Shown here: positions 1-64,000 of the stretch, piece by piece
Layout: each line of letters opens with the position of its first letter
How positions within the stretch are numbered: the stretch's first letter is position 1
Assembly (NCBI GenBank): GCA_030704615.1
Contig: CM060734.1
Coordinates: forward strand, 9,486,001 to 9,550,000
Length of the DNA: 64,000 nucleotides
From: Takakia lepidozioides
Lineage: Eukaryota; Plantae; Bryophyta
Direction: 5' to 3'
The notes under the pieces: generated by a model
Seen by the model: only the letters and a program-made list of their open reading frames with translations
Database searches by the model: none
Told to the model about the DNA's origin: nothing
Translations under genes and position numbers: made by a program

Positions 1-759
1 GTCTCAACTGCATCAAGGAGCATTCCTAACCCCACTACTTGACAGTATTGAAATTATTTTGTGTGAAGCACACATGGCAAATTCCAATCACATGCTTTCA
101 ATTATGAAATGGGGTCCCTTAGCATGTGGAACCAAGATCAAGAACACTGTACACAGGGGAAGGTACGACAGGTGGCACTTGGGACATACACAGCAGTGTT
201 GAAGCAACATGAGACAATGCCAAGAGGATTACAAATTTAAAAAAAACCTTGCAAAAAGAGAGTCACGCAGCCCAGAACAATTTTCACACACAAAGAGCCA
301 CCTCTCACAGGAGGGTGGCCACTTACATTGGAATTCCAATTCCTCTGAACAAGATCACCCCGTCGTGTTCTCAACAAAGTCGGAGGTTTGAAGAGCATCC
401 CTTCATGCTGAAGAATTTACAGGTAAAGCCAGTGTTAGATCCTTATGCAGATCAACTACAAAAATGTACTTTTGATATGCACAAGGAAATTGACAAAGGC
501 TCCAAAAATTCGACGCACCGGGCAGTTTGTGAACCTCTATCCACTCCATTGTTGCAAGCTCCAGCTCCCATATCCGGATGCTCGCAGTCTTGCGAAGCGT
601 CAGCACTAAGCCGCTGTGCCTTCCTCTCCGCCCCAACGTTCCCTATGCCAAGTTCCCACGATGATAGAAGAACTCGGAGCGTGGAATCCATCGACTTTCA
701 TCCAGATAGTTTGATAATTTCCCGCAAACGGACCTCCAACTGTACAGTTGGTAAACCCC

Positions 760-914
760 GATTCTAACGAAATTTCCGATAAAATTATCCGCGACATGCC
801 CCCGACAGGATCCGTATTTTACGCGACGGAGATTCTCTCTGCGGCCCCCGTTAAGCGGGAAGTGGGGGTTAGCTGGCCAATTCCGGCTCGCAACCCCCCT
901 GTGCGGCCAGGCCC
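760..914. mobile_element. Probable right terminus of a PIF/Harbinger-type element (ends ...GGCCAGGCCC, followed by TTA)
   Basis: GC-rich subterminal stretch ending CAGGCCC, immediately followed by TTA (915-917), the canonical Harbinger TSD. The partner TIR was not found in the window. Confidence 0.4.
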
Positions 915-944
915 TTAGGGTGGAGGCAGAAGATGAAAGAACTC

Positions 945-1545
945 CTACGATATATGGAGGAAAGGGCAGTCCGGAAGCCAAGGTTGCGGGGTCAACATTG
1001 AAGCCTCCCATGATGCCCTGCCCAGTCTTCTGTATAGCTCACTGCACTTGAAGAATCATGGATGGAGCTCGGGACTCTGGTATTTACTGAGGTGAAGTAG
1101 CAGTTGCTGTCCACCACCCCCTGTAGAAGAATAGAGAAAGATTTCATTCTATTCCTATGGTCCGCTGCGACCCTTGTGTTGCTGGGAGCCTTGACAATAA
1201 GGTTACTGCCATCGATGGCTCCTATACAGTTAGGGAGCCACTGTTTTTTCTCGAAGTCACGAGTTACTTTGTGTAAGTGTGCACCATGGGGCCAGCTAAT
1301 GAGGTGTCCCAGCGTCGAACATATTGCTGGCACAACCTCCCTCAATATGTCGTAGACGGTGGCCTTGCCAATCCCAGCCTTGTCAGCAACCAACGCATTT
1401 GTATGCCCATGCATGAGTTTGTACAGCGTGGCAGTGACTTTCTTCTCGACCGAGATAGGCTGCCTCCAATTTGTAGGTTCTCCCCTTATGAAAGGGCGAA
1501 GGTCATTGCAGAGTCGGTAAAAGGTTGCTTTTCTTCACATGGTCT
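945..1545 (-). pseudogene. PIF/Harbinger transposase (DDE_Tnp_4/HARBI1-like), truncated and frameshifted
   Basis: Translation TFYRLCNDLRP...PISVEKKVTATLYKL...IGKATVYDILREVV...LPNCIGAIDGS...KSFSILLQGVVD...PSSIHDS, then a shifted frame ending PYIVG. These are typical Harbinger motifs; the C-terminal catalytic half is missing. Confidence 0.85.
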
Positions 1546-1767
1546 TTGGCATGGTTTGAGTAGATGAGAATCATGTTTGTTGCACACATAACAAGCTGCA
1601 AACTCGAGAGGAGCATGGACATTATGAATTTGAATGAAGGTTGCTCATGTCTGTAATTGTGCATGACTGTGGGCAGGGGCCTTGTTGGTGGCAATGGAGG
1701 GGCCTCCTCTTCAGCTGGTGGGTCGGGGTTCGGTGGGTTCCAGGGTGGTGTGAATGCAGGTCTTGGA

Positions 1768-1950
1768 GGCTCAGGAGGCTGCCAAGGTGCTGGGAACGTT
1801 GGGCCTGCAGGTTCAGGCGGGTTCCAGGGAGGCGGCTCAGGAGGATGCCAAGGTGCTGGGAACGCTGGGCCTGCAGGTTCAGGCGGGTTCCAGGGAGGCG
1901 GCTCAGGAGGATACCAAGGTGCTGGGAACGTTGGGCTTGCAAGTTCAGGC
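1768..1950. repeat. 66-bp coding minisatellite (~2.8 units) inside a Pro-rich minus-strand exon (~1640-2120)
   Basis: Unit CAGGTTCAGGCGGGTTCCAGGGAGGCGGCTCAGGAGGATGCCAAGGTGCTGGGAACGCTGGGCCTG is repeated and encodes PPEPPPWNPPEPAGPAFPAPWH on the minus strand. A CAG acceptor lies at ~2121. May be the last exon of the Harbinger accessory ORF (inference). Confidence 0.85.
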
Positions 1951-4900
1951 GCCAACGTTGGTCGTGGAGGCTCGGGTGGATTCCAGGGCAACATCAACGT
2001 CGGTGTAGAAGGCTTCTCAGGCCAGGCACCAATTTGGGAAGCTTCACACCCATACAATGCACGAGGTGACCTGTCCGACTCGGACTGATTGTCCTCCGTG
2101 GGTTCCTCCGTGTTTTGTGCCTGTATGCAGGAAAGTAGTTTACTACATGGAAGCTCGGCTTTTAGAATTCTTTGTGCTTCAGTAGACTAGTGAGTGCAAA
2201 GCTGGCCTTATGTAGTTGGCAAAGTAACATGTTATGCCACAATAGTAGTGTTGTACACAATTTTGAAACTAGGCACTGCTACATGTTTTGAAGGAAAGAC
2301 AGTGATGGACACAGAATACAGTGGACAAAATCTCCAGCAGTATGATTAATTCTATCATTGTATCAAGCTGTATTTTTGTCAATGGACTTATTTTGCGAGT
2401 GATCATACAGCTGCACTAGTCTCTATCCGCAGACTGTCCCAGCCCGTCCCTTCTTTTAGATACATCAGGACCATGAAAGAGCTTAGCATTGCCAAAATCA
2501 GAGTCAGCACTGTGAGATTGGTGGACCATATGACCAGGGAGGGCGACACCAAAGGAGCCATCGCAAACGCAAGGGGAGCTGCTTTTTGAGATACCATTGC
2601 TGCTCCTCAACACATGAGACCACTCAACAGAGGTCTCTCTTTTCAGATGGTCATGTCTCCCAATGTGGGACTTACCTTGAACACAACTGTGGTGTGAGGA
2701 AGTGTTTTGTCCCTGAGTATAGGGGCCATTAGGGGACTTTCTATGTTGAGAATTGTCCCTCTCATTCAAGGGGAAAATATTGGACTTCTGGGGATGGTTG
2801 GCCCTTGGGAGAGTGTAGGTGCTCTCAGTAGACCCACTCTTCCCTTTGTGGCTATGCAGGCGACTTGACAACCCCACATCATCTTTGGATGGGTACTTTT
2901 ACTCGGTCTCTTAAAATGTCTCTTTCTTGGGAAGGATCTTCAGTGGAGAGCAAGCAACAGGCTGCTTCCCTCTCTAAGCTCTGATGGAATCTGCTATCTA
3001 ATGGTGTGGGGTATCGTTTGTCAGATAGTGCAGTGTCATTCTGCCACTCGAAGGTTCTATGATCTGTGTGAAATTTCTTTCTTCTTGTGAGGAGCTCTGA
3101 GTACCCTCACTCAGCTCTGTTAGTGATGGTGGGCTCCTGTACAATTTGTCATCCTCCTGTGCTGGCAAGTTTTTTGCTGATTGAGAAGTGTTTTGTTTAA
3201 TTTTCTCAAATTGGACAAGTAAGCTTTCGTATGGGGCCTGTAAACTTTCAAGACACTCATCCTGGGGGTAACTGTCACTGAGTTGACTGGTTGGGGTTTC
3301 AGGGGACTCTATCTCTGGTTCAGATGATTGCAAGCTCATAGACAACTTGCTAACCTCACATAGCCTAGGATATTCACATATATAGCCTAGGATATTCAGC
3401 AGTTAACTTCCACCTGGTGATCATGGCTGTCTACTACTTCCAAGCAACTTCATGCAGCTGAATTGAGCATTGTCTAGACGCTTCTATGTGATCGAGGGCC
3501 TCAGTAGGAGCCCTTATCGTCATGTTATGTTACAACCAAATTACAAATGTTAACCAGCTCCTGTCTATGTTTGCTGCTCAAATCTCTCTACTCTCACTTA
3601 TTTCTCCCGAGCTATGGGCAGCAGGTTCAGATGCATCAAAGCCACAGGGTTCTTAGCTCTTCTCACCCCATCACACACAGGATCAAATCCTTCCACAGTG
3701 ACAAGCTGCAAGCTGGCCATCGAACATTTGAACCATTGTTTGATGAGGATAAACTTGTTGTACTTTACTTCACTCTTCAACCCACAAAGCAGAGCGCTAA
3801 ACCAGATGCCGGTTGGGCTGAAAAGAGCAGTAACTATACACCTACACACTTGCTAAGCAATCTCTAGGAATCCCACACGAATATGTACAGATGAAGTAAC
3901 ACACCAAACAACAGTGAGACTCTCAACAGTCTCACATTCGTGGAAAGCTATGGTTGAATGGGGGCCTGAAATGTTTGCATAATTATAAAACACTGAGTAG
4001 TACATCCTCTGCCCAAAGAAAAACGAGGCCAACTCCCGTGGAAAAACTATGTTACTGGTTCAGAACTATTCAACATTTCTCTTTTATTTTGCTTACTTGA
4101 TGTCGTAAAGTATGCAAGCGTTGGCCAGCAGATGACAATCGTTCTCTCAACTCAGCAAACGGATCTGGGATTCGAATCTCATGTAAAGGTACCTGTGGAG
4201 GCTGTCGACCGTCTGATTCAGCATCCTGCGTCACATGGTCACAATGTGGTTACTGCATGCAATCCAATATTTGCACAAACAGACTCCAAAACAATGTATT
4301 TGTGAGGTCTACATTAATGTGGCTATGAGATGCCAACCTGGATCATCTGTAGGAGTAGATACCCACTTGGGTGTGCTCGGACCTCATCGAGGTCATCGAA
4401 TCGCAATGCTAGGTACCTGCAGGTGCAATCTACAATTGAGTCATTGAAGTTGCACATTACATTGCCACACTTTATGCTGAAAGCTGAGCTAGTTGAGAGT
4501 ACCACAAATCATAGGGATTCTCTCCCAACTCCTCTTCCAAATACATCTCGACTCTTGGCAACAGTTCGTGCACAATGTGCTTCATCCTTTGTCTAGACAT
4601 CACCGGGGTGTTGTCAATGTAATTGCACATTATCCTGCCTGCACATAATGAAATTGATTAGTTTCCACCAATAGCACCTTAGGACAATAGCACCTTAGGA
4701 CAAGACAGATGGCATAAATGAAGGCTGGTGTAAACACACCTAGTTTTGTTTCTCGGAATATGGCCTTCTCCACTAGGTCCATTGAGTAGTACCCATAGCA
4801 AAAGTGTTTGTAGCCATGCCAATAATCTTCTATCCTGTGACAATCAGAAAATCAAAAGTATCAAAAAAATATCAAGTCTGTAGCATGTCGAGGGGCTGCT

Positions 4901-5789
4901 CAGCAGAAAGCCCACCCTCGAGGCTATTCTTGGGTGAGGGGGGGGGGGGGATGGGAATGATCTTATTGGAATCATTCTAGGCTTCGATTGTCTTCCTACC
5001 AGAGGGATTCTCTTGTGCACAGATTTCATTCATGCCGTAGAGGCAACACTCTTCATTGGCCTCCTTCAATGCAGACTGCCTGGAATAAGATATATTGCTA
5101 CTACTGCCCTGAAGTCGGTGCATGCACCTGATTCCAAATCTCTTGCATCGCTCTCCTCACATTTGAATAAGACTGGATAAAAAGAAGAAAGAAAAGTGGT
5201 TCAATAACATAGCGTCTCGAAAGGTTCTATCTCCCCAAGCCTATGTAGGGTGTCACATCCTTGCAGGCCCTAATATGAGAGGGCAAACATTCATTGCCAT
5301 ATTTTAATGTCCTTGAAGTTGACAACAAATTTTCTGACTTCTCACCAGCAAACATCTTCAACAAAGGACAATGGAAATTGAACAACAATTCAACTGCAGT
5401 TACATGGCTCTCTTGTTGGTTCAATTGCTTAGGACTGCCATCTCCAGATACAGGGGATGGACAAGCTCACTCTAGAACATGAACTCCACTGCACATTAGT
5501 GCTCAATACCATACGGCAATCAGGGTAAGAAACAATTACAGCATGGTTGTGGGGCATGAGTCTTGCATATGAATTTGGGTGGGAAAAATGCTCACTGGGA
5601 TGTCAACAACCTTTGTCTGCTTTCTGGCTTTGGTCTGGATTGTAATGAGGCCAGCAAGTTGTGGGGGTCATACTTATTCTACAACAAAGCCAGACAGAGA
5701 GTGCAGCACTAGAGGCACTTGAAGTCCTTACCACCAATGCCTCCAACATCTCTTTCTAAATGAAACTTGTGGGCCCTGTGCCTTGTTTC

Positions 5790-6900
5790 TTCCACATTGA
5801 CTAAAATTCAAATGACCCCGGGTGAATCTGTTGATTCACATGCTGGGAGATTGGAAGACATACTCCGGAGATGGAATAACCATGCCATCCCTAACCATAT
5901 GCAGTTGGGATTGTTCATTGAGGGATTGAGGCCCACACAATTGATTAGATTTGTGAAGGAGTCTGTGCCAGCAGATCTTCAAGCAACGATTAATCGGGCT
6001 AAGTTATGGGAGACAGTGCATGCTACCACACACTATCTGCCTGTAAGCCAACCCTCTATGATTACTAGTTCGTGGGATCCAGTAACAGTTGCACCTTTGG
6101 CAAGTGCTTATCCCCTAGCTACGTACCAGCTTGAAGCGGTAGGCATGTATGCTCCAGTTTCGGTGCAGGAGAGAGCGCCCAAAACTTTAGCTTTACCAAC
6201 CCCAGGGTCGCAATAAGATGCAATTATGGCATTGGCCAAGAAGTTTGGCTCAAAATTGGAGGTGAAAATGGCTAAGAAGAAAGAAGGCCGACCCAAATCC
6301 AATAATCAAAGGCCAAATTCTTGGTGTGGAAATTGTAAAGGCTATGGTCATATTGCTACAGAATGCCCTTCACCTCCTAGTGCTGCCAATGCGGAGACTG
6401 ATAAATGCGGGTATTGCGGGAAACATCATTCTATGTTGCAGTGCTGGCATCTTAAAGCGCAATGGGAGTACCACCGGAGAACTCCAATTATCAGAAGGCT
6501 GCTCAATAGACAGCTGGTTGGGGTGTCAACCAGGTTGGAGTTCAGACCTCATGAAATTGGCAAAGACAGACCCAAGGTCCACAAATGGGAGACAACTTTC
6601 GACAGAATCGACCACCCAATAATTGGACACAATCTCCAAGTCAACTTAATAGACCACCGGTTTGGAGAGGAGCTCTATTTCAACAACCGGAGAATCCACA
6701 ACAAGGAGAACAACAATCGTACCCTCAGTATGGAGGACCTGTGAGGCGGACCAGGAATGGCCAATATCCTATGTGTTATCGTTGTCACGAAATATGACAT
6801 TATGCGAATGAATGCCCCAACCCGAGAGCGTAGGAAGAGTACATGCCGCTTTGTGAAAGGTGTGGATTGCAAGGCCATACAGCTGGTGTCGACGTGCGGA
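5790..6900 (+). pseudogene. Ty3/gypsy gag fragment with zinc knuckles
   Basis: QMTPGESVDSH..RL...FIEGLRP (retrotransposon gag), then CGNCKGYGHIATEC, CGYCGKHHSMLQC and CYRCHEI*HYANEC. Contains stops and frameshifts. Confidence 0.8.
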
Positions 6901-7214
6901 GGATTGAGTTAGTCGCGGAGATGGGGTGTGCCTATGATCGTAGAAAAGGGAAGGAGAAGATGGTGGAAGACTTCTATACATAAGGAGAGGAGCAATACCC
7001 CACACATTCGGTGTTGACCTGCGGTCAAAAGAGAGCTTGTCCATACACTCGATCAACGGAAGAAAAGGGAGAAGGAGGTGTGCCTAAATTGGATGGGCCT
7101 ATATCGACTTCTCAGCAATTACATTGCCTAAATTGGACGAACCTTCCCCTCGTTTGGACCCAATATATTGGATGGAGATGCTCCACAAGTGGATGAGTTA
7201 CCTCCCCTATTAGA

Positions 7215-8260
7215 TGGTTCCTCTCATAAATTGGATAGACCTTCCTCTATGTTGGATGCGGGTGCACGGATGAGGTGTAGTGTAAAAAGAGGTCGTTGAA
7301 AACTTGAGGGGATGTTTTGGCAAAGTGGTAAGAGGAAAGGATGAATGAAAACAGTGAAGAAGGACAAGGTCCCGGGTTCAAACCCGGGAGAAGACACATT
7401 GTAAGTACGGATCTGCTGAAATAAATTAAGGGGCATGGAAGGATGGAAAGGAGGGATGAAGGACGACGCGGACGGATGAGATCCGTGAAGGGAACATGAG
7501 ATTATGGATATCAAGGCAATATAGCAATATTTCACCAGATCCAAGGTTCAAAGCTGGGAAATGACACTTTTAAGAAGTGTTATTAGATGGGCAAGAACCA
7601 AGGTTCAAACCTGGAAAGCCACGATTTTTGGTAATGTATCTCAGGAAAATATTGTTTATAGGGAAGGTGGGCCATCTCCATAAACCAGTGCGTAAATAAG
7701 GACGGTGGCACTAAAACTTAGAAGCCGGCATTATTAAATGCAAGGCCTAGGAGCAAGTAAAGTATTAATATTTCCAGGGGAAAAATCTGCAGCCAGCCAA
7801 GCTTAAATAGAGGGCTCCTCGCTGCACTAAGCAGACTGATCGTGATGAAGAAAGAGGTGATGGAGAAACTGAGAGAAGGACGTAGGGAGAAAGGTTGAGG
7901 GAGATCAGAAGAGGAGAGGAGAGGATCAGGAGGTGATGGAGCTATGTACTTGGTGATCTTTTCTAAATATTATGACACTGGCAGCAGGCATTTGGGTGTA
8001 ATCGTCTTGTATTTGCTTATCATGATTAAAAGCCCGTGATGAAGCGGCTTGCATCTGTTGTAGCATAATCTTTGATCTTTTGAATGGGTCTCGAGCTGGG
8101 TCAAGAGAGCTACACGGTAGGGAGCTAGGGAATTTCGAAAGGACGTAATTTGCTGTAGATGAGATACCAGTTTACAAAGCATTTGGCTTCTTCAATGACT
8201 TGGCTTTAGAAGGAATAGAGGGTAGTCCTACCTATTGCTGCCACTAGAGCTTACACATCA
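7215..8260 (+). mobile_element. LTR-like remnant next to the gag fragment
   Basis: Non-coding; three copies of an AAGG..GGTTCAAA(C/G)C(C/T)GG motif, a TATA-like TTAAATAGA, and a ...ACATCA end. No partner LTR was found. Confidence 0.3.
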
Positions 8261-9486
8261 GGAAATATCTACATCCATCTAGAATTTAAAAAAATATGCT
8301 TCAAACATAATATTCACTTTTGATTTATGCTCACCAAACTGTTGGTTATGCCTGCTCACCAGCCACCAACACTCTCTATGTGGCTGCTCTTCCTACTTGT
8401 GGAATTTGTTATCAGATTTCACTGACTTGCATTGAACATGGAATTCCTATATTGGTTCAGTATGTGCAGGTCAATATACCTAAATGGAGTAAACATTCAG
8501 TGGTAACAGCACCACCAAGTTTCTTGAAAACTCCCATGCTCCGAATTTTCATACAAGGACAATGCTTCAACCATTCTTATTTAAAACCTGGCTGAAAATT
8601 TCCTTTGTAAATTTGAGTCCGGAAAACGCCATTCAAGAGATGGATGAGGAACGGATAAAGAGAAGAGAAAGAAACTATATACCATCTTGGAGAAAGTATA
8701 TTGAAGGAGTCTGCAATGGGCACCATACTGGCACCTCTTTGGCCTGTACAAGATCAGTCACTAGAACTACCATGGTGAACCCTAGTTGCACAGATCAAGG
8801 AAAGGGTGCCACCTACTCTTTGCACACAGATAGATAGAGAACTCACTAGTAAAATTCTCTAACAGTACAACTCCATAGCATTTTGCGATTGTCCCCATAA
8901 ATACCTCTTCGCATGAGTCCACAATCTTAGTACAGGGTTGAGAGAGAAAGAGCCTGACACATGGTCTTCAGTTGTGACAGCCTTTGAGTGGGTGCTGCAT
9001 GCTGTAGTTACTAGTACAATCAACTTACAACCCCTTCTTAGTTGAAATGGAAACTTGGGCATCAGACTGCTACACACTCGGACGACCTCCCAGTTGGATG
9101 ACAATCCTAACAAGGAGTGCATGAGTCCTTCCACAGAAATTGAATTTTACTCCAGCAGGTTCTACAGGCGATGATATATCCCTGTACTTAGGACAGAAAC
9201 CTGGAATCACATTTGAGACGCTACCAAATAAAATGGTGGTAAGACCATCAACACCATCATGCACAGCAGTGACTGGCTTCTACAACACCTCATAAGCACC
9301 CAACAGTGGATGTGGATAATTACATTTCATGCACTGGATTTTTGTTTAAGTTCCAGAAATAACAAGAAAAACCTAGCCATGATGTTGGCTAGCAGCATTC
9401 TTCGGGCAGAGAAAACGGACTTCTTCATTCAAATAGGACACCCTTATGAAGAGGCTATAGCAATTCAGTTTCGCTGTGTTTATAGC

Positions 9487-12400
9487 TCATTGGACAAACC
9501 ACCATAGCTGCAGGGGCATAAGCATCCGTAAAGGCATAGAGAACTGCTTCAATGAAGAACCAAAGAGGCCATAGGTAGCTGTAGGGACCTCTCAAAAATA
9601 CACATGCCTTTGGATATGCAAGGGGAGAAAGAGGAAACAACCTTAGTGGAGCCTGCAAGCTCAAGTAGCACAGTGTGTGAAGAAGATCCTTTCCCAACAT
9701 TTCTTAAGACATAGGGCAGCTCTAGCTCACACAGCGCCTCCCTTACTAGCCTTGCAAACTGTCTCTCACACACAATGAAAGGAACTCAATGAGCGAGGCA
9801 AAGAAACAGGAAATTCCAACGATAGTTAATGTCCATGCAATAAAGAATGTGATGTCATAATCAAGTTTCCATCTCTCGTCGTATTCAGGCAGGTCAGATT
9901 GCTATGATATTTCATACAGGCATTCCACACATGGAGCTCACATAGGACTGGACTACTAATCCCCGAATTAGCAAAGGGACTAACCAGAAGTCCCAAGTTC
10001 AGAAGTTGTTAAATGAGTAACAAAGACACTAACCTGGTTGTTCTCATAAGAGAAAAGCTCCAGCTTCTTCTCTGGTGCCTCTGATATTGCCCGTGGGAAC
10101 AGCATCATGCCTCGGCCTGCCCTCATGAGTGTGGGTACCCACCCTGTGACCAATGTGCTGGAGGGCAGCCCCACGTAATCCTCTCAGCATTGAAGTAAAG
10201 CACTAAGACATCGTAAATTCCCTTTTTGTCCACAAGGTGGCCCAAAATGAATGCTGGGAGGAGGAAAAAAGTGAGAATGCAATGGCACCTTACTAAGAAG
10301 CCGGGAGATGGCTGTCGACCTGCACCGTACTCGCTGAACGAGTACTTCACTATGTCCGCTGCAGCATCCCAGAACCACAGGCTACACTGTTTTGATAAAA
10401 AGATTTTAAGAATCCTCACGATATGCAACCTTCTCAGCATTAATACTCTCGAGACCATTTACACAATCAGGCCATGCAAGGAGCATTAAGATAAGCAGAA
10501 GAAGGGAACAAAAGAGAACGTGGGACGCAGGGAGAGAAGACATAGATCCACATGACCCCTCTCAGCGTTTGTTTCCGGTGGCTGTTGTTCAGCCTGGTAG
10601 TCTGATCATTCCCATAGCGTCCCTCAGTTCAATAGAAGTTTGAGAAAGTAGAGACATACAGCTTTCATACATAGAGACGCCCGTGTTGGGATCCAAGAAG
10701 AAGGGAAATCTGCCTCGCACAAACCCACACTAGAGTTAAGACTCTCGTTCCAAGTCTTGCTCATAAACACAATGCTTTTGCAGAGCTTGGACATGGAGAG
10801 AGGCTCTGAGGCAATATCAGGAACACAACAAACCAATTTGAAGTGTGCCTGAAGGGTAAGAATCCAATCGCTTCTTCTTCCCTCCCTATTAGAGCTGAAC
10901 AAACATTATGCTGTTGAGTATCATGTAGGTGTCACTACATCTTCTGTGACAACTGTCGTCAACCGTGCTAGATGGGAATTTCAGACTTAGTGCACACCCT
11001 GGACAGGTACAATCCTGCATCCATCTCCAAAAGGTATGCTGTCGGATGATGCCCGCAAGGGTACGTCATAGCCAGCAATTACAGGAAAGTCAATCCGTGC
11101 ATCTCTTCCCCTCTTTTGCATGTGCCTCATTTAAAAACAAAGGGAAGAAGGAAGAAAATATATAGAATGGTGGAGAGTGCGGGCATCATGAAGCATACTG
11201 ATCTTTTCCACCAGCATGGCGCACAAAACTCTCGATGTCGTAATGAGCCCTTTGGACATGGGTACACCTGCAATGTGACCACCATGACACCACCTTATAG
11301 CAGAAATTGGCAGAAATTTGCGCACTCTCTCCAAAAAAGGAAACTCATGCATTACATAAAACTATAGCACTTAACTTACCCAGTACAATATCAAGATGCC
11401 TATTATGCATCAAAATCTATGGTCTTCAAAACCAAAAACAAGTTCAGGTCACATGAGTAATAAATCTCAATGAGGTAGCAAGAAGTCTTTGTTATGCAAA
11501 AAGGGAGGGGCTACCTCACAAGATCAAGCTCTGTCAGAGCTTCTCTCACCCGGCAGAATGGGCATGCGTCTGGTCCACACAATACAACTCTTAGTAAAGA
11601 CTGGGTTTATCTGTACCATGCTCTCCTCCCTCCCTTTTGCATCAATGCCTCCAGTTACCCCTCCAGGGCACCTTTCTTCTTGTGACTGGCTAGATACAGT
11701 TCCATGTCAAAAATGTGATTGGATCTATCATGTCAAGCTCTGGGATTAATAGTTTTGAAGGCACACGTCTGTGGATTTAAGGCTATCACACTTAAGCAAC
11801 ACTAAAACGTCACACTTGAGAGCACATCACCTCTGGTAGGTAGTTATGATTACCAAATTCATAGAGCTGAAAAAGCTGAAGGGGTTGGCCTTTCTCTGGA
11901 CACATGGTTGCAGCCTCAGGTAGGACCTGGGAGCCCCATGGTAATCTTGCCAAACTTGCCACCCCTGTTGTTGCTGTCTGATACGACCACAAATTGGGGA
12001 GTAGGGAGGATTGCAGGAAGACAACCCACAACAAGAGGGTAAACGCCAACCACAGAGACAGATAGATGGAGAGAGAAGAACAAGATGAAGAAGAAGAGCA
12101 AGAGTCTCAATTTCTGCATGTATACCCTTTGACACCAACAAGATCAAAGTCATCCAATTTCAAAACCAAGCATATCTTAAGTGTGATGTAGCAACACTTA
12201 GCAATCCCAAGCAGGGAATCGAAATACCTCAAGGAAGGCATTGTGAGGTGCTGCAGCATCTCTGCCCTGCACATTACTACCACCTCAGCTTGGATGATGA
12301 GTCTTGGGGAGGCTAGCTGGAAGTGGACATCCCAATACTACAGTGAGCCCTAGCAATTGCAGGAGATCCGTTCCATAGGGAGATTAAATAATTGATTGCT

Positions 12401-13000
12401 GATACTTTTGGTCTTTACAGCTTTTCAACAAATTGATTCTTGCTAGAGCAACCTATCATGCAGGTGGGTTTCCAATCTGGAGGGTCAGATTCAGAAAAAG
12501 GGAGAGAGATATCCCCATTGACAGCTACTTTTAGCTTAAAGGATTTGAAGTTGATCTTAGAAGGTCAAGGAAAGGAGGTCAGGATCATATACCCAACAGT
12601 GTGTGTTCTTTCTTCCCCAAAAAATGGTATTCTTTAGGTGCTTCAACAGTTAGCGTGTCTTATTTTTTGAAGTGCATAAAACCTGCACAAATCTTGTGAG
12701 ACGGAGAGAGGGAGAGCACCCCACGGAGCTTGAGCAAGGGGCAAGGAAGCTGCCAGTCTTGTCAATTTTTGGAATAGTTGCCAAGCTTCCATCTGACTCA
12801 TCAACCGAGACCCCCTCCACTCCCTCCTTTGAAAACTCCCCCTCAGAATCACCAACTGCAGAAATGCTTAGTCTCTTTCTTGCATTACGACTTAAATTCC
12901 TGCCATCCCAAGTTCAGAAACATAAGGCCTACAAGAAACCATTCTGCATTTGAAGCCACTGATGCACTTTTTTGCAAGATATCCAGACAAGGAGGTGAAA
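9487..13000 (-). pseudogene. Tandem GST N-terminal/thioredoxin-fold protein (At4g10000-like), multi-exon, frameshifted
   Basis: GT-AG exons at ~12720-13000 (..GSFL/CPLLK), 12228-12266 (GRDAAAPHNAFLE), 11854-11977 (TATTGVASLARLPWGS..QLYEF), 11515-11569 (ACPFCRVREALTELDL), 11199-11267 (VYPCPKGSLRHRE), 10660-10709 (FPFFLDPNTGVSMYES), 10289-10358 (DIVKYSFSEYG), 10034-10157 (TGWVPTLMRAGRG..ELFSYENNQ) and 9642-9758 (FARLVREALCELELPY). Indels in at least three exons, last exon degenerate, start codon not resolved. Confidence 0.8.
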
Positions 13001-16000
13001 TCACTTCGTTAATCTAGCCCCAAGGATTTCTAGCTAGTGGAGATAAACCCACGATCAAGCCCATCAATTCTGAAAAGAGATTGTTACTTGTGAAAATGTC
13101 TCGCTAGTGCTACAAAAGCCATTCCAATCAGTGCATCCACACCAGAAGGTGACTTCACCCTTCGATAACGGATAATCAGGTCGAGGCATTCTTGGGTGTC
13201 CGTTCTTATTTTGCTTATGACAAAATTCTTTCTACAAGTGGTCTATTCCTTTCCCTCTGAACCAGTACGAAGTTTGAACTGCAAAAGCACAGTAGCCAGT
13301 TTGAGAAGCAACAGCTGACTAACAACAGTATTTTCAGCTAGGTCTAGACAGAATCGTATGAGCATCTTTGTGACAGATTTTCGCAATTGGACTGTTCAAT
13401 TCCATGTTCAAACGAAAAGACCCATTTCTCCATCACCACAGTTCAGTGCTACCATTCCTCCATCTTTAAAATGTATGAGCCGTACCATCCGCCCCTAACC
13501 GGAACTCTATAACACCAACCTCGGTTATGGAAGGTAACATCACCCTTTACTCTCAACAACGAGATGGCAATCGCGATCACACTTCGTACTAGGCCAAATT
13601 CCAGGATGTCGTGTATATATTTTACCACTTCAGACGGCTTGATGTACTCCCGGCCGCCACCAATCCGATACGACTTCTTCCAGCATAAATTACTGAAGTT
13701 GACAAGTCTCTGCGAGAAAACAACTCTCCATTTTTTAGACTAGGAAATCCACTGGGTTTCCCGTAAGGAGCTGATGATGTGAAAGGAGGCCACTGGGCAA
13801 CGGAGGATGTTGGGCAGAAATGATAGATCGCCATGTGCCAGGTTGAGGTGGCTAAGTTATTGCATCTCCGGAAGGAGGAGGGGCTTGAAAGTCTGTCTAA
13901 TGCCACGTGGCAACACCAAGGCCTTATCACTAAAGCGAGAGAGAGAGAGAGCCCGTCACAACAGATGGAATTCGAGCACCTGCTGGCTTGCTTCGATTGC
14001 AGGCAGTCGCGATTCTTATCAGCAGGATCAGGATATGAGGTTGGTGGATTGTCGTCAGACCATCTGCAGTGTCGGTTTTTCTCTTGTAGTCAAAATGGCA
14101 TCGTAGAGATTTTGCGTGTTCTTGTTTCTTTGCTACTCTTTGAGGCAACCTTTTCCATCTCCCAATCATCTGCAGACTGCGTGTCTCACTCCCAGCCATT
14201 TGGTTCCCACGCCTGAAGAGAAACCTGAATTCTACCGATTGCAAATCTCCCCAGAATGACACCCAGCAGGCAAGGAGCAACTACTCGAGAATTTCTATGC
14301 ACGACATAGGGGTGCATAACTTCTGCAAGGGTTTCTCAGCACTGTGTGAAAACTGAACGAAGACCTCTGAAAGAAGGAACCCAATGGTCTCCTCCTCTGA
14401 ACTATTGGCATATGGAAGTGGCCAGCTCCCTGCACAGTTTTTCAGTTGAGAATGACGTTCAAGCACAAATAAAATATATTACTGACTTTGGCTCGAGGAA
14501 TGGCCGTGTTATTCACGTAAGCAGATGCCCTATCACCTCAAACCTGTCCACTTTCCTCTAATGCTGTCCTCCACTCGTACTGCCTACATAAGAAAATCAT
14601 ATGTATGTTCAGTACAGTCAAACTACATCAGATTCTTCTGGCATGACCTACTTCTCCAATTGAATACAGAACTGGACCCCTCGGAGGTCATCTGTCCTTG
14701 TCAGTTCATCTCCTTTAGGGGAAAAATGCTCACCCCTCGTTGGTACCACAAAACCCTCAGCTGCACTTAAATCATGTCGTGTTGAACACTTTTTCAAGTT
14801 ATTGATCTCCATGCAACGGCCACCCGGCCAAATGAGCTGGTGTACAAGCACAAAGCTGACTAAATCTCCGAAGAGGGTGTATGACAGCACTCCGTACGTT
14901 TTGGAATTTGAGGTTGGGAGTAATATGGGCCAAAACTGCACTACCCTTCACACTGCAAGTATTGATTTTCAGTGGCAAAGTTAAGAAGGTGCCTTTCCAA
15001 GTGCTCTCTCTAGAGCTCTCTTTGCCACTGTAATGTTTTCCCAATGAAATTCACCTTCATGCTTGCACATAGCATGAGGTCCGTTTCACAATGTTGTCGA
15101 ACATTGTGGTGCTGCTTCTGCACTTGTCATGGTCTGGTGAGGGACTCAACCGCCACAGTCAAACAACCACGGTCATTTGTATTGTGTTCTTGAACATGAA
15201 GAAAGCTGTTGAACTCGATTCAGACAATGCTATTTGACTGGCTCACAAATCCACATCGTTGCGAGTGAATATCGATTCTTCAGCTGTGGGGAGTTCATGG
15301 GCAAAGTTGAAGGCTTTTGCAAGAGCTACCAGAACAAAAAGAAAGGACTTGTTTTAGTTCTGATTATGGCGGTTCATTTGGGGGTTGTCTGTGCACAATG
15401 ATGCTCAAATACTTCACCCTGCTCTTCTCTCGTTGCAGCTTATAGCAGTGTGCAGTCACATCAGCACATCGAAGGAAGCGACAACAAATTTTTTACTGAT
15501 AATACCGACATCAGATCCCAAGCATTTACAGCCTTTTTGTCAGATTTGGTATAGATTAGAAACAGACAGGATTGAATCGATGTTCGGGCTGGTACAATTC
15601 GATGAAACTGGTACTTCAAGACTCAAGTCTGATGCCACATGGATCCGGTGTCTTGTATTCAATTGGGTTGTCGAGAGAGACAACAGGAGAAATTAAGAGA
15701 GTGGACGGCTTACTGTAGAGCTGTTCAAGGTTCTACTTGTGAGGGAGGTACCAGGTGAGGATTCTCACCTTAGAACTCTCATCATTCTCAAACTACAGAC
15801 AATATTTGGGCCCTCTTCCCCAACGAACCAGACGCCCAAGTCCCTACTACAGAGACACGTTTAAGAGTGACAAGCCCTTATGTGTCTCATCTTCCGGCAG
15901 CTCCAGTACCGTGCCATAAGTCACGAACATCCTTTCCATGTTCACGCTATTGTTCTCTATGTACAACATAGCTGGAACAGAAGAGCCCCTAAGCCTGGCA

Positions 16001-17756
16001 ACAGATAGCCGACATGCAGACCTCCCTTCTCTCCACCACATGGAGAAACAGCAAGGATACTAGAAAACTAGCACAACCCCTCGTGTATTTCGGCCACGAG
16101 TTGCATGTTGGGGACACCTGAAAAGGCCATCAGTGTGACCAGCTCAGCCACCCCCCAGACATAGAAAAACAGAGGAGAAAGTCGGTGGCGCCCACCACGA
16201 CTTGGCACGTTTGGCTCATGTGTGGCCATTCCACGATAACTGCCGTTGCGTGCATTATTGCATTGTAGTTGAACAAATTCACACCGACTCCCCCTCGCAT
16301 GTCAGATTCTCTCGAGTCTCTAGTCTCTACCCAAACACGAGGGCACCGAGCCGAGCTAACTTAAGTTCGTCGGATCTTCTCTCTCCATCCATGCGTAAGC
16401 GTCCCCCCCCCCCCACTGACTCAAATCTAAGAGGAGACTACTGATTGGACTGGTCACAGTTTGCTAGTGTCAGGAAAACCGCCAGGAAAAACAGCTGATT
16501 GAGTCCCGGGACAGGGCCACATATTCTCCTGCTAATAAACATGTTTCCCTTTCCCTCTCCCATTCCCACCAAAACATGATGTGATGGAGTGTTGAACCCA
16601 CTCCCGGCTACAAGTGAGCAGGGTGAGTAGTAAAACATGGGCATCTGGAGGGCACCTCGGTGGGAGAATCCACATGATACTCTGGGCTACCGTAGTTAGG
16701 TACAAAGTACAAAGGAGTTAAAAAGCAAGAAAGAAAGTCTCAGTGGCCCAAAGAGCAGGCAGTCCTTGCAATGAATGTTGCTCTATTATTGCTCTGACCC
16801 TTTTATTGCATCAGCAGCTAGTTGGCCCTTGCAAATCTTTGGATTTGCAGAGGGTAATCCACCCACCCACCAGGGATTGAACCCCGGATGGGGTCTGCTC
16901 TGTGATGGGCGTGGGATTAGAGTAAACAATAATGGAGAGTGTGGAGAGGGCATTTTTGGGTTGTGTGTTGGTGTTTTGCAGAGAAAAGAAAGAGTAAAGA
17001 AATCCAGAGCGCAGTCATAATATATTTTTCCATCCAACGGGAGAGGGGCTACATGGTGAGAGGGGGTTGATCATGGGCCTGTGGGTTTCTGACAAGGAGA
17101 GGAGCTCTAGGGCTCGGGGGATCGGAGCGCAGTGAAGCTCTATCGTCTCGGATGGGAGCAGTGGAGGTGGAGACGGAGTTTCTATGGGGAATGCAATGTG
17201 GGTTTTGCTTTGGAGAGCCGGAAAACAGTTGGGTATGGTGGATTTGAGAGGTGTCGGGGCTTGGGAGGTGAGTTGCTGGATGTAGGCCTTCCTCGATGAC
17301 GGAAAGCTTATCGGAGGCCTCTTGCTGGAGCTTGGCTGAACTGGATTTGTCACGTGGAAGGAGACCCGGGGGTTTGGTGGGGTGCTAGATCTGGGCCAGA
17401 GTATTCGGATCTTGGTGCTTCTATCAGAGGGAGTGCAGCATTGTTGATCCTGCAGAGCAAATGCACACATCGTGTTCCTCCGGTTCCAGAATTGCAAGCT
17501 GAGCTTGTCCAGATCTCCACGGGCATATTTGGGGACAAAGCTTCTCCTGACTTTTTTTACTGTAGCTTTGCATCTCTGCACTGGCATTGGCTCTGCAAGA
17601 GAATGCAACGTGACTTGGAGACACGGGGACATCCGGGCTTCGGGGAAGGCATTGTGCATCGGGATTTGCAAACCAGATTCGCTCGATAGTAGTGGCAGTT
17701 CAGATCAGAGCAAACGACTCAGAAGGTCGTTCCACCCGAAGGTGGAGATCTTCGCC

Positions 17757-18680
17757 ATGGGGGCCAAAATGCCGAGTTTTTTCACAGTGGGATTGATCGG
17801 GTCGTGGTACTTTTCAAACATCGGTGTGTTGCTTTTGAACAAGTATTTGCTGAGCAATTATGGATTCAAGTTCCCAATCTTCTTGACCATGTGTCACATG
17901 ACGGCCTGCGCACTCTTTAGCTACATTGCAATTGCCTGGATGAAGATTGTGCCCATGCAGTCAATTCGATCACGAACGCAGTTTATCAAGATTGCAGCGC
18001 TGAGTGTTGTTTTTTGCACATCTGTTGTGAGCGGGAATGTTTCTCTGCGATATTTGCCCGTTTCCTTCAACCAGGCTATTGGTGCTACCACTCCATTTTT
18101 CACAGCTGTGTTTGCTTACGTGATAACTTTTAGAAGGGAAGCCTGGATGGTGTACGCGACCCTTATCCCAGTGGTTACAGGCGTCGTTATTGCCAGTGGG
18201 GGAGAACCGAGCTTCCATCTCTACGGCTTCATCATGTGCATCACGGCAACTGCTGCCCGGGCGCTAAAGTCGGTTCTTCAAGGGATATTACTTTCCTCGG
18301 AAGGGGAAAAGTTGAACTCCATGAACTTGCTTCTGTACATGGCACCAATTGCTGTGGTTGTTCTCTTGCCGGCAACACTCCTGCTGGAGCCTAATGTTCT
18401 GGGCATCACCATTGCACTGGCTCGCAAGGATGTGTTCATAATCTTTATGCTGGCAGTGAATTCGGCCATGGCCTATTTTGTCAATCTCACCAACTTCTTG
18501 GTCACAAAGCATACCAGTGCACTGACCTTGCAGGTGTTGGGGAACGCCAAGGGAGCAGTTGCTGTGGTAGTTTCAATTTTGCTATTCAGGAATCCAGTAT
18601 CCTTGGTTGGTATGCTTGGCTACACTCTTACTGTCTTTGGGGTCATCCTCTACAGTGAGGCTAAACGCCGGTGTAAGTGA
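17757..18680 (+). CDS. Nucleotide-sugar / sugar-phosphate:phosphate translocator (TPT family, At3g11320/UUAT-like), 307 aa, intronless
   Basis: [88 protein letters not shown]. The ATG at 17757 has good context (GCCATGG); the ORF is intact. Confidence 0.95.
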
Positions 18681-20377
18681 GTCGACCATGGGACAGAGTT
18701 GGGTATCTCTCTCTATAGATCTGGACTCGCTTCCAGGCCCATTGTTACATTCTTTGTACACTTGTTTTGCTGGGATAAGGCAATTTTCACAGTGATTCTT
18801 TGGTCAGATACCTAGATTAAGATGCCAGCAAAAGAGTAGGCTTACCAGTTTAGCAAAAGGTGGAGAGCATCATGAGAGGGCTGGGAAATACATTTATGTC
18901 TAGGGAGGGACCAGTCTTTTCTTTCTTATCCGGCAGACGTTGGCTCCAGCAGAGCATTCATTCATTCATTCTAGGGTTTTTTGGTATGCTGGAACCCAAT
19001 AAGACTTAGAAATGAAATTGGGTCGAGTCATTGTGAGTATTCTAGCTTTCAGTAACAGAGTTGGGTGCTGGCTATGGCAGATGATGGGGCCTCCATCCAG
19101 GCCCATAGCCCGCGAGATTTGTAATAAATATTTTCTTCGGTTAAATCATTCATTCTTTGGAAGCCCTGTAGAATCCACAATCTGAAGCGTCAGCTGTTTT
19201 TATCACATTTGCATTTAGTACTTCTGTGGAGGTCTTTCTCCCTAGGGGGCTGCTGTCCAGTTGGCTCTGGAGCCCACCACAAATGGAGAGTTCCCCCATG
19301 GCAGCTGAGGCCCCTTCATAGAAAAAGCTAAGCTGATATGGAGTGGGTATATGATTTGACTTTTTCTCTCAGGTTGTCACTACCAGGCTGCATATTATAT
19401 AGCACTCCATCCTTCTTTGCAAATATTCTCAAATCTTCTTGTACAGAGAACTTTCCTGTGTGCATCGGAAGTTGTCGTTGAGTATTGCCTACCTTACCAA
19501 GTGTATGACTGTCACTATCTATGGCTTCCATTCCCAAAGTTTCCTTTAAACTTGGTGCAGCTTCAGGAGTGCAATGAGCCGTCTGATACAGGTCAGTGTG
19601 CACATCCAGTGGCAAACAGTGAGTTCTATCCACTTCCCCCCAGTTTTGAGATGTTGTGTATCAGTATGTACAGTTTTGTCCATTCTTGAACAATGTACTA
19701 CCTGATTGCCTGCAATAACTTCGCTGGACTCAAATTAGCATGTAAAAGCATCACTCTCGTGCATCTTCCTTCCAACGCGCTGAGTTTCGAATAAGTTCTG
19801 TAGGCTGATGCAAAGCGTTCATGCTCAACAAAGTCTAGTCGATAGCCCATGTGCACAACGCTAGCAGCTGCCATAGTGAAGGCTTGCTGCAATTGCTATA
19901 CCAGGCCATGAATAATCCTCTATGATGAACTAGGTTAGCACAGGACACAGATTAGGAATCTAGATATCTGATAACCGTGTTTAATCCCTCCAGTAGAGCA
20001 CTCGGAGACAGACAGATGTACTCTGCGGATCTGAAGCGAGAACGTAGAGGCACCTGTTTGTGCAAATTTGCAGGGAAATCAGGACGGATGCACATTGGGC
20101 TCTATTAGGCTTAATCTGGAATCCTCGACCACAGCGGCTTCTGGAAACCAAGTTCTCCGCAGTTTTAAGACGAGGGAGACGAAGCTTGTTAGCTGACGAC
20201 CAGTCACCGCACGGTAACAATTAAGGATAGCAGTGACACGCGGATAGAAGCACTCACTTTCTTGGGTGCTTGCATGCACTCTTTTTCAGAGACTGAGAGA
20301 AAAGAGTTAGGGCGTTCCGTAGACAGCCCACTTTGGAGTGCAAAGAATAGAGAAGAGATCGTCAGACAGACAGGGAA

Positions 20378-20764
20378 ATGTTCTTCTTCTTTTTTGGGGG
20401 TGTGACTCCGGAGCCTAGGAGAATAATAGAGAAGGGAGATGCGATCTGCCCCCGCTGTGACTCTGAGGCCTCTCTGGTTGAGTATGACAATGTTTTCCGG
20501 GCGTTCTTCATCCCTGTGTACAGATGGAGTGGCGAAAATCCAGCAATCTATTGCGAGTCCTGTAAGTTTCTGGTGCCCTTGAAGAATTTCCAGGGTCTGG
20601 AAGAGCGCGCCATCAAGCGCGCTAAACCCCCTCCTACAGAAACAGATGAGAGGGAAAGCAAGGGCTTGAGACCTTCAGCCCCCACGCTTCGATGCTGGTC
20701 TTGCTCGGCACCTGTGGACGTAGGGTTTAAGTTCTGCCCTCGGTGTGGGTCTCCTCTTCACTAG
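20378..20764 (+). CDS. Zinc-ribbon domain protein (zinc_ribbon_15-like), 128 aa, single exon
   Basis: MFFFFFGG..CPRC..FFIPVYRW..CESC, plus a C-terminal CWSC..FKFCPRCG. Matches a conserved small plant family. Confidence 0.88.
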   Translation: MFFFFFGGVTPEPRRIIEKGDAICPRCDSEASLVEYDNVFRAFFIPVYRWSGENPAIYCESCKFLVPLKNFQGLEERAIKRAKPPPTETDERESKGLRPSAPTLRCWSCSAPVDVGFKFCPRCGSPLH

Positions 20765-22047
20765 TTCACTGGAGGTAAGCTAATCCTGCGCCAAGTTCAT
20801 TGTCATCTTTGGGTAACGGGTTGTACAAGCACTGAAGTCTGCTGGAGGTGATCTTGGAGCATCAGACATCAATAGAGTCGCCGAATGCGAGACAAACCAC
20901 TTGATCGGAGACATGCATGGTAGAGACGGCTCAATGGTGACAAGTGGTTCTATTTCTGACCTGCAAGCTACACAAGCGGTTTCATTACAGCGAATCAGCC
21001 AGCGCAACCTTGTAGGATAGTCATGCTGTCACCTGAAAGATTTTTTTTTGTGAGCCTGTGTTTCAATGAGGTGATGTTTGGCTTTGGCAACAATCATTTT
21101 GAAGGCATATGGTCATAAACTGTAAGTAGAATTTGGAGTCAGAGAGTCAGGAATGTGAAGGATGGTAGTTTCTTTGAACTAGTGATATAATCGTTTGCAA
21201 CTCAGACTGAAACCAGGGGCAAACCTTGCAAGATGGGTTGTACTGAAGTTTACCGGGTAGACAGCTAGCGGGATCTTCCTTTGTCCTCTCAGGACAGTTG
21301 ACAGGAGAGAAAGTGTGAATATCATGAAAGTGCAAGTGCCTCAGACAATGAAACGAACAATTTGTGGCTCTGGACGGTGAGCAATGAGAGTGAGGCCCTC
21401 TGAAGCGCTTGTACACTAGTGTAATACATGGCCACAGCCATTGAAATTGTGACTGAGGATTACCTTCCGGAAAAATAGTAGACAAGTAGCAGACCTTCCA
21501 GGAATCACACGAGGCTATATCTCATGCAAGCAAAGAAGTTAATTACAGTCCTGGAGTCCTCGTAGGACACACATGCAGAAACATGTACTGGTAGAAGCCC
21601 ATAAGTCAAGTTTCTTACATTGTTGTCATACCATGCTTCTCTCTTCTCACCCCACGCTCCCATTAGTTCTTCTGAGATTGTGGAAGCAATTGAACATCTA
21701 AAGCAGGTGGTCCTGATGGCATAGTCAACGAGCTTATCAAGCACGGTGGCGATCCCATGATAGAGGCCCTAGTTCTCCACTTTTACCCCTAAGAGCAGGA
21801 GTGTTTTTGGGGGTCCACCTCAAAAATGGGACCCACTGACACCTCCCAGGCCATATCTGCCAGCAAGAGTTCATCCACGGAAATGAACCTTACTAAGTGG
21901 CAATATTCATTTTCTGATTCACTGTCCGGGGTACTTTCAGAAGCTCTCCTCCAATCTATCAAGAGAATTGTGCCCGTACCTTTGTTTACCAACTTTGAAA
22001 GTCTTGAGACTGAGCCAAAAGCCCATGCCCTTCTGAGGCCTAGTTTT

Positions 22048-22088
22048 TGGGCAAATCACATGTTTGTGTGAAGGGATTTCTAGAGGAT
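22048..22088 (+). repeat. Left copy of the direct duplication bounding the 22089-36582 TE mosaic
   Basis: TGGGCAAATCACA-TGTTTGTGTGAAGGGATTTCTAGAGGAT recurs at 36583-36636 with a 13-bp insertion and one substitution. Confidence 0.85.
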
Positions 22089-23580
22089 TGTGAAGGCCCA
22101 TACTTTCCTAACCTAGAAATCTCTTTTTTCATCCAAAACGGCGATACTCATCCATCGTATATTTTTTTTGGCTTTAAGGTACTATTAAACCGTTACAATG
22201 ATATCTCGGCTAGGGTTAGTTTAGGTTGGTGGCCACATCAGATCTAGGGTGATGCAAAGGCGTCGTGGGCTTTGGCTTGTCACGCCCCGCCACGCGGCAA
22301 ACAGCTGGAGCTAGGGCTTTTAGTATAAAGACAGCATCCTGACACAGGTCAGGGGTGGTGTACTCGGGTGTTAGTGTATATGTGAAGTTGGTGTACAAGC
22401 TTTGGATGAGAGCCCCTTTGTGTCATATCCTTGTGTTTGATCCTCTCTCGCGCATTGCCTGCTCTTTCCGCTTCCCCCTTTGTTGTGAAAACTTGTTTCT
22501 TGAGAGGAAGGAGTATATGCTTAAGGCTTGTTTTGTGGTGGAGAGAAGCCAGGTACCGTAGGCGTTGGTGATTCTTGCCCGCACTGTCAGGGTCAGTTAG
22601 GTCTTTTCCGCGGGATCTGCTCTACATCCTGCTGCCTAAGTAGTTCGCTAATGCATGTTATCAATGGCGGCTCCTCGTCTTGCCATATTTTCTCCTGTTG
22701 TTGCGATATTGCCTTCTCACGCTGCGGGTTGGGGTGTGATTGCAGGGGATGGCGGCAGTTCGTGATTTCTCTTGTGTAGCTCGCAGAGAGGGGGAGAGCC
22801 TGTTTCTACATATTAGTGTGGTGCTTACTATTGAAGCTAATCCTATCATAGAGGCCGATCCTGCTGCCACTTCTCATTCTGCTAGTGCTCTTGTTGTTGC
22901 TTCTCTCGTTGTTGAAACCAATCTTGTCGTTTCTCACCCTGCTGATGGTCTTGCTGTTGCTAACACAACTAACAGTGCGCGGCCTGGCAGTGTTGCTTTG
23001 CCAGCGTCGCCACTTCGTGAGCCTACTGCTCGTGTTCCAGCTCCTGTTGTTTCGTTGGGTTCTCTTGATGGTAGTGACTATGCTAATCTAGATGAGGCAG
23101 AGGCGTCGTCGCCAAGGTCTGAAAGGTCTAATAGTTCTCTAGATAGTTGCGATCCGGAGTACTACAACTTTGACAACTTTATTGACCCTGGACCTGAGTA
23201 TTTTGAGAGTAGGCAGCAAGCGGCAGAGTTGGAAAGGGATATTGAGCTATCACAAGAAGTAGATGACATGTTGTGTGAAATCTATGATGAGGATCAGCTT
23301 TGGTTTGAACGCATAGAAAATGCTGTCATAGAAGACCTTGCTGCGTTAACCAATCATCACGAATCCTTGTTTGCAAGACCTTCGCTTGAGCCTAGTGTGG
23401 TGGTGTCTAGAGCCAGACAACTTGCTAAGAAAGAATTTGAATTGCGTTGAACGTTTGCCGTCCAAAGCGATTAAGTCATGCTTCCTGCATCACCGAGAAT
23501 TGACGTGGCAAGTGAAGGTGGAGTGGTGGAGACCGAAAAAAGAAGGTAACCCTTCAGACTTGGACAGGTACAGGGACTAT
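22089..23580 (+). mobile_element. LTR-like 5' segment followed by an acidic, low-complexity ORF (22740-23450), probably a retroelement 5' fragment
   Basis: Starts with TG exactly at the end of the duplication and has a TATA-like TATAAAG. The 236-aa ORF has no recognisable domain. Confidence 0.35.
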
Positions 23581-25429
23581 TGAATTCCGGCACATGTATC
23601 CATTTGAAAAACAAAATTTTCCTCCTCTATATGGCATTTGTTGTTTACGTTGGGGGCTCCTCTTTGTTATTTTTTTCTATCGCACTCAACCTCGAATGTC
23701 CAGTGGACGTTCTCGATCTTTGTTTCGGGTGTGCTGGATTCTGGCATGCTGTACATTCAGTTCAGGTAAAAAAAACCGTGTGGGGTTCTGGCCTAGAAAA
23801 CATACAGTTCGCAAAAACAAAAAAGGCAGGCACGACCACTGGAGTCTTCCGCATCAAATTCGGTCTAAGTGTGTTTTAACAACCGAAAAAAATTAGGCCT
23901 AGACTTCGAGTCATTCTCTGAATGATTGCACTTGATTTTCGCGGAACCAAGTCTCCCAGTGAACCAAGTCTCGCACTGAAGTCTCCCACTAAGAGAACCT
24001 TTACCCAATCATTCTTGTCATAGTTTTAAATGTGCCACTCCTGAAGTTTTATCTGTGAGGTTTTCTTCAATTTCCTCCTCTAACCTCTACTACTTTTCCG
24101 CACCATTTCATTTCATTTCATTTTTCATACTTTTCCTATTTGGCTCTGATTTTCTTCCCTCTCTTCACATGTTTTCTTCCATTTCTCCCATGAACACTAT
24201 GACCTTCCCCCAACGTCATACAACACCAATTCAAATTTTAGCCATATTTTCATTTCTCACACTTTTTATTTCGTGCTCTGATTTTTTATCCTCTCTCATG
24301 TTTTCTTCCATTTTCTCCCATGAGCACTAGGCTCTTTCCGCAGTCGTTATATAACACCATTTCTATCCAAATCTCATTGGGTGTCCTTTCAGCTATTTTT
24401 TTGTTATTTTGGATTTTGGATTGATATACCCTTTCTATAGTTTGCTCTACTGCACTTCTATGATCATATGACAATATTCATAATTTGAACAGCCTTCCCT
24501 GAAGACATAAGACATAACTAGTGTAGCATACTTTTTCTGATTGGTAACAAAGTAATCAATAAAGCCAAACGAGAAAGCCAATCCTCACTTCTAATCCCAC
24601 ACTCCCAAGGTGCTCGTGCAATATTGATTACTCCTCCCTTCAATCCCCATTTATCGTCTTCTTTGGCAATTGAAAGAAAGATCTTCTATTGTATAAGAAA
24701 TCACTGAGTAGCCATCATTCCTTGAGTTCATTGGAACTCAACATACCGTTCGTCCCCAGTATGGTCGCCAAATCTTAACCACTGGTTCGTGATTTAGACG
24801 AAATGGGCTTTTAACAGTGTAGCCCATTTCCCCAAGGCACTATCAGAGGTTGTCTGACGGTATATCTGTAGGACGATTACAGAGTAATCGTCAATGGCCG
24901 TGGAACACTCGTGTTCCGTGAATCAATATCTCTGTTACTGCTTAAGTCCTTGGACTAATCATAATCAGTATCCTACTAATCAGTAATGCTAGGAACTTAG
25001 GCAAAGCTGTATTGCTACAGCTGTGACTAAGTTCTATCTAAGCATACAGCAATGCAGTACACTATGTGCGATTGCAGACAAGATCTATTCGAAGATGATA
25101 CACATTCTCACCATCTCACGTTCTCTCATAACACACGTTCCCTCCATCTCACAGTCACTCTACACATAAGTACTCAGAAAAAACATTGCTTTACTTCAGA
25201 GTCACCACATCATAACATAAGTACACATTGGATCGCTCTGATCACACACTGATACCCCAATCCTTCCTAAGTTGCGTGCAGTCCTTTTATATTATGCTCG
25301 AAAGAGCCGTTTATAGCCTACGGTCGTTAATGACCGTTGTCTAACTGCCTACGCAACCTAAAAGGTTTGCCAAAAAAGTGGCCCGTGGTAGTGGCTCGTG
25401 GTCGTGTGCCTTAGTGGTACATGGCCCAC

Positions 25430-25835
25430 ATGGACGACCTACCCCTCATCTCAACACTATCTCCCACACAGTCACTCACCCTGATAACCAACAATGTCAT
25501 ATCCTCATTGCAGGCGACTTCAACAGAGACATTGCACTATTAGGCCACTCCTACAATGGAGCCCACAAACCCCCATCTTCAGTAGACCTAGAATGGGCCC
25601 GATTTACCCAGCTCCTCCAATTCAAGTACATTCCCGCAGACTACCCCTACTCCAGACAAGGACGTCTTAACTACTCCTCCTTAAGTCTAATTGACGGTTT
25701 CTATCTCAAAACATGTAATGAAATCCCGTCGTACCTACTCAGCCATGTCCACATCAATAGCCTATGCAACTCGGACCACTACCCGATCTCAGTTCACTTC
25801 CCCCCGTCCCTTATCCCATTCCAGCCCGTCCCACA
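25430..25835 (+). pseudogene. LINE APE endonuclease C-terminal fragment (diverged sibling of the 30-36.6 kb element)
   Basis: HILIAGDFNRDI..YSRQGRLNYSSLSLIDGFYL..NSDHYPISV, clearly homologous to 36045-36521 (-). Confidence 0.9.
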
Positions 25836-26926
25836 TGAGAGCGTCTGCATAAACGATGCGGTTCTCTCCTTTGCACCTCTCCACGGAAACCCGTCTGGTC
25901 TTTTGATAGTCTGACTGGAGTGCATGAAGTTATAGAGCATGTCATCCATATGCGGTTCAAAAGGGGGGTTGATGAAACACCCCTGGTCGGAAATTTCAAA
26001 GCTGCGGACGGAGGATGGTGTTTTTGAGGTGCGAATCCTCCTCAGGTAGATTGCCTCAAACAACCTCGTCTTGCAAAGATGCAAGGTAGGGGTGAGACAT
26101 GGAAATATTGGAGGAAGTCTGGCGCAGGAAGGAACAAAACATGGACTGCAAATGAAAACTACAATGGAATGTATTTGTGATGATCGGTGCCGATCATCAC
26201 AGATGGTGGTAGAGTAAACCAGCAGAAATAAGGAGAAGACATTGGGAAACAGTACTGAGGAGGGCGGTGCCATACCAGCTGTCCAAGGCAACCACCTTTC
26301 AGAAGGTAGAGGATGTTCACACAATTCCATGTCCTCAGAACGTTAAACCCAGACGACTTCAGGTATGATGTCAGTCCCCGACGACTATCTTTGTCACATG
26401 ACTGGAAGAGCAAAAGTGTTCCTGCATCTGAAAAGAAATTATTACAGAACCCGAATACCCAACTCCAGTAGTTCTCATCGAATCTGTTCCGGGTGGAGTC
26501 TTTCCTTTTGGAGGAACGTCGGGGACAGGCTGGCCGTCGGGGATGTCAAGGATGACCATGTCAGCGGCAAAGGTTTTTTGAACACCGCATACGAATGAGG
26601 GACCAGTGCTCACCTGCAGCATACATGTCCAATTAAAAAACAAAGGAAAATGAGGGTCCCAACAGAAACCAACATCTACATTGGCATTGACAATTTCAAA
26701 TGTCCCAATTGAAGAGGAAGATTCCTACCAGATTAAGAAAAGAAATCATGTTATCCCAAGTCGGTGATGGCACCCCCGAGTACCCTTTTCTCCGAGTCTC
26801 CATCATCGCCAGCCATCCCTCATTGACAATCTTGATCTGCCCTGCCAAGTCCGTAGGAAAAGTACAACATATTACCCACAGGGTAATGGACAGGCAGAGG
26901 CTACCAACAAAATACTATGTACTATC

Positions 26927-27237
26927 TTGGCTAAGATAGTCAATGCAAACAGAACGGATTGGGATACAAAGCTGCTGACAGCTTTGTGGTCATACAGGAC
27001 TTCATATAAAGTCACCACTAAGTATACACCATTCCAATTAGTTTATGGTATGGAAACTTTACTTCAAGTGAAATTCCTGTTACCTACCATGAGAACGGAA
27101 TGGGGAAAGAGAATGGAATTGCAAGATTCAATTAAGGTCAGGAAACATGAATTATACCATGTGGAAGAAGTACGTGCTGATGCAGCTGATAACATGACCA
27201 GAATTCAGATGAAAAGAAAGGAACAGTTTGATGATAG
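26927..27237 (+). pseudogene. Ty3/gypsy (Tat/Athila-like) integrase C-terminal fragment
   Basis: KIVNANRTDWDTKLLTALWSYRTSYKVTTKYTPFQLVYG..KRKEQFD. Confidence 0.85.
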
Positions 27238-29290
27238 TGCGGGTGTACCTCCCAGCTGTCTCATCTTTCTCTTTGTCCTTCTCCTTGTCCTTCTCTTTCT
27301 CCTTTTCCTTCTCTTTCTCCTTCTCCTTCTCTTTCTCCTTCGACTTCTCTTTCTCCTTTGTCTTCCCAGGTGACTTTGCATCCTTGTCTTTCACCTTGCG
27401 ACCCCCCTTCTTGCCTTTCTGGGGAGTTGCTTGCGCGTCTGGCTCCTTGGCAGCCAATGAAGCTATGTTCCTCTGGTACTCTTCGTCGTTCAAAGGTGCC
27501 AGCATCTCCGCATGGTTGTTCAAATACTTCATTTGCTGCTCTTGAAATGTTGTGTGCTCAGGAGGGCAGTCGAGGTAAGATACCAGCTGTGTACATGGTG
27601 GGATCGTTGGCAGGGTCCGACCACATGTCCAGGTAATCTGGGATTCCACTTAGGTGTTTTCCTTCCATCAGCACATATTTAGTGTACCTGCGGACGCTCA
27701 AACAAACACCATCCCCAAAACATGATATCAAAAAGCAGCGGAAAGTGATGATCGGTGGCGATCATCACTTTCACATTAGAGAGAATGCAACATGGGTGTG
27801 CAAATCCTTATGATTATCTATATTGCACAACTGGGAAATCTGATGATCGGCACCGATCATCAGGTCACTGATCAGAAACAAACTGCCTATGTTAACAGAG
27901 GTAGGATTAAGAATGGAAACATGGATATGCAGTATTCATTTGTTTGACGGGAGAAGATCAGAGCACTGGAAGTGATGATCGGTACCGACCATCACCAAAC
28001 TGTTGTGTAGCAGAAAGAAAATATTAAGCTTTTCTCAACTAAGGCATGACAAAATTTCAAAGAATGTGATGGATAGGCTTTAGGTACTGCACCTGTACAC
28101 AACATGCATCATAGCCCACTCCCCTCCAACTTGACTGTCGAAATCGTTCAACCTCAATATGTTACCATCCTTGGAGAACTCGCGGAAGAAATAGTACCGC
28201 CACGTGAGACCTTTCCACTTTCTAATGTACGCCTCCAAGGTCATCTGTGGTGGTGAGACCATCGAAATATTCAAGTCCTTCAAATTCTGCTCCAGGACAA
28301 GAATGGCACGTTTCTCCAGCTGCAAAGGGAACATCTATCAGAATTGCACATGACAAAGCCATAGGATAATTGATATACAATAGGCACTTCAATCCACAAA
28401 TACTTGACTCCAAAATGTGGCCTTGTGAAGCCAGTGATCAGAAACAATGTCACTTATTCCCTCGACCTTTGTGCCAGGCTGGATTGTGCTTTTTGGGAAC
28501 TGATTCAGATCCGTCACCGTCTGATCCGAGTTCCAAATCTCAAGCCATCTAACTTTTGTCTGGGGGTTGACCATGGAGAGAGCCAGCCTGTGCAATTTCT
28601 CCTGTTGCATCTCTGGATGTACATGCTTGTCATAGTGGGCTTTGATTTGGAGAAGGAACTCCTCCCCAAGTCTGGGATCCACTATTCTCAACTGCTTCAG
28701 GAAGGCGGACATCAGCTTCGTCCTCCTTATCTCGTACTCCTTCTTTATGGCTGCTCCAACACCTTTAGCAGTCCTCAGCTCTTCTGCTGTAGTGCGGTAG
28801 TACTCAGATTTCCCCCTCTCGGCGGCCTCTGCCAGTTCTTGCTGCATATAACAACAATTGGATTAGAACACAAAGGATTACAAATTTGTTTTGAAGAAGA
28901 CAGGAAGATGTGGGTTGGGCCATACCGCATACAAGTACTCCAGAAATGCATCTCGGGTCAACGAGTACAGGTCCCTGTAGCTCTCCCTGTTTCGCACTTC
29001 TTGATTACATCAGGATGTAGCACTGTGCGGAACTCATCAAGCTTCATCAAACCAATTCTCTGAATACAGAAAAAGTGTGTGGACCAAGCTCGTAGTAACA
29101 TGCTATTTCTTTGTCGATCTGCAAACGGGGAATAGACATTGTACAAGTAAGAACTCTTTTACGTTTGGACTTGAAATGCGCACAACATGCAATTTGAAAG
29201 GCAGTGGGGTTTTTAGGATGTCCTACTTGTTCGCGTCATGCATAGCTGTCAGAAGTCTCGCGATGTCGTTCCCAGGATCCAGAACCATTG
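27238..29290 (-). pseudogene. Spliced, degenerate ORF of unknown function (coiled-coil and KE-repeat segments), probably a retroelement accessory gene
   Basis: ORF pieces at 28958-29146, 28389-28847, 28080-28334 and 27152-27649 are separated by intron-like gaps. It lies antisense to the integrase fragment and has a KE repeat at ~27264-27360. Confidence 0.4.
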
Positions 29291-30015
29291 CCTCCACAGC
29301 ACAATCCATCATCATCTCCCCAATACCCTCAATATGTAATGACTACCTTAAGAGCCATCCAGACACAGACATATGCTCACTACTACAACAACTCCATAAC
29401 TTACCTCCTCAACCCCACAAATACCTAGCACCCCCACACTATCTACACAACCTCTATAAATCTCTCAATCTGCTGCAAGCCAAGCCCGGAGAAGTCCATA
29501 GAATACTAGGTGAACACCTGGCACACCCAACTGCAGCCACACAAGAGTTCAATACCATTTTCAACAAATTCCCATTCCTTTCCGAAAATATTCTCAATGC
29601 AACCCTCCAAGCCAAGGCAAGCATTCCAGGTTATCAACCCCCACCCATGACAACACCACCCACCCCCTCACCATGCACACACAACCCCACCAGAGCACCA
29701 CCTCCAGACCCTCCTAGATCCTCTAACCTTCCCCACACCCCCTCCTCACAGAACGCACACTCACTCAACATAATAACTTGGAATGTAGGATCACTTGCCA
29801 CCAGCATTCAGAGCCTCATCAATCTCACAGACTCCACACCCCCGCATATCCTCCTACTACAAGAAACTAAACTTAACACACACAATCCCAGTAGCTCCTA
29901 TATCAACAAACTCCTCCCAGCCTACTATATGCAATATGGCAATTCGTTCACAGCTGCGCAATGCCTCACCAGACGCTCCGCGCCATACCATCCCGCCCGA
30001 GGCGGGGTGTTTACC
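29290..30015 (+). pseudogene. LINE 5' fragment including the APE endonuclease N-terminus
   Basis: LNIITWNVGSL..PHILLLQETKL..ARGGVFTL (APE motifs WNV, LQET, GGV); same C/A-rich coding-strand composition as the main LINE. Confidence 0.85.
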
Positions 30016-30369
30016 TTGGGGGGGCGCGGTTGCGCCATGCCCCAGGCTTTGTTTGTTTTAATCCGGGGAGATGTGGTGGTTATGTTGGTGTGGGGGGTTA
30101 TATCTGGGTAATGGATGGTGGCCTTCATTTTATGAGTTATGGTTAGCAACTGTTCAAGCTGGTGAAAAAAAAATGTCGGTATGTCTGTATGGAGGGGGTG
30201 ATGGACGTGTAGAATCAGAGTTAGGATAGGTTCTTTCCGTTTGAGGTACTTGGGAAGAGGAGGGGTATGAACATATTTAAGCTGATTTGGGTCAATTGTG
30301 GCTCGAGTAGATTGACTCCTGCCGGGAGGCTTAGGAGAGGATGAGAGGTACTAGGTGTGTTTTGTTGTG

Positions 30370-30646
30370 TGAGGATGAGGATTGTGGAGGCATAGGGAGA
30401 AGAGTTAGCTGCAAATCTTGCCCAATGAAGAGCTTCGTGTGTAAGGGGGCCAGAGTGGGGGTGGGCAAAGCCCCTACCCTCCCAGATGTGTTGGGTAGCA
30501 CTACCAGTGGCTCCAAAGATATAGTCTCTGTGATGTAGGCTGGAAAATGTGTGCAAGTCCATAGGACATGTCAGTGGATTGGAGTAATACGATTGAGTGA
30601 GCTGAAATGTGCTGACAAGTAAGGCAAGAATATCTTGGGGTATGGT
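30370..30646 (-). other. PCIF1/CAPAM-like N6-adenine methyltransferase-fold domain within the LINE ORF (catalytic motif degenerate)
   Basis: TIPQDILALLVSTFQLTQSYYSNPLTC..FSS..RDYIFGATG..WEGRGFAHPH..NSSPYASTILIL aligns by eye with the PCIF1 core as recalled: SLP..ALHRLF..FASPLNC..YCS..D.YFGS.G..GSFEANPPF..SSPEPLSFIVFIP. Confidence 0.65.
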
Positions 30647-31120
30647 ATGATGTGCACATGCCGTTTCCAGTCTAGCGAGGGATCGTGGTTTCTTGGGAGG
30701 GGTGTCTTTGAGGTAGCGGTCAACAAACCAATATAATTCGGTAGCAAAGTCTTGTTTTGGAGGTTGTAGGGATTGTGAGTATGCGTTTGTAGCAGAGTAC
30801 TTTTCCCATAGCCATGCTAGTCTATTGTTGGGGATGATCCCAATGAAACGGCCATGTTGAGCGTAGATATTGGAGAGGCGGGGGCCCATGTGAATTAGTG
30901 GTTGGTCATGCTTGACATCTTTGTCAGGGTTGCATTCAGTTATACAGATGTGTACGTTGGGGGCAGAGATCGGTTGGTGGATGTATCGGTTATCTGTAGG
31001 TTGGGTGGGGGTGGTGTGTTGATGATGAATATGTGCTAGGTAATCGGTGTTAGTATGTTTATGGAAGGTGGTGAGAAGGGTAAGATTGTGGTCGGGGTCA
31101 CAATCGTCATGTGGGCCGAA

Positions 31121-31264
31121 TAGATCATCCTTTATCTGCCAGGTGTTGTCTTCTGAGGAAAACCCAGCCCATTTGCAGTGGTAGTATGTATCTATGCAGG
31201 TGGCGCCAAAGGCGTCAATTGATGTTTGGGTTTTGACACCCAGTATAGCTTCGATGATAAAGGC
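31121..31264 (-). other. HP1-like chromodomain within the LINE ORF
   Basis: FIIEAILG...YYHCKWAGFSSEDNTWQIKDDL versus HP1 YVVEKVL...[21 protein letters not shown]. The aromatic cage positions F/W/F are present. Confidence 0.85.
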
Positions 31265-31989
31265 ATTGGTGTCGTCCAAGTTGTGTGGAGAGGGTGGGTG
31301 GGTTTCTGTGGGGATTAGTGGGGAGTGGGTGGGGGGGTCTGGTATATTAGGTGGGGGGGTTAATGCTAGATGGGAGTTGTTGTCAGGTTTGGTATGTTGC
31401 ATACTATGTGTTTGAGAGTGAGTATCGGTTTCTGTGGCTGTGGGGGTGTTAGTGGCATATGTTGTTTTAAGAGTTTGGTAGATGGAGGCAGTTGGGGCAG
31501 ACCGATGTTGGGGGAGCAGGTCTTGAGCCGTATGGGGATAATGGAGACAGGGGAGATCACATTGGAGGGTACATGCTGTTGATGGATGGTAGAAGAGGGT
31601 GCGAAGATGGTGTAGGTAGCGGCTGGTTTTAGTTGTAGCACGAGACAACTTAAGAGTGAATTCACTTGGCTTTAAAAGTCGGTGGCCTGTGATAGTGGTA
31701 AGTTGGGTGAGGGTGGTAATGTGTCGTTCTTTGAAGTAGGTGAGGATGGGGGTTTTTTGTTTTGGATGAGAGATGTCAAATTGTGATAAGAAAAGGCTTG
31801 TGAGCCATGCACATTCTAATGGTGACGAGGTGTTAGGATAATTTGGCAGGTCGGTTTGTATCCAAATTTTCATTTGGCATAGGATGAGTGTGCGTGCAGT
31901 GGGGGAGTATAAACAGACCTGAGGGTGCAAGGATGATAGTGAATACATGCCATTGTATTTTAAGGCAAGGTGTTTAAGGAGTCCCTGTT

Positions 31990-33818
31990 TAGAGGGCTGT
32001 CTGGGACGTAGACACTTTTATGGGTTCTATGGGGTACCCTTAATTTTTGCGCAGACTTACGGATGGTAGACTTAGATCAACAGAGGCCTTAGGGGTGACA
32101 GGCACAGGCTTACACACTCAGTCACAGTCGTATACAGCCTATCATAGTCTATCACAGCCATACACAGCCTTACACAACCCGACACAACCTTACACAGTCT
32201 GTCACAGTCAATCACAGCCTATCACAGTTAGTCACAGTCTATCACAGCTCGACACAGTCCGACATAGCCAGTCACAGCTCGGTACAGTCACAGCCCAACA
32301 CAGTTTGGCACAACCTGTCACAGCGTATATAAGAAACGGTTATCATTGGCAGGGAATGACTGTGTGGGAACGACATCTGCAGAGGGAATGTGTTTACTTC
32401 TTAGGTGACAGTTAGGTAGTTAGGCGGTTAGAACAGCTTGTAGATAAAATATGCAGAGCAAGCATCATAGAGGACACTTCAGCGGGAGCACTTCTTGGTC
32501 ATGCACGGGAGGAGATCAGGTGGAGAGCAAGGATGGAGAGCACGGTGAAGGAGAAGAGATGAACAGTAGATGCTCGTTACATGCAAAGCTGTAGTGATAT
32601 TGTAGAGCAGATTAGAGACACCATGGCTTCGGCTTGATACCTGATAAATCTTAATCTGATACTTATTCGATACAATCACACTGTGTAGAGAGACTTGAGT
32701 GAAGCTGTGGAATGAATGGATGAGTGAATGGAACCTGATAGATACTGAAGCAATCTGATGCTTCAGTATACACAATAAGGTAATTTGCTAACATGAAGGC
32801 AAGAAGAAATACAAACAGGAAGCACAACCAAGATTCACTAGCTGTAGGTCATGGCTGATTGTTCTCAGCCGGCTGAGTGCTTAGAGATATCCAACTCTTC
32901 TATCTTGGAATTTTCGCCTCGGATAGCAAAGGGATGGGTGAGTAAAAGCCGCTCGACATTTGGCGACTCCTCCCAGCCTTCAAACTCCACTTGTTTAATG
33001 GATAGCAATGCTATCACATAAACCAGCGTTGGTAACCAACTTGCTCTCCATCTACAAGCCACTTGATAAATCTTTATCACTCATTTCTCCAGACCCCACT
33101 CGGGATCTGCATCATGCACTCTCTTAAGAATGTTTTCCTTGCAACCGTCTGGCAATTCCAAAAATCTCTGAAAGAATTGCTTGGACAACCTTTCTTTCTC
33201 AGTTCCACAAGGAATTTGATTCACATCAAATTCTCTAATTCTCCAACCACCAGGATCCCACCAGATGCCTGTCACATCTGGTTGTTCTTGACCCAGTTCC
33301 CCAACGGAAAGTGAATGTTTACACTCATATGCATGAAGAGTTGGTACTAGTAATTGGATTCCTAAGGATATCTTGTGGATCAAACTGACACCAAGAACAG
33401 CTTTTCAGACGTGCTTGCCATATGGTTATATGGTAACAGAGACTTCTAGTATAGCCAAGGGTGCATTGAAGCTTGAAAGAAACCCAGGCATATACGAGAG
33501 ATACTACAGAAGAGAGTTTTGGTTATTGTCTCATTGAAGATATGAAAGACATGGGACATGAGTGATGAAAGAGAAGCTAGACTTCACAGATATTCAGCAA
33601 AAAGATAAAGTTATTTGAAAGCTAATTATCCATATCTTTGGGAGAGAAGAATAGACATAGGAGAATCATCTGGACCTCTCACACCATTAAGATCGAAGAG
33701 TACATCACCCATACCGGAGGAACCAGAGTTGGATGCCACTCCTTCTTATTCTTTACAAGAAAAATTAAGGATACCCCACAAAACCCATAAAAGTGTCTAC
33801 GTCCCAGACAGCCCTCTA
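31990..33818. mobile_element. Non-autonomous TIR element (hAT-like TAG...CTA ends, 59-bp TIRs) carrying LTR-retroelement-like cargo, inserted in the LINE
   Basis: 31990-32048 and 33760-33818 are inverted repeats with 3 mismatches. The LINE frame (..GIIYQGL / QGLLKHLALKYNG..) resumes on the other side. No clean 8-bp TSD. Confidence 0.8.
32110..32325. repeat. Degenerate 10-bp tandem repeat ((T/A)CACAG(T/C)CNN)
   Basis: About 20 consecutive units, e.g. tcacagtcta tcacagctcg acacagtccg. Confidence 0.85.
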
Positions 33819-36582
33819 CCAATCCCTGATAAATGATACCGAGACGCCCAGGGTCGTTGAGTGCTTCTTTTAATTGTGTGCCTAATGTCCTGGCATATGA
33901 GATGATTAGTGGGCTAGAACCAATTCCGTAGCTGTCAGTTGGGAGTTGTGTGAGGGCATTAGGGTACTAATTGGTAGTCCACATACACGTTTAGTAAGAT
34001 GAATAATACTTTTATCCAATTTTTTGACGTCTGGTAAGGAGAAGGGTGCGGCGTGGAACGAGTATTGAATTTGTGTTTGTAATACTGATTTAATGATTGA
34101 TAGTTTGGGCCGGATAGCAATTGGGGATTTGAGCAGGGCTAAGCTTTGGGTAGCGAGTTTGGACGACGTAGATTCTTTCTGGATGTGCCAACTGAGGGAA
34201 GGTACTAGTTGGATACCTAGGTAAGTGTATGGTTCATCTGGTCCGAAAAAGGGGAAGGGTGTGTTTTGGTATCCTTGCACATAAACCACAACACCTAAAC
34301 CGACAAGTCACCAAACTATCCAGATTCAATCTATGGTCAGGTATGGAGCTCAGCCTACACAAGTGCGTTACCACAGCCGCAACACATCAAAGCCGGCTCA
34401 CTAAAATAGCCATGGCTTCCCATTGTAAACTCTACGTACACGAGATCATCTGCATATGCTGCGGCTGATATGTCGCTGGAGGAGGTTTTGTATTGATACC
34501 CGAGCTTACCACAGGCGAGCCATCTGAATAGGGGTTCTAGGAAGATAATGAATAGGTAGGTACTTAAGGTATCACCTTGGATAGTGCCTCGAAGAATGGG
34601 GATAGGTGGGGTGGAGCCATAGTATGCACCAAAATATTCGGTGGTGCTGTTTGTGTATATGTTTCCTATGAGTTGAACAACATCAGTGGGGTATCCAAGA
34701 TCAAGCATGATGGATAGTAATCTAGCATGGTCTAGGGAGCCGAAGGCATTTTTAAAGTCGATGTATAATAGATATATGTCTTGCTTTGTAAGTTTGGCGT
34801 CTTCGAGGGTGGATAGAACATATTGGATTTGTCGAGTTGTACTGCGTGTGGCACGAAATCCTTCTTGTAGGTTGTTGAGAATTTGGTGTTGTTCGTCGTA
34901 GCTTGACAACATTGTAGTGAGCGTGCTGGTGAATAACTTGTATATGGTGTTGGCCAATGCAATGGGTCTGTAATTGTTGAGATCCGTAGGGTCACCTTTT
35001 TTAAAGAGTAAGATGGTACGGCTATGTTTCAGTGTGGTATACGTTGCAGTTTATAACATAGTTGGAAAAATTTGTAGAGAAGGTGATGAAGTTGAGGGTC
35101 CAATGCTTGAAGTATGGCATTTGGTATAAGATCAGGGCCTGGGGCTTTGGATTTAGATCATTCCTTAAGACATGATTCGTATAGATCAATTGTGAATAGG
35201 TCTAGAATGCGATCTCTCGGGGAACCCCTGTTGTCTATTGAGAAGCCGTCTATATCATGCCATGGGTAGTGTTTAACTTTACACATGCAGTTGGCAGGAT
35301 GGAGATTGGGATGTAAACCGTTTGTAACTGTGGGCATGTAGGTTGAGGATGCTTGTGACCATATTTCTTGGTTGATGTCCATTGGGTTGGTTAGCAGGTG
35401 GCCAAGCCGGTGTTTGAGACAATCGATGGGTGGGTTGAGGGTAGGGTTGAAAATGGCTTTGTGAGCTTTTTTTGGGTGATTGTGTAGTAGCTGGTTAAAG
35501 GAGGAGATAAATTTTTTGTGGTTGGCGGTAGCTTTTTGTTTGGTGATACTGTAAGTGGTTTTCTTAGCATCTCTCCCAAGTTTGGAGAGAGTGGCTATCT
35601 AGTTAGGAATGTTGTGAGGGTTGTCAAGTGGGGGCATAAGTGCTTGGCATGGTGTTAGGGTATTGAGGCAGGTGATACGGGGATCCGTTGTCCAGTTATT
35701 CCCTAGGTGTATGGAGGTGGTGGTAGGTATAATAGTGAGGGCGCGTCTAATCGTGTGGTATGTGTTGAGGTGTGATGTCCACGTACGTTTCTGTGTGCGA
35801 GTAAGGTAGCCCCCATTTTGTTTTGAACGTGCAGTTTGCGGAATCTTGGGGGGGGGGGGGGGGGGGGCAGGTGGCAATGACGTTTTTGGTCATCTTGCAT
35901 TAATTTTGTGAGTATGATCTCGGATTCGGTCCAGGTTTGATCCGGGGATTGCGTGAGGTTTGCATCTGTGAGTATGTCTAATAGTTTTAGCATAAGGTGT
36001 GAGGATGTTGGTTGGAATTTTCTTAGAAAGTCGGCTATGTTTCGTTAGGGGAGTGGGGATAAGATTCTGGATTGAGGTGATGGGACATGTACGGGTGGTA
36101 TAGGTCTAAAGGGGATGAGGGATGGTGGGATGGTTACAGAGACAGGGTAGTGATCCGAGTTGCATAGGCTATTAATATGTACATGACTGTTAAGGTACGT
36201 TGGGATCTCATTTTCCATTTTTAGGTAGAAACCGTCGAGAAGGCTTAGGGAGGAGTAGTTGAGTCCACCTTGTCTAGAGTAGTGGTGGTTGGCGGGTATG
36301 TAACGGAGGTGGTGTGTTTGAGTAAATTTTTCCCACTCGTGGTCTACTGAGGATGGAGCTTTATGTATACCATTGTATGTGTGGCCCATGAGGGCAATGT
36401 CTCTGTTAAAGTCGCCTGCTAGGATATAGTGCTGAGAGTGGGTCGAGGGTTGGTTGAGTGTGTTGGATATGGTGAGTAGAATATCCGGGATCAGCGGGAG
36501 ATCATCAGTGTGTGAGGGCATGTATAAGTGTATAAGGATAATAGGGGGGAGCGCGGGGAGGTGTATTTTGATGATTTGAAGG

Positions 36583-36636
36583 TGGGCAAATCACACACAG
36601 CAGATTGATGCTTGTGTGAAGGGATTTCTAGAGGAT
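36583..36636 (+). repeat. Right copy of the direct duplication bounding the TE mosaic
   Basis: TGGGCAAATCACACACAGCAGATTGATGCTTGTGTGAAGGGATTTCTAGAGGAT; abuts the 5' truncation point of the LINE. Confidence 0.85.
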
Positions 36637-37319
36637 ATCTGGAAAACCCAGATTAAATCTATATATGAAGGTAAGTCTTACTACCAACGTCAGCCCCTAA
36701 CAGAGGTAGGTTTTGTCCCTTTTGTTTCCGCTCAAACTGGGCGCGGGGTCAATGGCCACAAGGCTACGGCAAACAACGTCTTATGAGTACAATCTTTTTA
36801 ACTTTTTCTGCACCCTCTCTCCCTTGTGGTTTGTTTATTTTTGTGAGCAGCAAAAAAAAGAGGGAAGATATTTATGTCATGTCAAGACATAGACAAGATT
36901 TAGTAAAAGTCATTGTCAAGAAAAATGACATAGCAGCCTCATTACAAGGCATTGTCAAACATCTCCTTACATGTACAATCCCAGAAAAAAGATCCTTAAA
37001 TTACAAGGTATCCTTATATCATCATGTTAACACTTCCCCTCCATAAATAGTTCATCTTAAATAAAATAGACTGGATTTCAAAGTTCTTGAAATCATAGGG
37101 TGGGAGGGTGGGGTCTTTTAAAAAAACAAACACATAGCATGAGCCTGTAGGGTTCTGAAGAATATATGCACGTTTGCATACAGTCAATCAATCAAAGTCT
37201 GAACCACTTTATTTAAAACATACTGAGTTTTAAATAAGAGCTGTAAGTGTTCCAGTGGCTTACAACAACCAAACAGAGGGCAAATGTTGTGATGATCATA
37301 CAAAAACCTGTAAGTCATT

Positions 37320-37760
37320 ACCATGTCACATTCCCAATCTCTGGGGGGAGCTTAAGAATACAGTTTGTAATAAATAAATAAAACCCTTCAAAAATACTGG
37401 CTTGGTAATTCCAGGGTTCAAATAGATTAAACAAGTATGTTGTAAGCTCAACAGGTCTTTGAGGAAACCATTCCAGTAGGCCTAAGAGTGAGAGCTTTGA
37501 TGAAAACAATTCCCTATTACAGCTTCGAAGGACTTGTATGTTCCTAAAAGCACAAGCTGAACTGATTGTACTTCCATAAGTAAATGCAGGGCTAGGGTAT
37601 GTATCCCAAGGCCTTATCCAAAATACTGCCAAGTTTTAGAGAGATCCTCAAAAATACCAGTCTGTAATCAGGTTATAATCTCCATGGGGGAGCCTGAAAG
37701 AATGTATGTGTTCTTAAAAAGGCTTACCCAATGCCTTACTTAATCCATTCTAAACTGGTG
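37320..37760 (-). pseudogene. Possible highly decayed leucine-rich-repeat coding remnant
   Basis: ILKLPPEIGNVTW at ~37320-37360 and a frameshifted similar unit at ~37660-37705; many stops. Confidence 0.25.
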
Positions 37761-39140
37761 AGGCATAAACAGCACTGTCTGACTGTCCAAAAGGCCAGAA
37801 AACAGGTCTGGAAAAATGCATCCAATGTCACACTTGTACCACCAAACCCTTGTCATCACAACCAGCCCGAACCTTCACAGTAAGGTCTGATTTCTAGGAG
37901 GCCCAGCCCATTTACTTCCCTGACTTAACAGATTTGGTTACCAAGAACCAGGAATCAAAGTAAAGGTTTAAGGCATATCCCCCTTGAAGCAGCTTTGAAG
38001 CAGAAAAATTGCAACAACGGCAGCTTGCAGCATATCTTATCCCTCCTGCAGTAACCAGATCATCCGCAAGCCAAGGAGTTCATGCCAAGTGAAATCCCTC
38101 ACCTGCACCCGTCCCAAAAACAAACACAAAAAATGTTTTGTGCGTTAGTAAGGATGCGCGAGGTGAATTACAGGATTTCACAGTTGCTATCCATGTCAGG
38201 TATGAGCCATAAAGCATGCAAAGATCACAGAACCAGCAGAAGAAAGCATGATGTGACACCACAAAGAACCTCAATCTTTTGTGGAGTAGGACGCTGCGGT
38301 GTTCATCATCTGAATTTGAACGAGCACAACAGAATGCAACGGGAGGAGAGTTGAGGATAAGTTGTATCTTGATAATACAGGCCGCTTCCCCACCTCCATA
38401 ACCGCCGCTGCTTCATCAATGAGGAAAAACGTAGGCAAACACAACAGTATGTCATTTGCCATTGCGGGAGATGAAAGTGCCTGCCGTCATCGCGTGTTCT
38501 AAAAACAAGAACACACCCGCTCGGATCTTGCTGCTCGATCATTCGTCCGCCATCGCCCTCTTCCAGAGAAAAAAACACGTACGATATCATGCTGTGTCTA
38601 GGGCAGAGAGACACTTAAGGAAAACCTCCCGCGATTTCATCCACCGTCCGGTATGGATGATATCAAACCAGGATGAAAAATGGGCATTCAATAGGTTTAA
38701 ATCAAAGGAGCATAAACCTAAAATGCATTGAAATGCATATCTGCCTATAAATCATCCTGTTATGGTTATAACAGAAATTTCATCCAGGATGGATGAAACC
38801 TTAAAAATTCCATCAGGGATTAAAAATATATAGTATTTCCAAAATAAGTATTATGGAAAAAAAAATTGATAATCCCAAACAAGTAGTTGGAGAGAGGGAG
38901 AGAGAGGGAGAGATCAGGAAACCAAAAAAAAAGGGGGGGGGGGGGGGGGGGAGAGTGACTGAGCCCGTGGTGCTCAGCAGCTGGTGGTGGTGCTCAGTCA
39001 CTCCCCCCCCCACCTTTTTCTTTTCTGTTTGTTGCCCCCTCTCGAGACCCCGAGCACTTGCTGCTCTCAGCCCCCGACATGCTTGGTTTTTTTTGTTTTT
39101 GATCTGGAATGTAGAGGTTGTTTCCTAATGAGGCCAACTT

Positions 39141-40751
39141 ATGGGTTTGCATGACAGGTGCCAGCTTATGGGGAAAGAGAAGAAGTCCCCTACCCCAAAG
39201 AAAGGGGTGGACAATCCGTTTGCTCTGCCGGCACGTGTGACGCGCCAGGGCGTCCCACGGTTAACCAGCCCCGTCGATAGCCGTAGCCGGAGGGCTTGTC
39301 TGCCCCCCGAGGCCAGTACCCCCCCTCTTGTCCACATCTTGGATGCGCCAGGGGCCGGCTCAGCCAGCTTTCATATTCAGGAGGTTGTTGCTGAGCCGGA
39401 TGCTCAGTTGAGCACACCCCCGGCCACCAAGACGGGTGAAATGTACCTTGGCAAGCACATCACCCGTTTGGGGGCCCGGTATGGGCAACTTTTGGATGTC
39501 ACCCCCATAGCGACCCCTTCCTCCGCATCAAAGGCTGCACTTGCCAAGGCCCAACGTCAGGTTCAAGGGCCTTTGAAAGCCTCCATTGCCAGCCCATTGT
39601 TGTCGATGAGGGAGGAGGAGACGAGGAGGGCCAATGAAGTGGCCAAGATAGTGAAGCGCCTCGAAGAAGTCAAGCCGGGTGAGGGCTTCTACCCTGATAC
39701 GCATTTGGGGGGGGGGGGAAGAGGAGGAGGTATGGGCCGGTTCGGAGCAGCCTAGCCGATCAGCGACACCGCCCCCTGAGCCTGAGTGGTCAGCAAAGAA
39801 GGGCCTGGACTACGGGGCGTCGCCGCCGGCTATGCTCCACATCTAGAATCTACTTCCAGTGGCGCTCCGGGAGGGGATAGAGCGGGCACATCCGGCAACG
39901 GGGACTCCTGCCACATCGGGTGACACTGGGGGCGAGTCGGACAAGCTTGCAAAGGTACAACTGTCGCACCTTGTTCCATGATTTATCCTTTCCTTTGCAT
40001 GCATGATTTTCTTTGTTGTTTGTTTCTTTTTTTGAATTTGGAGTGGTTATTTGTCTTCAGGAGGCAGCAACATGGCTGGCCTCATTGGTGTAGTCCAATG
40101 AGGGAGAGCATGTGGTGTTCATGAAGGACCCGAACACCAAAGGTAAGAAGAAGAGGCCTCGATCTCCCGAGATCCCTTTTATCATCAATGAAGGGGCTGC
40201 CGAGGAGAGCGAGAGAAGGTAGAGGGAGAAGGAGAGAGGAAGTAGCGGGGAAGGGGAAGGAAAAGAAGAAGAAGAAGAAGTCCCATGGAGAGGAAGGGGT
40301 GAGTGTGCATGCGGGGGAGGGCAGTGGGGTAACAAAGGAGCAGGGGAAGGAGGCTACAAAGAAGGGAGAGGGTGGGAAGAAGAACATGCCCTTAGCGATA
40401 CAGGACGTGGAGTTGGCAAAGATCGTGGTGCCACCGGTGGAGGTGAATCGCCATGGTGACCCCTGCGGTGCGTTCTGGGAGGCTATGAAGAAGCCAACCT
40501 TCGAACTCGCATTGAGGTGGTTCCCTTTACACATCGAGTGGGCTGATCAGCACTTTGGCACGAAGCGGGCGTATGCCCGTGAGTTAGACCGCCGGTTTCC
40601 GGGCAATTGGAGTGACACAAGGGTGATGGAGATGGTGGGGCGAAACTTGAAGGACAGGAGGTACCGTGCCAAACAGATCATTCGGAGGGCAATGGAAAAG
40701 GGGGCCATACCCAAACCACCTTATGGAATTACACAGGTTGGCAAATCCTGA
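39141..40751 (+). pseudogene. CACTA (En/Spm) TnpA-like accessory ORF, N-terminal part
   Basis: Low-complexity N-terminus, a GT-AG intron at 39955-40060, then VEVNRHGDPCG..W..Q...LKDRRYRAK..KPPYGITQ, which resembles CACTA second-ORF proteins. Frameshifted at a poly-G tract and truncated. Confidence 0.55.
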
Positions 40752-41483
40752 ATCATGTCACCTTCCATTTGTCGCATGCATTAATGAGGTGGATTCGATG
40801 CAACGTATGTGTGTAATTCACTAATTGTTGGGCAACGACGCAATGGCGTGAGCCTCACGCAGGAGTGACGTGGCGTGAGCGTGCACCCACGCTGATGTGG
40901 CGTGAGCGTGATGTAAGCATGCTGATGTGGCGGCAAATGCTGACGTGGCCCTGCGTTGTCATCTACCACGTCAGCATGAACATGCGCCGCCTATAACCGA
41001 GGATGGTCCTATGACCGTGGGAATAATGAAGGGAATCCTTGGCTGAATACAATAAAGACTACCATGAGGCCTACAATTGCAGCATCCAACATTGTGCAAT
41101 TACAAATGTTTGTTTCACTTTTATAATTACAAGGGTTTGAAATATCCTCACAAAGTGTGCGCCATAGAGGCTACAACAGGAAGACCTTGCTCCCTCCCCA
41201 AATAACAATGAGAGTTAGGATCATCTTCAAAAGATGGTTGCAGTGCATAGCGACAGGAAGACATGTACACTTCGAACGGTGCAATGATGAATGTGCTTTT
41301 AAAAGTTGTCACTCAGAGCTCACTCAGTATAGTTGGAAGGATAATGGAGGGATAAGGGACGCCATATCATTGCACCGCCGACGATGTTGCAAACGAATTG
41401 ATTTGAAGCGAATTTCCATGACAATGTTGCAAATTGCACATTTCATAACATGATCGTCCATATACCACATGGCATAGTTGATG

Positions 41484-41954
41484 CTACCTATGTGTTGTAT
41501 CCCGCTGCAATAGAGTATCGACCTCGTTGAAACTCAGAGTGGCCTGGTGAACGAAGTTGTCACGTTTGGGATCGCAAACCATCCTCTTCAAAAATACGAA
41601 ATACAAATGTTTGCAGGGTATGAATTTACCTCTCTTGCCCAAACTGGTTGATAGCATATTCACAAAATCAGGACATGTGCAATTGGGAAAATTGGAAACC
41701 GTGATGTCGTATGCCCTGTCATGAACAGCAGATGTCGAAGTGATCATTGTGTACACTCGACCATATCCTGGATCGGGCACTTCTGTGGTGCTTGCAACAC
41801 GAGCTTGGAGCATTCTTGCGAACTCCACTTTGCCGAAGTGTTCAGCGGTTGGAGGGAAACGCCGAACCAGCTTTCCATCTCGTTTGGTTGGCCACAAGTG
41901 AGGATTTGCCGGGGGGACCCGAGAGGACGCAGAAGTAGAAACACATGTATGCAT
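41484..41954 (-). pseudogene. SWIM zinc-finger C-terminal fragment (MULE-like transposase)
   Basis: YDITVSNFPNCTCPDF...PCKHLYFVF fits CxC-xn-CxH. Confidence 0.75.
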
Positions 41955-42879
41955 TCTCCTCCACCATCACATCGCCTCTAAATTGAGCAATGATAGAAGC
42001 CTCATCCCTGTCACAGTGAGGGTTTTTAAACAAGCCGAAAAATAGAGTAACCGTGGAACGAGCCCTCTCTATGAGTAAGTCAAACCCATCATAAATAGGG
42101 CCACATACTGTCATGTGCGGAGGAATTGAACCTGTAGCCAACTGAATGGCTCTGCCCCATGCATGGCTCTGCCCATGTGACCTGCAAGCACACAGTCAAA
42201 AAAGTGGGGGTTTACGAACTTGCCAAATCCCAAGCATGAATAGAGGGGTCCCATTAGTGGGGAAGACATGTGAATCAGCATCCACAATTGCAATGCCCAT
42301 CAGATCCAACATGTGACTTGTTGTGCAGATTGTCCCCCGACTGCACCAAACCAGAACAAACATTATAAAGAAGTACATCCCCAACACATTGCACCCAACC
42401 CCCACAATCTGAACACAGGGAAAATAGAGAGGGGGAGGGAGGAGCAGAGGCATCAGAATTCAGTTCGTAGCAAGAGAGTAAGTAAGGCATGGATGTGGGC
42501 AGGGGGGGAGATAGTAGAGAGGTGGACTAACAACTGAAGCAACCCAAAATGCCAACATGACGCTATTGCCCTTTTACTAGGAATCATCTTCCTCGCTGCT
42601 ACATTCACAGGGAAAATAACCGCAACAAGTGGATGCTGCAGCACAGGATGTCCGCTGATTTGGGACTCAAAATGCGCCTCAGTGTGCCACTCAAAATGTC
42701 ATATAATGCATATGTCATTTTACCAGGCCAGTGGCTGAAGCACAGGGTGTCCAGTGATTTGGAACTGAAAATGTCACTCAGTGTGTCAGTTAAAATGTCA
42801 ACATGACGCTATTGTCCTTTTACCAGATGTAGTCATCTTCATCGCTACTACTTTCACTACACTCATGGTCAGTGTTGCA

Positions 42880-45800
42880 ATCCTCACTATCTCGGTGCCA
42901 TGGTTCGTCCCTTCGTGGCGGCCTCATCATAGCAATAGTAGCCATCTCAGCTTCGGTAAGGGTCGTTGAAGGTCCAAATTATGTGTTGGGATTCACATCC
43001 TCCAATGCCTCCGCCACTTGCATCCTTACGCATGACTCATTCTCACCCAAGCTGACAGCAGTGACATCATGTACCACGCGCCGTGAGCGCGGCTCCTTCT
43101 GAAGTACTACTTTCCAGTTACCAGCGTTGGAGGGCTCATCTGCAAAAAAAACTTGCTCGACTTGCCATGGAAATGTGAATGGTTCATCTCCCGGTGGCAA
43201 CATGCGATCGAAGTCCACGAGTAGGAAACCATACTCATCCTTCTTCATGGTGCGGTTGCGACCTGTCAAGCTTGCTCTGACCCATTCACATATGAATACT
43301 ACAGGAGTGACAGCACCATACTGAAGCTGTAAAATTTCACGAACAACACCGATATATTGCAGCTGGTTCATGACAGGGTTACCATCCACACCCCTTCCCG
43401 TTGACTCTTCGGCAAAAATCTGTGCAACCCCAGAGTCGAATGTGACATGGTAATCAACCACACCTGTTTCCACCACTCTATAGTGATTTCCGTATGCCCA
43501 CATAAACCGAAATGAACGAGCAACAAACCCTGGTGGCTTACACAGATGACGAATATTTGCATCATACGTTGCTCCTTTTGAAACAACATTTTGTACTGCC
43601 GACTGTATCCACATATGAAAAGCAGGCAAAGGCAACATGTTTTCGGGGTATGGAACGGTGCGTTGGTGTGCATTTCTCCCTTGGGTGGTGTATGTGGCTC
43701 GAAATTTGGCTCTAGCTGATTCTATGGTGGCCTTCTCAATATCATAAAGTCTGGTCATACTCAATTCACACTTAGTCAGGACCATAGTATGTACAAAGAG
43801 GCTGAGTGAAAATTGAGAATGCGCCAATTTTGTGTCCGGAAATGGTTCCCAGAGTTAGCATGTGAAGCCAAATAAATGATGTATACTTACCTCAGAAACG
43901 GTCTCATGCACGCCGTGTTGTGAAGCACATAGTCGTGTGCACTAGCCCGAAGCTCAGCCGACAGTTTCCTTGGAGTTCCAAAGCCCTCTAATACTTCTCC
44001 CGCAACACTTTCTTCTTCGTTGCAATCCCAGACCCTTCTACGAGTTCCTGGAAATGCAGCTATGTACTCTGTGAGGAGGCCAAGAGCCTCATCTGGCCGG
44101 GCATAGCTCTTCACATATCCCTTCAAATTTTTCATGTACCTCTCGATGGGGTACATCCAACGCGAACTAACAGGACCACAAACCTCCAATCCATTCACAA
44201 GGTGTAGCACAAGGTGGGTCATGAGATCGAAGAATGAGGGGGGAAACTGTTTCTCCAACAAACAAAGCGTTACAACCACATCCTCCTTCAGGGCTGGTAG
44301 TTCCTCGGGATCCACTATTTTCATGCACAATGCGCGAAATACACGAGATAGCTTCATGATTGCGAGCCTTGGACCTTTGCCCAACAAACCTCGAATGCAC
44401 AAAGGTAGAACTTGTTGCATCAGTAGATGGTAGTCATGACTCTTCATGTGTGAAAGCTTGTTCTTAGCAATATGCTTCTTAAATGAAGCACCATACCCTG
44501 TCGGTGTCTTTAGAGCACCCAAAGTTGCATAGAAGGTAGTAGTTCCTGTCGATTCAACACGTAAGGAGCCTGCGGCTTCACCAACTTCCTGCCATCTCCG
44601 GGGTGGGGTTTTAACCATAAGTGAGGTCGTATGCCCTCATTCTCCATGTCCTTCCTGCTCTTTACTGTGTCCTTTTCCCCCAATATGGTGCGCAATATGT
44701 TTTCACAAATGTTTTTTTCACAGTGCATAACATCAAGGGTATACCGTATCAACAAATCCTGAAATCATGGAACCACCATCAATATGGTATACTTTGATGG
44801 TAAAGCCAAGAGATGACATCTTAATAATGGGAAAAGGAAGAAACCAGCCTTGCATGCTGCAGACAGTATCCAGAGAGACAAAAGCCAGACATTTTCATGG
44901 AAACAACCATATTGCTGCTACATGTGCCATACATAGGCGACTCCAAACTTGCTTCATGCAATTTGCATTAGGCTGAAATCTAAGTCGTGTGTGATGATCC
45001 TTACAACTGTATCCATGCAACTATGAAATCAGCCCTGCCAACAAACAAACAATGAAGACATACCCACCTTCCAATATGGCAGGTTCCAAAGGATCGACCT
45101 TCGCTTCATGCCATGGGATTTGGCAGGGCACACATTCCGGCGACGGCTGCCAAATGTTTCCATGAACCTCTCGTTTTCCTCCGCATTTTGGAGCTGATCC
45201 ACAGTGGATACTTGGGGGGGGGGGTTTGTCTGTGATCGGAGGCTCCATTGAAGTGGTTGCGATTGCGTCTATATGGATGGCCTGCTGGTAAGAATTTTCT
45301 GTGCCCCTGGTACACCATTTTGCTCAGTGCACTGGAGTGCCTGGCATCAAGATTGGGCCCGCACACGGGACAAGCCTTGTAGCCCCCAACTGCACACCCT
45401 GCTAGCATGGCATATGCAGGATAGTCATGTACTGACCACATCAGAATGGCTCTCATGACAAAGGTCCTTGATCCTTCATTGCCAGATGCATCATTAGCCC
45501 TAACACCTTCCCACAACACGGTCAGCTCATCCACCAGAGGCTGCAAGAACACATCCGCATTGGTCTTCTTCACGGATGTCGGCCCTGGAATTAAGAGTGT
45601 CAACATCATAAAAAAAGGCTTTGTGCTCAGCCAAGGAGGAAGGTTGTAGTTCATGAGCAAGACTGGCCACGTAGACCATTTTGTTGATTTATCACCAAAG
45701 GGATTGATACCATCCCATGCCAGACCTAGTCGCAAGTTGCGAGGTTCAGCTGCAAAAGCAAGCCATGTATTGTCAATGTATTTCCATGCAAGGCTGTCAG

Positions 45801-46974
45801 GCGGGTGTCTCATCTTCTCATCTTGACTTTGGTTCTCCATGTGCCACACCATAAGCTTAGATATCTCCTTGCACTTGTACATGCGCTGCAGCCGGGGAAT
45901 CAAGGGGAAATGCCGCAAGACCTTCTGTGGAACCAACGTCTTCATGCCAGGGATGTACCGAGGCGCCCCACATTTAGGGCAAGATGGTGCATCCTGCAGA
46001 TCTCCCCTATATAGCACACATCCCTTCTCACAAGCATGGATGCTATCGTAATTAAGCCCAGCTTTTGTTATAAGTTTCTTCGCTTCGTAATGAGATTTGG
46101 GCAAAAAGTTCCCTTTAGGCAATAGATGTCCGTGAAAAAGTTTCAGAAGCTCATCCATCGCTGCGTTTGTGACACCATGAGTAGCACTAACATTGAGCAA
46201 AAGCAACGTCGCACTCAAGCAGCTCGTGGGGCAGCCAACATACAGAGGTGTGGTTGCTTGATGCTGAAATTGTGGTTGCTTGGAAAGCAGCACCGTCATC
46301 CCCATCCCCATGACTTTGTCCATCATGATGGCGCTCGTCTTCTCCAAGCCCTTCATCCTCATTAATGGTGCTTTGCACATTATCTGCAACTGCAAATGTT
46401 TCCTGCAACATGCGAATGATGTCGACGTCGGGGTCTAGATTCTCTCCACCACGAACAGGAACAGGGCTAATCTGTCTTTCCACATCATCCTCAGGGGGGC
46501 TACATTCTTCCACAAAGTCTTCGTCTTCGGAGTCGACACTCTCCACCTGCATGTTCACCTGCAAACTATAAGAGTATAGTCTTGTCCAAAATGTAACGTG
46601 TTGCATAAAACAGGGAATCTCCAAATTGACCGTGCTAGTTTCCAACAGTAGTCCACTGTACATGTACAGTGGAGGGCCGTTCAACATTACCATTCTAAGG
46701 GCTTCATCCTAAGTTATGTCTGCGAGAAGTGAGGCGAGAGATGCACGTCACTCACCATGGGATAACCCAACAGTGGATCCCGGTCATTGGCAAGCAAATG
46801 CAATTTGGCAGTTTCCACAAATTGGAGTCGACCCCCATGGCAGTCGTTGCAGGGACACATTATCTTTGAAATACCCAGTCTAGTTGCACGTCGTTCCTCG
46901 ATTTGCCAAAGTCTTGCGTCAGTGTGGGGCACCGCAGTGCGGCGCCGGGTGTTTCTAGTTCCGGCCTCTCTCAT
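42880..46974 (-). pseudogene. CACTA (En/Spm) TnpD transposase: transposase-associated Zn domain, Transposase_21, DUF4218, DUF4216; spliced, frameshifted
   Basis: Motifs MCPCNDC, IHACEKGCVLY, LRHFPLIPRLQ, RNLRLGLAWDGINPF, STWPV..YNLPP, DYPA, LDVMHCEKN, MKSHDYH, FPPSFFD.MTHL, RWMYPIER, DEYGFLLVD..DEPF..QVEQVFF. Introns at ~46561-46755, ~44760-45063 and ~43775-43890. Frameshifts at ~46270, ~45220 and ~44540. Confidence 0.95.
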
Positions 46975-47200
46975 CCCCCACGAAACGCTTCTGGGTTTGG
47001 CTAGTTTTTGAAGTGGGAAGTCAGCGAGTGCTCGGATGTGGGGAACCTATGTTTGTGCTTGCAGGCATTGGAGTATTCGTATGGCGGGTCCACCTCCCCT
47101 CTGTTTCCTACATGCGCTCCTTCTATTGTTTGATCAGTAGATCATGGTAGTCTTGTTTGAGGTCGATTACTGCGATTTGAGCGACGAGGAGGAACCCGCC

Positions 47201-47331
47201 ATGGCACGGACACGCAAGGCCTCTACACCCGACACCCCTCCACGCGCTGCCTACGAGGAAGAGCGAGAGAGGCGCATAGCGGCCAACAAGGAGACGTTGG
47301 CTCAGCTGAACATTGGGAGCGTTGCGCGCAG
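47201..47331 (+). pseudogene. First exon of a TnpA-like gene, divergent from the CACTA transposase
   Basis: MARTRKAS..AYEEERERRIAANKETLAQLNI followed by a GTGAG donor; the remainder is deleted. Confidence 0.5.
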
Positions 47332-47517
47332 GTGAGCAGATCACCCTTGTCCTTAGTATGCATGCTACACAGGTAGTGAGTAGGGGTTTCCCACCACATT
47401 AGCCTACTGCTTTTCCCTCCCATAGGTTTCATGGTGATGGCACTTTCACGATCGCCTTTTGTTTAGGGCAAGATTCACACAGGGTTTTAGAAATGTTGTA
47501 TGCAGCATAGCTAGGAG

Positions 47518-48370
47518 TCCCACTTTTATAAGCTAGCATGCATTCTACACACTAGCCAACCATACCATGCATCACCATTCCAAACAAAATAGGACGCACA
47601 ACATTTGGAATCCATTTCATTTATAGCACGTTTTGTACAATACAAGTTTTTGCAATTGGATTCCTAAGCTAGCTAAGCCAGGCTAAGCATGCATTTCCTC
47701 CCCCACGCTCCAAGGTTGATGTCCCCATCAACGCTTCTTCCGCTTTTGAGGTCGCCCTTCGAAAGCTGCAACCGCCTCGGATGCGTTTCCCATTTCTGAG
47801 GCACGCACCCAAGATGCCTCCACATGATGATAGCCCTTCCATTTGACGAGATACTCCGTTTCTCGGTTCCTGAACCTCCTTGACTTAAGTATTGCCTCCA
47901 CCTCATACTCCGGTTCATTTTCATGATCCAACAGCATAGGTGGCGGACGCAACACTTGATGCCGATTCGGACGCGCTTCATCTTTGAAGTAAGGCTTCAA
48001 AAGGGAGACATGGAATACTGGGTGCACCTTACTGTTTGCCGGCAGCTCCAATTCATACACATCCTCATTCATAACCTTCCGAATGCGAAAGGGTCCCGCA
48101 TACGGAGGTACGAACTTCGGACTCACTTCCGGAGGTAGTCGGAAATTCTTGATGTTCAACCAAACCTCTGTGCCTGCCTCAAACTTCACTTCCCTCCGCT
48201 TCCGATTCGCCTGCCTTTCATACCGTTTCCTAGCTTTGGCAATATTGTACTTTGCGAGCTTCAACAAACGCTCGCGTTCTTCCAGTACCGCCGCTACTGC
48301 CGGTTCCTCAAGGTCCTGGGCGGCCCAACTTGTCGGCACCAGAGGTGCTTTTCCATAGACCAATACGAAA
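47518..48370 (-). mobile_element. Truncated chromovirus fragment (integrase C-terminus, chromodomain, part of 3' UTR)
   Basis: Nearly identical to ~53293-54145; ORF 47728-48363 has GPF and YEVEAIL..YLVKWKGY. Confidence 0.95.
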
Positions 48371-48371
48371 T

Positions 48372-48480
48372 GGGGGCTGCTATTTCATGAGCCATGAGCC
48401 ATGAGCGGCATGAGCCATGAGCAGAGTCGTAAGTGTGGAAAAAAACATGAGCAGCACTATTTTCCGGAAATGAGTGTCCG
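48372..48480 (+). mobile_element. Orphan DNA-transposon terminus GGGGGCTGCTATTTCATGAGC with (CATGAGC)n subterminal repeats
   Basis: A related terminus occurs at 59281 in the same orientation. Confidence 0.5.
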
Positions 48481-48834
48481 CGGGAATAGGGTTTAGGGTG
48501 TCACGGTCATAGGGGGAGAAGGACCTCCCGATGAAGGAGGTTCGGCAATGTTATTTAGAATTATATATTGAAAGGCAATGTTTCGCGAATGGAAGGGTGG
48601 TACTGCTCTGTACAATGGGGGCCCATTTCAGCCTACCAGCCACTTGCAAAATCCACCCACACTCCCAATCCCAAACGAAATGAGCAATGACGCATTCTCG
48701 GAACGATGGACACAGAATAGAATAAAAAGAGGGCACAATGAGGTTTTTATTGATCCACATGAATTGCATTTGAAGCACGTCTACTGTGCTGATTGTGCAA
48801 TCAAATCTTTAGCCCTGTGCCTACTGAATACAAG

Positions 48835-49536
48835 TCACGTTGTCAATGGGACTTCGACTGCTCTCAGAACTAGCTCATGAGTCATGGGGCTCCTCCAGGT
48901 AAAGTCAATTGCAGCCGTTGTACCGCCCCTAGTGATGTTCACCACAATGTCCTGCCCTTCAATCATACCACCATCGAATATGGAAATCTTCACGTTTTCG
49001 TCGTCCACACCAATGCAAATGTCCCCATACAATGGAGAAGAGGAGCGCACTCCTTCAAGAGAATAGGTCTCTCCGATGGAGTCCACCCACGTCCAGTGGC
49101 AGCAGTTCCACCGCAACAACATAGCAGTGCGCCTTCTTCTGCATGGGTGACCGTCGTAGCTGGGAAAATCGGAATCGAGGATGCGCAGGAGCCACGGACT
49201 CCTCAGACCAAGATCGTCACCCCGCTCGAAGGCGTAGTGGCCTAGGATATACTCAAAAGCCACCAATGTTTCCACAATCGAACCAGTATCTTCTCTGTAA
49301 TCTGTGTACCAGATAACAATGTCTCCTGATGTGGCCGAATACATTGCATAATCGATGCCTCCAAATGGGCAGTCGTCCCGGTTCCGGAAGCACGACATCC
49401 TTGCAAAGGAGGACCTGAGGACGACTTGGATGCCGATGACAATGACCTTGCGGACAGCTACGAAGCCCTTAGATTGTGGAAATGATGCGAAGCGGAAAAG
49501 CAGTCGGCCTCCAATAATGGAGCATCTGGGTCCCAC
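48835..49536 (-). CDS. Uncharacterised ORF (>=233 codons), possibly a last exon
   Basis: Open frame with globular-looking composition, no recognised motif and no ATG at the ORF start. Confidence 0.3.
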   Translation of the reverse strand: MGPRCSIIGGRLLFRFASFPQSKGFVAVRKVIVIGIQVVLRSSFARMSCFRNRDDCPFGGIDYAMYSATSGDIVIWYTDYREDTGSIVETLVAFEYILGHYAFERGDDLGLRSPWLLRILDSDFPSYDGHPCRRRRTAMLLRWNCCHWTWVDSIGETYSLEGVRSSSPLYGDICIGVDDENVKISIFDGGMIEGQDIVVNITRGGTTAAIDFTWRSPMTHELVLRAVEVPLTT

Positions 49537-49755
49537 GTACCCACCGACGGAGGTGGAACGTGTTCATCACGCCAGCGGTGGATGAACCCATACATCTTTG
49601 TCGTGCACATACCTATCGCTACACAACTACATCGCTGTCCAAACCACACCACACATATATGCACAATAAAGTAGTCTGCCACAAAATCCAAGTGTTAAAT
49701 ACAAATAACTAGTTTTATTCTAGCTGTTTTCACACTGTGCTTATTTAACTTGACA

Positions 49756-50686
49756 ACCCATTTTAGAGGTATTTTAGTGTCCACCCTGTCATAATCCATC
49801 CGGTATAGATGGAAAAACAGGAAATTAACACTGATAAAACCGGCCAATTCCAAGGAGGGAGGGAGAGAGAGGGATCCCACCAACCAGCCCTTGGTATGGC
49901 AGTCCCTTATGGAGTGAGTGTGCTATGCACTCACCCCGTAAGGGAGTGCATACCAGACCCTTCATAAGGTTTCTCCCTCTTCAAAGTAGATTCCAACCCC
50001 TGGATAGTTTTGCCATAGGGGCTGGAAATGCCTACTTCCTCGCCTTTCCATGTTTAAGGATCAATAAATGGGTGTCATGGATCAGCAAACAGGGATAAGA
50101 GAACGCTATACAAACCCACTCCAGACAAGTGTAACGCAGGATGGTAGCAACCTGCTGCCCATCTATACACCGTCCTAGTTTTAAGGCCAGTTTTTCCAAA
50201 GGTATGATAAGCACTAGCATATTACATATGCATATTTGCTTAGTGGTGCTACATAGAGCAAAGCCACTTGTAGAGAGGTATGAAAGCATATGAGCCTAAG
50301 AGTGTCTAAAACTGATACAAGGCATCAGCTACAGGATACCATCTAACACGAGGAGCGTGCATTGACCGGATCATGCAGAAGGTATACACACACTCCTGCA
50401 GGTGGTTTTACCTGGGCCTAGCTCAATATATCAATATGAAGACAACATCCAAAAGCATTGTGCTTACCTTAAAGACCTCCGTGCTTAAGATCACCAACAA
50501 GTTTTTGTTGGAGGACATACCTTATGAAGGTCAGTGCTCCGTATCTTTGTCATGGAGGGACCTTCTGCCAGGCCAAAAAAAAAACCATGTTAGTATATCA
50601 ACATGATGAAGAAATAACTAGAAAGGAAAGTGGTAGATGGTGTGTACGAGAACCACCAAGTAGAAGATACTCATGTCATGTCAAGA
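49756..50686 (+). repeat. ~930-bp segment duplicated at 51384-51872 + 58840-59280
   Basis: Near-identical direct copies; the second copy is split by the chromovirus. Confidence 0.95.
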
Positions 50687-50860
50687 CATGGACAAGACCC
50701 ACTAGGGTCATTGTCAATTGACATAAACAGCCCATAAACAAGGTTTGGGGTTCATGGGCACGAAGCAGCAGACAGGGTAGCAGCAGAGCTCGGACGCCAT
50801 AACTCTCAGCCCGCGAGCTCAGAAGCACGAGGAGTGCTGCTGACGGCGGGAGAGACACCC

Positions 50861-51500
50861 TAGGGCAAAGCCCAATTTTTCATCCGTGCAGGATGAATAA
50901 TCGAAACCCCTTATCTCGAAACCCGACGGATGTCATCCGTTAGCTAGGTTTAAACAGTGGGTTATAGGGTAGGGGTTAGGGTTTCACTCCTTAATTAGCC
51001 ATAATTAAGGGTAATTAAACAAATCTCCAGGGCCATCATAAGCTGCATTTTTCATCCGGTTCAGATGAAAAAGTTAATAAGTTCATCTAATCGGAGAAGG
51101 TCCATCATTAGGATGAAAAAATAGTACATATCATCCAAGGCAGCGGTTTCTCATCCTAACAGGTAATTCATCATCCCCTAAGAAAAGCCTCATCCAGTAC
51201 GGAAAAAAAAGGCCATAAAGGAGGAATAAAACGAATTAATATCCTGGTATTTTTCATCCGGTATGGATGGAAAAATCATAGATAGGATGCCGGTGTCAAC
51301 CCCTACAGAGGTAATTTCTCATTCTCTGGTGACTCATCTGGTATAGATGAAAGTCAATAAAAAGAGGAATGAAAAAATCGTAGACCCATTTTAGAGGTAT
51401 TTTAGTGTCCACCCTGACATAATCCATCCGGTATAGATGGAAAAACAGGAAATTAACACTGATAAAACCGGCCAATTCCAAGGAGGGAGGGAGAGAGAGG
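50861..51500 (+). mobile_element. Probable hAT-like left end (TAGGGC...) with many TCATCC/GGATGA subterminal motifs; related motifs at 38599-38810
   Basis: TAGGG start and dense short motifs in both orientations; no partner TIR found. Confidence 0.4.
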
Positions 51501-51872
51501 GATCCCACCAACCAGCCCCTGGTATGGCAGTCCCTTATGGAGTGAGTGTGTTATGCACTCACCCCGTAAGGGAGTGCATACCAGACCCTTCATAAGGTTT
51601 CTCCCTCTTCAAAGTAGATTCCAACCCCTGGATAGTTTTGCCATAGGGGCTGGAAATGCCTACTTCCTCGCCTTTCCATGTTTAAGGATCAATAAATGGG
51701 TGTCATGGATCAGCAAACAGGGATAAGAGAACGCTGTACAAACCCATTCCAGACAAGTGTAACGCAGGATGGTAGCAACCTGTTGCCCATCTATACACCG
51801 TCCTGGTTTTAAGGCCAGTTTTTCCAAAGGTATGATAAGCACTAGCATATTACATATGCATATTTGCTTAGT

Positions 51873-52598
51873 TGTCGCGCACCTCACTTCGGTAAGCTCC
51901 CCTTCAAGTCATAGTTACTCGCTTTGATGCGCGCGCCTGACTCCTAACCTGGCCGCCCGGGCCAACTTGGAGCTTCGGCTGCTCACCGGGACATAACGGT
52001 CCCCCTTCGCTTCCCTCTAAACCCTCCACCTATTTGGGACTAGGAGAATTCCCTTTGGTAGATGGCAGTCCGGAACAGCTCCCTTCTCTTTGGTCGCTTT
52101 CCGGCTCGTTCGCTTACTCACTAGTTTTTGGTCACCAACGGGCTTGCACCGTTCTCGGGGTTACTACTCCCTATATATACTTCTGTAGCTGTCCGCGGGG
52201 GTTTCATAACCAGCCATGCCATTTTATGGCGAACCACCACGAAAACCCTCGACTCCCGGTGATGAGTCGCGGTGAGTCTTGGCCCACTCATCACGGCCCC
52301 CATGGACCGTGATGAGTCCCAAGACTCCCCACGACTCCCACCATGAGGTCTCCGCCCCCATGGTGAGTCCTATGCCACCCCCACTAAGTCCCGCTAAGCT
52401 ACCACCACCCCTTGTGGAGCCACCCCCACCGCAACCCGGTATGCGGGGCTCCACCTAGTGAGCGCCTCCGCCTCCTTGAGTGCCTTGGGCACTCAAGGGT
52501 GCTTCAGCCCCCCATACCTATCGCTGCCGATGCCCCCACTACAGGGGCAGCCCCTCATGTGTCCTGACCCCCTGCCCTCAAGGCAAAGGGCCGCGACA
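51873..52598 (-). repeat. 3' LTR (726 bp)
   Basis: TGTCGCG...CGCGACA; matches 58088-58834. Confidence 0.97.
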
Positions 52599-53503
52599 CA
52601 CACCCCTACCAACAGGGAGTCGATGTCCTCATCGACTTGTCCATTTTGTAGAAACGAACATCCAAGTTGTGGCGTCCCACATCAAGGAGTTTGTTTCCGC
52701 ACCATGGCGTCCCATGGCAAAGAACCAAACCCCACACTTGACTCTACTCTCCACTAGCTAGTTCGGCCGACTTCCTCCAAGTCCCGGCCAAGGGTGGAGC
52801 CTCTCCAGCTCCTCCCAGTGCACTATTCTTGGCCTACTTCAAGGCCAAGGAACGATCCTCCCCGAGGATCGAATCGCCTTACTGCAACAACAATGCTTGC
52901 GATCGCTCATGATGCCGCTTTTGGCATCAACTTGAGCAAGGGTTCCCTGGAACCCTCTTTGACTAGGAAGATAACCTTGAACCAACCGTGCGCCCCAATC
53001 ACTACAATTGGGTCCGCCTTGGAATGCTGGCCTGAGGTACGGGAACACGCCAAAGCCGCACTACGACTTCGTCCCGAGGCTACACGATTATAGTACGTGA
53101 ACGGAAGCACGTAGCTTCCGCGTTAGCCCGCACTACAAGGCAACCCTCTCGGTAGCGCAGTTATAGTACGCGCACGCACCAGGTGCGCACTAGCACGTGA
53201 ACTCCCAAAGAAGGCGCAAGTTTCCTTGCCTCTCGGATGGGGGTCATCCGATTTCGGCACTACGCAAACACACGATTAACCCAATTTTAGTCTCCCACTT
53301 TTATAAGCTAGCATGCATTCTACACACTAGCCAACCATACCATGCATCACCATTCCAAACAAAATAGGACGCACAACATTTGGAACCCATTTCCTTTATA
53401 ACAAATTTTTGTACAATACAAGTTTTTGTAATCGGATTCCTAAGCTAGCTAAGCCGGGCTAAGCATGCATTTCCTCCCCCACGCTCCAAGGTTGATGTCC
53501 CCA

Positions 53504-56500
53504 TCAACGCTTCTTCCGCTTTTGAGGTCGCCCTTCGAAAGCTGCAACCGCCTCGGATGCGTTTCCCATTTCTGAGGCACGCACCCAAGATGCCTCCACA
53601 TGATGATAGCCCTTCCATTTGACGAGATACTCCGTTTCTCGGTTCCTGAACCTCCTCGACTTAAGTATTGCCTCCACCTCGTACTCAGGTTCATTTTCAT
53701 GATCCAACAGCCTAGGTGGCGGACGCAACACTTGATGCCGATTCGGACGTGCTTCATCTTTGAAGTAAGGCTTCAAAAGGGAGACATGGAATACTGGGTG
53801 CACCTTGCTGTTTGCCGGCAGCTCCAATTCATACACATCCTCATTCATAACCTTCCGAATGCGAAAGGATCCCGCATACGGAGGTACGAACTTCGGACTC
53901 ACTTCCGGAGGTAGTCGAAAATTCTTGATGTTCAACCAGACCTCTGTGCCTGCCTCAAATTTCACTTCCCTCCGCTTCCGATTCGCCTGCCTTTCATACC
54001 ATTTCCTGGCTTTGGCAATGTTGTACTTTGCGAGCTTCAACAAACGCTCGCGTTCTTCCAGTACCGCCGCTACTGCCGATTCCTCAACGTCCTGGGCGGC
54101 CCAACTTGTCGGCACCAGAGGTGCTTTTCTATAGACCAATACGATGGGGGAAACTCCCGTTGCGGAGTGTTCTGTGTTATTATAACAGAACTCTGCCACG
54201 TCTAAGTGTTCCACCCAGTCTGTTTGGTCTGCCGACACGTAATTCCGCAAGATCTGCTTCACTACGGAATTCACCCTTTCTGTTTGGCCGTCGGTCGTAG
54301 GTCGGAAGGCGGTGCTCACCTTCAGCCTCGTCCCCATCTTCTTCCAAAGTGTCCTCCAAAATTTACTCGTAAACTTTGGATCGCGATCCGAGACAATATC
54401 CGTCGGGACTCCATGATGCTTTAAGACGTGGGCGAAGTAAAGTCGCCCTGTCTCCTGCGCCGTTGCCGTCTCCTTGGTGGGGATGAAATGGCCCATTTTA
54501 CTGTACCACCACCATGATTGCATCGAATCCTTTTGACAGCGGCATAGCAATCATGAAATCCATCGAGACGCTTTCCCAAGTCCCCTCTGGAATCGGCAAG
54601 GGTTGTAACAGCCCCGCTTGCTTTTTGTACTCGCTCCGGTTTTGTTGGCATGTGGTGCATGTTTTGACATACTCCTCTGCCTCCTCCCTCAGTTTGGGCC
54701 AGAAATACTCTTTCTTCAAGAGTGCCGCAGTGCGCTTGGCTCCGCCGTGGCCCGCAAGCGGGCTATCATGGCATTCTCTCAAGAGGCTATCTCTGATCCC
54801 TCCCTTCGGCACGTAGAGACATTTTTGCTTATACCGGAGCAGTCCATTTTGCAAGTGGAACTGCGATTTAACCCCCATCCTCAAGTCCTGCATCACGGAC
54901 TTCGCCGGCTCATCCTTCCGGCTAGCCTTTCGGATCTTCCTTTGGAGCGCCGTCTCGCCCTTGTACACCAACAAGAGCTGCTGCTTTCTACTTAAAGCAT
55001 CGGCCACCACGTTGTCTCGTCCCGGTTTGTACTGGATATCCACGTCGAACACCGCCAAAGTATCTTGCCACCTAAGTTGTTTTGGGGACAACTTGGGCTG
55101 CGTGGCAAAATACTTCACCGTGACATTGTCCGTGAACACCTTCACTGGGTTGGAACCAACATAGTGGCGCCAAAGCTCAAGGCAGTGCACCACCGCCTTC
55201 ATCTCTTTTTCGTGCGTACGCCACCGTCGCTCCACTTCATTCAGTTTCTTACTTTCGTAAGCCACTGGACGTCCATCTTGCATAAGTACACCCCCAATCG
55301 CGAAGTCCGACGCATCTGTATGAATCTCAAATGGACGATCGAACTCCGGGATTTTCAAGACTGGAGCTTCCGCCATCCGCTGCTTCAATTCAGCAAAAGC
55401 TTGGCCACAAAATGTGTTCCATACCCAGACTTTGGATTTACACAGAAGGTCCGACAGCGGCCCCGCGATCTTGGCGAAATTTCTTACATACTTCCGGTAA
55501 TAGGAGGCGAGTCCTAGGAAGGATCGCACTCCCGGGACCGAAGTCGGAGGCTCCCAGTCGAAGATCGCCCTCACCTTTCTGTCATCCATTTTGATCCCAT
55601 CCTGTGTAATCACATGCCCCAACTCCACTCCACTTTCGTGACCCCGAATTCGCACTTTGAAGCTTTGGCGTACAGCTTCCCTTCCCGCAACTTTTGGAAC
55701 ACCCTTTTGAGGTGCTCCAGGTGCTCCTCCTTTGTTTTCGAGTACACCAAGATGTCGTCGATGTACACGATCACAAAGTCATCCAACCACTCCTGAAAAA
55801 GGCTGTTCATCAGCGTGCTAAAGGTCGCTGGTGCATTGGTGAGCCCAAAAGGCATCACCAAGAACTCATATGAACCATACCTTGTCCTGCACGCGGTCTT
55901 CTCCTCATCTCCTTCCGCCACCCGAATTTGATGATAGCCGGAGCGCAAGTCGATCCGGCTGAAATACTTCGCTCCTGCCAACCGATCGAAGAGGTCGTCG
56001 ATCCTTGGCAAATGGTACCGGTTTTTGATAGTCACCTTATTCAGAGCCCTGTAATCGACACACATCCGCAGCGTCCCATCCTTCTTGTCTGCAAATAGCA
56101 CCGGGGCTCCGTAAGGTGACTTACTCGGCCGGATGTACCCCTTTGACATTAGATCCTTGAGCTGAGTCTTCAGCTCGACCAACTCTCTGTGGCTCAACCG
56201 GTAGGGCGCCTTGGCAGGCGGTTCCGATCCCGGTATCACCTCAATCTTGTGGTCAACTCCTCTTCGCGGTGGCAAGCCGCTTGGTAAATCCTCCGGCATC
56301 ACATCCTGGTATTTCTCCAAAATCCCCTTGATCCAATCTGGGCTCGGCTCCCCATCGCCTTCTCCCTTCACTTCTCTAATGTAAAGCAAAAACTAGGGTT
56401 CGTGTGCCTCCTCTACGGCCCACTCCCTTGCTGATAGAAGGTTTATTCGCCCTCCCACGGATTTGGGCGTTTCCGACACTCGTAAGACCTCGCCACCATT

Positions 56501-58032
56501 CCCACATGGCAGCGTGACTACTCTCTTGCGGCCATCTATGACTGCTCCGGATTTACTCAGAAAGGTCATCCCCAAAATGAGATCCACTCCATCGATCTCG
56601 CAGATGGTGAAGTTCTCACGTCCCTCCCAACTCCCCAGTTGAAGAGGAACATCAAACGCCAACCTTGTCGCCAACTGTGGTTCTCCTTTGGCAAAACGCA
56701 CCTCAATAGAGGCCCCCACGTCACTTGTCGGGAGTCCCAGCTTTTGTGCCGCCGCCGGTGTCATGAAGGAGTGCGACGCTCCTGTGTCCACCAACAACGA
56801 CACATTAGTTCCGGATATTATCCCATCCACGAACAATAACTGACTCCCTTTACGCAGGGCGCCAGTTTCCTGATACAACTCACAAGAATAGTTGCCTACC
56901 TTGCAAGTCCTGGCGACCACCGCTTCCACCAAGCGACTGATGGTATCTTCCGACAGCTCCGTGGTCGCCCGAGTCATGTTCAATTGCCGGGGCTTCGTGC
57001 ACTTCTTGGCCATGTGCCCGGGCTCCCCGCAATTGAAACACACTCCATCAAAGGTCGCCTTCTGTCCGCCATAAGCCGCTCCACCCGCTTTTCCTTTCGA
57101 AGCACCGGGTGCCACTTTGACGTGTGAAGGCCCTCCCTTCGATTTCCACGTGCCATTATCGCCGCGTGGCCTATCCCACTTCTTTTCCGGTCGGAAGGAG
57201 TCACCTTCCCGCCGGGTCTTCTTGTGGTTCAGCTCCGTACGGCCATGTCTCTCACCCCTAGGGATATCCGAGAACATTCAGCCCTCTCAATTGCCTCGTT
57301 CAAAGTCTTGGGTGGCTTCTCCTCCAACTTCCGCCTGGCCCATGGGGCCAGTCCCGCCACAAAGGTGAAGACCATTTCTGGTTCTGCCATGTCCGCGACT
57401 TCGAGCAACAGCACATTGAAAGCCTGGACATACCCCCGAATGTCATCTGTTTGCTTCAAATTCCTCATCTTGTCACGGGCAAGCCAGGACGCGTTGAGGG
57501 GCACAAACTGTCTCTTCATCAATTCCTTGAACCCACTCCAGTTCAAGGTTTCTGGGCTTGGGCCTCGGTCGTGAAGACGTTTCTGCCACCATTGTTGAGC
57601 ATAGCCCCTCAAATAGGTGGGAGCCACTTCCACCCGGAAGTACTGCTCTAGCTCTAGGAGCCAGGTGTTGAGTGCCTTCCGATTTCGAACGCCCTCGAAG
57701 GTGCCGGGTTCCTTAGGCTTCACCATAAATTTTGCCTTAGTAGAAGTGGCATTAGCCGCCTTCAACACGTCTTTCAACGTCCCGCCAAACTGCGCCAACA
57801 ACCCTTCCCAAAAGGCTGCCGGCATGGGAGGCATCTCTTGGTTTGTCGGAGCTCTCAAGGATTCCTCTGGCTCCGACTCCTCGGATTCCTCCCGCTCTTG
57901 AGCGGCCTCGTTTTCGGAAACATTCATCGCTTCCTCAAACGGCCGCCTCGGTGACACGTCGCCCCCATCGGGCTCACCAGGATCATCATCTTTTGGGCCG
58001 TTCCGCTTTCGCTTTGGCTTGCCCGACCCCAT
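53504..58032 (-). pseudogene. gag-pol polyprotein of the chromovirus, disrupted
   Basis: Gag, CFNCGEPGHMAKKC, protease [27 protein letters not shown], RNase H TDAS, integrase H..H..C..C/SDRD/GQTER and chromodomain. Frameshifts at ~57280, ~55620 and ~54520; stop at 56393. Confidence 0.95.
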
Positions 58033-58073
58033 GATGAGGCCAATCCCAAGGACGATCGCGTACTGAACTCTAA

Positions 58074-58085
58074 GCTCTGATACCA
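58074..58085 (-). promoter_or_regulatory. Primer-binding site (initiator tRNA-Met)
   Basis: The minus strand reads TGGTATCAGAGC 2 bp inside the 5' LTR. Confidence 0.95.
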
Positions 58086-58087
58086 AG

Positions 58088-58834
58088 TGTCGCGCACCTC
58101 ACTTCGGTAAGCTCCCCTTCAAGTCATAGTTACTTGTTTTGATGCGCGCGCCTGACTCCCAACCTGGCCGCCCGGGCCAACTTGGAGCTTCGGCTGCTCA
58201 CCGGGACATAACGGTCCCCCTTCGCTTCCCTCTAAACCCTCCATCTATTTGGGACTAGGAGAATTCCCTTTGGTAGATGGCAGTCCGGAACAGCTCCCCT
58301 CTCTTTGGTCGCTTTCCGGCTCGTTCGCTTACTCACTAGTTTTTGGTCACCAACGGGCTTGCACCGTTCTCGGGGTTACTACTCCCTATATATACTTCTG
58401 TAGCTGTCCGCGGGGGTTTCATAACCAGCCATGCCATTTTATGGCGAACCACCACGAAAACCCTCGACTCCCGGTGATGAGTCGCGGTGAGTCTTGGCCC
58501 ACTCATCACGACCCCCATGGACCGTGATGAGTCCCAAGACTCCCCACGACTCCCACCACGAGGTCTCCGCCCCCATGGTGAGTCCTATGCCACCCCCACT
58601 AAGTCCCGCTAAGTTACCACCACCCCTTGTGGAGCCACCCCCACCCCTTGTGGAGCCACCCCCACCGCAACCCGGTATGCGGGGCTCCACCTAGTGAGCG
58701 CCCCCGCCTCCTTGAGTGCCTTGGGCACTCAAGGGTGCTTCAGCCCCCCACACCTATCGCTGCCGATGCCCCCACTACAGGGGCAGCCCCTCATGTGTCC
58801 CGACCCCCTGCCCTCAAGGCAAAGGGCCGCGACA
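58088..58834 (-). repeat. 5' LTR (747 bp, with a 21-bp internal tandem duplication)
   Basis: Matches the 3' LTR; has an extra CCACCCCTTGTGGAGCCACCC unit at ~58620-58660. Confidence 0.97.
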
Positions 58835-59280
58835 TTAGTGGTGCTACATAGAGCAAAGCCACTTGTAGAGAGGTATGAAAGCATATGAGCCTAAGAGTGT
58901 CTAAAACTGATACAAGGCATCAGCTACAGGATACCATCTAACACGAGTAGCGTGCATTGACCGGATCATGTAGAAGGTATACACACACTCCTGCAGGTGG
59001 TTTTACCTGGGCCTAGCTCAATATATCAATATGAAGACAACATCCAAAAGCATTATGCTTACCTTAAAGACCTCCGTGCTTAAGATCACCAACAAGTTTT
59101 TGCTGGAGGACATACCTTATGAAGGTCACTGCTCCGTATCTTTGTCATGGAGGGACCTTCTGCCAGGCAAAAAAAAAACCATGTTAGTATATCAACATGA
59201 TGAAGAAATAACCAGAAAGAAAAGTGGTAGATGGTGTGTACGAGAACCACCAAGTAGAAGATACTCATGTCATGTCAAGA

Positions 59281-59400
59281 GGGGTTTACTATTTCATGAG
59301 CAGAAACCATGAGCCATGAGCCATGAGCCGCATTAGCCGCATGAGCGGTGAGCCGAAGTCTAAGACACGCGGATTTCATGAGCGGACTCCTCCAAATTTG
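59281..59400 (+). mobile_element. Second orphan terminus GGGGTTTACTATTTCATGAGC with (CATGAGC)n repeats
   Basis: Similar to 48372-48480; truncates the duplicated segment exactly at 59280. Confidence 0.5.
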
Positions 59401-59414
59401 GAAATGCGGCAGAT

Positions 59415-60678
59415 CTCATTGACTTGTCCATTTTGTAGAAACTAACATCCAAGTTGTGGCGTCCCACATCAAGGAGTTTGTTTCCATACCATGGCGTCAC
59501 ATGGTAAAGAACCAAACCCCCACTTGACTCTACTCTCCACTAGCTAGTTCGGCCGACTTCCTCCAAGTCCCGGCCAAGGGTGGAGCCTCTCAAGCTCCAC
59601 CCATTGCACTATTCTTGGCCTACTTCAAGGCCAAGGAACGATCCTCCCCGAGGATCGAATCGCCTTACTGCAATAACATTGCTTGCGACCGTTCATGATG
59701 CAGCTTTTGGCATCACCTTGAGCAAGGGTTCATCTTGAACCCTTTTTTACTAGGAAGATAACCTTGAACCAACCGCGCGCCCCAATCACTACAATTGGGT
59801 CCGCCTTGGAATGCTAGCCTGAGGTACGGGAACACGCCGAAGCCGCACTTCGACTTCGTCCCGAGGTTACACGATTATAGTACGTGAACGGAAGCACGTA
59901 GCTTCCGCGTTAATCCACACTATTAGACAACCCCCTGGGTAGCGCAGTTATAGTACGCGCACGTGCCAGGTGCGCACTAGCACGTGAACTCCCAAAGAAG
60001 GAGCAAGTTTCCTTGCCCCTTGGATGGGAGTCACTCGATTTCGGCACTGCGCAAACGCACGATTAATCCAATTTACCTCTCCCACTTTTGTAAGCTAGCA
60101 TGCATTCTACACACTAGCCAACCATACCATGCATCACTATTTCAAACAAAATAGGAAGCACAACATTTGGAAACCATTTCATTTATAAACAAAATTTGTG
60201 CAACACAAGTTTTTGCAATCGGATTCCTGAGCTAGCTAAGCCGGACTAAGCATGCATTTCCTCCCCCACGATCCAAGGTTGATGTCCCCATCAATGCTTC
60301 TTCCGCTTTTGAGGTCGTCCTTCGAAAGCTGCAACCGCCTCGGATGCGTTTCCCATTTCTGAGGCACGCACCCAAGTTGCCTCCACTTGAAGATAGCCCT
60401 TCCATTTCACGAGATACTCCGTTTCTCGATTCTTGAACCTCCTCGACTTAAGCACTGCCTCCACCTCGTACTCAGGTTCATTTTCATGATCCAACAGCAC
60501 AGGTGGCGGACGCAACACTTGATGTCGATTCGGACGCGTTTCATCTTTGAAGTAAGGCTTCAAAAGGGAGACGTGGAATACCGGATGCACTTTGCTGTTT
60601 GTCGGCAGCTCCAATTCATACACATCCTCATTCATAACCTTCCAGATGCGAAAGGGCCCCGCATACGGACGTACGAAC
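59415..60678 (-). mobile_element. Truncated chromovirus sibling (chromodomain and 3' UTR), cut by the hAT terminus
   Basis: Homologous to ~52628-53891; ORF 60291-60635. Confidence 0.95.
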
Positions 60679-63600
60679 TAGTGTTGGGCGGTTCTTGCCT
60701 TTGTGAAGGAACCTTCGGTTTCGGCTCCACAAATTTTTGAAGAGACGGTTCCGGATCCGGATCCGGTTATTTTTTATTAAGGCAGTTCCGGTCCGGTTTA
60801 GGTTCTGACTTTTTAACATGGGGGCGGTGCCGGTTACCGGTTAGTTACTGGAAAAAAAACACCAGTTCCCGGTTAGGTTCCGGTTCTTTTTAAAAAATAT
60901 ATTAAATTCTTTTAATTTTTTTATTCTTCTGGAAAATTAGATGAACTGATCTGATTGGTCATACTGAATATTCAGAATTTTCAACTAAAACCAGGGAATT
61001 TATTAGTAAAACAGAAGTAAGTGATTGTCTATTATGGTATATATAACAAGTTAAATACGCATGGTCTCCATTAAAAACAGAAAACCAGAGATTTTATAAG
61101 TTTTCGTACGGTGTAGCAAAGAACAACTAAAACAAACTAACTACATAAGGATCTTAATTCAAAACACAAAACAAATTAAACATGTGTAATTCTATGGTTA
61201 CCTTTTATGGTGCAGCAAAAGCACAACTAAAAAAAACTAAATAAATTTGTGTTTTTTGGATGATGTTTTGTCGATATAGCATACAACAAACTAAGTACAC
61301 GGGATGTCACTGAAATTTTCAATAAAAATGACAAATAAACAAACTCCAATCAAAGGAGTATAGTGTAATATGTTGAACAATAATTTGTCTCTAAGACAAA
61401 TCATTCTACCTCAAAGAGGTTTGCCTCTGCAATCAAGTCCTCATTCTCATCTAAGATGACTTCTTCCCTATCCAAAAACTCTTTCATGGAAGTACTAAAG
61501 CAACCAACTCTAGCATCATTTGGCCAATTCTTGACTACACTCACAAGCATATCAAGGTTTTCAATATTTAACCTGCACCGTCTCAAGCTTGTTATGACAC
61601 CTGCAATACTAAAAACCCTCTCAGCTTCAATCTGAGATCCAACTATGCCCAAGATTAGCCGTACCAAAAATCCCACATACGGAAAGAGAGACTCGTGTTC
61701 TTTCCACCATTTCAAAGGAGCCACGCACTCACCCTCAATTATCTTCGTCCTTCTGAAATGTGATAGTTGTTCTCTCACTATTGTCATGTCTTCATTGTGG
61801 TCATGCACACCAAATAAGGACATCTCGTCCATTGTGGAAGTGGGCTGTGATTGGGCCGGAGTATCCGGATGTAAGACCTTGAAACACTTTACCAAAAGAT
61901 GCTCTAACACCATGCTATCATATTGGGACACAATATGCAAAACACGCTCTTTGCCCACATATTGTGATACCAATGACAACCCCTTGTAATGTGGGTCAAG
62001 CATAAGCGCGAGCATATTGTGAGCTTTGCGCGATTGAAACCCTTCCAAAAAAGAAAGAAATGGTTCCAAGACATATACCACCTCTCGAGCCATCCGCCAT
62101 TCCAACAATATCAACTCTGTTGAGAAATCTCCCATGCAATGATCCACAGTTGCAGCCCTGGGAGCACGACTTCCTCGCATGCGAATTGTTGTGGCAATGG
62201 CTGCATTAAGAGCATCGGACAATAGCCAAAATCCCCCAGATTGATTCATAATGCACTCATGAACCACAGGCCCTAGAACTGTAGAAATTGATTGGGCAAT
62301 GGCCCACACTTGTGGACTTGGTATGCGAGACTGCAGTGCCAATGAGGTTTGCCTAGAGTAACAAGTGATTATGGCTTGCCTAAACTCCAAAGTCTCTTGG
62401 AAGAGAATCACCTTGGAAGCAAACCGTGTCTTCACCGGAGTCTTCAATTTGTGGGGATGAATGCCGCTGTCCACACATGCCTTTGTCCATTCTTGTCTCC
62501 CTTTGCCACTTTTTTTTGTCCAAGTAATGGTTTTTTGCAACTCTGATTGGGCATTTTTTATAGAAACCGATCTCACATCTGCACATACTTTTGCATCATT
62601 TGTTGCATACTGGCAACACTTGGACATTGCATGCCCAAAACAGCTACCCACAAATGGAGAATCCAACCCCAAACACGCACATGAGACCACCGAATTCAAA
62701 GCATTGGTCAAAGTGGCCAAGTCACCTCCCTCATCTTTGACGTAAGCAATAATGCGAGTATTGAGGCCATACTTCACAAGAAGATTGTTGACTTGATGTG
62801 CCATGGCAGCCCCAGATGTGTCAGGTGTCTCAAACATGCCAAGAGTCACATGACATTGCTCCCACTGTTCATTAATAAAGTGCGCTATGATGACAAAAGT
62901 ATCAGTTCCCCCTCTTGACATCCACAAATCAAAACTCACAGAGCAAGTAGCACAACTCTGAAGAGATGGGGACATGTAGCGCTCTTTTGTCTTCTCTGCC
63001 AAGATTGGAATGGCCTCATTCACAAATGTCCGTCGAGAAGGGAAAACAATCCGAGGATTTTGCCTCAACACCATCCTTCTTAGCCAAGGGGATTCTACCA
63101 AAGACAGTGGAACCAACTCCTTTGCAATGAACAAGACTAAATCCTCATTGAATTGCTTCTGTTGATCATCATTTTGGTTGTATAGAGTGGAGCTCCCAAA
63201 AAAAGAAGCTATGTTTCCAGGAGTGGGGCCGGGCCTCTTTTTTGCTGGCCTACAGGCCTTCTCAGGTCCTTCATTTTCCCTCTCAATCCACCTACGCAAA
63301 ACAATGTCATGTTCTTGATCCACATGCTTTCGAAGGGCAGAGATACCATTGGTTTTATTATAGGTCACAATGCCCTTCTTGCTTGCAGGAGTGACACCAA
63401 CATGATGACATAGAACACACCTCATTTGTTGTGGATTTGTTATGTCCACTGGAGCATAGTCTTTTGTTGCATAGAATGCCCATGTCGAAGCAGTGCGATT
63501 GTGGGGCTTCCAAAAATCCCGTTGTTTTTCAAGTACTGGGAGTTGCGCCTCCACATCCAACACCGTGTGTGATGGCAAAACTGTGGAAGATGACATTGTA

Positions 63601-64000
63601 GCCGAGGCTTGAGGAGCTGATGTAAATGAGGTTGCATGATGAGCGTCCTCCGCAACATGGCACTCCACCAAAGCTCTCTCATTATCAACATTGATGTCAA
63701 GAACAACTTCCCTTTCTAGTTCATCGAAAATATTGGGCTCCATGACATAAAAAACTTGTGGAACAACTCCTGTGTAAAAACAATGCAAACAAAGAATCCA
63801 AAAGGTATTTAATAATTGTGCACAACTCATATATTTATAAAAGTTTGGAATGGTATATGGCTGGCCAAAACGAAAGTGTGGGGAGAGACACCGCACTGCT
63901 CAATTTATTATTTCATATTGAGCTGAATGTTACATACATGGCCTACATTTAGATCTACGTTATTTTTTTTATCTAGTACATGTACATTTACATTTTCAAA
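60679..64000 (-). mobile_element. hAT DNA transposon (other end outside the window)
   Basis: Terminus TAGTGTTGGGCGGTT at 60679, clustered CCGGTT/CGGTT subterminal repeats at 60690-60890, and a transposase ORF. Confidence 0.9.
61401..63896 (-). CDS. hAT transposase, uninterrupted ORF (true start probably ~63743 MEPNIF or an upstream exon)
   Basis: BED-like finger (W..Y..CVLC..H...H), SFDLW, KDEG, CFGH, TRF, LDP, PLKWWK and ERVFS (hATC dimerisation). The DDE triad is present. Confidence 0.93.
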   Translation of the reverse strand: MRCLSPHFRFGQPYTIPNFYKYMSCAQLLNTFWILCLHCFYTGVVPQVFYVMEPNIFDELEREVVLDINVDNERALVECHVAEDAHHATSFTSAPQASATMSSSTVLPSHTVLDVEAQLPVLEKQRDFWKPHNRTASTWAFYATKDYAPVDITNPQQMRCVLCHHVGVTPASKKGIVTYNKTNGISALRKHVDQEHDIVLRRWIERENEGPEKACRPAKKRPGPTPGNIASFFGSSTLYNQNDDQQKQFNEDLVLFIAKELVPLSLVESPWLRRMVLRQNPRIVFPSRRTFVNEAIPILAEKTKERYMSPSLQSCATCSVSFDLWMSRGGTDTFVIIAHFINEQWEQCHVTLGMFETPDTSGAAMAHQVNNLLVKYGLNTRIIAYVKDEGGDLATLTNALNSVVSCACLGLDSPFVGSCFGHAMSKCCQYATNDAKVCADVRSVSIKNAQSELQKTITWTKKSGKGRQEWTKACVDSGIHPHKLKTPVKTRFASKVILFQETLEFRQAIITCYSRQTSLALQSRIPSPQVWAIAQSISTVLGPVVHECIMNQSGGFWLLSDALNAAIATTIRMRGSRAPRAATVDHCMGDFSTELILLEWRMAREVVYVLEPFLSFLEGFQSRKAHNMLALMLDPHYKGLSLVSQYVGKERVLHIVSQYDSMVLEHLLVKCFKVLHPDTPAQSQPTSTMDEMSLFGVHDHNEDMTIVREQLSHFRRTKIIEGECVAPLKWWKEHESLFPYVGFLVRLILGIVGSQIEAERVFSIAGVITSLRRCRLNIENLDMLVSVVKNWPNDARVGCFSTSMKEFLDREEVILDENEDLIAEANLFEVE

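Follow-up and report, generated by a model that had tools for sequence, protein, structure and literature searches.

The open frame and the LINE remnants around it

The window (the whole 64-kb stretch of DNA that was analysed) carries on its minus strand an ORF of 575 aa (31948-30221), nested in an open frame of 598 codons (32017-30224). All of the features that a preliminary description of this DNA had named were recovered in place on this strand. The N-terminal part of the frame is a C-terminal extension of a reverse transcriptase (RT) (31547..31987, minus strand), which ends at a Cys/His cluster, CTLQCDLPCLH (31573-31541, minus strand); the latter contains a conserved CxxxCxxPC motif and was aligned with the relative L001. 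It is followed by a chromodomain (31121..31264, minus strand) and by a PCIF1/CAPAM-like Rossmann methyltransferase core (about 30326..30898, minus strand), within which the block running from TIPQDIL to TILIL was mapped by its motif positions to 30646-30371 (minus strand). A linker continues the polyprotein in another frame (30018..30374, minus strand; 33% identity to aa 138-248 of P0160, tblastn E 1e-7). The element ends at this linker; its counterpart in the relatives is followed by RNase H.

The length of the 598-codon frame exceeds what base composition permits. The longest open frame found in 2000 shuffles was of 279 codons, and the probability of obtaining 598 by chance, calculated from the stop frequency, is ~2e-10. 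The coding strand is poor in G (12% G), which lowers the frequency of stop codons on it.

Upstream of the frame we identified the remains of a LINE. The C-terminal two thirds of an APE-type endonuclease (35895..36584, minus strand; equivalent to aa 272-496 of the L001 APE; tblastn 35% identity, E 2.8e-33) are interrupted by a stop codon, as revealed by a three-frame map. The RT, with its N-terminal extension and thumb (33819..35835, minus strand; Pfam RVT_1 E 2.3e-16 on 34957-34355), is broken, according to the frame map, by at least two frameshifts, a stop codon and a micro-inversion, and its tblastn HSPs with the L001 RT (identity up to 69%) lie in differing frames. The micro-inversion, of ~140 bp (34265..34402, plus strand), affects the segment after YADD (aa 374-419 of the L001 RT; BLASTP 48% identity over 46 aa, E 2e-15, and tblastn), and one of its edges is spanned by a short-read unitig (34325-34505).

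The preliminary description had placed the open frame downstream of the APE and RT. This order is correct, but a transposon of 1.8 kb separates the RT from the frame. It is a non-autonomous TIR element inserted within ORF2 (31988..33820, no strand assigned), with 59-bp TIRs starting with TAGAG (33760-33818 and 32048-31990; 94.9% in an inverted-repeat comparison) and with an 8-bp target duplication on its flanks, CAGGGATT on one side (33828-33821) and CAGGGACT on the other (31987-31980). The ATG of the 575-aa ORF sits just after this insertion. Read depth within the transposon (1e4 to 7e5, vs about 100-2000 in the flanking LINE) identifies it as a member of a very high-copy family. In a tblastn comparison, the intact L001 RT aligns on both sides of the insertion, with aa 538-586 at 33963-33817 and aa 583-730 at 31987-31547. 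If the transposon and one of the two 8-bp repeats are set aside, the RT and the 598-codon frame are in register. The two are thus a single protein, split by the TIR insertion.

The 5' region of the element, with the N-terminal part of the APE (aa 36-246 of the L001 APE), was found in inverted orientation (29335..30009, plus strand; tblastn E 4.5e-20, Pfam Exo_endo_phos E 1.4e-4). It adjoins the 3' break of the element and complements the APE piece at 36584-35895; the junction is spanned with zero differences by a short-read unitig (29898-30061). Two simple origins of this arrangement were rejected: in the case of twin priming the junction joins the wrong ends, and a simple inversion predicts that RNase H and RLE lie past 36590 in plus orientation, where neither is present. 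Neither of them was found anywhere else in the 64-kb window. A further APE fragment (25450..25815, plus strand; blastn 75% identity to 36109-36419, tblastn E 2.4e-23) comes from another, older member of the family. With its frameshifts, its inversions and its lack of RNase H and RLE, the window copy is a dead, rearranged fossil without a function of its own. The persistence of an intact 598-codon frame beside 2.8 kb of adjoining sequence with at least six disruptions (counted on the frame map) is slightly unexpected in a copy that is dead.

Chromodomain and PCIF1-like module

The chromodomain, which starts with AFIIEAILG at 31264, was recognised by the Pfam Chromo profile (E 1.6e-4) at 22.0 bits, which falls slightly short of the cut-off (25.1); in the relative P0001 the same profile reaches 36.6 bits and exceeds the cut-off. 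All 32 matches obtained with phmmer against the PDB were chromodomains (the best at 2.8e-4), and together with the score of P0001 they substantiate the chromodomain proposed in the preliminary description. The aromatic-cage positions, as read from the family alignment (A3), are occupied by F, W and F (AFIIE.. and KWAGF), which align with the Y, W and Y of the cage of HP1-type chromodomains. In most relatives the chromodomain is divergent and has longer loops, and in one distant lineage a PHD finger takes its place.

As for the PCIF1-like module, the window sequence scores below the cut-off of the Pfam PCIF1_WW profile (E 3.8e-4, 20.5 bits vs 31.1), which three relatives exceed, namely P0002 (31.2), P0007 (32.8) and P0120 (35.9). 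A single-sequence search of this part against the PDB gave zero matches, and a family profile found 6IRX at E 4.6e-4. The first family profile (A1) was topped by spurious WD40 matches to a “DG..LW” stretch, and the alignment was trimmed (A2). In the AlphaFold model of the module the core has a pLDDT of 85-95. The top six Foldseek matches were all CAPAM (E 3.9e-7 to 3.2e-5, with a probability of 1.00 for the best; next match 0.04), and VIA-align to CAPAM gave Z scores of 12-12.8 over 181-186 residues (next Z 5.7). The structural match is limited to human residues 416-617, and the helical cap-binding domain is absent. The Atlas comparison gave a TM of 0.60 to chordate PCIF1, and all 30 Atlas feature matches were to PCIF1_WW. 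The PDB profile, Foldseek, Z scores and Atlas features are four lines of evidence that bear out the proposed PCIF1/CAPAM-like fold, and the modelled module has the fold of a CAPAM-type methyltransferase domain.

The motifs of the module were examined individually. Motif I (YYSNPLTC, 30589-30566) and the D..FG stretch (RDYIFGATG, 30529-30503) are present, and motif IV is degenerate (GFAHPHS, 30472-30452), with AHPHS (30466-30452) at the place where PCIF1 reads NPPF. The His of this motif directly follows strand beta-4 in the AlphaFold model. At the Asn position, 76 of the 95 family members (80%) have His and four have Asn, and the His-Pro pair is kept in 76 and 72 of the 95, respectively; in a few distant relatives NPEY and FASPLN are found. 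His is not known to occupy the Asn position of motif IV in any N6-adenine methyltransferase. A WW domain gave no Pfam match in the window.

These observations bear on the suggestion that the two domains form a true reader-writer pair, in which the PCIF1-like module, with His in place of Asn, would be catalytically active and, with SAM as its donor, methylate the RNA cap or cDNA of the element or the target site, in concert with the chromodomain. The specifically CAPAM-like fold and the retention of SPL and D..FG speak for such activity, the conservation of His-Pro argues for selection, and the distant relatives with NPEY or FASPLN look catalytically plausible. However, PCIF1 requires both N553 and F556, whose mutation inactivates it and both of which are replaced in AHPHS, and it binds the cap via the helical domain that is missing here (PMC10544176). 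In fly PCIF1 the F-to-H change alone is accompanied by the absence of m6Am (PMC9479742), and the related modules of DIRS1 have been judged inactive (PMC4738411). The “writer” half of the preliminary description is therefore weak, because NPPF is altered, Asn is exchanged for His in most of the family and the cap-binding helical domain is lacking, and we regard an active pair as unlikely.

The module retains SAM-pocket-like motifs (the SPL loop and D..FG) and is probably not a canonical cap m6Am writer. The presence of His-Pro instead of Asn-Pro-Pro-Phe, together with the missing helical cap-binding and WW domains, suggests that it most likely serves as a conserved nucleic-acid- or cofactor-binding part of the RNP, presumably in a non-catalytic role, or that it has an altered chemistry. 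Against a non-catalytic role, the strongly conserved His and the conserved SAM-type motifs fit a selected, possibly enzymatic function.

Relatives and the origin of the window copy

The pieces of the element were searched separately, each as it stands in the window, rather than in a joined or mended version. An exhaustive search revealed 215 relatives at E<1e-3, including 82 at E<1e-10. RNase_H lies 3' of the PCIF1-like module in P0006, P0011, P0120, P0140, P0148 and P0150 (Pfam E down to 1.4e-17), and in L001 and L006 RVT_1 is preceded by Exo_endo_phos. In L006 the APE, RT, PCIF1-like module, RNase H and RLE are found on one strand, and L011 has the RT, then the PCIF1-like module, then RNase H. 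Within the RLE region of the relatives the CCHC, RH, PD and E positions do not vary. A phmmer search of this region against the PDB gave zero matches, and in a fold search its model matched only R2 proteins (E 1.8e-8 to 6e-5). The family RT is also closer to that of R2 (2.6e-32) than to L1 ORF2p (1.2e-19). The preliminary description had asked whether RNase H and a restriction-like endonuclease follow: both do so in the relatives, and the window copy is devoid of either. Its guess that the element is Dualen/RandI-like fits these findings, since the relatives have an APE and an R2-type RLE, with RNase H after the PCIF1-like module.

In the sources, the family proteins carry only the labels “ribonuclease HI” or “hypothetical”. 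L001-L005 and L006-L010 were considered as possible multiple insertions and rejected, each set being one locus across samples, with 96-100% identity through the flanks. A protein homologue search with residues 240-598 returned nothing at E<=1e-5, a result which, given the length and word limits of that search, says nothing on absence.

Quite probably, the locus is a defunct Dualen/RandI-type non-LTR element in rearranged form, carrying a chromodomain and a PCIF1-like module that is probably not a writer. The placement in Dualen is drawn from relatives of 25-45% identity originating from metagenomes, the RNase H and RLE lying outside the window, and should be read as a probable assignment. The family polyprotein has the order APE, RT, Cys cluster, chromodomain, PCIF1-like module, RNase H, CCHC and R2-type RLE, of which the window keeps the middle part, from the C-terminal part of the APE to the PCIF1-like module, the RNase H and RLE having been lost.

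Co-option of the 575-aa ORF as a host gene, kept open by selection amid the decay of its surroundings, is very unlikely. The contrast between the 598 open codons (vs the shuffle maximum of 279) and the at least six disruptions in the neighbouring 2.8 kb would agree with such domestication, as would the start of the ORF right after the insertion. However, the frameshift at about 30370 breaks the frame within the tail of the conserved module, the read depth points to several nearly identical copies and not to a gene present once, and the low G content of the coding strand by itself makes stops rarer. Moreover, no RNA run contains the stretch, although this is not proof of silence. A one-off chimera, in which nested insertions brought an unrelated chromodomain/PCIF1-like fragment beside a LINE fragment, can hardly explain the locus: the rearrangement is indeed heavy (a TIR insertion exactly between the RT and the frame, an inverted 5' part and a micro-inversion), but homology to the RT of a single relative continues past the insertion and into the open frame, the reading frames match when the insertion and one duplication copy are left out, and the divergent L006, L011 and L012, as well as many fragments, share the domain order downstream of the RT at 25-45% identity.

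Comparison with known elements and implications

Dualen/RandI LINEs were reportedly described by Kojima and Fujiwara in 2005. The relatives L006, P0160, P0168 and P0150 resemble them in having a single polyprotein with an N-terminal APE, RNase H after the RT and a C-terminal CCHC and RLE, and their RT is more similar to that of R2 than to that of L1. The window differs in that its host is apparently a land plant, not an alga, and in that its copy is without RNase H and RLE. One member of the clade, Dualen-4b_cRei, is active in Chlamydomonas (PMC9977147), and a SET methyltransferase has been found in a Dualen of a cryptophyte (PMC5029228); accessory chromatin domains are therefore known in this clade. 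In the searchable literature we found no description of PCIF1 in a LINE, a retrotransposon or Dualen, of a chromodomain in a non-LTR element, or of a Dualen with either of the two between the RT and RNase H.

PCIF1-clade domains in retroelements have, as such, already been noted in DIRS1, whose methyltransferase domain was judged inactive on account of substitutions at catalytic positions, a non-catalytic, RNA-binding or mimicry role being proposed for it (Iyer, Zhang and Aravind 2016, PMC4738411). Compared by description, both modules are PCIF1-clade domains within a retroelement polyprotein and have changed catalytic residues. The elements themselves are different: DIRS1 has a tyrosine recombinase, an LTR-type RT and the methyltransferase after RNase H, whereas the element described here is a target-primed LINE with the module before RNase H. 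With PCIF1/CAPAM itself (PDB 6IRV-6IS0) the window module shares the Rossmann fold, (F/Y)(A/S)SPL, D..FGS and the position of the strand-4 loop, but it is devoid of the WW and helical cap-binding domains, has AHP(x)(x) for NPPF and is part of a retrotransposon polyprotein. The small PCIF1_WW proteins of giant viruses and phages (ESM Atlas clusters) are similar in size and fold, these being the terms of the comparison (modules of ~260-330 aa, TM 0.57/0.58, feature score 0.93), but are free-standing viral proteins.

The closest parallel for the chromodomain is found in the chromoviruses (Ty3/gypsy), which likewise have a retroelement chromodomain with an aromatic cage, through which integration should be directed to methylated histone tails. 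There it is located at the integrase C-terminus, whereas here it forms part of a LINE ORF2-type protein, between the RT and the PCIF1-like module. By analogy with the chromovirus integrases, the chromodomain of live members would presumably tether the integration complex to chromatin marked by methyl-lysine.

A LINE is commonly regarded as limited to the functions that target-primed reverse transcription requires. Our analysis indicates that an old LINE clade has retained, over deep divergence, a reader of histone marks along with a module that derives from the mRNA-cap adenosine methyltransferase. It is improbable that this module, in its His-Pro variant, functions and is selected as an enzyme or as an RNA/cap-binding factor that depends on SAM, being conserved in Dualen from GC-rich algal-type genomes to land plants and forming a reader-writer pair with the chromodomain; if true, this would be the first epigenetic/epitranscriptomic reader-writer pair owned by a target-primed retrotransposon. 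After DIRS1, the element would represent a second class of retroelements to recruit a PCIF1-clade domain and then alter its catalytic residues, which points to a recurrent use of the PCIF1 fold independent of canonical catalysis. Its chromodomain would be, as far as the searchable literature goes, the first described in a non-LTR element, and the idea of “safe-haven” targeting in the style of chromoviruses would thereby extend to target-primed elements.

The open frame and the inserted transposon

We confirmed that one minus-strand frame encodes a Cys cluster, a chromodomain and a PCIF1-like block, as the preliminary description had claimed. The cluster CTLQCDLPCLH (31573-31541), the chromodomain (31264 to ~31121) and the block from TIPQDIL to TILIL (30646-30371) were all found where expected, in an ORF of 575 aa (31948-30221) placed inside an open frame of 598 codons (32017-30224) in the frame map. 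The length of this frame is far beyond expectation from composition (the maximum in 2000 shuffles of the same composition was 279 codons), notwithstanding the strongly G-poor and C-rich coding strand (12% G and 35% C in the ORF). At window positions 30000-32000 and 34000-36000, which show this bias, the plus-strand GC skew reaches 0.49; as a result, the proteins of the element are rich in T, H, P, S, L, N and Q. The Pfam matches of the frame (Chromo, E 1.6e-4; PCIF1_WW, E 3.8e-4) are each below the curated cut-off, and upstream of it lie RVT_1 (E 2.3e-16) and APE-type endonuclease matches.

The reverse transcriptase (RT) is separated from the open frame by a bias-free stretch of 1.8 kb (33906 to 32017). 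Inverted repeats of 59 bp starting with TAGAG (33760-33818 and 32048-31990, 94.9% identity) bound an insertion with an 8-bp direct repeat at its edges (CAGGGATT and CAGGGACT). The insert (31988-33820) is a non-autonomous TIR transposon whose target duplication is of the hAT-like type; neither it nor the flanks show the strand bias of the LINE. Its interior contains an imperfect direct repeat (32103-32248 and 32183-32324). The read depth of the insertion (1e4 to 7e5) exceeds that of the LINE around it (~100-2000, with exact single unitigs at ~90) 100- to 1000-fold, which indicates a very high-copy, MITE-like family in the genome. Judging from the same depth data, the LINE itself probably has several near-identical genomic copies.

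The RT of L001, an intact relative, aligns on either side of the insertion (aa 538-586 end at 33817, aa 583-730 start at 31987), and homology is therefore uninterrupted across it. The flanking reading frames come into register when the insertion is left out of account together with one copy of the duplication. Read from these alignments, the RT and the 598-codon frame are a single protein.

Relatives and the Dualen/RandI assignment

When the 598-aa frame served as query in an exhaustive HMMER search, 215 relatives matched at E<1e-3, 82 of them at E<1e-10; the relatives are mostly short fragments, taken from metagenome and Logan contigs. The Pfam cut-off for PCIF1_WW is reached by the proteins P0002, P0007 and P0120, and RNase_H lies downstream of this domain in P0006, P0011, P0120, P0140, P0148 and P0150. 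On a single strand, locus L006 carries an APE endonuclease, RT, a chromo-like region, the PCIF1-like module, RNase H and a C-terminal domain; L012 contains the last three of these, and in L011 (61% GC) an RVT_1 ORF is followed by P0150, with PCIF1_WW and RNase_H. The module thus also lies downstream of RT in L006 and L011, which argues against a one-off chimera. Since L001-L005 are one locus across samples, and L006-L010 likewise, this argument is based on domain order kept across divergent lineages, not on copy number.

The C-terminal domain of the relatives has invariant CCHC, RH, PD and E positions, and the structural matches to its model are confined to proteins of R2 retrotransposons (E 1.8e-8 to 6e-5), with viral cap-snatching nucleases next at ~1e-2. 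Dualen/RandI elements are defined by an APE plus a restriction-like endonuclease (RLE) in one element (PMC9977147; PMC5029228). The earlier guess of a Dualen/RandI-like element is supported by the APE and R2-type RLE of the relatives and by the family RT, which is nearer to R2 (2.6e-32) than to L1 ORF2p (1.2e-19), in agreement with the reported position of Dualen near RLE clades (PMC4640811).

The metagenome locus represented by L001 (3749-10940) and L002-L005 has, on one strand, ORFs for APE (546 aa) and RT (803 aa), both intact; an ORF of 749 aa (PCIF1-like, RNase H, RLE), likewise intact, converges on them from the opposite strand. A TA-type microsatellite is present at the end of its RT ORF, right where the chromodomain would begin.

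In the literature searched (the original Dualen paper excepted), no non-LTR element, Dualen included, was found to be described as carrying either a chromodomain or a PCIF1-like module. A preprint on retrotransposon adenine methyltransferases (10.64898/2026.05.21.726589) is about prokaryotic Dam-type domains, with no mention of PCIF1. The locus is the fossil of an apparently undescribed variant within a known LINE clade.

Decay and rearrangement of the window copy

The window copy is dead, with a stop and several frameshifts in APE and RT in the frame map. Past the ORF stop, homology to aa 138-248 of the relative P0160 resumes in another frame and continues to 30018, where the minus-strand element breaks. 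By homology to the L001 protein, APE aa 272-496 occupy 36584-35895 (minus), and the N-terminal part, aa 36-246, adjoins the break on the plus strand (29335-30009). Both twin priming and a single inversion were rejected as the origin of this inverted 5' part (29335-30018 versus 35895-36584), as RNase H and RLE are absent from both sides; RNase H and a second endonuclease were sought across the whole window and none was found. An inverted element half was seen twice in the family, in the window copy and in L001.

Within RT, a segment after YADD lies on the opposite strand (34265-34402, corresponding to L001 RT aa 374-419, E 2e-15); this ~140-bp segment, inverted in place, has no clear inverted repeats at its edges. 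Short-read unitigs, from runs that may share the assembly's own sample, cross the ~30010 junction and one micro-inversion edge, and the rearrangements are therefore not obvious assembly artefacts.

Nested repeats surround a further APE fragment (25450-25815, plus; 75% nucleotide identity to 36109-36419), which belongs to a second family copy that is more diverged. By eye, the plus-strand ORF at 26927-27373 resembles the C-terminal portion of an integrase from an LTR retrotransposon; a long low-complexity run rich in CT/GA comes after it.

The chromodomain and the PCIF1-like module

All 32 PDB matches of the 81-aa window segment are chromodomains (best E 2.8e-4), among them Chp1, CBX1/3/5, CDY and MPP8, and the family profile likewise matched chromodomains only. 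The relative P0001 exceeds the Pfam Chromo cut-off (36.6 bits). The canonical W-x-G-(F/Y) cage arrangement is found in the window, P0001 and P0130; the loop is longer and divergent in other subfamilies. In P0150, from the GC-rich and distant L011, aa 463-510 between RT and the PCIF1-like module weakly match a PHD finger (E 0.015), a lead suggesting that a different histone reader may occupy the chromodomain slot.

The proposed PCIF1/CAPAM-like fold was borne out. The family profile matches 6IRX (E 4.6e-4), with the RY helix, (F/Y)(A/S)SPL and D..FGS aligned. With 21 aligned sequences as input, AlphaFold gave a model of mean pLDDT 75 (core 85-95), whose best six Foldseek matches are human or zebrafish CAPAM (E 3.9e-7 to 3.2e-5), followed by generic Rossmann methyltransferases from E 0.04. 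VIA-align superposed 181-186 residues on CAPAM (Z 12.0-12.8, rmsd 3.7-4.0; runner-up Z 5.7), model residues 42-251 corresponding to human 416-617. In the ESM Atlas, chordate PCIF1 matched with TM 0.60 and small PCIF1_WW proteins of giant viruses with TM 0.57, and 30/30 feature-space neighbours were PCIF1_WW clusters.

Of the suggested reader-writer element, the putative reader, the chromodomain, was identified, and the idea of a writer is weakened. Unlike PCIF1, the module consists of the methyltransferase domain only, with neither the WW domain nor the helical domain through which PCIF1 binds m7G caps (PMC10544176). The catalytic NPPF of PCIF1 is replaced, in the loop that follows strand 4, by AHPHS in the window copy. 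Of 95 family members, 76 have His and 4 have Asn at the Asn position, and 72 have Pro at the residue after it. PCIF1 is inactivated by mutation of N553 and F556 (PMC10544176), and in fly PCIF1 a change of F to H accompanies the absence of m6Am (PMC9479742). Given the His for Asn in most of the family and AHPHS in the window, the module is a conserved PCIF1 derivative with an active site altered rather than decayed, and is unlikely to be a canonical cap m6Am writer. Iyer, Zhang and Aravind came to a similar conclusion about the PCIF1-clade domains of DIRS1 (PMC4738411). Three distant relatives, P0120 (with RNase H downstream), P0106 and P0137, retain FASPLN and an NPEY loop, and are candidates for catalytically competent versions, with Asn and the aromatic residue kept.

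Within the RNP, the most likely role of the module is binding, be it of the element's RNA, of a nucleotide or of a cofactor; catalysis of a non-canonical transfer is less likely. By analogy with chromoviruses, the chromodomain of live members would tether the APE/RLE-RT complex to chromatin marked by methyl-lysine and so bias insertion.
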